This document shows, piece by piece, positions 1 through 64,000 of a DNA stretch of 64,000 nt (the stretch's first letter is position 1; every line of letters starts with the position of its first letter). This DNA is from a bacterium. GTDB lineage: Bacteria; Patescibacteriota; Minisyncoccia; Phycocordibacterales; JAKAEA01. The stretch lies in assembly GCA_021785065.1 (NCBI GenBank), contig JAJYGQ010000003.1, positions 2,470-66,469 of the forward strand, written 5' to 3'. A program made the translations under genes and the position numbers. The notes under the pieces were generated by a model that was given only the letters and a program-made list of their open reading frames with translations, was not told the DNA's origin and did no database searches.

Positions 1-199
1 TAGTCGGCCCAATGTGTGCGTTTCCGATATTGCCAAACGTCTCCATGTCCCCATTGCCACCGTGTCTCACCACCTTCGGGTGCTGGCCAGGGTGGGGATA
101 GTCAAAGCACAGCGAGAGGGAAAAGAGGTATGCTATATGTTCAACGTTACCAGTCGTACGCGTGACCTTAAAAAATTTATTTGTAAGTATAAAAAATAA
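1..199 (+). CDS. ArsR/SmtB-family HTH transcriptional regulator, C-terminal part (5' end outside window)
   Basis: ORF open to window edge; wHTH-like segment AKRLHVPIATVSHHLRVLARVGIV typical of ArsR recognition helix. Confidence 0.55.
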   Translation, partial: SRPNVCVSDIAKRLHVPIATVSHHLRVLARVGIVKAQREGKEVCYMFNVTSRTRDLKKFICKYKK

Positions 200-204
200 A
201 ATGT

Positions 205-540
205 ATGTCAAAAGTTATTAATGCAACACAAGAAGATTTTAAAAAAGTAGTCTTAGAATCAACCACGCCGGTACTTGTCGACTTTTGGGCGCCGTGGTGC
301 GGACCGTGTCGGATGATGGCGCCGGTTCTCGATGAACTTTCCGTTGACTTGGCGGATAAACTTAAGATTGTGAAGGTAAATATTGAGGAGGCGGAAAATC
401 GCGCCCTTGCCCAGCAGTATCAGATCATGAGCATTCCTAATATGAAATTATTTGAAAAGGGAAGTGCGGTGCACGATTTTGTAGGGTTTCGTCCTAAAGA
501 AACACTACAAACGGAACTCAAGCAGTTTATTGCTGCGTAA
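205..540 (+). CDS. trxA: thioredoxin
   Basis: 111 aa, WCGPC active-site motif, thioredoxin length and layout. Confidence 0.9.
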   Translation: MSKVINATQEDFKKVVLESTTPVLVDFWAPWCGPCRMMAPVLDELSVDLADKLKIVKVNIEEAENRALAQQYQIMSIPNMKLFEKGSAVHDFVGFRPKETLQTELKQFIAA

Positions 541-578
541 GCGCCTGCTGTTTCAAAAAGCTGTGTTAGAATAACAGA

Positions 579-1052
579 GTGAATACTCGTCGTTTTCAAG
601 TGGTAAGTTTATTTATTCTCCGTCTCGTTATCGGCGTCTATTTTCTAAATTTTGGTCTCTCGGCGATGTGGACGCGAGGTTGGTCGCTCGCCGCACTCAT
701 CTCAGGTGGGCAAACTTTTACGGCCTTCTATCAAGGACTGGTCGCGTCATCGCTCTTGCCGCTTGTGGCACTTGTCGTGAAGATTGGTTTTCTTATTATT
801 GGCATAGCTCTTTTGGCCGGTATTTTTGTGCGCATTTCGTCATTGGTTGGTATCGTGCTCATGCTTTTTCTTTATTTTCCTACGCTCGCTTTTCCGTATG
901 TATGTGGTACGGGATCAACGGGGGTTTTGTGTGGTGATCCATCTCTGTATTTAGTAAACAATTACCTACTCGTCGCGGCCGCCCTCTTCATTCTCTTTAC
1001 ATTTAAAGCAGGAAAACATTTTAGCTTGGGAAGCATGTTCCACTTCTTTTAA
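579..1052 (+). CDS. DoxX-family integral membrane protein
   Basis: 157 aa, 4 predicted TM helices, N-terminal LRLxxG pattern typical of DoxX. Confidence 0.5.
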   Translation: MNTRRFQVVSLFILRLVIGVYFLNFGLSAMWTRGWSLAALISGGQTFTAFYQGLVASSLLPLVALVVKIGFLIIGIALLAGIFVRISSLVGIVLMLFLYFPTLAFPYVCGTGSTGVLCGDPSLYLVNNYLLVAAALFILFTFKAGKHFSLGSMFHFF

Positions 1053-1127
1053 TATTTCCTATTTTTCTATATAGTATAGGCAAACTATGAGCGATTTCAC
1101 TCGTAGTATAGATGAGTAATATTTTTC

Positions 1128-2045
1128 ATGCATAAGGTTCGCATTACAATATACATGAGTGTGCTCGGGCTTCTGTTAGCGGGAGCAATTATGGCTCATT
1201 TTGAAGGTACGTCGATTGAAGACGTGCTCGCCTATGCTATTTTACTAAGTCATCCCGCCAGTTTTTCTTCGGCGCCACTTTCTACTTCGACGGTATCAAC
1301 TGAAGTGATGGCTACGAGTACTACAGCTACTACCAGCCCGTTTGTTTTTAGTAATACTACTGATAAGTCAAATATTATTTCTGCGACAGCAATTATTGAT
1401 CTCACTAATATGGAACGTGCAACGGTAGCAAACCTGCCGCCGCTCAAAGAAAATGTGTTACTTGATGCGGCGGCAGAAATGAAGTTAAACGATATGTTTA
1501 ACAACCAATACTTTGCTCACATATCGCCAAGTGGGGTGGGGCCGGGCGACTTGGCTTTGAAGGCTGGTTATAATTATGTGGTAGAGGGAGAAAATTTAGC
1601 AGAAGGAGATTTTACTAGTGCAACAAATCTTTTAAATGCGTGGATGGCGAGTCCGGGTCATCGGGCAAATATTCTTAATGTCCGCTACATAAATATCGGT
1701 GTGGCGGTGCGCCAGGGTATGTATCAGGGGCAGGAGGTGTGGATGGCGGTGCAGGAATTTGGTAAACCACTTTCTTCATGTCCAGTTATTAGTGCGGTCC
1801 TGCATCAGGAAATCATTACCAACCAAACCAAAGCAACAAGCCTTAGTCAACAGCTCAATACTATTAAACAAGAGCTCATGACTACGGCTACCGGCACTCC
1901 CGAAGAGAATAGTGTCTATAATCAAATTGCCCAGGATTATAATGGTGATGTGACTATTTATAATGCTGTGGTGGCCCGTCTTAAAGTAGAGATTCCCACG
2001 TATAATGACGAAGTGCAGGCATTTAATGCTTGCGTTAATAGTTAG
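1128..2045 (+). CDS. CAP/SCP/PR1-domain secreted protein with N-terminal TM anchor and Ser/Thr-rich linker
   Basis: Motif NAWMASPGHRANIL...IGVAV matches the CAP domain (YkwD-like). Confidence 0.7.
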   Translation: MHKVRITIYMSVLGLLLAGAIMAHFEGTSIEDVLAYAILLSHPASFSSAPLSTSTVSTEVMATSTTATTSPFVFSNTTDKSNIISATAIIDLTNMERATVANLPPLKENVLLDAAAEMKLNDMFNNQYFAHISPSGVGPGDLALKAGYNYVVEGENLAEGDFTSATNLLNAWMASPGHRANILNVRYINIGVAVRQGMYQGQEVWMAVQEFGKPLSSCPVISAVLHQEIITNQTKATSLSQQLNTIKQELMTTATGTPEENSVYNQIAQDYNGDVTIYNAVVARLKVEIPTYNDEVQAFNACVNS

Positions 2046-2066
2046 CTCGTGTAAGAATCTTATCGT

Positions 2067-2528
2067 ATGCAAAATAAAACTATTATTGTCTTTATTATTA
2101 TTTTGGTTGTTATTGTGGTGGGTATCGTAGCACTTACGAGTCTCAAACCAAGCGGGCCTAACTTAACTGCGTTCGCGCAGTGTATTGCAAAGAGTGGCGC
2201 TAAGTTTTACGGCGCGTTTTGGTGTCCGCATTGTGCAGCACAAAAGCAACTTTTTGGTGCCGCGGTTTCTTCGTTACCCTATGTCGAATGTTCAACGCCT
2301 GATGCTAACGGGCAAACAAAAGTATGTATTAATGAGGGAATAAAAGAGTACCCCACATGGATTTTTGCCGATGGAACTCGCGAGAGTGGCGTGCTGACGC
2401 TTGCTCAATTATCGGCAAAAACAGGCTGTGCGTTGCCGCAGGCGGCATCATCTACTGCTCCCGCGACGTCGCTCGGGATTGGACAGGCGACTATTGTTGG
2501 ATCTTCCACCTCGACCACAACTCCATAG
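2067..2528 (+). CDS. DsbA-like thiol:disulfide oxidoreductase (thioredoxin fold, CPHC), membrane anchored
   Basis: N-terminal TM, FWCPHC active site, S/T-rich tail. Confidence 0.7.
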   Translation: MQNKTIIVFIIILVVIVVGIVALTSLKPSGPNLTAFAQCIAKSGAKFYGAFWCPHCAAQKQLFGAAVSSLPYVECSTPDANGQTKVCINEGIKEYPTWIFADGTRESGVLTLAQLSAKTGCALPQAASSTAPATSLGIGQATIVGSSTSTTTP

Positions 2529-2554
2529 TGCCATTACTATAAAAATATCACGAC

Positions 2555-3154
2555 GTGATAAATTTCATTATAACTTTCTTTTCGCTCAGTACGCTCGTCG
2601 TCGATATAGCCATTGTGCTTTTTGTGGTGTGGTTGGGAGTGTGGTATCTAGGGTGGCGTTGGAATAGGGGAATGCAAGAATCTTCTCAAGCAGTTGATGC
2701 TCGAGTAGTTGAGCCGTTTCGTCCACTTGTGCGCTGGGTGAGCATTAATGCTGTGGGAATTGGTTTAATCGTCAGTGTACTTGCTGTTGTAGGCAGCCTC
2801 TTTTTCTCAAATGTTGTTGGTTTTGCTCCTTGTGAGCTTTGTTGGTGGCAACGAATTTGTATCTATCCGCAAGTAGTTATTTTTGCGTTGGCATTTTTCT
2901 ATGAATGTCGCGGTAAAGCTTTAGGGCCGGTATTTTCTATAAGCGGCGTGCTCTCATTGATTGCATTTGCCATTGGTGCCGTCCAATACTATAGCGCAAC
3001 ATTTAATACGAGTATTTTAGCAGCGTGCAGTGCGACGGGAGTTTCGTGTACAAAAACTTATTTTGTACAATTTGGGTATATCACTATTCCTATGATGTCA
3101 GTAACGTTGGCGGCTATACTACTTAGTATTGTTGCTGCACGTCGCTTCTCGTAA
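2555..3154 (+). CDS. disulfide bond formation protein B (DsbB/BdbC-like)
   Basis: Polytopic membrane protein with CELCWWQRICIYP (CxxC-QR-Y motif of DsbB) and a second Cys pair. Confidence 0.65.
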   Translation: MINFIITFFSLSTLVVDIAIVLFVVWLGVWYLGWRWNRGMQESSQAVDARVVEPFRPLVRWVSINAVGIGLIVSVLAVVGSLFFSNVVGFAPCELCWWQRICIYPQVVIFALAFFYECRGKALGPVFSISGVLSLIAFAIGAVQYYSATFNTSILAACSATGVSCTKTYFVQFGYITIPMMSVTLAAILLSIVAARRFS

Positions 3155-3776
3155 TGTAATGTCGTTACTGCTTTCTTTTATTTTGACCTTTGGTTACGTC
3201 GGTATTTTTATTGTCCTTTTTGCTGAGTCGGGATTTTTTTTAGGATTTTTCTTTCCGGGTGATTCATTACTTTTTACCGTTGGCTTGTTGGCGAGTGCCG
3301 GCCACCTCAGTCTCGCGGTCCTCCTGCCGGTGGCGGCGCTCGCCGCCATCTCTGGCGACTCATTTGGCTACTGGACCGGCGCGCGTCTCGGACGGTATTT
3401 TCTAGAACGTCATACTGGCCGGTTTCTCAAGCAGCGTTATCTCGACGACACCGAGAAATTCTTTGCTCGGTATGGTCGGGTGGCGGTGTTTCTTGCTCGT
3501 TTCATTCCCATTATCAGAACTTTTACCCCCATTTTCGCCGGTATTGGTGAAATGAACTACGGTATTTTTGTCATATATAATATTGTTGGTGGCTTATTTT
3601 GGACGGCTGGCTTACTGGTCCTTTCCTACTACCTTGGTCACATCTCGTTCGTACGGCACTACACATCATTTATTATTGCCGGTATCATAGTTGTATCACT
3701 CATTCCCGTTGCTCTCAGTTGGTTTCGAGTTTGGCGTCAGTACAAGCAAAAAAATCAATCACATGGACAACAATAA
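3129..3776 (+). CDS. DedA/TVP38-family membrane protein
   Basis: FFPGDSLLFTVGLLA ... typical DedA signature, multiple TM helices. Confidence 0.75.
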   Translation: MLLHVASRNVMSLLLSFILTFGYVGIFIVLFAESGFFLGFFFPGDSLLFTVGLLASAGHLSLAVLLPVAALAAISGDSFGYWTGARLGRYFLERHTGRFLKQRYLDDTEKFFARYGRVAVFLARFIPIIRTFTPIFAGIGEMNYGIFVIYNIVGGLFWTAGLLVLSYYLGHISFVRHYTSFIIAGIIVVSLIPVALSWFRVWRQYKQKNQSHGQQ

Positions 3777-4263
3777 CGCTCCTCAAAAATCGACCCGGGC
3801 TATTATATGGACAATAATTATTGTTCTTGTTGTAGTGGCGGCTATTTTTGCGGTACTGGTTAGTACGGGGGTACTTACTATTAACCATTCGTCGCCGGCC
3901 GCGCCAACAATCTCTCATTCTGTCTCAATGCCGAAGCAGGTTGCCACGCCATCTGCCCAAGCGAAACTTTCTCAGTGTCAAAGTGAGCTTGTAGCTCAGG
4001 CGAAAGCGAGTGCTGGCTCTATTGCTACAAATACTATTTTAGTAGTATTTACGCCAACGACGAGTTATAGTGCAGCGCAAAATATTTTAGCCTCTCTCGG
4101 CGCTTCGAGTACTGCCGTGGTAATGCCGAGCGTGTACGCGCGCAATCATCTCATTCAAGCGTCAGTGCTTTCTACCGATGAAATTTTAGATATTTGCACC
4201 CTTCGAGCAACTTCGACCGTACATTATGCAGGTTTCGACCAGCTTTTTTCATTACACCCATAA
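3763..4263 (+). CDS. hypothetical membrane-anchored protein
   Basis: ORF with internal start MDNNNAPQ followed by one TM helix; no recognisable domain. Confidence 0.4.
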   Translation: MDNNNAPQKSTRAIIWTIIIVLVVVAAIFAVLVSTGVLTINHSSPAAPTISHSVSMPKQVATPSAQAKLSQCQSELVAQAKASAGSIATNTILVVFTPTTSYSAAQNILASLGASSTAVVMPSVYARNHLIQASVLSTDEILDICTLRATSTVHYAGFDQLFSLHP

Positions 4264-4285
4264 TTTTTCTTAATCTATAAAAAAT

Positions 4286-5557
4286 ATGGACGAACAACAA
4301 AATATTCCCTCTCAAAATTTACCAACCAAACCACGTCAGCCTTTTTTCACACCTCGATTTTGGGCGATACTAGGTAGTAATGCCCTCGTAACGCTTATTA
4401 TTTTAGGCGCTATTGCCGGTATACTCTATGCTAAACGCGCCGCTATTGAAAACTATATTCATCCAGCTGCTACACCGCTTTCTCTAGCACAGGGCCATGA
4501 TCAAGCGGTGATAGCCGCTGTAAAAGAGGCTAATCCCGCGGTGGTTTCAATTATTATCACCAAGAATGTGCCGATAATGAAAGAGTATATACAAAATGAA
4601 CAAATTCCCAGTCCGTTTGGACTTTTTGGCAACGGCAGTTTCTCTATTCAGGTGCCGCAATACTATCAAGATGGCACACAACAACAACAAGTAGGTGGCG
4701 GATCAGGATTTTTTGTCTCATCTAATGGTCTTATCGTGACCAACGATCACGTGGTGTCCGATCCTAATGCCCAGTACACGGTCTATACCAATGATGGCCA
4801 GGAGCATACCGCTAAAGTAATAGCGCAAGACGCAACCGACGACATTGCATTTCTTAAAATTTCGGGTACTGGCTATCCGTATCTTACTTTCGATAATTCA
4901 AGCGCGTTGCAGCTTGGTCAGAGCGTGATCGCTATTGGTAATGCACTCGGTCAGTTTCGTAATACTGTTTCTGTGGGAGTTGTGTCCGGTCTCTCTCGTT
5001 CTATTGTGGCTGGTGATGTTGTTACTGGTGGCACGGAGTCATTGCCGCAAGTGATTCAAACTGATGCCGCTATCAACCCCGGTAATTCCGGCGGCCCACT
5101 TCTCGATCTTTTGGGTAAAGTGGTTGGTGTTAACGTCGCGGTAGCGCAGGGTTCGCAGGGTATTGGTTTTGCTCTTCCAGGAAATATGATCAAAGAAGCG
5201 GTGGCTTCGGTAGAAGCAAATGGTACGATAACCTTCCCGTTTCTTGGTGTGCGCTATATACCGATTACACCAACAGTGGCAAAAGATAAAAAACTTTCTG
5301 TAACCTATGGGGCCTTAATTGCCGCGGGAAGTGGTACGAGTCAACCGGCCGTTGTTGTTGGTTCGCCGGCGGCTAAAGCTGGTTTAGTAGCTGGTGATAT
5401 CATCTTAGATTTTAATGGTACGAAGTTGACTAATGACAATAATCTTACCGATCTCGTGCGGGCGCAAAAAGTTGGCGCTGTTGCGACCTTGACGGTGTTG
5501 CATAATGGCAAGCAAGAAACTGTTACAGTAACGCTCGGTAAAAAAGTAGAACACTAA
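4286..5557 (+). CDS. htrA: HtrA/DegP-family serine protease with PDZ domain
   Basis: Trypsin-like motifs (TNDHVV, GNSGGPL), C-terminal PDZ-like region, N-terminal TM. Confidence 0.85.
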   Translation: MDEQQNIPSQNLPTKPRQPFFTPRFWAILGSNALVTLIILGAIAGILYAKRAAIENYIHPAATPLSLAQGHDQAVIAAVKEANPAVVSIIITKNVPIMKEYIQNEQIPSPFGLFGNGSFSIQVPQYYQDGTQQQQVGGGSGFFVSSNGLIVTNDHVVSDPNAQYTVYTNDGQEHTAKVIAQDATDDIAFLKISGTGYPYLTFDNSSALQLGQSVIAIGNALGQFRNTVSVGVVSGLSRSIVAGDVVTGGTESLPQVIQTDAAINPGNSGGPLLDLLGKVVGVNVAVAQGSQGIGFALPGNMIKEAVASVEANGTITFPFLGVRYIPITPTVAKDKKLSVTYGALIAAGSGTSQPAVVVGSPAAKAGLVAGDIILDFNGTKLTNDNNLTDLVRAQKVGAVATLTVLHNGKQETVTVTLGKKVEH

Positions 5558-5593
5558 TTTTTGTGGTGAATTGTATATACTAGGTATATTGCT

Positions 5594-6457
5594 ATGGATA
5601 CACAGATAGTAAGTACATCAACTCAGGATGATTATGAACTCATCGATAGTGGGGAGGGAGAGAAGCTGGAACGGTTTGGAGAAATTGTGTTAGCTCGGCC
5701 AGATCCGCAGGCGCTCTGGCCGAAACGTTTGACTGCGGAGTGGGATCGTGCCACTGGTATTTTTAATGCCCACGAGCGTCAGTGGAAATTGAAAGCGGGT
5801 ATACCGCGGCAGTGGCCAATTACCTTTGCAGGTGCAAAATTTTTAATTCGGCCATCGGCCTTTAAGCACACAGGTCTCTTTCCTGAGCAGCGACCCAACT
5901 GGGAATGGATTTCGGAGAATATAAACGCGGCCGGTAAGCGCGATGTTTCCGTTTTGAATTTATTTGGCTATACCGGTGGAGCGACGCTCGCGGCGGCGCG
6001 AGCGGGTGCTGAGGTAACGCACCTTGATGGTTCGCGAGCGGCTATTGGGTGGGCGCGCGAGAATGCTGCCCTTTCCGATCTTGCTCGCGCCCCCATCCGC
6101 TGGATTCTTGATGATGCGCGAAGTTTTGTGCGGCGAGAAATTCGGCGTGGGCGACGCTACGACGGCATCATTCTCGACCCACCGGCATTTGGCCGCGGCC
6201 CGAAAGGGGAGGTTTGGAAAATTGAGGACGATTTTTTACAATTACTCGACTTGTGTCGCCAAGCTCTGTCTCCGCAGCCGCTATTCTTTTTGGTGAATGG
6301 CTATGCTGCCGGCTACTCGGCGATTTCTTATGCGAATGCTGTGGCTGGGTTGTTCCCGGATGGCACTATTACAGCGGGGGAGTTAGCCCTTACCGAATCG
6401 GGGCCAGCCGGCCGGCTCTTGCCGGCCGGCATCTTTAGTCGAGTATCGTGGCTATAA
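5594..6457 (+). CDS. class I SAM-dependent (rRNA) methyltransferase, RlmI/YwbD-like
   Basis: LNLFGYTGGATLAAARAGAEVTHLDGS Rossmann SAM-binding motif; DPPAF motif. Confidence 0.7.
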   Translation: MDTQIVSTSTQDDYELIDSGEGEKLERFGEIVLARPDPQALWPKRLTAEWDRATGIFNAHERQWKLKAGIPRQWPITFAGAKFLIRPSAFKHTGLFPEQRPNWEWISENINAAGKRDVSVLNLFGYTGGATLAAARAGAEVTHLDGSRAAIGWARENAALSDLARAPIRWILDDARSFVRREIRRGRRYDGIILDPPAFGRGPKGEVWKIEDDFLQLLDLCRQALSPQPLFFLVNGYAAGYSAISYANAVAGLFPDGTITAGELALTESGPAGRLLPAGIFSRVSWL

Positions 6458-6510
6458 GACCGGAGCATATTTTATGGTATACTACCTCCATACTAAGCTA
6501 AAGAATCATT

Positions 6511-7290
6511 ATGGAAATCTTTGCTAACAAAACTATTCGCACCGCACTCCTCATCCTGATGGTGTCTGCTTCACTTGCGCTTCTCGCTACGGCTGTCAAC
6601 TTGTTTTCTCAAGTGGGTGCACCATCTGATATTAACAAAATTCCTACCATTGCTGTTTCTGGTACTGGTAAGGCAACAGCTATTCCTGATGTCGCCGAAT
6701 TTTCTTTTACGGTAGATAAGACAGCGGCTACTGTCGCGGCAGCACAAAACGCGGCAAGCACCCTGACCAATAGAGCACTCACCACGCTTCAAAATGCTGG
6801 TGTTTCTAAAAATGATTTACAGACCACCAACTATTCTATCTCACCCCACTATACTTATAGTGCGCAACCGACAATTTGTCCTGTTGGTGGCTGCCCGCCA
6901 GTTCGCCAAGTGCTTGACGGCTATGAAGTATCCCAAACTATTAACGTAAAAGTAGAAACCGCCTCCACTACTGGCGCATTACTTCAAACGATTGGTCAGA
7001 TGGGTATTACTCAGGTGAGCGGCATTACCTTTACTGAAAATAATCCCCACACTGCCCAAGATGAGGCGCGAGCAAAAGCAATTGCTGATGCTGAGCAAAA
7101 AGCCCAAACACTAGCAAGTCAGCTCGGTGTACGTCTCGTGCGCATTGTCAGTTTCCAGGAATCAAATAATACTCCGCAGCCGATCTATCAGATGGCCACT
7201 TTTGCTACAGCCGCGTCAGCTGCCCCCTCTATTCCTACTGGTGAAAATACAGTGACTGAAAACGTTACTATTACCTACGAAATCGAGTAG
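6511..7290 (+). CDS. SIMPL-domain (DUF541) periplasmic protein
   Basis: Signal/TM then VSGTGKATAIPDVAEFSFTV pattern typical of SIMPL/26 kDa periplasmic immunogenic protein family. Confidence 0.6.
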   Translation: MEIFANKTIRTALLILMVSASLALLATAVNLFSQVGAPSDINKIPTIAVSGTGKATAIPDVAEFSFTVDKTAATVAAAQNAASTLTNRALTTLQNAGVSKNDLQTTNYSISPHYTYSAQPTICPVGGCPPVRQVLDGYEVSQTINVKVETASTTGALLQTIGQMGITQVSGITFTENNPHTAQDEARAKAIADAEQKAQTLASQLGVRLVRIVSFQESNNTPQPIYQMATFATAASAAPSIPTGENTVTENVTITYEIE

Positions 7291-7368
7291 TGATTGACAA
7301 TTTTTCTGAAGGTGCTACCATATTCGCAAGCGCCCGCGGGGCGGTTTTTAATAACAAAAATAACATCT

Positions 7369-7554
7369 ATGGGACTCGGAACATTTCTTAAGGAAACACA
7401 AGCTGAATTAAAACACGTCTCCTGGTTAACGCGCCGGCAAGCTATTATCTATACCACCATTGTGATTGCTATAACACTTGGTGTTGCTGCGTATCTCGGC
7501 GCGCTCGACTATATCTTTTCCAAAGCATTGCAATTTTTATTCGCCCATTTTTAA
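7369..7554 (+). CDS. secE: preprotein translocase subunit SecE
   Basis: 62 aa, FLKETQAELKHVSWLTRRQ + single TM helix, directly upstream of nusG. Confidence 0.8.
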   Translation: MGLGTFLKETQAELKHVSWLTRRQAIIYTTIVIAITLGVAAYLGALDYIFSKALQFLFAHF

Positions 7555-7563
7555 ACGTTCGTT

Positions 7564-8109
7564 ATGTCAAAACAAACTATCGGTGAAGGCCGAAACTGGT
7601 ACGTTATTCACACCTATGCTGGTTATGAAAATGCCGTAGCTCGCAACCTACGTCAACGCATTGAATCGCTCAACATGCAGGATAAGATTTTTAACGTTAT
7701 CGTGCCGACGGAAAAGAAAATTAAAGTAAAAGCGGGGAAGCGTACTGAAGAAGAAGAAAAAATATATCCTGGTTACATTATGGTGGAAATGGTTGTTACT
7801 GACGATAGTTGGTATGTGGTGCGCAACACCCCGCGTGTAACCGGTTTCGTTGGCTCTGGCGTCTATCCGGTACCTATTCCTAAATCAGAAGTGGAATCGC
7901 TCTTTGCTCGTATGAATGCTGATACACCGAAGCACGCTATCAATCTCGACATTGATGACCATGTCACTATCGTCGACGGTCCCTTCAAAGAGCTTGAAGG
8001 CCGGGTTAATGAAGTTGATGAAGAACGCGGTAAAATAAAAGTGCTGGTAAATATGTTTGGTCGCGAAACACCCGTGGAATTAGACTTCTTGCAAGTAAAG
8101 AAAATTTAA
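7564..8109 (+). CDS. nusG: transcription termination/antitermination factor NusG
   Basis: NWYVIHTYAGYEN NGN domain plus C-terminal KOW. Confidence 0.9.
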   Translation: MSKQTIGEGRNWYVIHTYAGYENAVARNLRQRIESLNMQDKIFNVIVPTEKKIKVKAGKRTEEEEKIYPGYIMVEMVVTDDSWYVVRNTPRVTGFVGSGVYPVPIPKSEVESLFARMNADTPKHAINLDIDDHVTIVDGPFKELEGRVNEVDEERGKIKVLVNMFGRETPVELDFLQVKKI

Positions 8110-8135
8110 GGTAGGCTGCTTGAGCAACAACTATT

Positions 8136-8558
8136 ATGGCTAAAAAAATCGTTAAACAATTAAAGCTTCAAATTCCAGGCGGTAAAGCTGTTCCTGGTCA
8201 ACAGCTCGGTCCGGCACTCGGCTCGGCGGGTATTAATATCGGTGAATTCGTAAAGCGTTTTAATGATGAAACGAAGGGACGTGTTGGCGAAACGGTGCCG
8301 ACAATCGTCTCTGTCTATGATGATCGCAGCTACTCACTCGCCTATAAAGTAGAACCCGCTTCAGCCCTTATCTTGAAAGCAATGGGCAAAGAAAAAGGTT
8401 CTGGTAAACCCAATACTGCTAAAATCGGCTCCATCACCAAAGCTCAGGCAAAAGAAATTGCTGAAAAGAAAATGCCTGATCTGAACGCCGCCTCAATCGA
8501 CGCCGCGGTACGTATCATCGAAGGCCAAGCCCGCTCTATGGGCGTGGAAGTAAAATAG
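8136..8558 (+). CDS. rplK: 50S ribosomal protein L11
   Basis: MAKKIVKQLKLQIPGGKAVPGQQLGPALG diagnostic of L11. Confidence 0.95.
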   Translation: MAKKIVKQLKLQIPGGKAVPGQQLGPALGSAGINIGEFVKRFNDETKGRVGETVPTIVSVYDDRSYSLAYKVEPASALILKAMGKEKGSGKPNTAKIGSITKAQAKEIAEKKMPDLNAASIDAAVRIIEGQARSMGVEVK

Positions 8559-8588
8559 TTTTTTCTAGGAAATTTTTCAAAAATAGTT

Positions 8589-8617
8589 TTGACACCAGCC
8601 GCTCGCGGGTGTACAAC
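8589..8617 (+). promoter_or_regulatory. sigma70-like promoter (TTGACA-17-TACAAC) for the downstream ORF
   Basis: Hexamers read directly; followed by AAAGGAG Shine-Dalgarno and ATG at 8660. Confidence 0.5.
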
Positions 8618-8659
8618 TACAACAGAAATCACAGTTCTTTTACAAGAAAGGAGTTTTGT

Positions 8660-9175
8660 ATGGCCGGTATTGATCCCAAAGAATTGTATGAGTGGTTTCA
8701 AAGAAAAGAATCACAACTTCTACATTACGAACATCTCACGAAGCGTTCTCAGACGTATCAACCTACAGAATCACGCCTTACCCGTGTAATGCATCGAATG
8801 TTCTGGGAATCGTTTTTTTCTACCTTTCAGGATCGGTTGCCTGGTATGTGTATAGAGTGGTACAAGGACGAAAAAAAATGTTTTGGTGAGAATAAGTTTC
8901 CTTGTGTTGTTACTACACGTTATTCTGGGATATGTGATCAGGTGCATTTTTGTTTGAGAGATGATCAAATCCAAATCAATTTTGATCAGGTTGCAATCTA
9001 CGGGTTATTTGGCGGCAATCAATGGTCTCTCTGTAAACCTGAGAGCATCACCCTCTCTTTTGCTCATTGTTTGTTTAATTGTGACGAAAGGAAAATTCAC
9101 TGCCTTGCGATTGGTGGAAATAGAAAATTTTTTACTATTTTCACTGATGGTTTGTGGCTTGGTGTTTTTAAGTAA
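8660..9175 (+). CDS. hypothetical Cys-rich protein (occupies the position normally held by rplA)
   Basis: Strong SD plus ATG; 171 aa with about 10 Cys; no recognisable family. Confidence 0.45.
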   Translation: MAGIDPKELYEWFQRKESQLLHYEHLTKRSQTYQPTESRLTRVMHRMFWESFFSTFQDRLPGMCIEWYKDEKKCFGENKFPCVVTTRYSGICDQVHFCLRDDQIQINFDQVAIYGLFGGNQWSLCKPESITLSFAHCLFNCDERKIHCLAIGGNRKFFTIFTDGLWLGVFK

Positions 9176-9192
9176 TGTCCAAATTTTTAAAA

Positions 9193-9225
9193 CCCCGCAT
9201 ATGGTGCGGGGTTTTACTTTTTTCG
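9193..9225 (+). terminator. rho-independent terminator
   Basis: CCCCGCA-tatgg-TGCGGGG hairpin followed by TTTTACTTTTTT. Confidence 0.75.
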
Positions 9226-9262
9226 ATTTATTTTTTATGATGGCGATATCGAAACATATCGT

Positions 9263-10387
9263 ATGAAAACAACATATTCAGCGGACGATAGAAAGGGGGC
9301 GTTACCGGCGGAAACACTTCACGAATTATGTGCTGCCGGGTTTATTAAAAGTGCTGATGTCGCCGCTCTGTCTAAAAATATTCGACCGTCGTCACTCGAT
9401 CTTTCAGTTTCTAATGAGGTGTATAAGGTAGAGGGAATTTTTCAGCCGAAAAGTCGTGAGACGGTGCGTCAAGTTCTAGACTGTATTCGTAAAACACGAC
9501 ACCCGATTTTACGACCATTGGAACGTAATCAAATGTACCTTATTCGTCTTAATGAAACGCTTGCGCTACCTGAAGTTGTCTATGGGCTTACCAATCCGAA
9601 ATCGACGAGCGGACGCATCGATGTGCATGTGCGTCTTTTGGCCGATGGCGTGTCTCGCTATGATTATTTGCCCGCCGGTTTTCGAGGGGAGCTCTGGATA
9701 TCTATTATGCCTAAATCATTTCCCGTCAAATTATACGAAGGGGTGACGCTAAATCAATTGCGACTCTTTAACGCCGATACGCGCCTTAATGACTTTGAGC
9801 TCGAGGTAGCTTTCAAGAAACATAAACTCCTGTGGCGTCGCACGGGGGAAGCCTATACCTACGAGGATATTTTAGTTCGTGATCACGACGGATCGGTGAT
9901 TCTCACGCTTGATCTTGAGGGAACAATATTAGGATGGGAAGGTGTACCCAATACGCATCTGGTGGATTTAGCAAAAATCTCTTTTTACGACGCCAAGAAA
10001 TTTTTTAAGCCGGTGAAGAAAAAAGGGGACTATGTGTATTTGAAAAAGGGCTCGTTTTATATTTTGTCGACGCACGAATATGTGCGTGTGCCGCCGGAGT
10101 TTGCCTGCGAAATGGTGCCGATGGATGAACGTTCTGGTGAGTTTCGCTCCCACTACGCCGGTTTTATTGACCCAGGCTGGGGTTGGGGTAAGGCCGGTGA
10201 AGGGAAGGGTCGGCCGCTGACGCTCGAGGTGCGACCATTTGAAGATTTGATTGTTCGTCAAGGTCAGCCTATTGCTAAAATTCGTTTTGAAAAAGTGACC
10301 GAGGCGCCGCGTGAGCCCTACGATACCCTCAATCCCAACTATGCTCGTCAAACCGGTCCCAAGCTCGCTAAACATTTTAAAAATTAG
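9263..10387 (+). CDS. dcd: 2'-deoxycytidine 5'-triphosphate deaminase, long (about 370 aa) form
   Basis: dCTP deaminase/dUTPase-fold motif GFIDPGWGWG (compare E. coli Dcd RIDPGW); length matches the long-form Dcd family; sits in a dTMP-pathway cluster. Confidence 0.6.
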   Translation: MKTTYSADDRKGALPAETLHELCAAGFIKSADVAALSKNIRPSSLDLSVSNEVYKVEGIFQPKSRETVRQVLDCIRKTRHPILRPLERNQMYLIRLNETLALPEVVYGLTNPKSTSGRIDVHVRLLADGVSRYDYLPAGFRGELWISIMPKSFPVKLYEGVTLNQLRLFNADTRLNDFELEVAFKKHKLLWRRTGEAYTYEDILVRDHDGSVILTLDLEGTILGWEGVPNTHLVDLAKISFYDAKKFFKPVKKKGDYVYLKKGSFYILSTHEYVRVPPEFACEMVPMDERSGEFRSHYAGFIDPGWGWGKAGEGKGRPLTLEVRPFEDLIVRQGQPIAKIRFEKVTEAPREPYDTLNPNYARQTGPKLAKHFKN

Positions 10388-10405
10388 AATTGCATTGTAA
10401 GAAAA

Positions 10406-10427
10406 AACCAACGCCGTCGCGTTGGTT
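10406..10427. terminator. bidirectional hairpin terminator between convergent dcd and folA
   Basis: AACCAACGC-cgtc-GCGTTGGTT 9-bp stem. Confidence 0.55.
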
Positions 10428-10430
10428 AGA

Positions 10431-10934
10431 TTACGAAATTCTCACGTAATCTTTAAAGACCATGCCATACTGATTCTTAGCGTCGGGTGGTTGTGCAGCT
10501 TCTCTTTCTAAAAGCCATTCATGCTTATTCCATGATGGAAAGAATGTGTCACCGGCGACGTGTGCGTCTACTTCTGTTAAATAGAGCCGAGAGGCAACAG
10601 GTAATGCTGCTTCGTACACTCTAGCACCACCAATAACAAAAACTTCTTCATCTGGACCAACATCACTGAGCGCTTCAAATAAAGAAGAGACAATAGTGCA
10701 TCCTGGCGCAGTGTAATCTGAACGACTGGTCAAAATAAAATTCTTACGATCCGGTAGAGGTTTACCCAAACGGGCTAGTATAGATTCGTAGGTCAGGCGT
10801 CCCATGAGCACCGCATTGCCGCGGGTGAGGTTTTTAAAGCGAGCCAGATCGGAAGGAAGGTGCCACGGCAAGTCGTTTTTGTTGCCAATGACACCATTTC
10901 GAGCGACGGCTGCAATAATCGACAAAGTCGCCAT
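10431..10934 (-). CDS. folA: dihydrofolate reductase
   Basis: IAAVARNGVIGNKNDLPWHLPSDLARFKNLT... classic DHFR N-terminus, 167 aa. Confidence 0.9.
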   Translation of the reverse strand: MATLSIIAAVARNGVIGNKNDLPWHLPSDLARFKNLTRGNAVLMGRLTYESILARLGKPLPDRKNFILTSRSDYTAPGCTIVSSLFEALSDVGPDEEVFVIGGARVYEAALPVASRLYLTEVDAHVAGDTFFPSWNKHEWLLEREAAQPPDAKNQYGMVFKDYVRIS

Positions 10935-10936
10935 AT

Positions 10937-11761
10937 TTACACGAGCATTTTTGCTTTTATGGCTGGCAGAGGATCGTAATTTTCGAGACGAATGTCATCC
11001 ATAGTGAAGCTGTCAATGTCTTTTATCTCCGGGTTGAGCCAGAGTTTTGGCAATGGACGCGGCTCCCGAGAAAGCTGCTCTTGTACAGCGTCGAAATGTT
11101 CATGGTAGATGTGTGCATCATTGAGAGTCAAGATACATTCATGCGGCTGCATGTCAACAACTTGCGCGACCATCGAAAGCAGAAGCGCATATGAGGATAT
11201 GTTGAAGGGTACACCTAAGAACATGTCGCAGCTGCGCTGGACCATGTGGAGAGAGAGTTTTCCATCAGCGGCGAAGAATTGAAAGAGCATATGGCACGGT
11301 GGCAAAGCCATCTGATCAAGCTCGCCAGGGTTCCAGGCGCTAACCACCAGTCTCCGATCGCTCGGATTTGTTTTGAGTTTTTCGATCACTTCTTTCAGTT
11401 GATCAACTTTGCCGTTAGGTCCTTGCCACGAGCGCCACTGGACACCGTAAATCCGGCCGAGGTCGCCGGGGAACTTCGCTTTCGGTTTCCAATAGGGCGC
11501 TTCGGCGTTGTCGGTCCAAATAGTTCGTTCGCTGCCATTTAGTTCCTTAAGGCGATTGTCGTCGCCGCTGCCTTCAATAAACCAGAGTAATTCGCTTGTT
11601 ACTGCTTTGAAAGCGAGCTTCTTCGTGGTCATGGCGGGAAAGCCGTCAGCCATGGGGAAGCGCATTTGCAAAGCAAAAAGCGCTCGTGTGTTACCGTTGC
11701 GACCCTCTCGGTCGATGCCAGAATCCATGATTTGACGAAGAACGTTTTGGTATGTTTTCAT
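10937..11761 (-). CDS. thyA: thymidylate synthase (ThyA)
   Basis: 274 aa from MKTYQNVLRQIMDSG; conserved ThyA blocks; abuts folA. Confidence 0.9.
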   Translation of the reverse strand: MKTYQNVLRQIMDSGIDREGRNGNTRALFALQMRFPMADGFPAMTTKKLAFKAVTSELLWFIEGSGDDNRLKELNGSERTIWTDNAEAPYWKPKAKFPGDLGRIYGVQWRSWQGPNGKVDQLKEVIEKLKTNPSDRRLVVSAWNPGELDQMALPPCHMLFQFFAADGKLSLHMVQRSCDMFLGVPFNISSYALLLSMVAQVVDMQPHECILTLNDAHIYHEHFDAVQEQLSREPRPLPKLWLNPEIKDIDSFTMDDIRLENYDPLPAIKAKMLV

Positions 11762-11860
11762 AACCTTTCCTTTTTTTAAGACCAGTATTATTGAGCACGC
11801 GCCCAATTCTCATGTAATACTACTTTTTACTTTCTCATTGTCAATGTTACTATAGTACCT

Positions 11861-13066
11861 ATGAAAGACAAACAGGTTGAAAAGCTGATCAAGGCGGAGC
11901 GGGGGCGACAGAAAAAAGTGGTGAATCTTATTGCTTCGGAAAATTATGTTTCTAATGATGTGCTGGCGGCGCTTGGCTCGGAGCTCACTAACAAGTACGC
12001 CGAGGGGTATTCTGGGCGGCGCTACTACGGTGGGCAGAAATTCATCGACAAAATTGAAGACTTGGCCAAAGTGCGCGCGCTCAAACTTTTCAAACTCTCG
12101 GCGGCGAAGTGGCATGTGAATGTGCAGCCCCTTTCCGGTTCGCCGGCCAACTTGGCGGTGTATTTGGCGCTCGTGCCGCCCGGCGGAAAAGTTATGGGCA
12201 TGTCGCTCGATAATGGCGGTCATCTCACGCACGGTCACAAAGTTTCAGCGACAGGAAAATTTTGGGTGCAGGTGCCCTATGGGGTGCGCGAGCAAACCGA
12301 GCAGCTCGATTACGACGACATTAAAAAAATTGCTATGGAGCAAAAGCCAGACGTGATTGTCGCCGGCTTCACTGCGTACCCGCGTCGCGTCGATTTCAAA
12401 AAGTTTCGTGCTATCGCCGACGCTGTGACGCCGCGCCCGATTTTGATGGTAGATATGTCGCACTTCGCTGGCTTGGTTGCTGGTGAGGCCTATCCATCAC
12501 CGTTTGAAGATGCCGATGTGGTGACCACGACAGTGCATAAAACCCTTCGCGGTCCGCGGTCCGCACTTATTTTTGCGCGTAACGACGAGCGCGAGCTTGG
12601 TAAAAAAATCGATAAAGCAGTATTTCCTGGTTTGCAGGGCGGGCCGCACATCAATCAAATTGCGGCGGTGGCGGTAACCCTGAAAGAGGCGGCGTCGCCG
12701 GCGTTTAAAAAATATGCTCACCAAGTTGTTAAGAATGCAAAAGTTTTAGCTGATGAACTCTCCAAGCGTGGCTGGCGCATTATCTCTGGCGGCACCGACA
12801 GCCACCTGGTCCTCGTGGATACCTGGCTCAATGGCCTTGGTCTTTCCGGTAAAGAGGCGAGTGAGGCGTTAGAAAAAGCTGATATTATTGTTAATAAAAA
12901 CACTATTCCAGGCGAAACGCGTTCGCCGATGGACCCGTCGGGTGTGCGCCTTGGCTCGGCTGCGGAAACGACACGCGGCCGCCGCGAATCTGATATGAAA
13001 AAAATTGCCGCGAAAATCGACGCAGTCTTACGCAAAGCACAAAAATCAAAAAAGAAAAATTCATGA
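11861..13066 (+). CDS. glyA: serine hydroxymethyltransferase
   Basis: 401 aa, PLP-binding block TTTVHKTLRGPRS, SHMT N-terminal NLIASENY. Confidence 0.95.
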   Translation: MKDKQVEKLIKAERGRQKKVVNLIASENYVSNDVLAALGSELTNKYAEGYSGRRYYGGQKFIDKIEDLAKVRALKLFKLSAAKWHVNVQPLSGSPANLAVYLALVPPGGKVMGMSLDNGGHLTHGHKVSATGKFWVQVPYGVREQTEQLDYDDIKKIAMEQKPDVIVAGFTAYPRRVDFKKFRAIADAVTPRPILMVDMSHFAGLVAGEAYPSPFEDADVVTTTVHKTLRGPRSALIFARNDERELGKKIDKAVFPGLQGGPHINQIAAVAVTLKEAASPAFKKYAHQVVKNAKVLADELSKRGWRIISGGTDSHLVLVDTWLNGLGLSGKEASEALEKADIIVNKNTIPGETRSPMDPSGVRLGSAAETTRGRRESDMKKIAAKIDAVLRKAQKSKKKNS

Positions 13067-13773
13067 AGCAGCGCGCCGCGAAAGGAAAATTTATAGTCAT
13101 CGATGGTATTGACGGCACGGGCAAAGCCACGCAAGCGGCGCTGCTCGTTGAACGGTTGCGAAAAGAAGGGAGAAAGGTTAAGGCCATCGATTTCCCTGGT
13201 TACTATCGCAATTTTTTCGGCAAACTCATTGGTGAATATCTTGCTGGAAAATATGGCGACTTCATCGAAGTCGATCCGCACATTGCTTCGGTGCTCTATG
13301 CCGCTGACCGCTTTGAGTCGGCGCCGATGATTCGAACGTGGCTCGATGAGGGGTATATTGTTGTTGCCGACCGCTATGTAAGCGCTAATCAAATTCACCA
13401 GGGTGCCAAAATCGATAGCCCCGCCGGCCGTAAAGAATTTCTCCATTGGCTCGATAAAATGGAATACGGCGTTTTCAAAATTCCCAAACCCGACCTCATT
13501 TTGTATCTCGATTTGCCGATTCGGCTCAGTCAAAAATTGCTGCGCACCAAACTTGCCTCATTTAAGAAACGTTACAACAAAGGCCGCAAAGTTGATGTTG
13601 CAGAAGATAATCTCGCCCATATGGACGCCTCGCGGCGCAGTGCGCTCGGCATGATTAAGAAAAGCAACAACTGGCAAAAAATAGATTGCGACGGTGACGG
13701 CGAAATCAAACCACGCCAGGTTATTCACGAGCGCATCTGGAGTATTGTTGCCCCTTTTCTCGCACGGCGATAA
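13063..13773 (+). CDS. tmk: thymidylate kinase
   Basis: P-loop VIDGIDGTGKATQ, DRY motif; 4-nt overlap with glyA. Confidence 0.9.
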   Translation: MKQRAAKGKFIVIDGIDGTGKATQAALLVERLRKEGRKVKAIDFPGYYRNFFGKLIGEYLAGKYGDFIEVDPHIASVLYAADRFESAPMIRTWLDEGYIVVADRYVSANQIHQGAKIDSPAGRKEFLHWLDKMEYGVFKIPKPDLILYLDLPIRLSQKLLRTKLASFKKRYNKGRKVDVAEDNLAHMDASRRSALGMIKKSNNWQKIDCDGDGEIKPRQVIHERIWSIVAPFLARR

Positions 13774-13825
13774 AAGTGAAAAAAAGCTCAAGAAATGATA
13801 AACTTTTTATAAAGTAAATTTTGCC

Positions 13826-14254
13826 ATGGCAATCACTATTAAAATTAAAAAATTGAGGCCTGATGCCAAGCTGCCAAGCTATGCGCATCCGGGTGATGTT
13901 GGTCTCGATCTCTACGCTATGGAGGAAAAAACCTTGGCGCCCGGCGAGCACTACCTTTTCAATATTGGTGTGGCTATCGAATTTCCGCACGGCTATGCGG
14001 GTATTGTGAAAGACAAAGGGAGCATCAGTAAAGCAAAACTACACACGATGGGCGGTGTCTATGATGCAGGCTATCGTGGCGAGTATAATGTGCATCTAGT
14101 GAATTTAGGTGATCAACCATACACTGTTGAAGTTGGTGACAAAATCGCTCAACTGGTAATCTTTCCCGTCGAAATTGCCAAAATAGAAGAAACTGATACG
14201 CTGTCCGAATCAGCCCGTGGCACTGGCCGCTTCGGCAGTACTGGCCGCAAATAA
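13826..14254 (+). CDS. dut: dUTP diphosphatase
   Basis: 142 aa, dUTPase motifs AHPGDVGLDLYA, GxIDxGYRG. Confidence 0.9.
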   Translation: MAITIKIKKLRPDAKLPSYAHPGDVGLDLYAMEEKTLAPGEHYLFNIGVAIEFPHGYAGIVKDKGSISKAKLHTMGGVYDAGYRGEYNVHLVNLGDQPYTVEVGDKIAQLVIFPVEIAKIEETDTLSESARGTGRFGSTGRK

Positions 14255-14255
14255 T

Positions 14256-16025
14256 ATGCAGATTCAAGAAACAATCACGACGCTCATCAAGCAAGCGCTA
14301 ATCGCTGTTGGTGCTGCTGCTGTTGACACAGAAATAACACTCGATCATCCGAGTGATTTAAAATTTGGTGACATTTCGACGAATGTGGCGCTCATGCTGG
14401 CAAAAAAACGCGGTGACAATCCCCAAGTGTTGGCAAAAAAAATCGCCGAAGCGATTGTGGCTGAGTTGGAAAGATCACCCAACGCATATTTAGAGAAGGT
14501 GAGCGTTGCCGGCGTCGGTTTTATAAATTTCTCTCTGTCGGAAAAATTTTTCCACGAATCGCTTGCGGAGATTTTGAAAAAAGGCGCCGACTTCGGCAAA
14601 AACGCCCAGCTCTTCAAGGAGAAAATTATCGTTGAATACACTGACCCCAATGCGTTTAAGCCCCTGCATATTGGCCACCTCATGAGCAATGCTATTGGCG
14701 AATCGCTCTCGCGCCTTACACAATTTGAAGGCGCCGAGGTGCGCCGCGCGACCTACGGTTCTGATGTGGGTCTCAATGTGGCTATGGCGGTGTGGGGTAT
14801 GCAAAAGCTCGCTGCGGAAAAATTTTCTGGCGCTCCCACCGCGCAAATATTGGCCGAGCTCCACAAACTGCCGCTCTCGGAAAAAATCGCCTTTGTCGGC
14901 GCGGCCTATGTGCACGGAGCGCAGACCTACGAGCAGGACGAATCGGCAAAAAAAGAAATCACCGAGCTTAATCATAAAATTTATACCCACGCCGACCCGG
15001 TCGCCAATGAATTTTACGTTTTCGGTAAGCGGGCCAGCGTCGATCATTTCAACGAAATGTTCGCGCTGCTCGGCTCAAAATTTGATCATCAAATCTGGGA
15101 GAGCGACATTGCCGCGTTTGGTGAAGAGATTGTCGCGCTTGGTTTGGAACGGGGCATTTTCGAGCGCAGCGACGGGGCAGTAATTTATCCCGGCGAGAAA
15201 AAACCTGACGCTAAAGCGCGCGGACTCCACAATCGTGTTTTCATCACCTCGCACAACATCCCGACCTACGAAGCCAAAGAGCTCGGTCTCACTAAGAAAA
15301 AATTCGAGCTACACGATTTCGACACGTCGGTAGTTATCACCGCCAACGAGCAAAATGATTATTTCAAAGTAGTGCTCGCGGCCCTTGCTGAAATATATCC
15401 GGAAATCGCGCGGCGCACGCGTCACCTCGGTCACGGCATGATGCGTTTTGCCGAAGGTAAGATGAGCTCGCGCACCGGCAACATTGTAACGGGCGAATCG
15501 CTCCTCGCCGAGCTCGCCGCGCGGGCCCTGGAAAAAATGGAAGCAAAAGATGAGAAGATTGCTAACCTTATAGCCGTTGCCGCGCTCAAGTATGCGGTGC
15601 TTAAGCAGTCTATCGGTCGCGATGTGGTTTTTGACAAAGAGCAATCCATTTCATTTGAAGGCGACTCAGGTCCCTATTTACAGTACACCTTCGTGCGCAC
15701 GCAAGCGTTGCTAGCTAAAGCTGAAGAGCAGGGGATTGAACCGGTACTTGGCGAGTTGCCGCAAAACGCAAGCACACTCACGCATCTTCTTTATCGTTTT
15801 CCGGAAATGGTGGAGCGCGCCGCCGCCGACTACGCGCCGCAGTATGTTGCGACATTTCTCACCACCATCGCCGGCGAATTCAACAGCTGGTACGCCGCTG
15901 AAAAGATTATCGACCCAAGCAACAAAAGTGCATCGCAAGCAAAACTCGCCCTCGCCGCCGCCGTCGGCCAGGTACTCCGCAACGGCCTCTGGCTCCTCGG
16001 CATCAGTGCGCCGGAGAGGATGTAA
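14256..16025 (+). CDS. argS: arginyl-tRNA synthetase
   Basis: Class I HIGH motif PLHIGHLMSNAIG, ArgRS-length, DALR anticodon-binding C-terminus. Confidence 0.9.
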   Translation: MQIQETITTLIKQALIAVGAAAVDTEITLDHPSDLKFGDISTNVALMLAKKRGDNPQVLAKKIAEAIVAELERSPNAYLEKVSVAGVGFINFSLSEKFFHESLAEILKKGADFGKNAQLFKEKIIVEYTDPNAFKPLHIGHLMSNAIGESLSRLTQFEGAEVRRATYGSDVGLNVAMAVWGMQKLAAEKFSGAPTAQILAELHKLPLSEKIAFVGAAYVHGAQTYEQDESAKKEITELNHKIYTHADPVANEFYVFGKRASVDHFNEMFALLGSKFDHQIWESDIAAFGEEIVALGLERGIFERSDGAVIYPGEKKPDAKARGLHNRVFITSHNIPTYEAKELGLTKKKFELHDFDTSVVITANEQNDYFKVVLAALAEIYPEIARRTRHLGHGMMRFAEGKMSSRTGNIVTGESLLAELAARALEKMEAKDEKIANLIAVAALKYAVLKQSIGRDVVFDKEQSISFEGDSGPYLQYTFVRTQALLAKAEEQGIEPVLGELPQNASTLTHLLYRFPEMVERAAADYAPQYVATFLTTIAGEFNSWYAAEKIIDPSNKSASQAKLALAAAVGQVLRNGLWLLGISAPERM

Positions 16026-16608
16026 AAAATTCTTGTTTAAGAAATTCGGTGAATTGGGTCATTTCAGCTTGAAACAATTTGAGGTCTCTCGATATTTTTT
16101 CAGGAGGTATTTTTTTGCGTATGTCATCTGGTTTACCACGTGGGGCCCGTTGAGGGAGAATACGTACACTACTCAAACCCTTCGCTTCCATACCTAATCG
16201 CACGTCTGATTTTCTCTGTTTGTAGAATTTTACCAATAACTCTTTTAATCTCCCGGTTTCTTTTCGGTTCTCTTTTTCGGCATCTAGTTCCTTTTGCCTA
16301 AGTTCTTTTTTCTCTGCGGCATTTAGGGTGTTTTCACCAGTTTCAAAATTAATTTTACGTTCTAATTCTTGATAGCGCGTGTCTTCATCTAACATCTCGC
16401 CTATATCTACCCACGGATATGGCAACCCCCAATCCTCGTGCCCTTCGCAAGAGGCATAGGTCTTAAAACCGTGTGCTTGTAAATATATAATAGTTTCGCG
16501 GATTCCGGGATCTATTTCCATACCTAAACCATCAGTAATTTGTTCTATTTTTTTACTAATAGTATCTAGCAGTTGCTGTTTGGGGTTTTTCCCTTGTGGA
16601 CCTTCCAT
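16003..16608 (-). CDS. hypothetical protein
   Basis: About 200 aa ORF starting MEGPQGK; Glu/Lys-rich coiled region; no family recognised. Confidence 0.4.
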   Translation of the reverse strand: MEGPQGKNPKQQLLDTISKKIEQITDGLGMEIDPGIRETIIYLQAHGFKTYASCEGHEDWGLPYPWVDIGEMLDEDTRYQELERKINFETGENTLNAAEKKELRQKELDAEKENRKETGRLKELLVKFYKQRKSDVRLGMEAKGLSSVRILPQRAPRGKPDDIRKKIPPEKISRDLKLFQAEMTQFTEFLKQEFFTSSPAH

Positions 16609-16640
16609 ACCTATAATTATACAGCAAAAATTCGTAAAAA

Positions 16641-19600
16641 ATGCTAGTATTTGAGCCACGTATGGCTCAGTCTGACGAACAGGATAAAAAAACAATAAAG
16701 AGCCCCATTGCCGAGCGCGAGGAGGCGACACTGGCGTTTTGGCGTGAGCGGGACATTTTTCAAAAGACGCTCGATAAAAAATCTCTCGTTAAAGACGGCA
16801 AAGAGTGGGAATTTATTTTTTACGATGGACCGCCGTTTGCTACGGGCGAGCCGCACTATGGGCACATTTTGGCGGGTACTATAAAGGACGTCATTCCGCG
16901 TTATAAAACGATGTGCGGCTTTCATGTGCCGCGCCGGTGGGGCTGGGATTGTCATGGTTTGCCAATTGAGAATTTGATTGAGAAAGAGCTCGGGCTTTCG
17001 ACGCGCAAAGACATTGAAATGTATGGCATAGAAAAATTTAATGCCGCGGCGCGGGCGAGCGTTCTGCGCTACGACACGCTCTGGAAAGAAATTATTCCGC
17101 GCACTGGCCGCTTCGTGGATATGGATCATTCCTACGTAACGATGGACTGGCGTTACACCGAAAGTATTTGGTGGTCGTTTAGCGAACTCAATAAAAAGGA
17201 ACTCGTCTATCAAGGTTTCAAGCCGATGCATTTGTGTCCGCGTTGCGAAACGACACTTTCTAATTTTGAAGTCGGTCTTAATTATAAAGAGGTGACGGAT
17301 ATTTCGGTGTATGTGAAGTTTGAGCTGGTTGATGAGCCCGGCACATTTTTGCTGGCCTGGACGACAACGCCGTGGACTTTGCCGGGCAACGTGGCGCTCG
17401 CGGTAAATCCGAAAATAAAATACGTGCGCGTAAAAATAGAAACAGAGAAGGGGACGACGCTGGCCATTGTAGCTAACGAGCGTCTAAGTGCAATAAAAGA
17501 AACGTACACAATCGAAGAAGAATTTTCCGGAAAAAAAATTGTCGGCAAAAAATACAAGCCAGTGTTTCCGTACTATGAGAACGCGGCAGAGATAGAGCAC
17601 AAGGAAAATTTTTATACGGTGCAGGCGGCCGACTTTGTAACGACTGAAGATGGGACGGGTGTTGTGCATATTGCGCCAGGGTTTGGCGAAGATGATTACA
17701 ACTTGTCGCAAACGGCTGGGCTGCCGTTTATTCAGCATGTTGGCGTGGATGGGCGCTTTAAAAAAGAGGTGACGGATTTTGCGGGCCAGCAGGTCAAGCC
17801 GCGGCCGACGGCCGAGGAGCCGAATGCCCACCAGCGAGCCGATGTTGAAATTATCAAATATTTGGCCGCACACGGAGCTCTTTTTGCGAAAGAAAAAATT
17901 ACTCACAGCTATCCGCACTGCTGGCGCTGCGACACGCCGCTTCTGAATTACGCGACGAGCTCATGGTTTGTGAAGGTGGCCGACATAAAAAAGAAGTTGG
18001 TGGCGGAGAATAAAAAGGTGCGCTGGGTGCCGGAGGAGATTGGCCAGGGCCGCTTCGGTATGTGGTTGGAAAACGCGCGCGACTGGGCGGTGTCGCGTTC
18101 GCGTTTTTGGGGCGCGCCGTTGCCGGTGTGGCGTTGCGAGGAGTGTGGCACGTTTGAATTTATCGACTCTGTTAAAACGCTTTCTGAAAAATTGAAGCGT
18201 AATGAGTATTTTTTAATGCGGCACGGTCAAGCAGAGAGTAATGTGGCGAACGTTATTGTTGCTGATGAAAAGGCGGAGGATCCGTTAACAGCTGAAGGAG
18301 AGCAGCAAGCGGCTGACGCGGCAAAAAAATTTTCCGAAACGCTCGCTGGCAAAAAAATTGATGCAATTTTCTCTTCGCCGTTTGAGCGGACACACCAAAC
18401 AGCGGAAATTGTGGCGCGTGAACTTGGCTTTGAGGGAAAAATTGAAATTGATGAGCGTCTACGGGAACTCGGGGCCTTCGCGTTTGAAGGGGAGAGTCGT
18501 GAGAAACGCAACGAAGCGTATCGCGAAGGACGCGTTCCATCTAACGACGAAACACAGACGCATGAAGAAAAACGCATCGCCGAATTTTTCCACGATATTG
18601 ACGCACGTTTCAAAGGTAAAACAATTTTAGTGGTGAGTCACGCCGCGCCGCTTGCGGCAGCATTGCGTCTCGTTGAACCGCTCGGTGAGAAGAGCGTGGG
18701 CTTTATGGACAATGCTGAAATTCGCCCACTCCCATTTGTTGCTCTGCCACACGATGCTCATTTTAATCTCGATTTGCATCGGCCCTACATCGACGCCGTG
18801 GAGTTTGCTTGCTCGAAAGAAAATTGCCGTGGCACGATGAAGCGCGTGCCGGATGTTTTCGACACCTGGTATGAATCCGGCTCGATGCCCTTTGCCTCGA
18901 TTCATTTTCCTTTTGAACAAAAGTCTTCGAAAAAACCACCGCGCTTTCCCGCTGACTTTATCGCCGAGGGTCAGGATCAAACGCGCGGTTGGTTTTACAC
19001 CCTGCTCATTTTAAATACGGCGCTGTTTGGCCACGCTCCGTACAAAAACGTGGTGGTTAACGGTATTATTCTCGCCGAAGACGGCCAAAAAATGTCGAAG
19101 CGTCTCAAAAATTATCCCGACATTCGTTTTGTGTTGGATAAGTATGGGGCCGACGCATTGCGCTATTATCTGCTATCGTCACCGGTTGTGGAGGCTGAAG
19201 ACTTGGCTTTTTCTGAAAAAGGTCTCGATGAAGTGGTCAAAAAAGTTATCAATCGGCTCGATAATGTGTACGCGTTCTATGCGCTCTATGCAGATAAAAA
19301 TATTGCGCCGAGCGCCAATTCGCCCCACGTTCTTGATCGTTGGATTTTGGCGGCTCTCTCTAATATGTTGGGTGAGGTGACAGGAGAATTAGATAATTAT
19401 CGCCTTGATGCCGCTGCACGACCATTTGCGCAGTTTGTTGACGATCTCTCAACTTGGTATATTCGCCGATCGCGCGATCGTTTCAAAAATACTGACACTG
19501 CTCGTGACGCTATCGCTACCACGCGTTTTGTGTTGCGCGAGCTTGCAAAAGGCCTTGCGCCTTTTATGCCCTTTCTCGCTGAGGATTTGTATCAGAAAGT

Positions 19601-20165
19601 AAAAATGGAAAATGATCAGGAGAGTGTGCACCTTGAACGGTGGTCAGATGTTTCGGGAGGCGATCAAAAACTACTAACAGCAATGAACGCAACCAGAACG
19701 CTCGTGTCGCTGGCGCTTGAAAAACGGGCGGCGGCAGGGATAAAAATTCGCCAGCCACTCGGCGAGCTTTCAGTGAACGATTCGTTTGCCGCGGTGGCCG
19801 ACGACGAGGGCCTGGCCGAATTGGTGCGCGATGAAGTGAATGTGAAGAAAATTTTCAAAAACACGGAGCAAGCGGAGCCGGTTGTGCTGAATACAGCCAT
19901 CACACCTGAGCTCAAAAATGAAGGGATCGCTCGCGAGTTTATCCGCTCGATTCAAGATCTGCGCAAAAACGCTGGCTTGCGACCCAATCAAGAAATTACA
20001 CTTATCGTTGAAACTGCATCAGCCGGCCGAAAAATTATCGAAACACATGCTGCGGATATTCGCCAGGTAATCCGCGCCAAGAAAATTCTCTTCAAAATCG
20101 CAGAATCCGCGACGAATGAATTTTCTATTGATGATTTTGTTTTTAAAGTACGTTGGGAATTGTAA
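16641..20165 (+). CDS. ileS: isoleucyl-tRNA synthetase (type 2) carrying an inserted histidine-phosphatase (PGAM-like) domain
   Basis: HYGHILAGTIKD (HIGH) and KMSKRLKN (KMSKS); CP1 editing domain; about 180-aa in-frame insert (about 18201..18740) with RHGQAESN and VSHAAPL motifs between WRCEECG and HRPYID. Confidence 0.9.
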   Translation: MLVFEPRMAQSDEQDKKTIKSPIAEREEATLAFWRERDIFQKTLDKKSLVKDGKEWEFIFYDGPPFATGEPHYGHILAGTIKDVIPRYKTMCGFHVPRRWGWDCHGLPIENLIEKELGLSTRKDIEMYGIEKFNAAARASVLRYDTLWKEIIPRTGRFVDMDHSYVTMDWRYTESIWWSFSELNKKELVYQGFKPMHLCPRCETTLSNFEVGLNYKEVTDISVYVKFELVDEPGTFLLAWTTTPWTLPGNVALAVNPKIKYVRVKIETEKGTTLAIVANERLSAIKETYTIEEEFSGKKIVGKKYKPVFPYYENAAEIEHKENFYTVQAADFVTTEDGTGVVHIAPGFGEDDYNLSQTAGLPFIQHVGVDGRFKKEVTDFAGQQVKPRPTAEEPNAHQRADVEIIKYLAAHGALFAKEKITHSYPHCWRCDTPLLNYATSSWFVKVADIKKKLVAENKKVRWVPEEIGQGRFGMWLENARDWAVSRSRFWGAPLPVWRCEECGTFEFIDSVKTLSEKLKRNEYFLMRHGQAESNVANVIVADEKAEDPLTAEGEQQAADAAKKFSETLAGKKIDAIFSSPFERTHQTAEIVARELGFEGKIEIDERLRELGAFAFEGESREKRNEAYREGRVPSNDETQTHEEKRIAEFFHDIDARFKGKTILVVSHAAPLAAALRLVEPLGEKSVGFMDNAEIRPLPFVALPHDAHFNLDLHRPYIDAVEFACSKENCRGTMKRVPDVFDTWYESGSMPFASIHFPFEQKSSKKPPRFPADFIAEGQDQTRGWFYTLLILNTALFGHAPYKNVVVNGIILAEDGQKMSKRLKNYPDIRFVLDKYGADALRYYLLSSPVVEAEDLAFSEKGLDEVVKKVINRLDNVYAFYALYADKNIAPSANSPHVLDRWILAALSNMLGEVTGELDNYRLDAAARPFAQFVDDLSTWYIRRSRDRFKNTDTARDAIATTRFVLRELAKGLAPFMPFLAEDLYQKVKMENDQESVHLERWSDVSGGDQKLLTAMNATRTLVSLALEKRAAAGIKIRQPLGELSVNDSFAAVADDEGLAELVRDEVNVKKIFKNTEQAEPVVLNTAITPELKNEGIAREFIRSIQDLRKNAGLRPNQEITLIVETASAGRKIIETHAADIRQVIRAKKILFKIAESATNEFSIDDFVFKVRWEL

Positions 20166-20755
20166 TGTCGCACCACATCTACACAACTCCGGCGGTGGTT
20201 CTCGCGAGCACACCTGCTCGCGAGGCGGATCGACGTTACACGCTCCTCACCGAACAATTCGGGATTATTTGGGCGAATGCACTTGGCGTTCGACGAAACA
20301 CTTCAAAATTGCGCTACGCGCTTCAAGATTTCTCGATGCTCTCGGTGTCGCTCGTACGGGGGAGAGAATACTGGCGTATCACCAATGCTCGTGCCGATCA
20401 AAATATATACTGGCGTCAACAAACCAATCAACAGCTTTTAGAAACGGTTGCTCGTATTTTTCGTCTGCTTACTCGCCTCGTACCAGGAGAAGAAAAAAAC
20501 GAGCAGCTCTACCAAGAGGTAGTAAATGCATTAGATTTTGTAAACAGCTGCAACCTTTCGGGTGACGATGTTGTCGCATTTGAACACATTATTGTTTTAA
20601 GAATTTTACGTGACCTCGGCTATAATTCAGCGTCCCATGAATTAATTCAATTTCTTAGTAGTCCCTGGAGCGCACATCTCATTACTGAAGCTTGTGATAA
20701 TCGAAAAAAAATTGTTACAGCAATTAATTTTTCCTTACAGCAATCACAACTGTAA
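20165..20755 (+). CDS. recO: DNA repair protein RecO
   Basis: RecO N-terminal OB-fold pattern (AVVLASTPAREADRRYTLLTEQFG...), start overlaps ileS stop. Confidence 0.75.
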   Translation: MSHHIYTTPAVVLASTPAREADRRYTLLTEQFGIIWANALGVRRNTSKLRYALQDFSMLSVSLVRGREYWRITNARADQNIYWRQQTNQQLLETVARIFRLLTRLVPGEEKNEQLYQEVVNALDFVNSCNLSGDDVVAFEHIIVLRILRDLGYNSASHELIQFLSSPWSAHLITEACDNRKKIVTAINFSLQQSQL

Positions 20756-20831
20756 ATTATACCCTTGATAAAAGTCTCTTATTGAAGTACACTACATCTA
20801 GATATAGAAATGATAGCTCCTTTTCTCTCCG

Positions 20832-20868
20832 TCCCCGACTACATACGTTGTGTAGTCGGGGATTTTTA
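20832..20868 (+). terminator. rho-independent terminator
   Basis: CCCCGACTACA-tacgttg-TGTAGTCGGGG followed by ATTTTTATT. Confidence 0.75.
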
Positions 20869-20920
20869 TTGTGTGTAATACCCCGTGCGTCCTTAGGGAA
20901 GAGCGTGTATACTTTTAACA

Positions 20921-22840
20921 ATGGCTGCATCAAAACCAGATTTTGACGGTTTAGAAAAACTTGGTCATAAGATTTATGATCGAGATTTTCCTGCTATTTC
21001 AAATTTTGCAAAACCTAAATTGCCGGATAATGCAAACAGCGCGCCAAAACGGTGGGACGATACAGAAAAACTCTTTGCCGATTCTACAAGCACCCAAGGC
21101 GGCCGTCGATTTCCCCTCAAGGCTGTTTTTATTGGGTCGATCATATTTTTTTTACTGTGTGTTGCCGTTGCGGGAGTAATTATCTATCGTGGTTTAAATA
21201 CAGTTTCAAATAGTAATGTTGACTTGTCATTTCTCGGTCCGGTGACTATTGCCGCCGGTACGCCACTTAATTTTTCAGTTGTTATAAAAAATAACAATCA
21301 AATTTCGCTCCAAAATACACAACTGTATTTAAGTTTTCCGAATGGTACGGTTGAGGCTTCACATACATCAGTACCGCTGCTCCACGAATCCGATGTCTTA
21401 GGAACGGTCGCATCGGGAACTTCGGTGACGCACGATGTACAGGCTGTAATTTATGGGGCTGAGCACGCTACCGAACAAATTACTGCAACGATTCAATACT
21501 CTCTTCCCAACAGTAATGCGCTTTATCAAAAAAAGGAAATATACACTATTGGCATTAGTTCCGCGCCACTTACGATGAGTGTTAATGCTCCCAACCAAAC
21601 ACCGCCGGGTGCCCCTGTTCATTTTGTACTGACGCTCGGTGCCAACTCAAGCAATCCGCCTGCTAATGTGTTAGTAACGGCGCGATATCCCTTTGGCTTT
21701 CAATTTGCAAGTTCTACACCAGCGCCAATATACGATAATTCAGAATGGTTGTTTCCCAGTATTTCAGCTAGCAGTACGCGAACCATTATTATTACGGGCT
21801 ACTTGCAAGGTCAAGAAAATGACCAAGAAACAACGCAATTTCTTGTTGGCACGCAAAGTCAAACTGACCCTAAGAAGCTCGACGTAATTTATCTTGCTCA
21901 AAATCAAACGCTCACGATTCAACAGTCGCCCATTGCACTTAACCTCGCTGTGGGTATTACGAGCGGTCAAAATATTGTCGTTCAACCTGGTATTTCAAAC
22001 GGCACGCTTACGATTACTAATAATTTACCTGTTGATTTGTTGAATGCTGAAACCACGCTAACGTTGAACGGTAATGCTCTCGATCCCACAAGTGTGAGCG
22101 CTGGTCAGAATGGTATCTATCGAGAACCCACGCAAGCTATTACCTGGGATCGTCTCTCGGATCCTGGCCTCGGCACCTTGAGCCCTGGACAATCAGTAAC
22201 GCTCAACTTTAATTTTTCAACGTTGCCAGCAAATGTTCTTGCTAACTTAGCAAATGGTGCAATTACTTTGAATGCCAATGTAACTGGTCAAGAATTTGGT
22301 GCCGCGCCGAATGCTGCTCCTATTTCTTCAACGTCTACTGTTACTGCGCGATTAGTATCAGCGGTCAATATACTGGCGCATGCTGTCTACTCTACTGGAC
22401 CGTTTTCTAATACTGGACCCGTACCACCTCGTGCTGATATGCCAACCACCTACACGATTCTCTGGACATTAACCAATAGTTCAAATACAGTGTTGGGGGA
22501 CACGGTTACTGCCACTTTGCCGCCGTACGTAAAATGGCTCAATAACATAAATCCCAGCACTGCCGCGGTAACATTCGATACTAATTCAAATACCATTACC
22601 TGGAATCCGGGGACGCTGCCGGCGGGTGGCGCGGCTCCTGTTGCCTCGGTGGCGTTTCAAGTTGAAGTCGATCCGACTATTGATCAGATAGGATCGGCGG
22701 CGCCCATCGTCAACAATATTTCATTTAGTGGCACAGACGGATTCGTTAATGTTCCAGTCTCGGCATCTGCCGGATCATTGACGACCGATATCTCTACCGA
22801 TCCGACGTACGGTTCGCAGAATGGTTTTGTCACCCAATAA
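20921..22840 (+). CDS. hypothetical membrane-anchored surface protein (N-in, single TM, large S/T/N-rich ectodomain)
   Basis: TM helix near residue 70, about 560-aa low-complexity beta-rich ectodomain. Confidence 0.5.
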   Translation: MAASKPDFDGLEKLGHKIYDRDFPAISNFAKPKLPDNANSAPKRWDDTEKLFADSTSTQGGRRFPLKAVFIGSIIFFLLCVAVAGVIIYRGLNTVSNSNVDLSFLGPVTIAAGTPLNFSVVIKNNNQISLQNTQLYLSFPNGTVEASHTSVPLLHESDVLGTVASGTSVTHDVQAVIYGAEHATEQITATIQYSLPNSNALYQKKEIYTIGISSAPLTMSVNAPNQTPPGAPVHFVLTLGANSSNPPANVLVTARYPFGFQFASSTPAPIYDNSEWLFPSISASSTRTIIITGYLQGQENDQETTQFLVGTQSQTDPKKLDVIYLAQNQTLTIQQSPIALNLAVGITSGQNIVVQPGISNGTLTITNNLPVDLLNAETTLTLNGNALDPTSVSAGQNGIYREPTQAITWDRLSDPGLGTLSPGQSVTLNFNFSTLPANVLANLANGAITLNANVTGQEFGAAPNAAPISSTSTVTARLVSAVNILAHAVYSTGPFSNTGPVPPRADMPTTYTILWTLTNSSNTVLGDTVTATLPPYVKWLNNINPSTAAVTFDTNSNTITWNPGTLPAGGAAPVASVAFQVEVDPTIDQIGSAAPIVNNISFSGTDGFVNVPVSASAGSLTTDISTDPTYGSQNGFVTQ

Positions 22841-22852
22841 TCACAATATTTT

Positions 22853-24172
22853 ATGGCACAAGAAAACAATATGGAAAAAGTTATTTCGCTGGCCAAGCGG
22901 CGCGGCTTCATCTATCAGGGGTCGGAAATTTATGGCGGCCTAGCCGGTACCTGGGATTACGGCCCACTTGGTGTAGCGTTGAAAAATAACTTAAAGACGC
23001 TCTGGTGGCAGATGTTTGTGGAAGAGCGCGAAGATATGTACGGCGTCGACGCGGCGATTTTGATGAATCAAAATGTGTGGAAGGCGAGCGGTCACGTTGG
23101 TGGTTTTTCCGATCCGCTGGTGGAGTGTTCTAAATGTCACCATCGTTTTCGGGCTGACCATTTGACCGATTTGAAAAAGTGTCCCGATTGCGGTGGGGCG
23201 CTTGGTGATGTTCGCCAATTTAATATGATGTTCAAGACGCACGTGGGGGCGGCCGAAGATGAAGGGGCGGTTTCGTATCTGCGACCGGAAACGGCGCAGG
23301 GTATGTTTGTGAATTTTAAAAATATCATCGATTCATTTCATCCCACCCTGCCGTTTGGTTTGGCGCAAATTGGCAAAGCGTTTCGTAATGAAATTGCGCC
23401 GCGCGATTTTCTGTTCCGGGCGCGCGAATTTGAGCAAATGGAAATTGAATATTTTGTGCGGCCGAATGATTGGGAGCGGTTTTTTGAGGAATTTCGCCAG
23501 CTTATGTGGCAGTGGGTGGAGCGTATTGGCCTACGGCGCGATCGTGTGTATGAGCTTGAGGTGTCGGCTGAAGATCGGGCTCACTATTCGAAGCGCACGA
23601 TTGATTTTGAATTTGAGTATCCGTTTGGGCGCAAGGAGCTCTATGGTTTGGCGTATCGCACCGACTACGACTTAGGCGCGCATCAAAAGGGGAGCGGTGC
23701 TTCGCTTGAATATTTTGATGAAGCGACGAAGGAAAAATTCGTGCCGCATGTTATCGAGCCATCGCTTGGCGTGGATCGCACAGTGCTCGCGATTTTAACT
23801 GATGCCTATACGGAAGACGAGCTCGGCGGCGAGCCGCGCAGTTTTTTGAAACTTTCGCCCGCCATCGCGCCGGTGACCGTTGCGGTATTTCCGCTTTTGA
23901 AAAATAAACCGCCGTTGGTAGAGAAGGCGAGGGAAGTATACGCGCTCTTGCGCGAAGCAAAAAAAACTGCCGGCGGCCGCGCTCGCATTGCTTTCGATGA
24001 TAACGGCAATATCGGCAAGCGTTACCGCCGCCAAGACGAAATTGGCACGCCGTGGTGCGTCACAATTGATTTTCAAACGCTTGAGGATGAAACGGTCACG
24101 CTACGCGACCGCGACAGTGGTAATCAAGAACGCCTGAAAATTTCCGAACTTTCTGGTAGACTCTTGGGATGA
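22853..24172 (+). CDS. glyQS: glycyl-tRNA synthetase (dimeric class II form)
   Basis: RRGFIYQGSEIYGGLAGTWDYGPLG diagnostic N-terminus; class II motifs. Confidence 0.9.
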   Translation: MAQENNMEKVISLAKRRGFIYQGSEIYGGLAGTWDYGPLGVALKNNLKTLWWQMFVEEREDMYGVDAAILMNQNVWKASGHVGGFSDPLVECSKCHHRFRADHLTDLKKCPDCGGALGDVRQFNMMFKTHVGAAEDEGAVSYLRPETAQGMFVNFKNIIDSFHPTLPFGLAQIGKAFRNEIAPRDFLFRAREFEQMEIEYFVRPNDWERFFEEFRQLMWQWVERIGLRRDRVYELEVSAEDRAHYSKRTIDFEFEYPFGRKELYGLAYRTDYDLGAHQKGSGASLEYFDEATKEKFVPHVIEPSLGVDRTVLAILTDAYTEDELGGEPRSFLKLSPAIAPVTVAVFPLLKNKPPLVEKAREVYALLREAKKTAGGRARIAFDDNGNIGKRYRRQDEIGTPWCVTIDFQTLEDETVTLRDRDSGNQERLKISELSGRLLG

Positions 24173-25437
24173 CATTCAAACGAACAATTTTGCCAAGTGG
24201 CTTGCGGATTATTACCGTGCCGATTGCCGATGCTCCAACGGTAACGGTGTTAACAATGGTTGAGACTGGCTCGAAATACGAAAATAAAAAAACGAGCGGT
24301 CTCTCGCATTTTCTGGAGCATATGTGTTTCAAAGGGACTACGAAGCGACCGACGGCCAAAGATATTTCGCTCGAGCTCGACGCGCTCGGGGCTCAGTACA
24401 ATGCCTTTACTTCTGATGAGTACACGGGCTACTGGGCAAAAGCGGCGCGTGATCACGTGGCGACGCTCGTTGATGTGGTGAGCGACATTTATCTTAATTC
24501 AACATTTCCCGCCGCTGAGATTGAAAAAGAAAAAGGGGTGATCGTGGAAGAGCTCAATATGTACCGCGACATTCCGCAGCGACACGTCCAGGAGCTCTTT
24601 ATGAAAGTGCTCTATGGTGATCAGCCGGCGGGTTGGAGTATTGTGGGCACGAAAGAAACAGTGCGGTCCTTTACCCAGAATGATTTTGTGCGTTACCACG
24701 GCGAACATTATGTAGCAAAGGCGACCACAGTTATTGTGGCGGGTGGTTTTTCGGAGCGGCAGGTGCTCGGGCAGCTCAAAAAAGTATTTAGTGGAATGAG
24801 TCGGGCGAAGAAGAGCACTAAACTGCCGGTTAAAGAAATGCAGAAAGCGCCGGCCGTGCTTGTTGAGCGGCGCCCAACTGATCAAAGTCATATTGTTATT
24901 GGTGTTCGCGCCTACAAAGCGGGGCACAAACATCAAATTGCCACTGAAATGCTCGCGGCAATTTTAGGCAGTGGTATGAGTTCGCGACTTTTTCAGCGGC
25001 TGCGTGAGGAGATGGGGATTGGCTATTACGTTCGAGCGGGCTACGACGCTATGACTGACCACGGTATTCTTGCGGTGTCGCTTGGCTGTGATGTGAAGCG
25101 GGTGGATGAAGCAATTGGGGCAATTTTAGCTGAATTTACTCGGCTCAAAGATGAGCTGGTGAGTGCTGAAGAATTAGCCAAGACCAAACAGCATGTTGCT
25201 GGAGGGATGCTTCTAGATTTAGAAACGTCCGATCGCATTGCCGAGTTTTACGCCCATCAGGAAATTCTGCGCCGGCCGTTGCTCAAACCTCAGCAGATTA
25301 TCGAGAAGGTACATAAAGTGACTGCGGCCGAAATCCGCCGTGTGGCTAATGACCTTTTTGTTGATGCTAAACTTAATTTTGCTGGCGTCGGGCCGCTCGC
25401 TGAAGACCGCGTGCTTAAGGATCGCTTTCATTTTTAA
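24169..25437 (+). CDS. M16-family zinc peptidase (pitrilysin-like)
   Basis: Inverted zinc motif HFLEH, M16 length. Confidence 0.8.
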   Translation: MTFKRTILPSGLRIITVPIADAPTVTVLTMVETGSKYENKKTSGLSHFLEHMCFKGTTKRPTAKDISLELDALGAQYNAFTSDEYTGYWAKAARDHVATLVDVVSDIYLNSTFPAAEIEKEKGVIVEELNMYRDIPQRHVQELFMKVLYGDQPAGWSIVGTKETVRSFTQNDFVRYHGEHYVAKATTVIVAGGFSERQVLGQLKKVFSGMSRAKKSTKLPVKEMQKAPAVLVERRPTDQSHIVIGVRAYKAGHKHQIATEMLAAILGSGMSSRLFQRLREEMGIGYYVRAGYDAMTDHGILAVSLGCDVKRVDEAIGAILAEFTRLKDELVSAEELAKTKQHVAGGMLLDLETSDRIAEFYAHQEILRRPLLKPQQIIEKVHKVTAAEIRRVANDLFVDAKLNFAGVGPLAEDRVLKDRFHF

Positions 25438-25441
25438 TTTG

Positions 25442-26950
25442 ATGACTGTCGCTCAATCTAAAAAAAAGTTTTATATCACCACGACGTTGCCCTACGTCAA
25501 CGCCGAGCCGCACATTGGTCATGCCGTAGAGCTGGTTCGCGCTGACACCGTGGCGCGTTTTCGAAAAGCCTGCGGCGATGAAGTGTTTTTTAACACCGGC
25601 ACCGATGAGCACGGCCTTAAAATTTATCAAGGGGCCGAAAAAGCAGGGCAGACGCCGGAAGAATACATCAAGCCGCATGTGCAGAAATTCAGAGATCTGA
25701 TTGCGGCGCTTGGTATCGATTCGGAAATAGTACATTTTACACGAACTACTGATCCGCATCACGTTGCCGCGGCGCAAGAATTTTGGCGACGATGTAAAGC
25801 CAATGGCGACATTTCTTTGAAGCAGCACAAAATAAAATATTGCGTCGGCTGTGAGCTCGAGAAAACAGATTCAGAACTTGTCGACGGTCACTGTCCACTC
25901 CATCCGAATCTAAAAATAGAAATCATAGATGAAGAAAATTACTTTTTTAATTTCAAAAAATATAAAGAGCGGCTGCTCGAACTCTATAGTCGATCGGAAC
26001 AGTTTGTAATTCCCGCGACGCGTCTCGTCGAGATCAAAACGTTCATCGAGCGCGGGCCGGAAGATTTCAGCATTTCTCGTTTGGCGGCGAAAATGCCGTG
26101 GGGCGTGCCGGTGCCCGATGATCCGCGGCATGTCATGTATGTCTGGTTTGAGGCTCTGGTAAGCTATATTTCTGCGCTTGGCTGGCCAGAAGATGAAAAA
26201 AAATTTGCCGAATTTTGGCAAGAGGGCACGCCAGTGCAATACTGCGGCAAGGATAATTTGCGCCAACAGGCGGCGATTTGGCAGGCCATGCTTATGTCGG
26301 CAGGTTTGCCGACGAGTCACCGTATTGTTATTGATGGATTCGTCACTGCCGCCGGTGGTGTCAAAATGTCAAAATCGCTTGGCAATACGGTGAGTCCGTT
26401 CGATATCGTTGCTGAATATGGCACCGATGCATTGCGCTATTTTGTTTTGGCCGAGCTTAGTCCCTTTGAAGACAGCCCGTTTACGCCGGAGCTTTTTAAA
26501 ACTGTGTACAATGCCAAACTTGCCAATGGTCTCGGCAATTTAGTAAATCGAGTGATGAAGATGGCAACGACGAATGATGTCGCGCTGTCACAAGAAGAAC
26601 TTGCCAATAATGAATTTTCTCACAGCGATACTGCGCTCATTGATGCTGTAGTACACGCCGGCCTCCATAATTATGCGTCAGATTTTGAAAAGTTTTCTCT
26701 ACAAGATGTTTGCTCAGCTATATGGGAACTGATACGTATGGATGATGAAATGATCCAGAATAAAAAACCTTTCGCGCTTATTAAGACTGATCCAGAGCAA
26801 GCTAGGAGTGTTATTGTGATACTTCTGCGACATCTTTTAAGAATTGGCAAAATACTCGAGCCGATTATGCCGGAGACGGCGGCGAAAATTCAGGGGCTGG
26901 TGCGCGAAAACAGGATGCCGGTGACCCCGCTTTTCCTGCGCAAAGAATAA
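25442..26950 (+). CDS. metG: methionyl-tRNA synthetase
   Basis: YITTTLPYVNAEPHIGH (HIGH) and KMSKSLGN. Confidence 0.9.
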   Translation: MTVAQSKKKFYITTTLPYVNAEPHIGHAVELVRADTVARFRKACGDEVFFNTGTDEHGLKIYQGAEKAGQTPEEYIKPHVQKFRDLIAALGIDSEIVHFTRTTDPHHVAAAQEFWRRCKANGDISLKQHKIKYCVGCELEKTDSELVDGHCPLHPNLKIEIIDEENYFFNFKKYKERLLELYSRSEQFVIPATRLVEIKTFIERGPEDFSISRLAAKMPWGVPVPDDPRHVMYVWFEALVSYISALGWPEDEKKFAEFWQEGTPVQYCGKDNLRQQAAIWQAMLMSAGLPTSHRIVIDGFVTAAGGVKMSKSLGNTVSPFDIVAEYGTDALRYFVLAELSPFEDSPFTPELFKTVYNAKLANGLGNLVNRVMKMATTNDVALSQEELANNEFSHSDTALIDAVVHAGLHNYASDFEKFSLQDVCSAIWELIRMDDEMIQNKKPFALIKTDPEQARSVIVILLRHLLRIGKILEPIMPETAAKIQGLVRENRMPVTPLFLRKE

Positions 26951-27751
26951 TTGTGTATGAAGCCCGACGACATTCGTTACTTTGACGTTCATTCGCATTT
27001 AAATTTTCCGCAGTTTGAGGCGGATAGGGAAGCGATTATTACCGAGATGGCCGCCGAGAAAATCGCTACGATTACGGTGGGAACGGGGTTAGCAACGTCG
27101 CGAGAAGCTGTTGTGTTGGCCGAGCGACACGAACATTTGTTTGCAGCAGTGGGCATTCATCCTCTCGAGGCGAAGCACTGGGCCGAAGAGCTCACGGGAC
27201 TCGCTGGGCACGAAAGGGTAGTAGCTATTGGTGAGTGCGGTTTGGATTATAGTCGAACGCTTACGAAAGATGACCAAAAGCTACAACGCAACATTTTCGA
27301 ACAGCATATCGATTTAGCTAGTGCGCTTGATAAACCACTTATTATTCATTGTCGTGATGCGTACGACGATGCTTTGGATATTCTACGTACGAAGCAGCAG
27401 GAGGTAGGCGAGCGGATGCGTGGCGACTTTCATTTTTTTACTTCACCGGTGGATACTGCAAAAAAGTGTTTAGATATAGGATTCAATCTTTCTTTTACCG
27501 GACCGATTACATTTACGAGCCAATATGATGAAGTGGTCAGGTATGTACCGCTTGAGCGAATGATGATAGAAACTGATGCGCCGTATGCGGCGCCGCGTAG
27601 TCATCGCGGCCAACGCAATAGTCCGCTCTATGTTGGTGAAGTCGCGGCAAAAATTTCCGCCCTAAAAGGAGTTGACCTTGACATTGTCGAAAAAACTCTG
27701 GTCAAAAATGCTTTTGAACTTTTTTTGAGAAAAAATGTGGCAAAATTTTAA
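26951..27751 (+). CDS. tatD: TatD-family metal-dependent hydrolase/DNase
   Basis: FDVHSHLNF start motif and conserved His/Glu/Asp positions. Confidence 0.8.
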   Translation: MCMKPDDIRYFDVHSHLNFPQFEADREAIITEMAAEKIATITVGTGLATSREAVVLAERHEHLFAAVGIHPLEAKHWAEELTGLAGHERVVAIGECGLDYSRTLTKDDQKLQRNIFEQHIDLASALDKPLIIHCRDAYDDALDILRTKQQEVGERMRGDFHFFTSPVDTAKKCLDIGFNLSFTGPITFTSQYDEVVRYVPLERMMIETDAPYAAPRSHRGQRNSPLYVGEVAAKISALKGVDLDIVEKTLVKNAFELFLRKNVAKF

Positions 27752-27828
27752 CCCTAGTCTGCTATATTCGAGGCTTGGTACGGAGGTATATTTTCCTGTT
27801 GCACTTGTAAGCCGCTTGTGGTACCCTG

Positions 27829-28335
27829 GTGGCTACTATGGCAACAGAACAAATGTCTGATACCAATAATAAAAAAATCTACGAACTCGGCTATCTTTTA
27901 GTCCCTACACTTACTGAAGAGCAAGTTCCTGCAGAAGTAGAGACAATAAAGGCAATACTTAAAAAGGCCGAAGTAGAGGTCATCTCTGAGGATTCTCCTA
28001 AGCTTATTCCTTTGGCATACCAGATGGTGCATGGCACGTCAGGTCAAAAGAAGAAGTTCGATAAGGCTTATTTTGGCTGGATTAAATTCCAAGGCCAAGC
28101 CGCTGCCGCTGAATTTATCAAGCAGAAATGCGATATATATGAGCATTTTCTACGTTTTATGATTATTAAAACGGTTAAAGATGAGCCGCAATCTTCGCCG
28201 CGTGTAAGCTTAAAAACCGTTGTAGCTAGCAGCCCTGTTGCTCGACCGGAATCAACCGAAACTTCTCCTGAAGCCTCTAAACAATCTGTTGATGAAGCTG
28301 AACTTGAAAAAACTCTTGAAAGCATTGTTGCCTAA
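27829..28335 (+). CDS. rpsF: 30S ribosomal protein S6 (with acidic C-terminal extension)
   Basis: YELGYLLVP...EE pattern; upstream of ssb-rpsR as in the canonical operon. Confidence 0.8.
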   Translation: MATMATEQMSDTNNKKIYELGYLLVPTLTEEQVPAEVETIKAILKKAEVEVISEDSPKLIPLAYQMVHGTSGQKKKFDKAYFGWIKFQGQAAAAEFIKQKCDIYEHFLRFMIIKTVKDEPQSSPRVSLKTVVASSPVARPESTETSPEASKQSVDEAELEKTLESIVA

Positions 28336-28396
28336 ATACCGATTTGCTGTCGCTTTTTTTCTCTCAAAATTATATTATTCATAACTTTGTTCGCCT

Positions 28397-28867
28397 ATGT
28401 ATCTCAATAAAGCATTTCTCATCGGTAACTTGACGCGGGATCCAGAATTACGCTCACTTCCTTCTGGAGTTCAAGTTGCGAGTTTTAGTGTTGCTACCAA
28501 CCGTGTTTTTAAGGATAAAAACGGTGCTCGCCAAGAGGCGACTGACTTTCATAACGTGGTAGTCTTTGGTCGCCAGGCTGAAACGGTCGCTCAGTATCTT
28601 AAAAAAGGCTCGTCGGTACTTGTTGAGGGTCGTATTCAAACTCGTTCCTGGGATGCTCAGGATGGTCAGAAAAAATACCGCACCGAGATTGTTGCTGATC
28701 GAGTGCAATTTGGTCCACGCTCGGGTGCCGCGAGTGGTAATCGGGGTGGGGAAGCAAATACCACATCATCAGATGCCGCCAACGCTGCTCCTGTTGACAA
28801 AGCGGCCGGAGTTGATACTATTGAGTACCCATCAGAAGAAATTAATCCCGACGATATTCCATTTTAA
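28397..28867 (+). CDS. ssb: single-stranded DNA-binding protein
   Basis: OB-fold N-terminus (NKAFLIGNLTRDPELR), Gly-rich linker, C-terminal DDIPF tail. Confidence 0.9.
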   Translation: MYLNKAFLIGNLTRDPELRSLPSGVQVASFSVATNRVFKDKNGARQEATDFHNVVVFGRQAETVAQYLKKGSSVLVEGRIQTRSWDAQDGQKKYRTEIVADRVQFGPRSGAASGNRGGEANTTSSDAANAAPVDKAAGVDTIEYPSEEINPDDIPF

Positions 28868-28870
28868 ATT

Positions 28871-29077
28871 ATGTCAAAAAAACAATCTTATTTTTCGCAA
28901 AATAATATTAAACACGTCGATTATAAAGACATTGAGCTTCTTAAGAAGTTTTTAAATCCGCATGCCCGTATCCTCAGCGGCGACCGCACTGGTGTGAGCG
29001 CAAAAGATCAGCGAAAATTAAGATCTGCCGTTAAACAAGCCCGTTTCCTCGGTCTGTTGCCCTACGTTTCTCGTTAA
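28871..29077 (+). CDS. rpsR: 30S ribosomal protein S18
   Basis: 68 aa, YKDIELLKKFL...RILS...LGLLPY typical S18. Confidence 0.9.
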   Translation: MSKKQSYFSQNNIKHVDYKDIELLKKFLNPHARILSGDRTGVSAKDQRKLRSAVKQARFLGLLPYVSR

Positions 29078-29113
29078 ATTCTAGCGGCGTATCCGGCGCC
29101 GATATATGTTGGA

Positions 29114-29692
29114 TTAAAACGCTTTACCGTTGGCGGCGCGTTCTACATATTCTCCAGTTTCTGTATTGATTCGAATAACCTCTCCTGCTTCAATAAAAAG
29201 AGGGGCATTTAAAACCGTACCATTTTCAAGTTTGATTTGTTTCGAGCCGCCTTTAGCGGTGTCGCCTTTAACTGCCGGCGGTGCTTCAACAACTTTAAGT
29301 TCAACTTTAATGGGAATCTCTACACCGAGCATTTTTTCGCCAAACATAAGAGCGGTAACCAGCGTGTTCGGCTTCAAGAAGCGAACTTTATTGCCCACAA
29401 GCGCTTCGGCAATGGGGAAGCGCTTCGAAGGGTCTTTAGCATCACAAAACCAGTGTTCACCACGGTGGGAGTAGAGATACTTTATCTCCTTTTTTTCAAT
29501 TTCTGCCTCATCGACTTTTTCCGATTGATGGAAAGAAATTTCTTTTATGTTGCCGGTAATAAGGTTGCGGAGTTTCGTAGCATTAACAGGTTTACGCTGT
29601 TGTTTACGGAACACGTGCGAATCAATAACCTCATACGGATCATTTTCATAAATGATAAATTTGCGAACGGTGATTTCGTTATATTCAAGCAT
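29114..29692 (-). CDS. efp: elongation factor P
   Basis: 192 aa, EF-P N-terminal KOW-like and two OB domains, KPGKG-equivalent region. Confidence 0.85.
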   Translation of the reverse strand: MLEYNEITVRKFIIYENDPYEVIDSHVFRKQQRKPVNATKLRNLITGNIKEISFHQSEKVDEAEIEKKEIKYLYSHRGEHWFCDAKDPSKRFPIAEALVGNKVRFLKPNTLVTALMFGEKMLGVEIPIKVELKVVEAPPAVKGDTAKGGSKQIKLENGTVLNAPLFIEAGEVIRINTETGEYVERAANGKAF

Positions 29693-29749
29693 AGTAGAAA
29701 GAGTCTACGGGAATTTTGCCAAAAAGGCAACCACTACGATGTCCGCGCG

Positions 29750-30829
29750 CTACTCGTCACTACCACTTTTAACCGCTGCTGCCGCTTGATCTGCTTTGAG
29801 ATTCTCGCGAATTTTTAACAAAATTTCTTCTTCTAGAGATGCGTTTTCTCGTAAGAATGTTCGGCTTGCATCATAGCCGCGGCCGAGTTTTACGTCGTTA
29901 TATTCATACGAAGAACCACTTTTCTTAATAAGCCCCATTTTTTCGCCGAGTGCTAAAATTTCGCCCTCTTTAGAAATACCTTCATTATAAATGAGGTCAA
30001 ATTCAGTCTGCCGGAAAGGCGCCGCAACTTTATTTTTCACTACTTTTACTCGGACGCGGCCGCCGACCACCTCGTCACCTTTTTTAATCTGAGCGATACG
30101 TCGAATATCCATTCGCACCGAAGAGTAGAACTTGAGCGCCTTGCCGCCCGGCGTTGTTTCAGGATTTCCAAACATCACACCGATCTGCATGCGAATCTGG
30201 TTTATAAAAATAACAATGGTTTTCGAGCGAGCGACGATACCGGTGAGTTTGCGTAGCGCTTGCGACATGAGCCGCGCTTGCTTACCTACGTGAATTGCTC
30301 CCATTTCGCCCTCAATCTCATCTTTGGGGGTTAGGGCGGCGACAGAGTCAATAACCACAACATCGAGCTTGCCCGTGCGGACCAGGCTTTCAGCGATTTC
30401 TAACCCTTGCTCGCCGGTATCTGGTTGCGAGATGAGTAGATCGCCGGTTTTAACCCCAAGTTTTGCGGCGTATTCAGGGTCCATAGCGTGTTCAGCGTCG
30501 ATATATGCGCAAACGCCACCTTTTTTTTGAGCTTCTGCGATAACGTGCAACGCCAGGGTCGTCTTACCCGATGATTCCGGTCCAAAAATCTCAACGATTC
30601 TGCCGCGGGGCAAACCTCCAATACCAAGCGCCGCATCAAGCCCAATAGAGCCGGTAGAAATAGCGTCGATATTGACCTTAGGCTTTGCCCCCAAGGTCAT
30701 AATGGCCTCATCGCCAAATTTTGTTTTTATTTGGTCAATGGCTTGGCTAATGGCGGCCGTTGCGTTTTTTGCGTTACTACCACTTTTGACTTCAGATTCG
30801 CGAACTTCTTTTTTACTGGTTTTGGGCAT
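29750..30829 (-). CDS. recA: recombinase RecA
   Basis: Walker [10 protein letters not shown], RecA L1/L2 loop region, 359 aa. Confidence 0.95.
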
Positions 30830-30901
30830 AATAGTGATTGCTATTTTATAATGTTTTCTGAACCATACTACAGAGCTGATAAAATACTCATTAATTTTTT
30901 C

Positions 30902-31261
30902 TTATGTTTTGTTAAAAATTAAATTAAAATGTTTTGAAACTGTTCGGCCAAATTTATCCTGGGCCGTAAGCGTCCAAGCATTATACCCGGGAGAGAGCAG
31001 GAGTTGCTCGTTAAAATTTCCTTGCTGATCGATAAAAATCGGTCTGTCGTTGAGGCTGATAAAAGACACGTTATTAGTTTTACCGGCAATAGTGACGAGG
31101 GGGGAGCCGGTGATGGTCGCGCCATTTTGGGGCGTTACCAAGGAAATTTGTGGCCCCATTAGGATATTTCTTGCTTGGAAGAAACCGTAGCCAACAATAG
31201 CGATGAGAAAAACAATTACAATGCCGGCAACAATTTTCTTTTTATGCAAAAAGATAGCCAT
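30902..31261 (-). CDS. hypothetical small membrane-anchored protein
   Basis: 119 aa, one N-terminal TM helix. Confidence 0.4.
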   Translation of the reverse strand: MAIFLHKKKIVAGIVIVFLIAIVGYGFFQARNILMGPQISLVTPQNGATITGSPLVTIAGKTNNVSFISLNDRPIFIDQQGNFNEQLLLSPGYNAWTLTAQDKFGRTVSKHFNLIFNKT

Positions 31262-31275
31262 AAAAATCTTCGAGA

Positions 31276-33561
31276 CTACGTTGCCATAGTAGCACGATTT
31301 TCACTTGCCGAGTCATTATCTTCAGGGTCTGCTGCTGCAGTTTCTGTGGCGCTGCTTGCTCCGAGGATTTCTCGTGGTTTGGCACCTTCGCCAGGGCCGA
31401 TAACGCCATGCTCTTCGAGGAGGTCAATGAGACGGGCCGCTCGGGCGTAGCCAATTCGCAGTTTTCGCTGGAGGTATGAAGTTGAGGCTTTTCCGGCCTG
31501 AACAACGGCTTCGCGCGCCTCTTCGTACAATGGATCGCTGTTTTCTTCATCATCGTTGCCGAATGTGGTATCGAAAATAGCGTTCTTATCGGCAGCTGTT
31601 TCGGTAAAGTTGATTTCGGACGGCGGCACGTCGCTATAGGTTTCGACAAAATAATTTACCACGTCCTTCAATTCTGTTTCGGAAATGAATGCTGATTGAA
31701 TACGCTGTGGCTTCGCCATTTCGCCAGACATAAAGAGCATATCTCCAGCGCCCAGCAGTTTTTCGGCGCCGCCAGTATCTAGAATAGTTCTTGAATCTAT
31801 TTGTGATGTAACCTGTAAAGCGACACGTGATGGAATGTTCGCTTTAATAAGACCAGTAATAACATTCACTGATGGTCGCTGCGTTGAAATAACAAGATGA
31901 ATACCCACCGCGCGACTCATTTGGGCTAGACGCACGATGGCTGCTTCTAGTTCACGCGGGTATGCCTGCATCAAATCCGCTAACTCATCAACGACAATAA
32001 CAAGATAGGGCATTGTTTCAGGCAGCTGCTGCTCGTCTTGGTCGTCGGCTTTACCGCTCAATTTTTTGAGCGCCGGGCCAAGGATGTTTTTGTGGTAGGA
32101 CTCAATATCGCGGACTTTTTCTGATTCCAAAACGTCATAACGGCGATCCATTTCTTTAGCGGCCCACTTGAGAGCTAAAATGGCTTTTTTGGGATCAGTA
32201 ATTACTGGCGTGAGGAGATGGGGGATATTGTTGTAGAGTGTTAATTCGACGCGTTTAGGGTCAATCATGATGAATTTCAGATTCTCAGGAGAATTTCGGT
32301 AAAGCAGGGAGGTGAGAATGGCATGAATGGTAACTGACTTTCCGGAACCAGTCGCGCCTGCTATCAAAAGGTGGGGCATCTTCGCCAGGTTTGCGAAGTG
32401 ACTTTTGCCGGATATACCCCGGCCAAGGGCCACCAGGAGGGGTTTGTCAGACGTTTGGAATTCCTCGCCCAATAGAAGGGTGCCGAGGCCAACGGTAGTT
32501 TTTGAACTATTAGGAATTTCGATACCTACCAGCGACTTGCCGGGAATAGGAGCTTCGATGCGCAGCGGGTGTGCGGCCAGAGCCAGGGCAAGATCGTTTT
32601 GTAGACCAACTATGCGCGACAGCTTCACGCCCTCAGCTGGTTTCAAGGCATAGCGAGTCACTGATGGTCCAATAGATATTTCATCCATTTCTACGTTAAT
32701 GCCAAAGTTCTGCAAGGTTCGCTTAATAATATTGGCATTCGCTTTAATATCTCCAACGCCTGGCTTGCCTTTATCTTCCTCAAGAAGGGAAAGAGGCGGG
32801 GGAGTAAAAGTCTTCCCGAGAAATTTTCTGGAACTAACAGCAAATTCATTCGTGTCGTTTTTGGCCATGCCAATAATCTTTTGCCCCTCTGACGGAGTTT
32901 TAGTTTTGGAAGTTTCTTTGGTGGAAATTGTTTCCTCTACCTCAGGCTTTTTCTTTTCAAGAAGGGGATCGGGGATTGCCTCGGCGACCAGTGAATCCAT
33001 CTGGTCTCCATCGTCGGTCATTTCTTTTTCCTCAGAGGTTTTTTTCCAAAAAATAAATTGTCGCCAACCGAGTTGGTTATCGGCGGTAATGATGAGGGCA
33101 ATAAAGGCAATGCCAAAAAGAAAAATGAGGGACGCCCACACGTCAAAAAGTTGAACAAGAGGGTGGGCAATAAGCGAACCGATATAGCCACCCGCTCCCA
33201 TCCCCACCCGATCGTTTTTAAAGATAATGCCGATAATGCCTAAAAAGGCGAGAAGGCTTATCGAGAATGAAACAAGACGAAGCCAGCCAATTCGCTGACG
33301 CCGCAGCGAACTTGCAAACACAATGCCAGTAAAAAAAAGGAATACTGGTACAAAAAAGTATCCAATGCCAAGGAGAAAGGTTAGGGCTATATAGGTTCTA
33401 TCGCCGACAACTCCAGCTTTACCTATAGCTGAAAGAATAAAGAAAAATCCAATAATAAAGCTGGCGATAGCGTAGATGATGCGTAATGTTTCTTGTTGAA
33501 GACCAATGGGTTGTTCTTTCGCGGTCTCGCGAGGAGAGCGTGTTTTTTTCTGTTTTTTCAT
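31276..33561 (-). CDS. ftsK: DNA translocase FtsK/SpoIIIE
   Basis: N-terminal 4-5 TM helices, motor domain with Walker A LLIAGATGSGKSV and FtsK gamma-like C-terminus. Confidence 0.9.
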   Translation of the reverse strand: MKKQKKTRSPRETAKEQPIGLQQETLRIIYAIASFIIGFFFILSAIGKAGVVGDRTYIALTFLLGIGYFFVPVFLFFTGIVFASSLRRQRIGWLRLVSFSISLLAFLGIIGIIFKNDRVGMGAGGYIGSLIAHPLVQLFDVWASLIFLFGIAFIALIITADNQLGWRQFIFWKKTSEEKEMTDDGDQMDSLVAEAIPDPLLEKKKPEVEETISTKETSKTKTPSEGQKIIGMAKNDTNEFAVSSRKFLGKTFTPPPLSLLEEDKGKPGVGDIKANANIIKRTLQNFGINVEMDEISIGPSVTRYALKPAEGVKLSRIVGLQNDLALALAAHPLRIEAPIPGKSLVGIEIPNSSKTTVGLGTLLLGEEFQTSDKPLLVALGRGISGKSHFANLAKMPHLLIAGATGSGKSVTIHAILTSLLYRNSPENLKFIMIDPKRVELTLYNNIPHLLTPVITDPKKAILALKWAAKEMDRRYDVLESEKVRDIESYHKNILGPALKKLSGKADDQDEQQLPETMPYLVIVVDELADLMQAYPRELEAAIVRLAQMSRAVGIHLVISTQRPSVNVITGLIKANIPSRVALQVTSQIDSRTILDTGGAEKLLGAGDMLFMSGEMAKPQRIQSAFISETELKDVVNYFVETYSDVPPSEINFTETAADKNAIFDTTFGNDDEENSDPLYEEAREAVVQAGKASTSYLQRKLRIGYARAARLIDLLEEHGVIGPGEGAKPREILGASSATETAAADPEDNDSASENRATMAT

Positions 33562-33617
33562 TCGGTTGCTTTAAATAACGTTTATTAAATTATAGCACAC
33601 TAATTTCATAAAGATTT

Positions 33618-34496
33618 TTGACAAAGAATATAGTAGGTATACTATGTAAAAGTCATAAAAGACACAGTGTCATTGGTTATAAAAGACACAAAAATATGAC
33701 TCACGACAAAAACATAGTTATAAGAGACAGTGTCTTTTATAACTCATCTTTTTTCCACAACGACCAAGATTTAATAGAACTTTATAAAAAAATAGAGAGA
33801 ATTTGCGGTGCCGTTTTTTTAGTAACAAGTTTTACGGGAGATACAAATATAATCAAAAAGACAATACAAGAGGCAGCATTGTTGACTTTTAAATCCTGCT
33901 CAAATCTAGTTTTGGGTACGAACATTAACTCTCAAAGGCTCAAGGAGGTGTACGTTAATCTCACCATTCTTTATGCACACCTAGATAGCGCCTTTTGGTC
34001 GGGAGTTTTATCTCAGATGAATACCTCAATTATTCAAAAAGAAATTCAAAATATTATTGCCCTAGTATCAAAATTAGATTCTAAATATAAAGATCAAAGT
34101 AATCCAAAAAATTCATTTCTTACCTTAGTTGAAAAAACAATTCCGAGCGCTACTGGGGAAAATGCCTTTTCTCAAAATATACCCAAAACAGAAGACCATA
34201 TAAAGGACAACATAAAGGACAATATAAAAGACACAACAAAAGACACAAAGGACACTATAAAAGACAAAAATAAAGGACATACTATAAAAAGTCCTTTAAG
34301 TATTAATCATAAGGATAGAACAGATAAGATTAAGTTTATTCTAAGGGATTTTAAGCAAAGAACTATAAAGGACATATCATCACTTTTTCCTGATGTGAGC
34401 GAAAAAACCATCCAACGAGAAATAAATCGCCTTATCGATGAAGGTATTGTTAAGAGGATCGGCGATAGGCGCTGGAGTAGCTATACTCTCGCTTAA
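33618..34496 (+). CDS. hypothetical DNA-binding protein with C-terminal DeoR-like winged HTH and a Lys/Asp (KDxIKD) repeat tract
   Basis: C-terminus TIKDISSLFPDVSEKTIQREINRLIDEGIVKRIG resembles a wHTH; internal KDNIKDNIKDTTKDTKDTIKDKNKG repeat; true start may be the internal Met at 33696. Confidence 0.4.
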   Translation: MTKNIVGILCKSHKRHSVIGYKRHKNMTHDKNIVIRDSVFYNSSFFHNDQDLIELYKKIERICGAVFLVTSFTGDTNIIKKTIQEAALLTFKSCSNLVLGTNINSQRLKEVYVNLTILYAHLDSAFWSGVLSQMNTSIIQKEIQNIIALVSKLDSKYKDQSNPKNSFLTLVEKTIPSATGENAFSQNIPKTEDHIKDNIKDNIKDTTKDTKDTIKDKNKGHTIKSPLSINHKDRTDKIKFILRDFKQRTIKDISSLFPDVSEKTIQREINRLIDEGIVKRIGDRRWSSYTLA

Positions 34497-35031
34497 TATT
34501 TTGCTTTAAATTCTGTTACTTTTGCATAGGTAAAACGTATTAATTTGTAGAGCAGCCTTCAAGGGAGAATGATTGACTTTTCCATATAAATATGGAAATA
34601 TGATGAGGTAACGGAGTTATCCCCAGAAATGCTGTTTTTTAAGGGTTTCCGTTGCGATATACTGCCGACAGTCGGAAAGATCTGGCGGCTTTTGTCTCAC
34701 CTACGCAGAACGATTGGCCATTGAAAATTTCATAGCGTTGCGTAAGTAAAATCAATTTCTGAATTCAGTAATTGTTCCGTCGGCGCTTCAGGCGCCCTTC
34801 TGTATTTTCTGAAACGCAGACCTACTCTTATTAACTATTTTTCATCTTGTGTCGATAAACAAAAGATGGAATATAGTGCAAAGAAAACCGACCACTCTTT
34901 TTCGACTTTTAGGAATGGTTGGTTAACGTCAATAGACTTTTAATGTCGATTAGAGTCTGTTGATGTAAACAAAGTCGAAATTATTAGTCGCATTTTGCGG
35001 TTATTAAAATAATATTATTTATTAAATTCTT

Positions 35032-37023
35032 ATGACTTCACGAAAAATTCTCGTTGGAGCTTTAGGTGTTGCGACAGTTTTGTCGCTCGTTGGCGTTGCT
35101 GCTATCACAGCTTCTGCTGCTACGACTTCCACCTACAACTTCACGCGAAACTTAACTGTTGGTTCAACCGGTGCTGATGTCACCGCGCTCCAGCAGTTTC
35201 TTGCTCAGGAGGGATTCCTCACAGTGACTCCGACCGGTTACTTCGGTCCTATCACTAAGAAGGCTGTTGCCGCTTGGCAAGCTAGCATTGGTTTACCATC
35301 ATATGGTTTCTTCGGTGCTATGTCTCGCGCTGCGATCGCCTCATCGGCTTCCGTAAGCACGACCTCAACACCTGGTTGCCCGGCCGGCGCTCTGTATAAC
35401 ACACAGACTGGCGCTCCGTGCACCGCCCCTGTTACCACTTCGACCCCTGGTTGCCCAGCTGGCGCTGTGTTCAATTACATGACTGGCGCTCGATGTGCTA
35501 CTACCACGACTTCTACAACTGGTTCTGGCTCTAACGTTGTTTGCCCAGTTGGCTGGACGTGTACAGGTCCTACTGGCGGCACAACCACCAGCATTAGCAC
35601 CCCAGGTCAAATTGGTAGCATTGCTATCACTGCTCAGTCTTCACCGAACAACACCACGGTCTACCAAGGCCAATCATATGATGTTGCTCGCTACAAGCTC
35701 CAAGCAATTGGCGCTTCAGACATGGGTGTCCAGGATCTTGTTCTCTACTTCAACAATCGACCTTGGCTCTATGCTAATTCGATCACCATTCACGATGATT
35801 CCGGTAATACTATCGCCCAAGTTAATAACTTGAGCGCCAGCAACTTTACTGAGATCACTGTCGGTAGCGATTACAGCATCGACATTCCTCTCAATAACTT
35901 TGTTGTACCGGCCGCTCAGACCAAGTACCTCACCGTTAATATGAGCTTCTCGCCTGTTTCTAACCAAACAAGCAATCTCGTAATCTCGGAAGCTCAAGTT
36001 CGTGCCGTTGATGGTACTGGCGTAGCTACTACAGTAGCTGACAATACAAATATTACGATTGACTATAGTACCAACAACGCTGGTTCAGTTATTGTGACCA
36101 CAGATAGCTCATCGCCACAAACTGGTAACGTTCAGATTTCTACGAGCAATACCACTACTGGTGTTCCTCTAGCTGTCTACGACATCAAGTCGCAGTCTGT
36201 TTCTTCAACGCTTAACGCGTTGACCATTGGTTTGCAGACGAGCAACAGTGCTCACACTGTCTCGCCATCAACTCTGTTTAACAACGTGAAGATGACAGTC
36301 AATGGTACGACATACAGTGCCAATGACTTCACAGCTAGTACGACTGGTACTAACGGTGTTTACAACGGTACTGCTGTATTCAACAACATATCAGTTCCGT
36401 TGCCTGCTGACACTTATGTACCAATTGTTATCTCGGGTGATGTTGCTGCTGACACCAACTCTACGCTTGATGGCACTCTCGCTTCCACGACCTTCGCCGT
36501 TGCTAGTGAATCTAACCCGTATGTTGTAAACTCAGCGTATAGCAAGCTCACATCCAACAACGCGGTGTTTACCAGCAATCCCCAGTTCTTCACAGCTTCA
36601 AGCGTGACAGCTGGTGGTTTGGCAACAGCGTACGGTACTAAGTCTGCTATCAATAGCAACTCTAGCACCTCTACACAGCAGTACACCTTTACCTTCAACC
36701 TTACTGCTGGTAACAATCCGATCTACATCTCGAAGACTGTCGGCACAGCTTTGACACTTTCGTCAATTCCGTCCGGCTTTACCAATTCGAGCGTTGTGTT
36801 CTCGGATAACAACACCAACGGTGATGGTTCGAGTTACTTCTACCTCTCACCAGGTCAAACAAAGACCTTCACCGCTACGTATCAGGCTACTGCTCTGACT
36901 ACGGACTCAGGTGTAATCCAGGTAAACGCTATCAACTACGGTACAGAGTCCACAGCTCTCAGCAGCGCTTCTCTATCCTCATCGGCTATCTCGAACGCTC
37001 TGCAAGCTGTTCTGTTCCACTAG
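35032..37023 (+). CDS. secreted/surface protein with peptidoglycan-binding (PG_binding_1-like) N-terminal domain, two Cys-containing tandem repeats and a long S/T/N-rich beta-rich region
   Basis: Signal peptide; LTVGSTGADVTALQQFLAQEGFL...GYFGPITKKAV motif; repeated STPGCPAGA(L/V)(Y/F)N..TGA.C. Confidence 0.6.
   Translation: MTSRKILVGALGVATVLSLVGVAAITASAATTSTYNFTRNLTVGSTGADVTALQQFLAQEGFLTVTPTGYFGPITKKAVAAWQASIGLPSYGFFGAMSRAAIASSASVSTTSTPGCPAGALYNTQTGAPCTAPVTTSTPGCPAGAVFNYMTGARCATTTTSTTGSGSNVVCPVGWTCTGPTGGTTTSISTPGQIGSIAITAQSSPNNTTVYQGQSYDVARYKLQAIGASDMGVQDLVLYFNNRPWLYANSITIHDDSGNTIAQVNNLSASNFTEITVGSDYSIDIPLNNFVVPAAQTKYLTVNMSFSPVSNQTSNLVISEAQVRAVDGTGVATTVADNTNITIDYSTNNAGSVIVTTDSSSPQTGNVQISTSNTTTGVPLAVYDIKSQSVSSTLNALTIGLQTSNSAHTVSPSTLFNNVKMTVNGTTYSANDFTASTTGTNGVYNGTAVFNNISVPLPADTYVPIVISGDVAADTNSTLDGTLASTTFAVASESNPYVVNSAYSKLTSNNAVFTSNPQFFTASSVTAGGLATAYGTKSAINSNSSTSTQQYTFTFNLTAGNNPIYISKTVGTALTLSSIPSGFTNSSVVFSDNNTNGDGSSYFYLSPGQTKTFTATYQATALTTDSGVIQVNAINYGTESTALSSASLSSSAISNALQAVLFH
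35368..35505 (+). repeat. about 75-bp tandem direct repeat (2 copies) inside the 35032 CDS
   Basis: cctggttgccc(g/a)gc(c/t)ggcgct...actggcgct repeated. Confidence 0.7.
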
Positions 37024-37088
37024 TTTGATCTAAGCCACTTGTGAACCTTGTTTAATTAGCTTCGGTTAGTTAAAGAGGTTGGCTAAAC

Positions 37089-37120
37089 AAAAGCCCGATC
37101 CAAAAGGTCGGGCTTTTGTG
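37089..37120. terminator. bidirectional hairpin terminator between convergent genes
   Basis: AAAAGCCCGA-tccaaaagg-TCGGGCTTTT with A-run upstream and T-run downstream. Confidence 0.7.
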
Positions 37121-37163
37121 TTGGTTGGATTTTGTTGGGGTAATCGGTTTTTACTTTTGCCGT

Positions 37164-37820
37164 CTATTTTTTTGCAGAGAAAATATAGCCGAGAGGATAG
37201 CGGGCGGCGGCGGCTGGGCGGAGTTTGAGAAATACTTTATCGAGGAGAGCGTAAAAGGGGAAAAGGATAACGCGGCAGAGGCGGGGCATAGAGAGAATAA
37301 TGTTATTGAAATTTACAAAAAAGGGTCCGCCGCCAACGCCCGCAACAGAAATATCACTAAAACCAGCCTCGGAGAGGATGAGCGGCAGAGATTCTTTGGT
37401 GTAGCGGAAGTAGTCGTGCGGGTCGGGGTGATAATTAACGAGAAATGGCACGAAGCCATATAGCTGTCCGCCTGGTTTTAGGATGCGACACATTTCACTG
37501 GTTAGAAAGTCGTGGTGATAGATATGCTCTAAGACATTGGCGCAGATAACTGTGTCAGCAGTGCCATCGGGGAAGGGTAGAGCGTCTTTTTCAAAATTAA
37601 TATTCGAAATTGAGCCGTCGATGGGTTTTATGGAAACCGCGCCCAGAGACTCGTCTTTTTTAAAGTAATTAAAATAGTCTGGCCGCCGGCCGCCGCCAAC
37701 GTCTACCACAGTGCCTCGTAAGGTGTAGTGCGAAAAAGCTTTGTCCATCAAAATGCGGGCGAGCGTTTGGCCGCGCCATATTCGTTTCAAGAAATAAGGA
37801 GCCATCATACGGTGCATCAT
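37164..37820 (-). CDS. class I SAM-dependent methyltransferase (Methyltransf_11-like)
   Basis: VVDVGGGRRPDY (motif I), ADTVICANVLEHI (motif II/III region). Confidence 0.7.
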   Translation of the reverse strand: MMHRMMAPYFLKRIWRGQTLARILMDKAFSHYTLRGTVVDVGGGRRPDYFNYFKKDESLGAVSIKPIDGSISNINFEKDALPFPDGTADTVICANVLEHIYHHDFLTSEMCRILKPGGQLYGFVPFLVNYHPDPHDYFRYTKESLPLILSEAGFSDISVAGVGGGPFFVNFNNIILSMPRLCRVILFPFYALLDKVFLKLRPAAAARYPLGYIFSAKK

Positions 37821-37964
37821 TTATACCAAATTGAGCGAGGTTTTTCTAGCGGCTTGTGCACCGGCGCTTGTGTTCTGAACAATCTTGTATTCTCGTGCTG
37901 GATTTTAAAGAAATTTTAATTTTACATAATGAGAATTTTAACAACGAGAGCGTAGACTGCGAGT

Positions 37965-40900
37965 ATGAAATTTTTGCAGCAGTGTGTGTTACTTGGTGTT
38001 GTGGCGGTGTGCGCTAGCGTGCTTGGTTGGTCACCGGCGTATGCGGCTGGCACGGTACCGGTTACGGGCGATATGGCTACTGACACCGTATGGACGGCCG
38101 ATGATGGCGTCTATGTGGTTTCCAGTGTCGTCACTATCGACCCGGGGGCGACGCTTTATATTGAACCAGGTACGATAGTAAAATTTTCTCAAGGCGCAAG
38201 TCTCAATGTCCTCGGGGCATTAAATGCCGCGGGCAATCCAGTAAATCCGGTGTACTTTACTTCGTTTGCCGACGACGCTGTTGGCGGTGACACAAATGCT
38301 GACGGTTCGAATTCGTTGCCATCAGCTTCCGATACTTGGGACATTAACTTTCTCCACGCTTCGTATTCAACGATTTCTGGCGCGGTACTCCGCTATAGTA
38401 GCGGCGGAATATTTAATCTGGATTCTCGTTTGTCGCTCGCCAGTACCAGCGTAGCCTTTATGGATAATCCAATTTCAGTTTCGCAGGGAAAACTCAATCT
38501 CAGCAATGTTCTCTTTTCTCATATGTCTCAGGGCGCGCTATGGATATATGCCACCAGTAGTGCGACGCTTGCTTCAACCACGGTTACCAACAGTACAACA
38601 GGGGCGGTGATGGTATACAACAATAGCAATCTTTCGGCGCGTCAGCTTTCTGTGGTAGGCGAGCAAAATGGTCCGGCCCTTTCGGTATACAATCTCTCGA
38701 CCGCTACCTGCGAGCGGTGCGCACTTTCCGATAACGCTACTTCGGTGGTGGTGTATTCGGGAAGTAATCTCGCGCTCAATCATTCGTCCATTGAAAATGC
38801 TACCGGCACCGCCGCTACCGATTTCGAGCTGTATGACCCGGCGTGGAATACGTCGCTACCCAGACATTCGCAGGCTACGTTGTCCGCGACAACGCTGCGC
38901 GGCGGCAAGGACGGCATCATTGTTTTTGGACCGGTAACGTTGCGCCTAGCCACTACAACTATAGAAAATTTTTCCGACGACGGTATTCAAGCTTACGATG
39001 GAGCAACGCTTGTGGGATCTTCGCTACGGGTGAGCAAAAATAAAAATGCTGGTTTAGAAATGTGGTCGACGGTTAACGGGTCGGTGCGCTACAGTGATAT
39101 TTCTGATAATGGTCAATTTGGCATATTGAGTCGGACGGCCACGCCTTTTGCCGCTGTGCAAAATTGGTGGGGAAGTGCTAGCGGGCCCCATCACGCCACG
39201 CTCAATACTAACGGTTCCGGTGACACTGTTTCGGATAACGTCACCTTTTCTCCGTGGCTTCAGGATAAAACGCCTCCGGACCCCGTGGACCCGCCGCCCT
39301 GTTGCTCAAGCGTTCTCTTTATTCCTGGTATTGAAGCGAGCCGATTGTATGCAACCTCAAGCACGCTACTTGGTCGCCTAACCAAAAGAGCGGGTACGAA
39401 AGAAATTCAACTTTGGGAACCAGGATTTACGACGCCCATTAATAAACTTATGCTCGATGAATCCGGTGCCAGTCTCAATTCGGTGTATACCAAAGATATT
39501 ATTACGACCACCAACGAACTGTTGCCAATGTCTAACATAGACATATATAAAACTTTTTCTGGCGTGCTCACCACTCTTGCTACTGAAGGGGCGATTGCGT
39601 CGTGGCAAGCTTACCCTTATGATTGGCGACTTGATCCGCAGTCGCTTGTCGAAAATGGCACACAACTCGCCGCAACGCTGTCTCGGTTAGAGCCGATGGT
39701 TGAGTCGCTGGCCGCGAGTTCAAAAACCGGGAAGGTGACTATTGTTGCCCATAGTAACGGTGGCATACTCGCAAAACTTTTATTGAGTAAGTTGCAAGCC
39801 GAGGGAAAAAGTCAGCTCGTGGATACATTAGTGTTCGTTGCGGTGCCGCAATTAGGGACACCGATAGCTATACCCGCTCTTCTTTCAGGGTATGGTCAGC
39901 AAATTGGCATGGGTTTTATTTTAAACGCCACCACCGCTCAGCATCTTGCTCAAAATATGCCTGCCGCATACAGCTTTATTCCTTCAGCGGCATATTTTCA
40001 TACCACGACATCACCTGTCATTTTTGATCCTTCGCTCAAGACGATTTCTGATTTGTATCAAAATTACGGTCCCGTTATTTCTGATGCTACGTCTCTCGCA
40101 AAATTTTTAACAGCAACAACAAACACAAAACGTTCCTCACCAATAGTGACCCCGGCAAATAGTACACTGCTGGCCGCGGCGACTAGGTTGCACGTCTCGC
40201 TTGATAGTTGGCAGGCACCATCTGGTGTCAATGTTATTACGGTGGCCGGTGTGGGTATTGATACACTTTCTGCTACACGTTATTACGCGCGCCCACCGTC
40301 GTTTTGGGGTAACTTATGGGGAGCTTCGGCTACTATAGACATGTCTCCCCAAATGACATCACTCGGCGACAATACCGTGGTAACACCAAGCGCCGCGGCT
40401 ACCATCCCCAAGTCGTTTACGTACTACATTGATTTAGCCGCGTACAACAATAAGAGCGGAAAAAATCGCGGGCATGCTGATATTTTAGAAGCCGAACCAA
40501 CCGACGAGCTTCTCATAGATATCATACGGGGTTCGGTGGGCACAGCGGCGTCACTCTCGCCAGTATTACCTCATTTTGTTTCCACAACTATTCCCGCCAA
40601 CTACCTTACCAATGCTAGTAATACAAAAACAGAAGAACAAATAAGCGTCCATTCACCGGTGGTGTTAAATGTATACGATGATCAAGGGCGACACACTGGT
40701 CCTGTTAAAAATATTACTGCGATAGATTCAGCGCTTATTCCCACCGAAAGCAAAATTCCCAATAGCTACTATCTACCCTTCGGGGAAGGGCAATACGTAG
40801 GGGTGCCTTTAGGAACGAAAGGAAAAATTGTCCTTTCGGGAACAGCGGCAGGATCAGCCACGCTTGATATTACAGCGTATGGTACGACCACGCAGTTTTC

Positions 40901-41207
40901 CGATATTCCCGTGATGAAAACATCTATTGCTACGGTAGATCTTGGCAGCACTACGCCATCACTTGATCTTGACTACGACGGCGACGGTACTATTGATGTC
41001 GTCTTTCCTCCAACGCCCGCCGGCGCTACAGCATATCCAGCCGCAGTTCAAAAACTTATCAGTGCGTTTTCTCGAAACCGAGCACATCATAAAAATATGC
41101 TAGGAAAATTAGAAAGCATCATTGAGACCATTAAAGAAAAATTTGACGATCATGTTGTTTCGTCTGACCATCCTGACCGCGCTGTTCCCACTACCTTGGA
41201 CCATTGA
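37965..41207 (+). CDS. large secreted protein: right-handed beta-helix (pectate-lyase-like) N-terminal region fused to an alpha/beta-hydrolase (lipase/esterase, GHSxG) domain
   Basis: Signal peptide; repeated NxxxS/Gxxx beta-helix-like repeats over about 450 aa; nucleophile elbow VTIVAHSNGGILAKLLL. Confidence 0.6.
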   Translation: MKFLQQCVLLGVVAVCASVLGWSPAYAAGTVPVTGDMATDTVWTADDGVYVVSSVVTIDPGATLYIEPGTIVKFSQGASLNVLGALNAAGNPVNPVYFTSFADDAVGGDTNADGSNSLPSASDTWDINFLHASYSTISGAVLRYSSGGIFNLDSRLSLASTSVAFMDNPISVSQGKLNLSNVLFSHMSQGALWIYATSSATLASTTVTNSTTGAVMVYNNSNLSARQLSVVGEQNGPALSVYNLSTATCERCALSDNATSVVVYSGSNLALNHSSIENATGTAATDFELYDPAWNTSLPRHSQATLSATTLRGGKDGIIVFGPVTLRLATTTIENFSDDGIQAYDGATLVGSSLRVSKNKNAGLEMWSTVNGSVRYSDISDNGQFGILSRTATPFAAVQNWWGSASGPHHATLNTNGSGDTVSDNVTFSPWLQDKTPPDPVDPPPCCSSVLFIPGIEASRLYATSSTLLGRLTKRAGTKEIQLWEPGFTTPINKLMLDESGASLNSVYTKDIITTTNELLPMSNIDIYKTFSGVLTTLATEGAIASWQAYPYDWRLDPQSLVENGTQLAATLSRLEPMVESLAASSKTGKVTIVAHSNGGILAKLLLSKLQAEGKSQLVDTLVFVAVPQLGTPIAIPALLSGYGQQIGMGFILNATTAQHLAQNMPAAYSFIPSAAYFHTTTSPVIFDPSLKTISDLYQNYGPVISDATSLAKFLTATTNTKRSSPIVTPANSTLLAAATRLHVSLDSWQAPSGVNVITVAGVGIDTLSATRYYARPPSFWGNLWGASATIDMSPQMTSLGDNTVVTPSAAATIPKSFTYYIDLAAYNNKSGKNRGHADILEAEPTDELLIDIIRGSVGTAASLSPVLPHFVSTTIPANYLTNASNTKTEEQISVHSPVVLNVYDDQGRHTGPVKNITAIDSALIPTESKIPNSYYLPFGEGQYVGVPLGTKGKIVLSGTAAGSATLDITAYGTTTQFSDIPVMKTSIATVDLGSTTPSLDLDYDGDGTIDVVFPPTPAGATAYPAAVQKLISAFSRNRAHHKNMLGKLESIIETIKEKFDDHVVSSDHPDRAVPTTLDH

Positions 41208-41339
41208 CATATCTTAAAAACGAGATAGTATAGGGCGACGTGTGCCAAAGACAAGAGGCATCCCATAAGCCCTCTCGAGGTTCTATTCTCACCACTTTGC
41301 CACGGGTCGATTAAGAATTTTACTCGTAGATTCGTATCT

Positions 41340-41843
41340 ATGGCTCTATCAAAAAGTAAGAAAAAGGAAGTTTTAGACAAGGTTTCGCAGATTGCTGCAA
41401 AATCAGCGTCTATGGTGTTTGTGAACTTTCATGGTTTGCCGGTAGCGGAAACCACCGAGCTGCGCCGCGATCTTCGCGCCCAGGGTGTTAGCTACACGGT
41501 TGCGAAGAAGACCCTAATGCGTCGAGCCCTCGCTAGTGATATTGGTAAAACAATAGCGGGCGAGATGCCCGAGCTCGGCGGTGAAGTGGCTATTGCCTAC
41601 AGCACCGACGACGCATTAGCGCCAGCTCGAGAAGTGTATGCTTTTGAAAAAAAGCATGAAGGAAAAATTTCCATTCTCGGTGCCGTCTTCGATAACGCCT
41701 ACATTGATCGCGATGCCACTATGGCAATTGCGAGCATCCCACCACGCCAAACGCTCTTGGGTATGCTGGTAAATGTTATCAATAGTCCTATTCAGCGAAC
41801 AGCGATAGCACTGAGTGAAATCGCAAAAACCAAAACAGCGTAA
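41340..41843 (+). CDS. rplJ: 50S ribosomal protein L10
   Basis: [15 protein letters not shown]... L10 N-terminus, followed by rplL. Confidence 0.9.
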
Positions 41844-41889
41844 GTTTCAGTCGTCGTCCGCAATATTATTATTTCAATCATTAATTATT

Positions 41890-42303
41890 ATGGCAGAAGA
41901 AACAACAGCCGCTCCCGCCGCCGAAAAGGTGGAGGTACCGGCTCAATTCAAAACAATTGTCGAAAGTATTGAAAAAATGTCAGTGTTAGAACTGAACGAA
42001 TTAGTAAAAGTGTTCGAGAAGCGCTTCGGTGTTTCAGCCGCTGCTGTCGCCGCCGCTCCCGCCGCTGGGGCCGCTCCCGCTGCCGAAGAGAAGAGCACCT
42101 ACAATGTGCACCTGGCCGATGCCGGTGCTGGCAAGATTGCTGTTATCAAGGCAGTGAAGGAGGTGCTCGGTCTCGGTCTTAAAGAAGCAAAAGATTTAGT
42201 AGATGCCGCTCCATCAGTGCTTAAGGAAGGCATGAAGAAAGAAGACGCAGAAGCTCTCAAAAAGAAAGTTGAAGAGGCCGGCGGAAAAGTTGAGCTCAAA
42301 TAA
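41890..42303 (+). CDS. rplL: 50S ribosomal protein L7/L12
   Basis: Ala-rich hinge, C-terminal domain [19 protein letters not shown]...KVELK. Confidence 0.9.
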
Positions 42304-42314
42304 TAGCAAAAATA

Positions 42315-42342
42315 TGCCCGCTCCAAGCGGGTATATTTTTAC
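42315..42342 (+). terminator. rho-independent terminator after rplL
   Basis: CCCGC-tccaa-GCGGG then TATATTTTTA. Confidence 0.6.
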
Positions 42343-42357
42343 GATATACTACATCCC

Positions 42358-42987
42358 ATGATTGAAATTCTAGAAAAATTATTTGGTTCGGGGGCCAAAG
42401 TAAAAATAATGCGATTATTTTTGTTTAATCCGCATGCCTCGTTTTCTCTGATAGATATTGCTGAACGTTCACAAGTTGCACCGGTTGAAGCAAAGCGCAC
42501 ACTTACACTCTTTGAAGATATTGGTCTCGTTAAACAGCGTCATAGTGTACGAAGCAGTAAAAAACATTCAGCTAAAAAAAGTCATAAAAAGGAAATCAAA
42601 TTTAATAACACTAGCAGTTGGAGTATCAATAAAGATTTCAGTTACCTTAGACAATTACGTGAATTATTGCTCTATCCGAGTCCGGTTCGCGATAAGGAAA
42701 TTCTCACTCGTCTTGCTCGATCAGTAAAATTGCGATTAGTAATTTTATCGGGTGTATTTCTACAAAATCTCGACGCTCGTATAGATATGCTTATTGTTGG
42801 TGATAATGTTAAAAAGACCACACTTAGTACGACGATTAAAAAAATAGAGTCTGAATTGGGTCGCGAAATAAAATATGCCGCTTTTGAGACGGCTGATTTC
42901 AAGTACCGAATGAATATGTACGACAAGCTTGTGCGCGATGTGCTTGATTATCCCCACGAGAAAATTCTTGACAAAATAGGCCTCTAG
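42358..42987 (+). CDS. hypothetical protein (N-terminal wHTH-like, C-terminal possible nucleotidyltransferase-like region)
   Basis: 209 aa; IMRLFLFNPHASFSLIDIAERSQV helix-turn-helix-like; weak similarity only. Confidence 0.35.
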   Translation: MIEILEKLFGSGAKVKIMRLFLFNPHASFSLIDIAERSQVAPVEAKRTLTLFEDIGLVKQRHSVRSSKKHSAKKSHKKEIKFNNTSSWSINKDFSYLRQLRELLLYPSPVRDKEILTRLARSVKLRLVILSGVFLQNLDARIDMLIVGDNVKKTTLSTTIKKIESELGREIKYAAFETADFKYRMNMYDKLVRDVLDYPHEKILDKIGL

Positions 42988-43019
42988 TTTCGCGTTTTGT
43001 AATCAGGCCCCCTATCTGC

Positions 43020-43047
43020 TTGACGCAAAAACCATTTCGAGTATAAT
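43020..43047 (+). promoter_or_regulatory. strong sigma70-like promoter (TTGACG-16-TATAAT) upstream of 23S rRNA
   Basis: Hexamers read directly about 270 nt upstream of the 23S 5' end. Confidence 0.6.
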
Positions 43048-43857
43048 AGCTCCTACCTGAATATGTTGATCAAAAAATTCCACTGCCGCTCGTAAAGGCC
43101 CTTAACAACGGCTTTTATGTCCGCGGCAACGCGGATTTTTTGTTTTCCGAACGATTGTTGCTTGAAAAATACATTCCGTCGCGGCACGACTTTCTAGCAT
43201 CGGCAACGATGTTAGAGGGGTCTTTATAGTGTCGTAGACGGGCAGGTAAAACAATACTGTTATTGAGAATCTTTGATTCCAGATAACAGAGTATATTAAT
43301 TGTGGTTCTTACATTTCCTGACGGGAATGTAAGGGCATATGGTGGATGCCTTGGCTTCAAAAGGCGATGAAGGACGTAGCATAACTGCGATAAGCTTCGG
43401 GGAGGTGTCGAGCAACCGTCAATCCGAAGATTTCCGAATGAGGAAACTCCCGCGTTTTAACGCGGACGTTTGCGCTTGACGCAAACGAGTATACCCAGGG
43501 AAGTAAAACATTTCAGTACCTGGAGGAATAGAGACCAATCGCGCAAGCGAATGGAATTTCCTAAGTAGCGGCGAGCGAAAAGGAATGAGCCCAAACCCGA
43601 TTCCACCTTTGCTGTTTGACGAGAGTCGAATAGCGGAGGTGCGATCGGGGGTTGTAAGGCGGTAACGTCACTTTTATAGTGAGAAGAGTTACAAAATGAG
43701 ATAGTAGCGGAACGTGCTGGAAAGCGCGGCCCCAGAGGGTAATGGCCCCGTACGCGAAACTAACTCATCTCTTTTGTTACCGTTCTTGAGTACCTCGAGA
43801 CACGAATGGCTCGGGGGAATCCAGCGGAACTAACCGCTAAGGCTAAATACTTTTGAA

Positions 43858-43897
<40 letters not shown>

Positions 43898-43967
43898 CAG
43901 CCCGGTGAGGGCGGTGAAATAGACCTGAAACCATATGCCTACAAGGAGTCAGAGCGGGGTACCACTT

Positions 43968-44385
43968 TGCGTGGTATGACGTTCTCAAAATAAAATTAAG
44001 AAAATTTATCTTTCATTCATCAAAATTTTATTGCTGAATATATACACTTTTATTGTGTACTATGTTTATGTAATACAAAGTTTGATGGATACAACCTTCT
44101 ACATAGGTTATACGAATTCAATTGATCGAAGATTGAAAGAACATAACTATAGTAAGGGTCGCTTTACCAGGAAACATATTCCCTGGAAACTTGTTTACTA
44201 TGAAGCATTTAACGACAAATTTCTAGCGAAACGTCGAGAAAAGATGCTCAAAGAAACCAGTAGGGCTTGGCAAGAATTACGAAAACGTCTCGGTGTTAAT
44301 TATCGAGAAAAAAAATCGCAAACAAATCCAGCCCAAGATATATTATTTTCTAAGTAAGTTTATAATTGAGGATGTCATAGTGCCT
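43968..44385 (+). mobile_element. about 415-nt AT-rich insertion in 23S helix-25 region (IVS-like or intron) carrying a GIY-YIG ORF
   Basis: Flanked by a perfect 13-bp helix GGGGTACCACTTT / AAAGTGGTACCCC; E. coli-equivalent position about 540-550, the classic IVS site. Confidence 0.6.
44031..44357 (+). CDS. GIY-YIG family nuclease (small stand-alone type) encoded inside the 23S insertion
   Basis: YVYVIQS...FYIGYTNSIDRRLKEHN plus downstream Arg/Glu catalytic residues. Confidence 0.75.
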   Translation: MLNIYTFIVYYVYVIQSLMDTTFYIGYTNSIDRRLKEHNYSKGRFTRKHIPWKLVYYEAFNDKFLAKRREKMLKETSRAWQELRKRLGVNYREKKSQTNPAQDILFSK

Positions 44386-46099
44386 AAAGTGGTACCCCGT
44401 CATGGCGTGCCTATTGAAGAATGAGCCAACGAGTTCTAGCATCCTGCGGGCTAAAGGCGCGAGCCTGGAGCCGCAGGGAAACCGAGTGTGAATAGCGCGT
44501 TTGTAGGATGCTAGAGACCCGAAGCCAGAGCGATCTACCCATGTGCAGGGTGAATGGTGCCGAAAGGCACCAGGAGGCCCGAACCGATAAGCCGTTCAAC
44601 ACTTTCGGATGACATGTGGGTCGAAGTGAAAAGCTAATCGAGCCTGGTAATAGCTGGTTCTCTCCGAAATAGCTTTTGGGTTAGCGTCGAATGTTCCCAG
44701 GGGGGGTAGAGCACTGGAAGGTCTCGACAGGGCGAAAGCTCGCGAGACCTATCAAACTCCGAATACTCTTGGTTAAAAGTTCGGCAGTTAGACTGTGGGG
44801 GCTAAGCTCCATTGGTCAAAAGGGAAACAGCCCAGATCTCCAGTTAAGGTCCCTAAATTTATGCTAAGTGCACTTAAGGTGGTAGAAATTCTCTAACAAT
44901 GAGGAGGTTGGCTTAGAAGCAGCCATCCTTTAAAGAAAGCGTAACAGCTCACTCATCGAGAGTTTCCGCGCCGAAGATAATCGGGGCTAAGCATAGTACC
45001 GAAACTGAGGACATTATTTTTCTTCGGAAAAATAGCGTGGTAGGAGAGTTTTCGTGTTGCGATGAAGGCGAAGGGGTGACCCACGCTGGAGCGTCACGAA
45101 GTAAGAATGTTGGCACAAGTAACCGCAATCAGTGTGAAAACCACTGACGCCGAAAGATCAAGGTTTCCTTGGCAATGACAATCAGCCAAGGGTTAGTCGG
45201 TCCTAAGGGGATGGCGAACGCCGCACCCGATGGATACATGGTTAATATTCCATGACTTTTGTGTTAGGCGATGAGAGGACGGAGTGCAGTATCCCGAGCA
45301 CCTTATTGGATTGGTGTTCGTGTCGTGAGAGTGGCGTGTAGGAAAATCCGCACGCGGCCGTAAGGCACATTCAAGCGAAGCGAAGCTGTTGAGGGCGACC
45401 TCGACCAATTCGGGAAAGCGCGCTTCCAAGAAAAGTCTCTAAGCTTACTAACACAGAAACCGTACCGCAAACCGACACAGGTGATCAGCTCGAGTAGAGC
45501 AAGGCGAACGAATGAGAAGTCCCCAAGGAACTCGGCAAAAAAGCGGCCGTAACTTCGGAATAAGGCCTGCCTATCGCAAGATAGGCCGCAGCTAAAGTAT
45601 GCTTGGCAACTGTTTACCAAAAACACAGCTCCCTGCGAACTCGAAAGAGGATGTATAGGGGGTGACACTTGACCAATGCCAGAAGGTCAACTATCGGCGG
45701 TGCGATTATATCAAGCTGACTGGTACAAGCCCTGGTGAATGTCGGTCGTAACTATAACGATCCTAAGGTAGCGAAATTCCTTGTCAGGTAAGTTCTGACG
45801 CGCACGAATAGTGTCATGACTGAGCAACTGTCTCGGGGACCCGTTCGGTGAAAATACAATACCGGTGAAGATGCCGGTTACCTGCAGCTAGACGAAAAGA
45901 CCCCGGAAGCTTTACTGCAACTTGGTATTGAGCGTACGTTGTTGATGCGTAGCATAGGTGGGAGAGGTTGAGGGCATGATCTCGGTTGTGCCGGACTCGT
46001 CAGTGAAATACCACTCTTCATAGGTGTACGTTCTAACCCGCGCGGCAAAAACGCGCGGAAACAGTACTAGGCGGGCAGTTTTAGTGGGGCGCTATCCTC

Positions 46100-47059
46100 A
46101 ACTTTGGGCGCCTCAGATTTGGTAAATGGTTCAAACGACCCTCCACCAAGTCAAATTATAAAATCAGGGGGACTTTAGTCCGTAAGGGCTATCGAAAAGT
46201 TAGCTATATGCTGGAACATCCGAGTATCTTTATGTACTCGCTCAAGTTTTTTGAGCAGTGAAAATCGTAAAGTGCGGACAATCAGCAGGAAATGCTCCTA
46301 TTCTAATATTTTTATTCAGCATAGAAGCAAATCCTCAGAGACTACACGCTAACCTCCGCGAAAGCGGATGATGATATAGTCCGATCTTTGTGGCGACACA
46401 AAGCTTACTACATATAGTAAGACCATTAATGAACACTAAGGAAATTCGGGAGTACAAAAACACTCTCAAACTTACTGACATTCAAAAATCTATTCTCGTC
46501 GGAACATTGTTGGGCGATGGACATTTAGAGACGCAAGATAACGGTAAAACGTATCGTCTCAAAATTGAACATCAGTTAGCCCAGCAAGACTACACGGAAT
46601 GGCTTCACAGCCACTTCAAAGAGTGGGTTAGAAATGGAATGTATAGAAAAGTAAAATCACAAGGTAAAGAATATGTCGGATTTACCACATATTCGCACGG
46701 CGCCTTCAGATTTTACGCTCAGCAATTTTACACTGAGAAAAAGAAACATATTCCCAGAATGATCAGTAAATTGCTAAATCCATTAGTTGTTGCGATCTGG
46801 TTTATGGATGATGGTTCGTGGAAATCAGAAAAACACGAAACCTTCATAATACATACGCTCGGATTCACAAAAGAAGATCTTACGTTGATACAAGATTCGT
46901 TTAGAAAATTGTTCAATATAGAAACTTCACTTCATCGACAAAAAGAAAGATATTGGAGGTTGTATATACGATCAAGTTCCGCAAAAGAATTTGAAAAACT
47001 AATACAACCTTACACATCACTCGTTGATTCTATGAAGAAAAAGATGGGTAACAATAAGC
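46100..47059 (+). mobile_element. group I intron in 23S rRNA (domain V, before CTAAAGAGTAACGGAGG) encoding a LAGLIDADG endonuclease
   Basis: Exon sequence resumes exactly at CTAAAGAGTAACGGAGGAG; intron contains AGAGACTACACG (P7/J8-7-like); ORF stop codon lies in the downstream exon. Confidence 0.7.
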
Positions 47060-47070
47060 CTAAAGAGTAA
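46390..47070 (+). CDS. double-motif LAGLIDADG homing endonuclease
   Basis: ILVGTLLGDGHL and VVAIWFMDDGS motifs about 100 aa apart. Confidence 0.85.
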   Translation: MATQSLLHIVRPLMNTKEIREYKNTLKLTDIQKSILVGTLLGDGHLETQDNGKTYRLKIEHQLAQQDYTEWLHSHFKEWVRNGMYRKVKSQGKEYVGFTTYSHGAFRFYAQQFYTEKKKHIPRMISKLLNPLVVAIWFMDDGSWKSEKHETFIIHTLGFTKEDLTLIQDSFRKLFNIETSLHRQKERYWRLYIRSSSAKEFEKLIQPYTSLVDSMKKKMGNNKPKE

Positions 47071-47392
47071 CGGAGGAGTCTATTAAGGTCGGCTAGGCGC
47101 GAATGGAAACCGTGCCGATAGGGCATTGCCACAAGCCGGCTTGACTGCAAGAGGTAAGTCTCGAGCAGGTGCGAAAGCAGAGCAAAGTGAACCGACCATC
47201 CGCATTAGATGCGGTGGAAGATTATCTGACAAAAGCTACTCCGGGGATAACAGGCTGGTACTGCCTAAGCGTCCATAGCGACGGCAGTGTTCGGCACCTC
47301 GATGTCGGCTCAAGATATCCTCCTGGTGGAGAAGCTAGGAAGGGTTTGGCTGTTCGCCAATTAAAATCTTACGCGAGCTGGGTTCAGACCGT

Positions 47393-47714
47393 TCAGCGCT
47401 CAAATCGGAATTTTGGAATTTTCTGAAATTTTTGACATTGAGCATTGAACCGTCTGAATCCCGAGGTTTAGTTTCAGTTCCACAACTATCTGTAACTTGT
47501 TCACGGCGGTCCCGTCGAGTAATCGGCGGTGACACAGTCAACTTATATCGGTGAAGCCCATATCGTGGGAACACGAGTGCTGGTGACACCTAGGGAATTT
47601 TGTAAATTTTTACAAATGCCCGTAGAGACTACACGTTGACTATCTTTCTCGGAGTTTATAGACCGAGTGAGATAAAAATATAGTCCATTGCACGGAGTGA
47701 TCCGTGGAAACAAG
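47393..47714 (+). mobile_element. ORF-less group I intron in 23S at the L2593-equivalent site (between GACCGT and CGTGAGACAG)
   Basis: Exon context GCGAGCTGGGTTCAGACCGT | ... | CGTGAGACAGGTTGGTC matches the I-CreI/L2593 homing site; contains AGAGACTACACG core-like element. Confidence 0.65.
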
Positions 47715-47856
47715 CGTGAGACAGGTTGGTCTCCTATCTGCTGCAGGCGTTGATTCTTGAAGAGATTTGACTCTAGTACGAGAGGACCGAGTTGAACTGA
47801 CCTCTGGTGTGGCAGCTCTGGCGCCAGCTGGACCGCTGCGTAGCTATGTCGGGAAC

Positions 47857-47889
<33 letters not shown>

Positions 47890-48072
47890 GACTCTAAGAT
47901 TAGGAATCGTTAAGACCCGTGGGAGATGACCACGTTGATAGGCACCAGGTGTACGCACAGTAATGTGTTGAGCCGAGGTGTACTAATTGGTCGATCTTGT
48001 CAGGAAATGTACGAAGCACAAAATATACTCTGTTACCTGGAATTACAAAGAAATTAAAACATTGAATGTTGT

Positions 48073-48186
48073 GTTCTGGTGGTTCGTCGCGGAGGTCACA
48101 CCTGATCTCATTCCGAACTCAGAAGTTAAGCTCCGTTGAGGCGATGGTACCGTCTATGGATGGGAGAGTAGCTCGCCGCCGGAACA
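48073..48186 (+). rRNA. rrf: 5S ribosomal RNA
   Basis: CCTGATCTCATTCCGAACTCAGAAGTTAAGC and GGGAGAGTAGCTCGCCGCC blocks. Confidence 0.9.
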
Positions 48187-48222
48187 GAGTATTCAATTTT
48201 TATATGATAGAATAGTAGTATT

Positions 48223-49056
48223 GTGTCGTGGTCAACGAAACGTAAGATTATTTACTTGGCTATTTTCATCGCCCTCGTTGCGGTGTTTTTAGGTTTTTTC
48301 CTATATTCTATAACCCGCCACACCGCGACTTGTTTCGATGGTATACAAGATGGCAACGAAACAGGTGTTGACTGTGGTGGGTCGTGTGTTCGACTTTGTT
48401 CTGATCAAGAGCAGCAGCCTATTGTGCTCTGGTCACGAATTTTTGCAATTGCTCCGGGGGTGTATTCGGCGGCGGCGTATGTTCAAAATCTTAATGCCAC
48501 CGCCCAAGCATTTTCTGTCCCGTACACGTTTACTTTTTGGAGCGCTACTGGGCAGTTACTCGGTAGCCGGTCGGGAACAACGTTTATCCCTGCTGGTCAA
48601 AATTTTACTGTCATTGAAAGTGATATTAGCGCCAGTCAACTTACCGCATCATCAACTCTTTCAGTTAACACGTCAGTAAAGGTGGGGCAGCAACTTCCCG
48701 CGAGAACCGATTTTCAGTTTGGGCCTATCCTCTGGGAGGTGGCACCAACAGCTACTCGCGATTTTAACGCTCTGCAAATAAGCAACCTGCAAACCTCGTT
48801 TTCTACGACGTCTACGCCGCGTGTTGAGGCCGATATCGCTAACGTTTCGTATACTGATTTGCCTCGCGTGGATATCTCCGCTATTCTGTACGATGCTTCT
48901 GGTAATGCTTTGGGCGTTTCTAAAACATATATTAGTAGCTTACCGCAGCAAGTTAGTAAACACATTGTCTTTACCTGGATTACACCGTTTGCAACGCCGC
49001 CAACACGCGTAGAATTGTTGCCTGTCGTTAATGAACCTCAACCTACCCCAAATTAA
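48223..49056 (+). CDS. hypothetical membrane-anchored protein
   Basis: 277 aa, N-terminal TM, Cys-rich juxtamembrane region; no family recognised. Confidence 0.45.
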   Translation: MSWSTKRKIIYLAIFIALVAVFLGFFLYSITRHTATCFDGIQDGNETGVDCGGSCVRLCSDQEQQPIVLWSRIFAIAPGVYSAAAYVQNLNATAQAFSVPYTFTFWSATGQLLGSRSGTTFIPAGQNFTVIESDISASQLTASSTLSVNTSVKVGQQLPARTDFQFGPILWEVAPTATRDFNALQISNLQTSFSTTSTPRVEADIANVSYTDLPRVDISAILYDASGNALGVSKTYISSLPQQVSKHIVFTWITPFATPPTRVELLPVVNEPQPTPN

Positions 49057-50185
49057 TTCTTTTTTTAGCCGTCTTTTTCAAGCCGTTGATCCTCTTTTGC
49101 TAGCTGCCATTATTCCTATTATGGCGGCTGGATTGGTGACCATGAACGCCTTTTCTGGTTCCAATCCGTTTTTTTTGCATCAAATCATTTGGATTTTTAT
49201 TGCTCTCGCTATATTTTTTGGTATTAGTTTTGTCGATGTTCGCTTTTTACGACGTCCGGCGGTAGTAACGACGCTTTTTATCGCGGTGGCAGCGCTGCTC
49301 GCTATGCTTTTTGTGATGGGACACATTTCTCGCGGGGCGGTGAGTTGGTTTCGACTCGGGCTCTTTTCCATCGAGCCGTCAGATCCCGCGCAAATTATTC
49401 TCGTGATTGTGTTGGCAAAATATTTTTCTCGGCGGCATGTTGAAATTGCCAATATCCGACACGTGATTGTGTCCGGGGTCTACGCCCTTATTATTGCGCT
49501 GCTTATTCTCGTCCAGCCGGATTTTGGCGTGTCTATTATCGTATTGTGCATATGGTTTGGTATGATACTTGTCTCGGGTATTTCTAAAAAACACCTCGCG
49601 ACGGTAATTATGATTGGCCTCGTTGCTTTCGCGGGGCTCTGGTTTTTTGGTTTTAAGGAGTACCAGCGTCAGCGCATTGAGATATTTCTTCATCCACTCA
49701 CCGATATTCAGGGGGCGGGATATAACGCGTATCAGTCTGCTATTGCGGTCGGTTCGGGCGGTCTCTTGGGAGAGGGAATTGGCTACGGTACACAGTCTCG
49801 TTTAAATTTTTTACCCGAGTATCAGACCGACTTTATCTTTGCTGCCTTTGCTGAAGAGTGGGGACTAATCGGTGTTGTTATTCTATTTGCTCTCTATGCA
49901 ATTATTATTACAAGAATATTACAAGCGGCCGTATCGGGCGTCTCTAATTTTGAAGTACTTTTTGGTCTTGGTTTAGCAATTTTCTTTCTTAGTCACATTA
50001 TTATTAATGTGGGTATGAATATTGGTCTACTGCCTGTAACTGGTGTCACCTTATCGTTTATGAGCTATGGCGGTTCACATCTTGTTACCGAATTTGCCGG
50101 CCTCGGCATTCTTATGAGTATGCGTCGCTACCGATTATTGGTTGGTCGGGAGGCGGCGAAGCAGGAAATTGTTGGCCTCTCCTAG
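49031..50185 (+). CDS. SEDS-family peptidoglycan glycosyltransferase (FtsW/RodA)
   Basis: 10-TM layout, conserved SEDS blocks (PDFGVSIIVL, LPEYQTDFIFAAFAEEWGLIGVV). Confidence 0.85.
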   Translation: MNLNLPQINSFFSRLFQAVDPLLLAAIIPIMAAGLVTMNAFSGSNPFFLHQIIWIFIALAIFFGISFVDVRFLRRPAVVTTLFIAVAALLAMLFVMGHISRGAVSWFRLGLFSIEPSDPAQIILVIVLAKYFSRRHVEIANIRHVIVSGVYALIIALLILVQPDFGVSIIVLCIWFGMILVSGISKKHLATVIMIGLVAFAGLWFFGFKEYQRQRIEIFLHPLTDIQGAGYNAYQSAIAVGSGGLLGEGIGYGTQSRLNFLPEYQTDFIFAAFAEEWGLIGVVILFALYAIIITRILQAAVSGVSNFEVLFGLGLAIFFLSHIIINVGMNIGLLPVTGVTLSFMSYGGSHLVTEFAGLGILMSMRRYRLLVGREAAKQEIVGLS

Positions 50186-50196
50186 CTTGTTTTTAG

Positions 50197-51573
50197 GTGG
50201 TTTTGTGCTACATTGGGCAACGTATGGCTTTTCGACGCGGTTATTTTTTTACTCTTTTTTTGGGCGATATTTTCGTTTTTTATATTTCGCTGTGGATGAC
50301 TCTTGTGGCGCGGTATGGTCAATGGCCCAATGCCGCTCTCCTCGAGTTGCACCTGGTGCCATTTTCGCTCGTGTTTATTGTGTGGTTTATTGTGTTTTAT
50401 ATTGGTGGTTTGTACGAAAAACGAACCTTAATTTTGCGCGATCGATTGCCGTGGGCCATTGTTCGCGTGCACCTTGTGAATAGTGCGTTGGCGGTGGCGT
50501 TCTTTTACCTTATTCCATACTTTATTATCACTCCCAAAACAAATTTATTTATTGATCTTGTTATCTCGCTCATTCTCCTTTTGGTGTGGCGTCTCTACGG
50601 TATTTCTGTGCTCGCTCCTCGCCAGCGCCAAAACGCGCTTTTAATTGCTAGTGGCGACGAAATGCGAGAATTGCGTGACGAAATTAATAATCATCCCCAT
50701 TACGCTATAACTTTTTTTTCTTCTGTTGATCTCGATCGATTAGCGGATATTGATTTTACGGAGGAAGTGGTGCAGCGGGTTTACAGTGAGCATATCTCTG
50801 TTATTGTGGCAGATTTTAAAGCTAATGAAGCCGAGCCGATTCTTGCTGCACTCTACAACCTCATTTTTTCAAAAGTGATTTTCATTGATATGCACAAGCT
50901 CTACGAGAGTGTTTTTGATCGTATCCCACTATCGCTTATTGAATACAGTTGGTTTTTGGAAAATATCTCGCTACGGCCCAAGGTAAGCTATGACTTATTC
51001 AAGCGGATTATGGATATTTTGCTTGCGGTGCCAACGGCGATACTGTCACTAGTACTCTACCCATTCATTATTGCCGCTATTAAACTCGATGATGGTGGCC
51101 CCGTATTTATTGTGCAGCAACGTATTGGTCGCGACGGCCGGCCTATTTCTATTTATAAATTTCGCTCAATGGATCGCAATGAAGTAGATGTGGCGGCGAC
51201 TGAAAAAAGTGATAATCATATTACCCGGGTCGGGGCTTTTTTACGACGTAGCCGTTTAGATGAACTGCCACAACTTTGGAATGTTATTCGTGGTGATCTC
51301 TCGCTTATTGGTCCGCGACCAGAGCTGCCTTCTGCGGTGGCGCACTACGAGCAAGAGATTCCTTACTACGGCACTCGGCACCTGATTAAGCCGGGCTTAT
51401 CTGGTTGGGCGCAGCTGTATCATGATGGTCACGCTCACCACACACTCGGCATTCAGTCGACCAAGCAAAAACTCTCCTATGATCTCTATTACATTAAGAA
51501 CCGCTCGTTTATGCTTGATATTCGCATCGCCCTCAAAACTATCAAGAAATTGTTAACCTTTGCTGGCGCCTGA
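50197..51573 (+). CDS. polyprenyl-phosphate glycosyl-1-phosphate transferase (bacterial sugar transferase, WbaP/EpsL-like)
   Basis: C-terminal catalytic domain KRIMDILLA...GGPVFIVQQRIG...KFRSM...DELPQLWNVIRGDLSLIGPRPE. Confidence 0.85.
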   Translation: MVLCYIGQRMAFRRGYFFTLFLGDIFVFYISLWMTLVARYGQWPNAALLELHLVPFSLVFIVWFIVFYIGGLYEKRTLILRDRLPWAIVRVHLVNSALAVAFFYLIPYFIITPKTNLFIDLVISLILLLVWRLYGISVLAPRQRQNALLIASGDEMRELRDEINNHPHYAITFFSSVDLDRLADIDFTEEVVQRVYSEHISVIVADFKANEAEPILAALYNLIFSKVIFIDMHKLYESVFDRIPLSLIEYSWFLENISLRPKVSYDLFKRIMDILLAVPTAILSLVLYPFIIAAIKLDDGGPVFIVQQRIGRDGRPISIYKFRSMDRNEVDVAATEKSDNHITRVGAFLRRSRLDELPQLWNVIRGDLSLIGPRPELPSAVAHYEQEIPYYGTRHLIKPGLSGWAQLYHDGHAHHTLGIQSTKQKLSYDLYYIKNRSFMLDIRIALKTIKKLLTFAGA

Positions 51574-51637
51574 TTGATTTTCTTGGCTATTTGGGGTAGG
51601 ATAGCCACGTTACCACTTCCATTATTTCTACACCCTC

Positions 51638-52987
51638 ATGTCGTTCTACCGTCTCTGGACTGTTATTATTCTTATCTGCGCGGCCCTGCTTGGGTGGTTT
51701 GTGGTTGCTTCACAGAGCACTGGTAATGGTCTTGTCTCTGATTTTCCTTTTAAATTAGGCCTTGATTTGGCTGGTGGGACTGAGCTTACCTATAGCGCCG
51801 ATGTTTCTCAAGTTCCGCCGTCACAAATTCCGGGAGCAATGGAGGCGCTCAAAGGTGTTATCGAGCGTCGCGTCAATCTTTTTGGTGTTTCGGAGCCAGT
51901 CGTGCAAACTGAAATTGCCGGCGGTCTCAACACCCAAAATCGTCTCATTGTTGATTTACCCGGTGTCACCAACGTTCAAGATGCTATTGCTCAAATTGGC
52001 AAGACACCAACGCTTGATTTTCGCTTGGCGACGAGCACAAAAATCGGCACCACCACGATTACTGGATTTATACCAACTGGTTTAACTGGACGCTTTCTTA
52101 CCAGTGCTATTCTAGAATTTGATAATACTACGGGGCAGCCCTACGTGGGTTTGCAATTCAATAGTCAGGGAGCAACGCTTTTTGATCAAATTACTAAAGA
52201 TAATGTTGGAAAAGTGCTCGGCATTTTCCTCGATAATAGCCCGATTTCTGAGCCGGTCATTGATCAAGAAATCAGTGGCGGCCAAGCCCAAATCACCGGC
52301 AGCTTTACTGTTAGCCAAGCCCAATCGCTCGTGCAGAATCTCAACTACGGCGCTCTGCCAATGCCTATTACGCTAGAAAATACCCAAACGATTGGTCCAT
52401 CGCTCGGCGCTTCGGCTATGGCAGCAGGGGTGAAGGCCGGTATTATTGGTTTCTTTGCTATCGTCATCTTCCTCGTTTTGTGGTACCGCTTACCAGGCCT
52501 CATCGCCTCTATCGCGCTCACCATTTACGTTGCATTATCGCTCGCTATTTTTAAACTTATTCCGGTAACGTTGACGGCTGCTGGTTTAGCTGGTTTCGTC
52601 TTGTCTATTGGTATGGCTGTTGATGCAAATATTCTTATTTTCGAACGAATGAAAGAAGAATTGCGTTGGGGCAAGCCGTTGGTGCAGGCAATTCATGAAG
52701 GCTTCCATCGCGCTTGGCTCTCTATTCGCGACTCAAATATTTCCAGCATCATCACCTCACTCGTGCTCTTTTGGATGGGTACCTCATCGGTGAAAGGATT
52801 CGCGCTAACCTTAGGTATTGGTGTGGTGGTGAGTATGCTTACGGCTATCACTATTTCTCGCACGTTTTTGTTTGCTCTCTCACTGGTCGATAAAAATCCA
52901 TTTATTAAATTCCTTTTTGGCTGTGGGTTTCGTAAAAATAACTCGCCACGACCGGCACCGGTGGTGAATCAGCCAAATAAATCATAA
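51638..52987 (+). CDS. secD: protein translocase subunit SecD
   Basis: LGLDLAGGTELTY motif, periplasmic domain then 6 TM helices. Confidence 0.9.
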   Translation: MSFYRLWTVIILICAALLGWFVVASQSTGNGLVSDFPFKLGLDLAGGTELTYSADVSQVPPSQIPGAMEALKGVIERRVNLFGVSEPVVQTEIAGGLNTQNRLIVDLPGVTNVQDAIAQIGKTPTLDFRLATSTKIGTTTITGFIPTGLTGRFLTSAILEFDNTTGQPYVGLQFNSQGATLFDQITKDNVGKVLGIFLDNSPISEPVIDQEISGGQAQITGSFTVSQAQSLVQNLNYGALPMPITLENTQTIGPSLGASAMAAGVKAGIIGFFAIVIFLVLWYRLPGLIASIALTIYVALSLAIFKLIPVTLTAAGLAGFVLSIGMAVDANILIFERMKEELRWGKPLVQAIHEGFHRAWLSIRDSNISSIITSLVLFWMGTSSVKGFALTLGIGVVVSMLTAITISRTFLFALSLVDKNPFIKFLFGCGFRKNNSPRPAPVVNQPNKS

Positions 52988-52997
52988 ATTTACTACT

Positions 52998-54014
52998 ATG
53001 TTTGTTGTCACTTACAGAAAACTTTTCTTTACTCTCTCCGCCGCGCTCGTCGCTCTTGCCGTAGTGGCAATGATCGTCTTTGGTTTCAATTTCGGCATTG
53101 ACTTTTTGGGGGGCACCTTGACGCAAGTAGAGTACACGGGGGCAACTGCGACATCTACGGCAAATGTGAGACCAGCAAGCATTGCGGGACCGTTGGTGTC
53201 AGTGAGCCACGCGGTGGCGACATCGTCGGCAGCAACGGTCACTCGTCCTTCTGTCGCCACGCTACAAGCTGCGCTGACCGCTTTACACTTTGCAAATTTC
53301 AGCGATACCCAGATTCAGCCGTCTGGTACGGCAAGTTACATAATTCGTTCTCGTCAGCTCTCCAATACCGAGAAAACTGAGTTTTTGAACGCGCTATCGC
53401 TCAATGGTAAAGCGCCCTATACATTACAGCAGTATGATTCGGTCGGTCCGGTTATTGGTGCTGAGTTGATTCAAAAATCATATATTGCTCTTTCAGTTGT
53501 GATTATTTGTATCGTGCTTTTTATCACGTTTGCGTTCCGCAAAGTTTCTGAGCCTGTCCCGAGCTGGAAGTATGGTCTCGCGACTATCATCGCGCTGGTG
53601 CACGACGTGGTGATTCCAACTGGTCTCTTTATTATCTATCTCCACTTTACCGGTGGGCAGCTCGACATCTTATTTGTCTCTGCCGTGCTAACGATTCTTG
53701 GTTATTCGGTGCATGATACTATCGTTGTTTTCGATCGTGTTCGCGAGCACCTTCGTGTTAATAAAGAGCAGCGTATTAAAGAAACATTTGAAACGACCGT
53801 GGGTAAAAGCGTTCGCGAGACCTTTGGCCGTTCCATCAATACCTCCTTCACCATTTTCCTTGTATTGCTCGTGCTCTATCTTATCGGCGGTTCTACGACT
53901 CGCGATTTTACCCTAATGTTGCTTATCGGTATTATTGTTGGTACCTACTCCTCGATTTTCGTCGCCTCGCCCCTCCTCGTTGTTTTTGAAAAGTGGCAGA
54001 AAAAGAAAGAATAA
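52998..54014 (+). CDS. secF: protein translocase subunit SecF (with about 80-aa S/T/A-rich insert)
   Basis: NFGIDFLGGT motif, C-terminal 5 TM helices. Confidence 0.85.
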   Translation: MFVVTYRKLFFTLSAALVALAVVAMIVFGFNFGIDFLGGTLTQVEYTGATATSTANVRPASIAGPLVSVSHAVATSSAATVTRPSVATLQAALTALHFANFSDTQIQPSGTASYIIRSRQLSNTEKTEFLNALSLNGKAPYTLQQYDSVGPVIGAELIQKSYIALSVVIICIVLFITFAFRKVSEPVPSWKYGLATIIALVHDVVIPTGLFIIYLHFTGGQLDILFVSAVLTILGYSVHDTIVVFDRVREHLRVNKEQRIKETFETTVGKSVRETFGRSINTSFTIFLVLLVLYLIGGSTTRDFTLMLLIGIIVGTYSSIFVASPLLVVFEKWQKKKE

Positions 54015-54643
54015 TATACCAGAGTATGCATGATCAGCCGACAAAAAAAGAAGTCGCGCAAAAACAAACAATATTTGTATTGTCGGCCGTTATTGTCGCT
54101 CTCGTCATTGTAATTATCGTATTGATCGTCTGGCTTCCTTTTCGATCGTCTGTAACACACACAAGTCAAACTCAGCCGACAGCGCCTGTAATTAACAATC
54201 AAGCTACCACGACATCCGCAGGATCCAATCAACTGCAATCGTTTATTAATACTGCTTATGGCTACGAATTACTCTATCCGTCGCCGATGTCGGTAACTGC
54301 CCCGCAAGGCGGTAGTAACCCCACTACAAGTGGTCTGGTTAGTTTTAATGGTGCTGCTGTCGGTATTCCTTCTTTTACCGTGAGCGCGAGCACAGACACG
54401 ACGCAGAGTAATAACAATGGCTCACTTGTTTGTGAGAAGTTTGTCGGAGGTAATTACACAGCGTTTCCGGTTGGGCCGAGCATTTTCTACTACGGTACCG
54501 TGGCAACACAGCAGGGATCATTTACTTCATACTGCACTATCCATCAAGGAATAAAATACTTGATATACAGCTCTAGTCCCGCCACACAAAATGGCAACGA
54601 ACTGCTCCGTAGCGCGGTAAGTACCTTTAAGTTCTTAAAATAA
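53993..54643 (+). CDS. hypothetical membrane-anchored protein
   Basis: 216 aa, one TM, T/S-rich; no family recognised. Confidence 0.4.
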   Translation: MAEKERIIYQSMHDQPTKKEVAQKQTIFVLSAVIVALVIVIIVLIVWLPFRSSVTHTSQTQPTAPVINNQATTTSAGSNQLQSFINTAYGYELLYPSPMSVTAPQGGSNPTTSGLVSFNGAAVGIPSFTVSASTDTTQSNNNGSLVCEKFVGGNYTAFPVGPSIFYYGTVATQQGSFTSYCTIHQGIKYLIYSSSPATQNGNELLRSAVSTFKFLK

Positions 54644-54650
54644 TAAAGAG

Positions 54651-54679
54651 TTGACATATACTGGCTCCCCGTATATACT
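54651..54679 (+). promoter_or_regulatory. sigma70-like promoter (TTGACA-17-TATACT) upstream of 16S rRNA
   Basis: Hexamers read directly about 280 nt upstream of the 16S 5' end. Confidence 0.55.
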
Positions 54680-54957
54680 GTCTCCTACTCTCTATAGGGG
54701 AGTTGGTTCTTTGAAACTTGAAATACTTGAGATGGGTGGAGCCGGTAAAAACGGCTGCATCCAGCAAGTACCCAAATTATTCTTACAAAAATAATTCCAA
54801 ATAAAATAAGTCAGTTTTATTCGAGCAATCAAACTCTACGAATCTAAATTATTGTTAGGCATAAGAACATATTAAAGCGATAGTTTTCACTAGCGTCTTT
54901 TATTTTGTTCCGTTTGACTCGTCAAGAATCTTATTCGATTCTTCGCGAGGATAATTT

Positions 54958-56555
<1,598 letters not shown>

Positions 56556-56783
56556 TTCAAGGTGAATTTCGTCAATCATCACTTGATGATTAGACTGACG
56601 GAGTCGATATTGTGGATCTCGTACGAGTCCATAATGGAACGCGAATTCCTAAAGCGCTGACCGCAGGGAAAGACCGCAAATAAACGGAACAAAATAAAGG
56701 ACGTCGCTTCTTTATTCGGAAAAATCGCCTTAATAGGGCGGTTTTTCTTTTATTAGGTCATATTTTTAGGGTACAGAAAAGTA

Positions 56784-56811
56784 TTGACAAATATTTTATA
56801 TATGCTATTAT
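56784..56811 (+). promoter_or_regulatory. sigma70-like promoter (TTGACA-16-TATTAT) for the lytic transglycosylase gene
   Basis: Hexamers read directly about 80 nt upstream of ATG 56893. Confidence 0.5.
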
Positions 56812-56892
56812 ACACCATGGCGCATACGGGATAGAGAGACAACGAACTTATTGTTTTGTTTTGTTGTTTTTCTTTTTTAGTGGGGTATTCTT

Positions 56893-57345
56893 ATGCGTCA
56901 GTTCTTTCTCATTTCGGGGATGGTGTTTCTCATTTCTCATGCAGCTGCTTTTGGTAGCTACAGTAGGAATCGATGGGAGATCATCCACAGGCTTATTCCT
57001 GCTTTGATACAAGTGGAATCGAGCGGGAATAATTGGAAGGTTGGAGACAAAAAACGCTTCTATAAGGCGTATGGTTGTCTCCAAATAAGGGAGCTGATGT
57101 GTATCGACGTTGACAAACGTTGGCACACACATTACAGGGCCTCTGATTGCTTAGGCAATCGGAAGCTCTCGATTCTCATCTGCCTGCGGTACTACCGTTT
57201 GTACGATACCGCCCGGGTGGTCGGTCACCGACCAACTCTTGAGGACTTGGCCCGCATGTGGAATGGCGGACCGTACGGTTTCAAAAAACGGAGTACTGTA
57301 GGCTACTGGAGGAAGGTCCGCAAAGTCCTTCACTCTCAGGGATGA
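56893..57345 (+). CDS. small secreted lysozyme-like/lytic transglycosylase (SLT-domain) protein
   Basis: Signal peptide; IQVESSGNNW...AYGCLQIRE matches the SLT catalytic Glu-Ser and GLMQ(I) motifs. Confidence 0.6.
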   Translation: MRQFFLISGMVFLISHAAAFGSYSRNRWEIIHRLIPALIQVESSGNNWKVGDKKRFYKAYGCLQIRELMCIDVDKRWHTHYRASDCLGNRKLSILICLRYYRLYDTARVVGHRPTLEDLARMWNGGPYGFKKRSTVGYWRKVRKVLHSQG

Positions 57346-57358
57346 GTTCTTGATATAG

Positions 57359-57392
57359 GCCGTGACTAGACCACACTAGTCACGGCTTTTTT
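57359..57392 (+). terminator. rho-independent terminator
   Basis: GCCGTGACTAG-accaca-CTAGTCACGGC followed by TTTTTT. Confidence 0.8.
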
Positions 57393-57458
57393 CTTGGTTG
57401 GTTTTTGAAAATCTTTTGCCAAGTGGCGTTTTTTCTGCTATATTTCTCCAGCGTAGAT

Positions 57459-57532
57459 GGGCGTATAGCTCAGGTGGTTAGAGCGCGTCACTGATAATGA
57501 CGAGGTCCCACGTTCGAGTCGTGGTACGCCCA
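57459..57532 (+). tRNA. tRNA-Ile (anticodon GAT)
   Basis: GGGCGTATAGCTCAGGTGGTTAGAGCGCGTCACTGATAATGACGAGGTCCCACGTTCGAGTCGTGGTACGCCCA; cloverleaf with anticodon loop cTGATAa. Confidence 0.9.
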
Positions 57533-58987
57533 CATTCCTCGGAAATCGATGTTTTTAGGCGCAGTGGCGAGTACTTGATAGACGCTTTTAAATTGAGCTG
57601 AAGCCACCGTTTGGTTTTTGATAGAAGCGTTCGAGAGTACTTTTCCGAGCATATTTCGCTTTTCTTCCTCGGTGTAGTTCAAATACGTTTCCGCGGCCTT
57701 GTTGCCCTCTAAAAGAACTTCTTTAATCTGTTCGAGAGTAAAAGGCGACACACCACCCCTAGCTTGGATTTCGGCGATTTGCTTCTTGATAATAACCCGC
57801 TTGTTTTCAATCTCCTGAAGCTTGATTTTGTAGACTTCTTCCCGGATTAATTGAGAACTGTAGCCATCGGCCAGAGTTAATTCTTTCTTGAGCAGATCGT
57901 CCAACTCCGCAGTCAGAGTTCCCGTTGAATTTTCAACATACGTGATTTTGCCTTTATTTTCTTCCTTATACATATCATAGGAGAATTCGATCAATTCTTC
58001 TCTGAATTTTAATTTGAGAAAAAGGTTGGATAGAAGAGCGTGAACATCATCGGATTTCAGATACTTTTTGTGTTCTTCGCAGTTACCCCTGCCATTGGTG
58101 CAGTAGTAATATTGGTGGCCCCGTTGGGTGTCCACGGTTAACGCGCAGCCGCAGGAGGCGCATTTCAGGAATCCCTGAGCGGCGTAGAAGTACTTTTTCG
58201 GGCGAGGGTGATTCCGGCCGGCGAGAACGTCTTGCACGGTGTCAAACAGTTTTTGAGATATGATCGGTGTATGTTTGCCGGGGTAAATTTTGCCGTCACG
58301 AGGCATGAGGCCGGTGTAGAAGCGGTTGAGGAGCAAGCGCTGTAACTGACCTTTTTCGATTTTGTTGCCGGTTTTGGTTCGTAAACCTTCTTTGTAGAGA
58401 ATGTCGCTGGTTTGCTTCAGCGTGTGAGTGCCTGTGGCGTAGAGCTCAAATGCGCGGGTGATAAACGGAGCATACTTTTTGTCCACGACGACGGTTTTGG
58501 TAGTCTTGTCGTTAAGATATCCCAGAGGCGCTTGATTGGGCCATTCACCACGTTCCAGTTTTGCTCGGTTGCCTCGTTTGACGTTGACGCTAAGGTCACG
58601 AATGTATTGATTGGCCATGGCCTGCTCAATGCTCATGACGATGACGTTGTCGTTAGGGTAGTAGCTTTTATCAAACGTCCGAATGCACTTAATCTGATTG
58701 TTTTGGAGGAGCCATTGAATCTGACCGCCATCCACTGGATTTCTCGTTAAACGGTCAATTTTCCAGCAGAGAATGGCATCGGCTTTGCCGGCGGTGATCA
58801 TTTTGATCATGTCATTGAAGATGGGCCGGCCGGGCTCTTTAGCCGATTTGCTTTCCTTGAGAATGGCAATTACGTCTAAGCCATTAGCTTTGACGATTTT
58901 CTGGAGCTCGTCTTCTTGCGATGCCAGCGACAAAACCTGTTTATCTTCAGTATCAGTGGATTTTCTACAATAGAGAATAAATTTCAT
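57488..58987 (-). CDS. large serine recombinase (integrase), C-terminus encoded on the complement of tRNA-Ile
   Basis: Catalytic YCRKSTDTEDKQ...SLASQ...DRLTRN resolvase domain, recombinase domain, zinc ribbon CASCGC...YYYC; last 15 codons and TGA stop overlap the tRNA anticodon and T arms. Confidence 0.85.
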   Translation of the reverse strand: MKFILYCRKSTDTEDKQVLSLASQEDELQKIVKANGLDVIAILKESKSAKEPGRPIFNDMIKMITAGKADAILCWKIDRLTRNPVDGGQIQWLLQNNQIKCIRTFDKSYYPNDNVIVMSIEQAMANQYIRDLSVNVKRGNRAKLERGEWPNQAPLGYLNDKTTKTVVVDKKYAPFITRAFELYATGTHTLKQTSDILYKEGLRTKTGNKIEKGQLQRLLLNRFYTGLMPRDGKIYPGKHTPIISQKLFDTVQDVLAGRNHPRPKKYFYAAQGFLKCASCGCALTVDTQRGHQYYYCTNGRGNCEEHKKYLKSDDVHALLSNLFLKLKFREELIEFSYDMYKEENKGKITYVENSTGTLTAELDDLLKKELTLADGYSSQLIREEVYKIKLQEIENKRVIIKKQIAEIQARGGVSPFTLEQIKEVLLEGNKAAETYLNYTEEEKRNMLGKVLSNASIKNQTVASAQFKSVYQVLATAPKNIDFRGMWAYHDSNVGPRHYQ

Positions 58988-59023
58988 AGGAGAATTTTAG
59001 AACAATATGGGAAAATGACTAGT

Positions 59024-59782
59024 TCAAATTTTGTAAATTCTGTGTCGTCCTGTGCCCAGGCGCATAGTGTCGTAGGATTTATCTATTTCCGGCTCACCGG
59101 CACCCAATTCTTGAAGCGCAGCATCTACAGCGGTGGCACTGATACCACCAACTATTTCCGGTCGTAGCAGATTTCTTGAGCAGGTATACGATTTTTGACC
59201 CATTAAGCGGTAATCGGTAAAAGATTTAGTCATATACTTAGCTAGATAGGAAGATAATCTTGGGCCACCATCACTTTGGATTACGTCAATGAAGCCGTGT
59301 CCCCAGAGTCCTTTAACCAATCGGGTATGTCGCTCTGTTTTAGCGAGGGTCTCGGGAAGACCCCAGAGCATAGCATGGAAATGAATGGCTCCACGGTCTT
59401 GAAATTCTGGGACTGCGATGTACCGAAATTGTTTGCCGAATTGATGGCGGAGAGTCTGGATAAAAGCATGGAAATCTTTGTATCCATGACTGAGAGACGT
59501 TTGGTTGTCTTGGTAGGTAAGAGTAAGCAGTAGAGGGTGGTCAACTCCTCCAAGGTTAGCAGAAACAAGCCGTCTAAAAGCCATTGCAGCGCGCCGTGCG
59601 TTATCTTGGCGTTTGCCCTCGTATTCGTGTCGCTGTAATGGATTTTCTCCACCAGGAGCCACACCCACGCCGCCATTTTTAACCGAAAAGCGTCTCTGTC
59701 TTGGGGGTCTATCTGGAAGGTCTCGTGAGTATTCATATGTTTCAATTGTGTGAGCGTATTTAATAATTTTGTTGTATCCCAT
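59024..59782 (-). CDS. rep: rolling-circle replication initiator, Rep_1 (pC194/pUB110-like) HUH endonuclease family
   Basis: Motif I LLLTLTY, motif II HFHAMLW (HUH), motif III YLAKYMTK (catalytic Tyr). Confidence 0.75.
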   Translation of the reverse strand: MGYNKIIKYAHTIETYEYSRDLPDRPPRQRRFSVKNGGVGVAPGGENPLQRHEYEGKRQDNARRAAMAFRRLVSANLGGVDHPLLLTLTYQDNQTSLSHGYKDFHAFIQTLRHQFGKQFRYIAVPEFQDRGAIHFHAMLWGLPETLAKTERHTRLVKGLWGHGFIDVIQSDGGPRLSSYLAKYMTKSFTDYRLMGQKSYTCSRNLLRPEIVGGISATAVDAALQELGAGEPEIDKSYDTMRLGTGRHRIYKI

Positions 59783-59814
59783 TTCTTTTTCTCTAGTTAC
59801 TTATGTGAGGTACT

Positions 59815-59844
59815 TATCAAGTCAGACAGCGGGGTCGTCCCCGC
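59815..59844 (-). promoter_or_regulatory. candidate double-strand origin: CTTGATA nick heptamer (minus strand) adjacent to GC-rich hairpins, 33 nt upstream of rep
   Basis: Minus-strand CTTGATA at 59815..59821 equals the pC194-family nick core; hairpin GCGGGG-tcgt-CCCCGC at 59829..59844 and a second GC palindrome to about 59870. Confidence 0.45.
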
Positions 59845-60013
59845 CGCCACTAAAGTGGCGCGGCGGCGACTGCCCGCTCTCGGCAATAACAGCAATTAAT
59901 CCAGCCAATGATTCTAAATATTCTTGGGCAGTCTCATCCGAAAGCTCCAAGCCGTAATACTTTTTGAAGTAGGCTTTGCACCTCTCTATGAGCAGTTGAT
60001 TTACAGTCCGCAT
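59822..60013 (-). CDS. small hypothetical protein (63 aa) upstream of rep; 3' end overlaps the GC hairpins
   Basis: ORF only; could instead be non-coding origin/leader. Confidence 0.25.
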   Translation of the reverse strand: MRTVNQLLIERCKAYFKKYYGLELSDETAQEYLESLAGLIAVIAESGQSPPRHFSGGGDDPAV

Positions 60014-60107
60014 TTCGCTAGAATAAACGGACTGTTTGGCAGAATTTCTCGCTCTCGGTACCCAACTGGCTAACTGAAGCCAAAAATTTCATAGAATTTT
60101 TAATAAA

Positions 60108-61052
60108 ATGCCCACTATTAAGCGGGAGTATGGAAAACTCAAAGCAAAACCAACCTTTTTCAAGAAAGGAACTGTCGTCTATTCAAATTCCGGCCACGCA
60201 TTACACCTTTCCAATGGCTACTATCGTTGCAGTCTAAATTGCAGAAAAGAGCTTGGCAGCAAAGAAAGCCAAGTTGAACAGGAGCGTCTGCACCGAGATT
60301 TTTCTCGAATAGCTAAACGTTTCGCGATTGGTGAGGACGATGTCAACGCTGTCTTGCGCCAATTGATGCAGAGGTATTTTGTGAATACGTTGTTTGATAT
60401 TGACGAAAAGACCGATAGCAAAGGAAGAATAATTAACGCCAATATCGTCAAAATGAAGGCTGATATTAAACGGGGTGAATTTGTCAAAAGAGACGTGACT
60501 GATTCTTTTGATCGATTCATGGAAATCAGTAAAGACGAATATCCATTTATCATGTTCTGTTACGCTTTTGGTGTTATTGGATCATTGTCGGCATTGCATG
60601 GGGAGCGTGAGATTGGGCAAGTCTTGGCCGCGATTACCAAACACGTCTATATATCAGATATTGGAATTGTAGAGAAAATTGAATTTGAACCATGGGGCTG
60701 GTACATCTTGAATTTCATGGAAAAACAGGTGCCGAACTATTTATGGAGTCTTAAAAAACATGGGGTAGATATCACCAATGACCACACCGATCAATTTTTG
60801 AAAAAAGATTTTTCGGCGGCAATCGCGTATTTTGAATCCGAAGGTTTTGAAGAAGCACTCCACAATGATATGACCCAAGTTCTCTACAAACTTTTTTCGT
60901 TGATGAGAGATTCAATACGAGTACTTTTAAAAGGCGATACAGCATCAATGCAAAAAGCCTACACGGATTTGGTTGAACGATTTAAGAAAGATCCAGTATT
61001 CAAAATGGCAATGATGTTGCCGGCATTAGGAAGTGGAAAGATCAAACTTTAA
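60108..61052 (+). CDS. hypothetical protein (314 aa) of the element
   Basis: Clean ORF, no recognisable motif. Confidence 0.45.
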   Translation: MPTIKREYGKLKAKPTFFKKGTVVYSNSGHALHLSNGYYRCSLNCRKELGSKESQVEQERLHRDFSRIAKRFAIGEDDVNAVLRQLMQRYFVNTLFDIDEKTDSKGRIINANIVKMKADIKRGEFVKRDVTDSFDRFMEISKDEYPFIMFCYAFGVIGSLSALHGEREIGQVLAAITKHVYISDIGIVEKIEFEPWGWYILNFMEKQVPNYLWSLKKHGVDITNDHTDQFLKKDFSAAIAYFESEGFEEALHNDMTQVLYKLFSLMRDSIRVLLKGDTASMQKAYTDLVERFKKDPVFKMAMMLPALGSGKIKL

Positions 61053-61053
61053 C

Positions 61054-61429
61054 AGAAATACCGTTCCGGCCGCTTAAGCCGGGCAGGTTCTCACACCGCC
61101 CGTGGGGTTTGCGGCTTCTTATTTTCGGGCACAATGGCGCGTCCTTGGCGCAGCATCGTAGTGAAGCACAAACGCTTACACCATAGAGCTTTCTAGCGCT
61201 ATGGAGATTTCCTCTCTTTTGGGAAAGGAAATAGTAGAAGCCAGAAAGTCCTATGGGCTGGCTTCACTACCATACTGCGCCGGTCGCGACAAACATTAAA
61301 GGAAATAGTAGAAGCCAGAAAGTCCTATGGGCTGGCTTCACTACCATACTGCGCCGGTCGCGACAAACATTAGTGGCTTGAAGCCCGAAACCTCCACGGG
61401 CTTACGAGAGCGGCCGGAACCGTATTTCT
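61054..61429. repeat. 376-bp structured non-coding block: 20-bp terminal inverted repeats (1 mismatch) enclosing a 74-bp direct repeat x2, each unit with an 8-bp-stem hairpin
   Basis: Left arm GAAATACCGTTCCGGCCGC (61055..61073) versus right arm GCGGCCGGAACCGTATTTC (61410..61428); repeat units 61225..61298 and 61299..61372; hairpin GAAGCCAG...CTGGCTTC. Confidence 0.8.
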
Positions 61430-61466
61430 TGAGAGAATATTTTGTGATATTCTATTAAAAATAAAC

Positions 61467-62009
61467 ATGGATTTTTATATCATTTTTGCCGGTATTATTG
61501 AACAGGGTTTTGCCAATAAACTTGTTGTAGCAATAAATAGGGCAGCCACTCTTAAAGTAAGAAAAATATTTATTTTTTTCTCATCTTTAGGCGGGAACAT
61601 TCAAGAAGGATTCACTATCGCGTCAGTTATCCAAAATTCCACAATTCCAATATCAATCCACGCTAATAACAATATTGATTCAATCGCTAATGTAATATAC
61701 TTATCAGCAAAAGAAAGGACCGCGGAATCTTACGCAAAATTTTATCTTCATGGCGCAACAGGTCCTCAAGTTGCATACGATGAAAAAGGTTTGAAAGAAC
61801 AACTTTTGGCAGTTAAAACAGAAAATACACGCATAGCACAGTTTGTATCTGAAAATTCGAATCTAAATTTCAAAAAAGTCCAAGCCATGATGCGGGCAGG
61901 AACAACGATGACTACCCAACAGGCGTTGCAGTATGGGATAGTTAAAGAAATCATCCACAAAGAAGTACCGATTGACGCGGTCAAGGAAGAGATTTTAATT
62001 GTTAATTAA
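61467..62009 (+). CDS. ClpP-like (S14 family) serine protease, short form (phage prohead-protease-like)
   Basis: ClpP-like blocks IFFSSLGGNIQEGFTIASVI (compare INSPGGVITAGMSIYDTM), Ser in DSIAN, His in YLHGATG. Confidence 0.55.
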   Translation: MDFYIIFAGIIEQGFANKLVVAINRAATLKVRKIFIFFSSLGGNIQEGFTIASVIQNSTIPISIHANNNIDSIANVIYLSAKERTAESYAKFYLHGATGPQVAYDEKGLKEQLLAVKTENTRIAQFVSENSNLNFKKVQAMMRAGTTMTTQQALQYGIVKEIIHKEVPIDAVKEEILIVN

Positions 62010-62011
62010 TT

Positions 62012-62245
62012 ATGAAAAATACAACAATGGAATATGTAAAAAAAATAGTTGAGGAATCATTAAAAAATATGGGTTGTACTGACGTGGCATTCCCTGACCC
62101 TAAAGAAGATCTTGTTATAGCCGTTTTTAACTGCAAAGAAATTACAAGTTTTGTTACTGAAATACCAGGATGGACACATTCGGGTATTCATTTAGATCCA
62201 ACTCACGAACATCAATACAAAATTGACTTTAAAAGATTAAGCTAA
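62012..62245 (+). CDS. hypothetical protein (77 aa)
   Basis: ORF immediately after the ClpP-like gene stop (ATG 3 nt downstream); no motif. Confidence 0.35.
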   Translation: MKNTTMEYVKKIVEESLKNMGCTDVAFPDPKEDLVIAVFNCKEITSFVTEIPGWTHSGIHLDPTHEHQYKIDFKRLS

Positions 62246-62337
62246 TATTGTTTAGGTATATTATTCGCAAAATGGGAATAATGAAAATGACGCAACAAAT
62301 TAAAAATTAAATCAGATTAATCTTCTAAAAACTTTTT

Positions 62338-62766
62338 ATGGAAAACGATCGAGAAATTATATATGGTATGGAAGGTAAAAAAGTGAAGGGATTGCCTCTG
62401 GATGACTTGGAAAAATTAATGCGCGAATGGCAGAAGAAACTTCTCATGGACAACTGGAAGCTCGATTTAAAGATTGTCGATTTTAAAAGGAAAAATAATT
62501 ACCGTCAAAGTGGCGATTTCATAGCCGATCCTGACAAGAAAAACGCTTCTATCTTGATGACTTGGGATCCGTGGCGCGGCGATGAAGAGTACACGCTTGT
62601 TCACGAAATGTTGCACGTCTTGGTATATGACTATGATAAATACAGCGAGGGTTTAATTCTTGGTCATTATAAAAAATTCGAAGGTGAACACGATGTGTAC
62701 ATGGATAAATTAGAAAATCTAGTTCATCATTTGACCAGGATGTTGCTCGGGCGGTCAGACAGGTAG
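62338..62766 (+). CDS. putative zinc metallopeptidase (HExxH; ImmA/IrrE-like size)
   Basis: TLVHEMLHVL HExxH motif in a 142-aa protein. Confidence 0.45.
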   Translation: MENDREIIYGMEGKKVKGLPLDDLEKLMREWQKKLLMDNWKLDLKIVDFKRKNNYRQSGDFIADPDKKNASILMTWDPWRGDEEYTLVHEMLHVLVYDYDKYSEGLILGHYKKFEGEHDVYMDKLENLVHHLTRMLLGRSDR

Positions 62767-62867
62767 TTTCTTAATTTTGTTAATCAAAAATAAAAATAAC
62801 AAATAAAAAAGCCCAGGATTCATGACGAGTCCGGGGCTTTGGCGCTGATAGCTTATACCTACCGGCA

Positions 62868-62948
62868 TTAGCTACCTCGACAGCATGGCGAGAACGCTGA
62901 TCGGGGCGTGCTGGCTTTTGTTGCCTGCGCCGTTTTGATGCGCTTCAT
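62868..62948 (-). CDS. candidate 26-aa peptide MKRIKTAQATKASTPRSAFSPCCRGS (possible RiPP precursor) downstream of the rSAM/SPASM gene
   Basis: Perfect SD AAAGGAGG 5 nt before ATG on the minus strand; C-terminal Cys-Cys; below the ORF-track length cutoff. Confidence 0.3.
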   Translation of the reverse strand: MKRIKTAQATKASTPRSAFSPCCRGS

Positions 62949-63008
62949 GGCTACCTCCTTTCTACGCTGATAAGCGCAAATCAATTGTAACGAACTAATG
63001 AGACTATG

Positions 63009-64000
63009 TCAATGGCTGCTAGCCGAACGAATGTTTTCTTCGTTTAAGACGAGAACCTCCAAAAATTCCGGCAAGTCGTGTTTCCAATCCAAGCAATAGT
63101 CGCAACCAGGCTTGTGATAGCGCTTCATGTTGCATCCGCCCATACATATTGGGAGCATGGGGCAGTCACGACATTCCGAGAATTGGAGAGGGTCTTTTTT
63201 GACCCACAAATCATTCGGCACAGTGTCGAGGTGGATTGTCCCATCGCTGCCCAAACGGCCAACTGACCCAGTCTCAAACATCTGACCGCAACGATACAGA
63301 TTGCCGTTAAGGTCGGTGATGAAGCGATTGGGATATTCTCCAACACAAAACCCAAGTGCTCTCATCTTTTCAGTCGGAGGAAGAACTACCCAACCGTCTT
63401 TCGCCGCCCTCTTGTAGATTGCTAACGCTCTGTGAGCAAAATCATATCCTGACAGGCAGTGTGATTCGCAAGGATTAGCTGGCGAAGACACTACTGCCTG
63501 AACATTGACCTCGATCTTGTTCTTGAGACCATGCTCAGCAAGTAGTGTATAGAGTTCTGGAATCTGATCCACATTTCTGGTTGTCGTGTTTACCCGGATT
63601 GAGACCTTGAGTCCCGAGGCCACGGCGTTCTTGATGTTTTTTAATATGGTCCAGAAGGTCGGGCCGCCTCCTTTAAGTGGCCGGCATGCGTCATGAATAT
63701 CTGGAGGGCCATCAAGGGTGATGGTGAGAACAGATAAGGGTGTTGTAGCAAGGTAGGTCACCACCTCTTCACTCAGGTGATAACCATTAGTAGTGATGGA
63801 ATGACAATATTCCACCTCCGACTGTTTTGCTAAGATCGTGAATTTGTCATTCATGGCGCACAGAGCGTCGAATGAAAGAAGCGGCTCACCACCAAACCAG
63901 TCCACCTCGACCCTTTTTGCCTTCTCGCAAATCTTGCGAAACATTGCCAGAACCTTATCCGACTCTTGCGGCGATAAATACTCGTTTCTGTGCTCCTCAA
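63009..64000 (-). CDS. radical SAM enzyme with C-terminal SPASM domain (peptide-modifying or anSME-like), N-terminus beyond window
   Basis: WFGGEPLL radical-SAM block; SPASM Cys cluster CRDCPMLPICMGGC plus CDYC; reading frame stays open upstream of the annotated Met to the window edge. Confidence 0.8.
   Translation of the reverse strand, partial: EEHRNEYLSPQESDKVLAMFRKICEKAKRVEVDWFGGEPLLSFDALCAMNDKFTILAKQSEVEYCHSITTNGYHLSEEVVTYLATTPLSVLTITLDGPPDIHDACRPLKGGGPTFWTILKNIKNAVASGLKVSIRVNTTTRNVDQIPELYTLLAEHGLKNKIEVNVQAVVSSPANPCESHCLSGYDFAHRALAIYKRAAKDGWVVLPPTEKMRALGFCVGEYPNRFITDLNGNLYRCGQMFETGSVGRLGSDGTIHLDTVPNDLWVKKDPLQFSECRDCPMLPICMGGCNMKRYHKPGCDYCLDWKHDLPEFLEVLVLNEENIRSASSH

Follow-up and report, generated by a model that had tools for sequence, protein, structure and literature searches.

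We identified a compact cassette of three genes at the end of the window (the whole 64,000-nt stretch of DNA that was analysed), which is probably a RiPP-type system: a 440-aa radical SAM/SPASM maturase, a 26-aa cationic substrate peptide that carries the motif CCRG at its C-terminus, and a mini-zincin encoded convergently with them. A radical SAM/SPASM maturase with a short Cys-containing peptide next to it is a well known kind of system; the CCRG precursor, the enzyme clade and the mini-zincin are absent from the curated NCBIfam and Pfam libraries and from the literature searched, and are new in that sense. The enzyme and the peptide have the relation expected of a RiPP maturase and its precursor, namely a short ORF that is co-located with the enzyme gene, conserved, and selected as protein; and the linkage of all three genes is strict in the CPR loci with enough flanking sequence. 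The first-pass annotation had proposed the maturase–precursor pair, and this proposal is supported, since the ORF is conserved, the enzyme is not an anSME, and the CxxxCxxC motif is present. The features of the cassette in the window are as follows.

63009..64000, reverse strand: radical SAM/SPASM peptide maturase, 3′ 330 codons of 440 aa (translation, PF04055, TIGR04085)
62984..63012, reverse strand: sigma-70-like promoter match TTGACA-17-TACAAT, 11/12, between the enzyme stop and the peptide ORF (consensus scan)
62954..62962, reverse strand: Shine-Dalgarno sequence GAAAGGAGG, 5 nt before the small-ORF ATG at 62948 (read from the sequence)
62868..62948, reverse strand: 26-aa precursor ORF MKRIKTAQATKASTPRSAFSPCCRGS (the "CCRG peptide"), 81 nt with the stop included (ORF list, homologues, codon signal)
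62801..62840, reverse strand: intrinsic terminator between the convergent genes, made up of a GC-rich hairpin and the U-run after it (RNA fold)
62338..62766, forward strand: 142-aa HExxH mini-zincin and third conserved member of the cassette, predicted to be a zinc metallopeptidase; its gene converges with the peptide

The Radical SAM/SPASM Enzyme

The enzyme ORF had been read as a radical SAM protein from a GGEPLL block and a SPASM Cys cluster, and both are there: it encodes WFGGEPLLSF and, toward its C-terminus, CRDCPMLPICMGGC, and it scores above the cutoffs of PF04055 (Radical_SAM; 59.7 bits against a cutoff of 29.5) and of the SPASM domain model TIGR04085 (40.4 bits against 27). The frame is cut by the window end; the window holds the 3′ three-quarters of the enzyme, and the 5′ part, including the CxxxCxxC motif (3–10 codons past base 64000) and the N-terminal domain, lies outside it. 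We read the complete 440-aa enzyme from another contig (L084), which is 99.975% identical to the window over positions 55927–64000 and extends about 5.9 kb further. The CxxxCxxC motif that had been sought in the missing N-terminus was found there as CNFKCFYC, at residue 103 of the full-length enzyme. The full seven-Cys SPASM motif was also found (C-x13-G-x4-C at residue 329; CxxCx5Cx3C at residue 387, then one more Cys), and the radical SAM and SPASM cysteines are invariant in 38 homologues.

Among NCBIfam models, those scoring highest are maturases of Cys-rich peptides (Clo7bot, TIGR04463, CefB, geopeptide, FlmE/OhkG, and PapB), and the best alignments to curated families span about 430 residues end to end; the subfamily profiles thus place the enzyme nearest to such maturases, with all of these matches below cutoff and the anSME model far below its own. 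Full-length homologues score 160–260 bits in the best maturase families, whose cutoffs are 340–600; their maxima are 262 against 600 for Clo7bot (TIGR04334), 247 against 525 for TIGR04463, 222 against 600 for CefB (NF038107), 195 against 400 for geopeptide (TIGR04280), and 107 against 425 for SCIFF (TIGR03974). Because these scores are so far under the cutoffs, the enzyme clade lies outside every curated family, and any transfer of function from the curated maturases is loose. In structural comparisons, CteB is the closest solved structure both by sequence (5wgg, E 3e-29) and by fold, being the best PDB match of an AF2 model of a homologue (P0002; pLDDT 93), with a TM of 0.71–0.75 over the full length. 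The model begins with three strands (residues 7–12, 15–20, and 25–29) and three helices (31–43, 51–60, and 72–83), all with pLDDT above 94. An N-terminal domain with three strands and three helices is the kind that recognises leader peptides (a PqqD-like winged helix). The Pfam PqqD model has no match in the enzyme; the match of the P0002 model to CteB, judged on the full-length alignment as a whole, is consistent with a putative N-terminal peptide-recognition (RRE-like) domain. Taken from sequence and predicted fold, this evidence supports the assignment of the enzyme as a peptide maturase.

The system is sporadic, since only about 47 enzyme clusters (at least 43% identity) are found among 5.8 billion proteins. 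In a rough neighbor-joining tree of the enzymes, distant members included, the CCRG-associated enzymes did not form one clade, and we make no claim of monophyly.

The Peptide ORF and Its Expression Signals

The peptide ORF lies downstream of the enzyme gene on the same strand, and the earlier description of it is accurate in its details: the gap between the two genes is exactly 60 nt (62949–63008), the Shine-Dalgarno sequence, which had been called textbook, stands 5 nt before the ATG, and the ORF encodes 26 residues with a Cys-Cys pair. A GGAGG-type ribosome-binding site is likewise found just before the start in about 35 of 39 homologous peptide ORFs. The promoter-like match between the enzyme stop and the peptide ORF may provide a separate promoter for the precursor; it is weak evidence, as the scan gave four matches in 1.8 kb when 2.8 were expected. 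The terminator lies about 27 nt past the peptide stop codon. For the segment 62785–62875 (reverse strand), the folding energy is -28.1 kcal/mol, with a z-score of -3.6; not one of 200 shuffled sequences reaches it. An equivalent hairpin with a T-run follows the peptide in another locus (L001). No second ORF of the CCRG-peptide kind, with a CC-containing C-terminus, is found within the 64-kb window.

Conservation and Selection of the Peptide

The comparison drew on 165 genomic and metagenomic loci that surround homologous enzymes, with the P0002 enzyme as the reference. Wherever the enzyme is at least 39% identical to this reference and there is enough downstream DNA, the locus contains an ORF of 25–28 aa of the CCRG type, whose last one or two residues are preceded by CCRG, rarely by CCRN or CCRC. 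It is on the same strand as the enzyme gene, and starts either abutting or slightly overlapping the enzyme stop or up to about 85 nt past it; one locus (L109) has the order peptide, zincin, enzyme. The check that had been proposed for the small ORF, its conservation next to syntenic homologues, therefore came out positive, with both cysteines invariant. The 31 distinct CPR peptides have the consensus MkRirkA-x7-P-x5-6-CCRG-x and are strongly basic (on average 7.2 Lys+Arg and 0.45 Asp+Glu); apart from CCRG, they contain no conserved residue that could be an acceptor.

Chance does not account for these ORFs: we counted 50 ORFs ending in CCRG-x(0-2)-stop on the two strands of 975 kb of DNA from the related loci, compared to about 1.3 expected from base composition, and 49 of the 50 adjoin a radical SAM gene, on its strand. 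Among the fourteen versions that are 26 aa long, the entropy at codon positions 1, 2, and 3 is 0.91, 0.81, and 1.55, respectively, and the mean pS is 0.82 versus a pN of 0.36; synonymous variation extends to the motif itself, at the codons for Cys, Arg, and Gly. Since the third positions are the most variable and pS exceeds pN, the ORF is selected as protein, not as RNA. On the evidence of its homologues and codons, the 26-aa peptide is a real, conserved gene. It has no match in NCBIfam or Pfam, and a search with the peptide profile matched no called protein among the 5.8 billion, so the peptide family is invisible to current annotation.

The Convergent Mini-Zincin

The pair had been described as converging on an integrated element, and this description did not hold: the convergent gene (62338–62766) encodes a zincin that belongs to the same cassette. 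Its homologues adjoin the peptide in about 35 loci, including all CPR loci with enough flanking sequence, so the gene is not the edge of a mobile element. Three arrangements were observed: the zincin gene converges with the peptide, as in the window, follows it immediately on its strand (L008, L009, L010, L105, and L111), or precedes the enzyme gene (L109). As a side observation, the right end of the neighboring element falls roughly between 62245 and 62338, and no convincing att-type repeats were seen at its boundaries.

The 142-aa protein carries HExxH, the zinc-binding and catalytic motif by which zincin metallopeptidases are recognized. No Pfam family covers it; distant members of its family have weak matches to the M78 and SprT-like Pfam models. 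The CCRG system is not the only setting of this family: in L166, L168, and L170, its members lie close to other radical SAM genes and no CCRG peptide accompanies them.

Distribution and Gene Neighborhood

The carriers of the cassette are mainly ultra-small bacteria of the CPR/Patescibacteria; where a close relative is labeled, the label is mostly a Patescibacteria lineage (Vogelbacteria, Saccharibacteria, Berkelbacteria, and Paceibacterota), with a few other MAG labels. The genomes of these bacteria are very small, and little secondary metabolism is generally ascribed to them; a cassette for peptide modification that is conserved and self-contained offers a practical way into what they produce. 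More distant maturases (about 29–38% identity) are also accompanied by CCRG peptides, with the tails SV, HV, RV, and RM, in loci labeled Defluviitaleaceae, Negativicutes, and other non-CPR taxa. Some of these distant loci contain two tandem maturases. In distant loci of the Firmicutes type (L126/L128 and L131), the gene directly after the peptide encodes a carboxypeptidase of the M32 family, which also has an HExxH motif. Comparison of the mini-zincin with these M32 proteins by hhalign was not significant, which makes the two partners analogous and not orthologous, and a carboxypeptidase role of the zincin would hold by analogy only.

Other neighbors vary. An ABC-F ATPase gene is located directly after the peptide in one locus (L012) and upstream of the cassette in another (L126), and an ABC-2 transporter pair is found in two (L011 and L120). 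In the organism studied here, the cassette contains no exporter or immunity gene, the flanks read from L084 included. Beyond the enzyme gene, this contig encodes a 97-aa unknown protein, pyruvate kinase, tRNA-Leu, RadC, and a gene of the Mur ligase family; those flanking genes that match a family are housekeeping genes. No sulfatase is encoded among them, anywhere in the roughly 5.5 kb that precede the enzyme gene, or in the element across the cassette.

Proposed Modification and Alternative Explanations

We infer that the peptide is the substrate of the enzyme, and a sacti- or ranthipeptide-like thioether cross-linking of its two cysteines is likely by homology to related maturases. In such a scheme, the maturase would combine an N-terminal recognition domain with a SAM-cleaving 4Fe-4S cluster and two auxiliary clusters, and its substrate would be a peptide with a conserved N-terminal MKRI(K/R)xA segment, an invariant C-terminal CCRG, and one or two variable residues. 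As in CteB and the ranthipeptide families, the recognition domain would bind the conserved N-terminal segment; the enzyme would then form a 5′-deoxyadenosyl radical, and a hydrogen would be abstracted from a nearby backbone or side-chain carbon. This carbon would be joined to one or both Cys thiols, with the Cys thiolate held at an auxiliary cluster, giving thioether links of the sactionine or ranthionine type, such as those of CteB. Because CCRG is the only invariant part, the acceptor would either lie within or next to CCRG, or the reaction would tolerate different residues there. The zincin, as a putative peptide processor, would act afterwards, most plausibly trimming the residue or residues after CCRG, or alternatively removing the leader; the occurrence of two unrelated zincins at the same position, together with the variable one or two residues after CCRG, suggests C-terminal trimming.

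Since the cassette lacks an exporter or immunity gene, a cofactor-like or intracellular role remains a rival of this scheme: CCRG would be modified and excised by the zincin, and the fragment, a small molecule or cofactor formed much as mycofactocin and PQQ are, would be the functional product instead of the 26-mer. We consider this unlikely. The rival would account for the invariance of the C-terminal CCRG alone while the remaining core varies freely, for a precursor as short as PqqA and MftA, for the strict linkage of a peptidase to the peptide, for the lack of exporter and immunity genes in the CPR cassette, and for the M32 carboxypeptidases that follow the peptide in the distant versions. 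It would leave the N-terminal MKRIRKA and the charge of roughly +7 without a need except as a leader, however, and the cassette has none of the extra tailoring or redox-partner genes of the mft and pqq operons; in addition, the nearest relatives of the enzyme are cross-linking maturases, and a rare, sporadic system (about 47 enzyme clusters in 5.8 billion proteins) fits an accessory product better. It is less probable still that the peptide, instead of being a substrate, serves the enzyme or zincin as an accessory partner (a Cys-Cys ligand for a metal or cluster, an inhibitor, or a regulator), which we regard as very unlikely. Two adjacent cysteines can bind metals, and a partner role would also agree with the linkage of the peptide to both a metalloenzyme and a metalloprotease; but CteB-like SPASM enzymes with an N-terminal recognition domain characteristically modify an adjacent short peptide, we know of no enzyme of this family that has an accessory subunit of 26 aa, and the pairing of the same peptide type with two tandem maturases in distant loci is typical of substrates.

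There is hardly any chance, in our judgment, that the enzyme is an anSME or another protein-modifying SPASM enzyme with an unrelated small ORF beside it (a chance ORF, a Cys-sensing leader, or a small RNA). An anSME is indeed the second-closest solved structure, and a pair of Cys codons with a terminator after it bears a superficial likeness to an attenuation leader. Yet the anSME structures are shorter (about 360–380 residues) and give a query TM of about 0.58–0.60, below that of CteB; about 85 residues at the N-terminus of the enzyme form an additional domain with three strands and three helices (in the model of P0002), which anSME enzymes, to our knowledge, do not have; and the peptide lacks a C-x-P-x-R motif. 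We rejected the anSME reading because the anSME model TIGR03942 gives only 57–100 bits (lowest 56.8) against a cutoff of 349, and because there is no sulfatase gene nearby. That the amino-acid sequence is conserved while its codons vary synonymously contradicts a chance ORF, and the same selection, together with the lack of any downstream gene to regulate on that strand in the commonest arrangement, led us to reject the attenuation-leader reading of the Cys-Cys codons. An analogy to CaaX-like prenylation was also considered and rejected, since a prenyltransferase is lacking and the length of the tail is inconsistent.

Returning to the RiPP-type cassette, we would extend it only tentatively, in a form that may well be wrong, to a minimal three-gene RiPP system typical of the Patescibacteria lineage. 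Its product would be a small, highly cationic thioether-bridged peptide, or a modified Cys-Cys-Arg-Gly fragment released by the zincin, acting in the relationship between episymbiont and host or as a peptide-derived metabolite. If true, two things would be new: a RiPP class defined by cross-link chemistry at a vicinal Cys pair, and a family of mini-zincins that process RiPPs.

Comparison With Known Systems

The closest known systems are the maturases CteB/SCIFF (thermocellin) and the PapB-type ranthipeptide maturases, which have the same three-part architecture that we predict here (a recognition domain, a radical SAM core, and a SPASM domain with two auxiliary clusters); in these systems, a short Cys-containing peptide is likewise encoded next to the enzyme. 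The enzyme is only about 20% identical to CteB, however, and scores 62–107 bits with the SCIFF maturase model (cutoff 425) and 78–132 bits with the PapB model (cutoff 340). The precursors differ as well: the CCRG peptide has two adjacent cysteines at its C-terminus, in contrast to six cysteines in about 45 residues in SCIFF or the CxxxD/N repeats of the ranthipeptides, and its gene is downstream of the enzyme gene and is partnered by a mini-zincin. The vicinal Cys-Cys-Arg-Gly motif is an unexplored candidate substrate of SPASM enzymes, and a system of three small genes is close to ideal for heterologous reconstitution. The families TIGR04334, TIGR04463, NF038107, and TIGR04280 are similar in being predicted maturases of short Cys-rich peptides, but the enzyme is under all of their cutoffs and the peptide is unmatched. 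These four families are not mentioned in the literature searched, and we know of no established chemistry for them. Searches for TIGR04463/Clo7bot and for ranthipeptides in CPR bacteria returned nothing relevant, and the sole match to "CCRG" in the literature searched was an unrelated cyanobacterial name, "CCRG-2."

Mycofactocin (MftA/MftC/MftE) and PQQ (PqqA/PqqE) share with the cassette a very short precursor with an invariant motif at or near its C-terminus, as well as a radical SAM/SPASM enzyme and a peptidase, here predicted to recognise and to process it. They differ in the motif (GVY or E-x3-Y, versus CCRG here) and in the peptidase (a creatininase-family enzyme, versus a zincin here), and the CCRG cassette has no tailoring genes and no counterpart of MftB or PqqD as a separate recognition protein. 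The MftC and PqqE models are absent from the best 25 of the 60 NCBIfam families matched by the window fragment and from the matches of full-length homologues at E <= 1e-20. By models, precursor motif, and accessory genes, the cassette therefore falls outside the mycofactocin/PQQ type.

The zincin has no significant sequence similarity to the minigluzincins (selecase, proabylysin, and projannalysin) or to M78/SprT-like proteins, and its Foldseek E-values are only 0.04–0.1; what it shares with them is a soluble domain of about 110–140 residues, an HExxH helix, and a conserved Glu downstream. Among proteases that process RiPPs, the mini-zincin could represent a new type.

Promoter-like sequence ahead of the precursor

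A near-consensus sigma-70 promoter match found by consensus scan overlaps the stop codon of the radical SAM gene, just upstream of the 26-aa ORF for the CCRG peptide, the putative precursor:

62984-63012, minus strand, TTGACA-17-TACAAT

Judged from this sequence match, transcription of the precursor could be separate from, and higher than, that of the enzyme.

Variation in gene content among related loci

Among the loci collected from genomes and metagenomes around homologous enzymes or zincins (L-numbers), 15 related loci (L007, L008, L009, L010, L087, L088, L096, L098, L104, L105, L106, L108, L111, L115, and L151) encode a Cys-rich protein of ~165 aa immediately 5′ of the radical SAM gene and on the same strand. 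This protein carries the motif GPC.AL...GC....RP..C.T..C, had no Pfam match, and may represent an optional fourth member of the cassette; the clade to which the window belongs lacks it upstream of the enzyme.

The mini-zincin family (the HExxH gene of the cassette) also occurs in another setting: in L166 (5001-7973) and L170 (5001-8218), a family member adjoins a second HExxH-containing protein (DUF2268 in L170), after which come a 58-63 aa protein with KLCGVQGCCPTIDF and a distinct radical SAM enzyme (26% identity). These two loci may represent another peptide-modification system that shares the same zincin family.

The distant CCRG-peptide loci from outside CPR (L012, L120, L126/L128, L131, L011/L116, L017, L135, and L113) have architectures that differ from that of the CPR cassette; in some, the peptide comes after a tandem pair of SPASM maturases. 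Directly 3′ of the peptide, L126/L128 and L131 have an M32 carboxypeptidase; an ABC-F ATPase directly follows the peptide in L012 and is found upstream in L126, and an ABC-2 transporter pair is close by in L011 and L120. The loci from Negativicutes have the peptide 5′ of the enzyme, and defence-type genes (GmrSD/HNH or SIR2-STAND) come after; in L113, which also has a PCMT-type methyltransferase, the precursor is duplicated in tandem and in-frame.

Candidate integrated element beside the cassette

The neighboring region is a candidate integrated element:

57459-62245, integrated-element candidate
57488-58987, minus strand, serine recombinase
59024-59782, Rep-like protein
61467-62009, ClpP-family protease
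61054-61074 / 61409-61429, outer inverted repeat, 21-nt arms
61224-61297 and 61298-61371, perfect tandem duplication, 74-nt units
61147-61167, inverted partner, 21 nt

It also encodes a 314-aa protein with no assigned function and an ORF of 72-77 aa. The 3′ end of the recombinase gene overlaps tRNA-Ile (57459-57533), and GC content is 0.43 in the candidate versus 0.46 across the window. A search for att repeats bounding the candidate turned up no clear ones; its right end must lie before 62338, since other loci show synteny between the HExxH gene and the radical SAM gene. The repeat cluster (61054-61429) falls wholly in a non-coding gap of the candidate, and may therefore serve as an origin or encode a structured RNA.

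rRNA genes

The rRNA genes lie in two regions:

43319-48184, rRNA region
54956-57533, rRNA region

The 23S match spans 4686 nt for 2925 model positions. With a group I intron (46133-46403) inside it, this match probably harbors additional insertions. The 23S-5S genes come first, with 16S-tRNA-Ile ~6.8 kb later; such an unlinked or unusual layout of rRNA genes is typical of CPR genomes.
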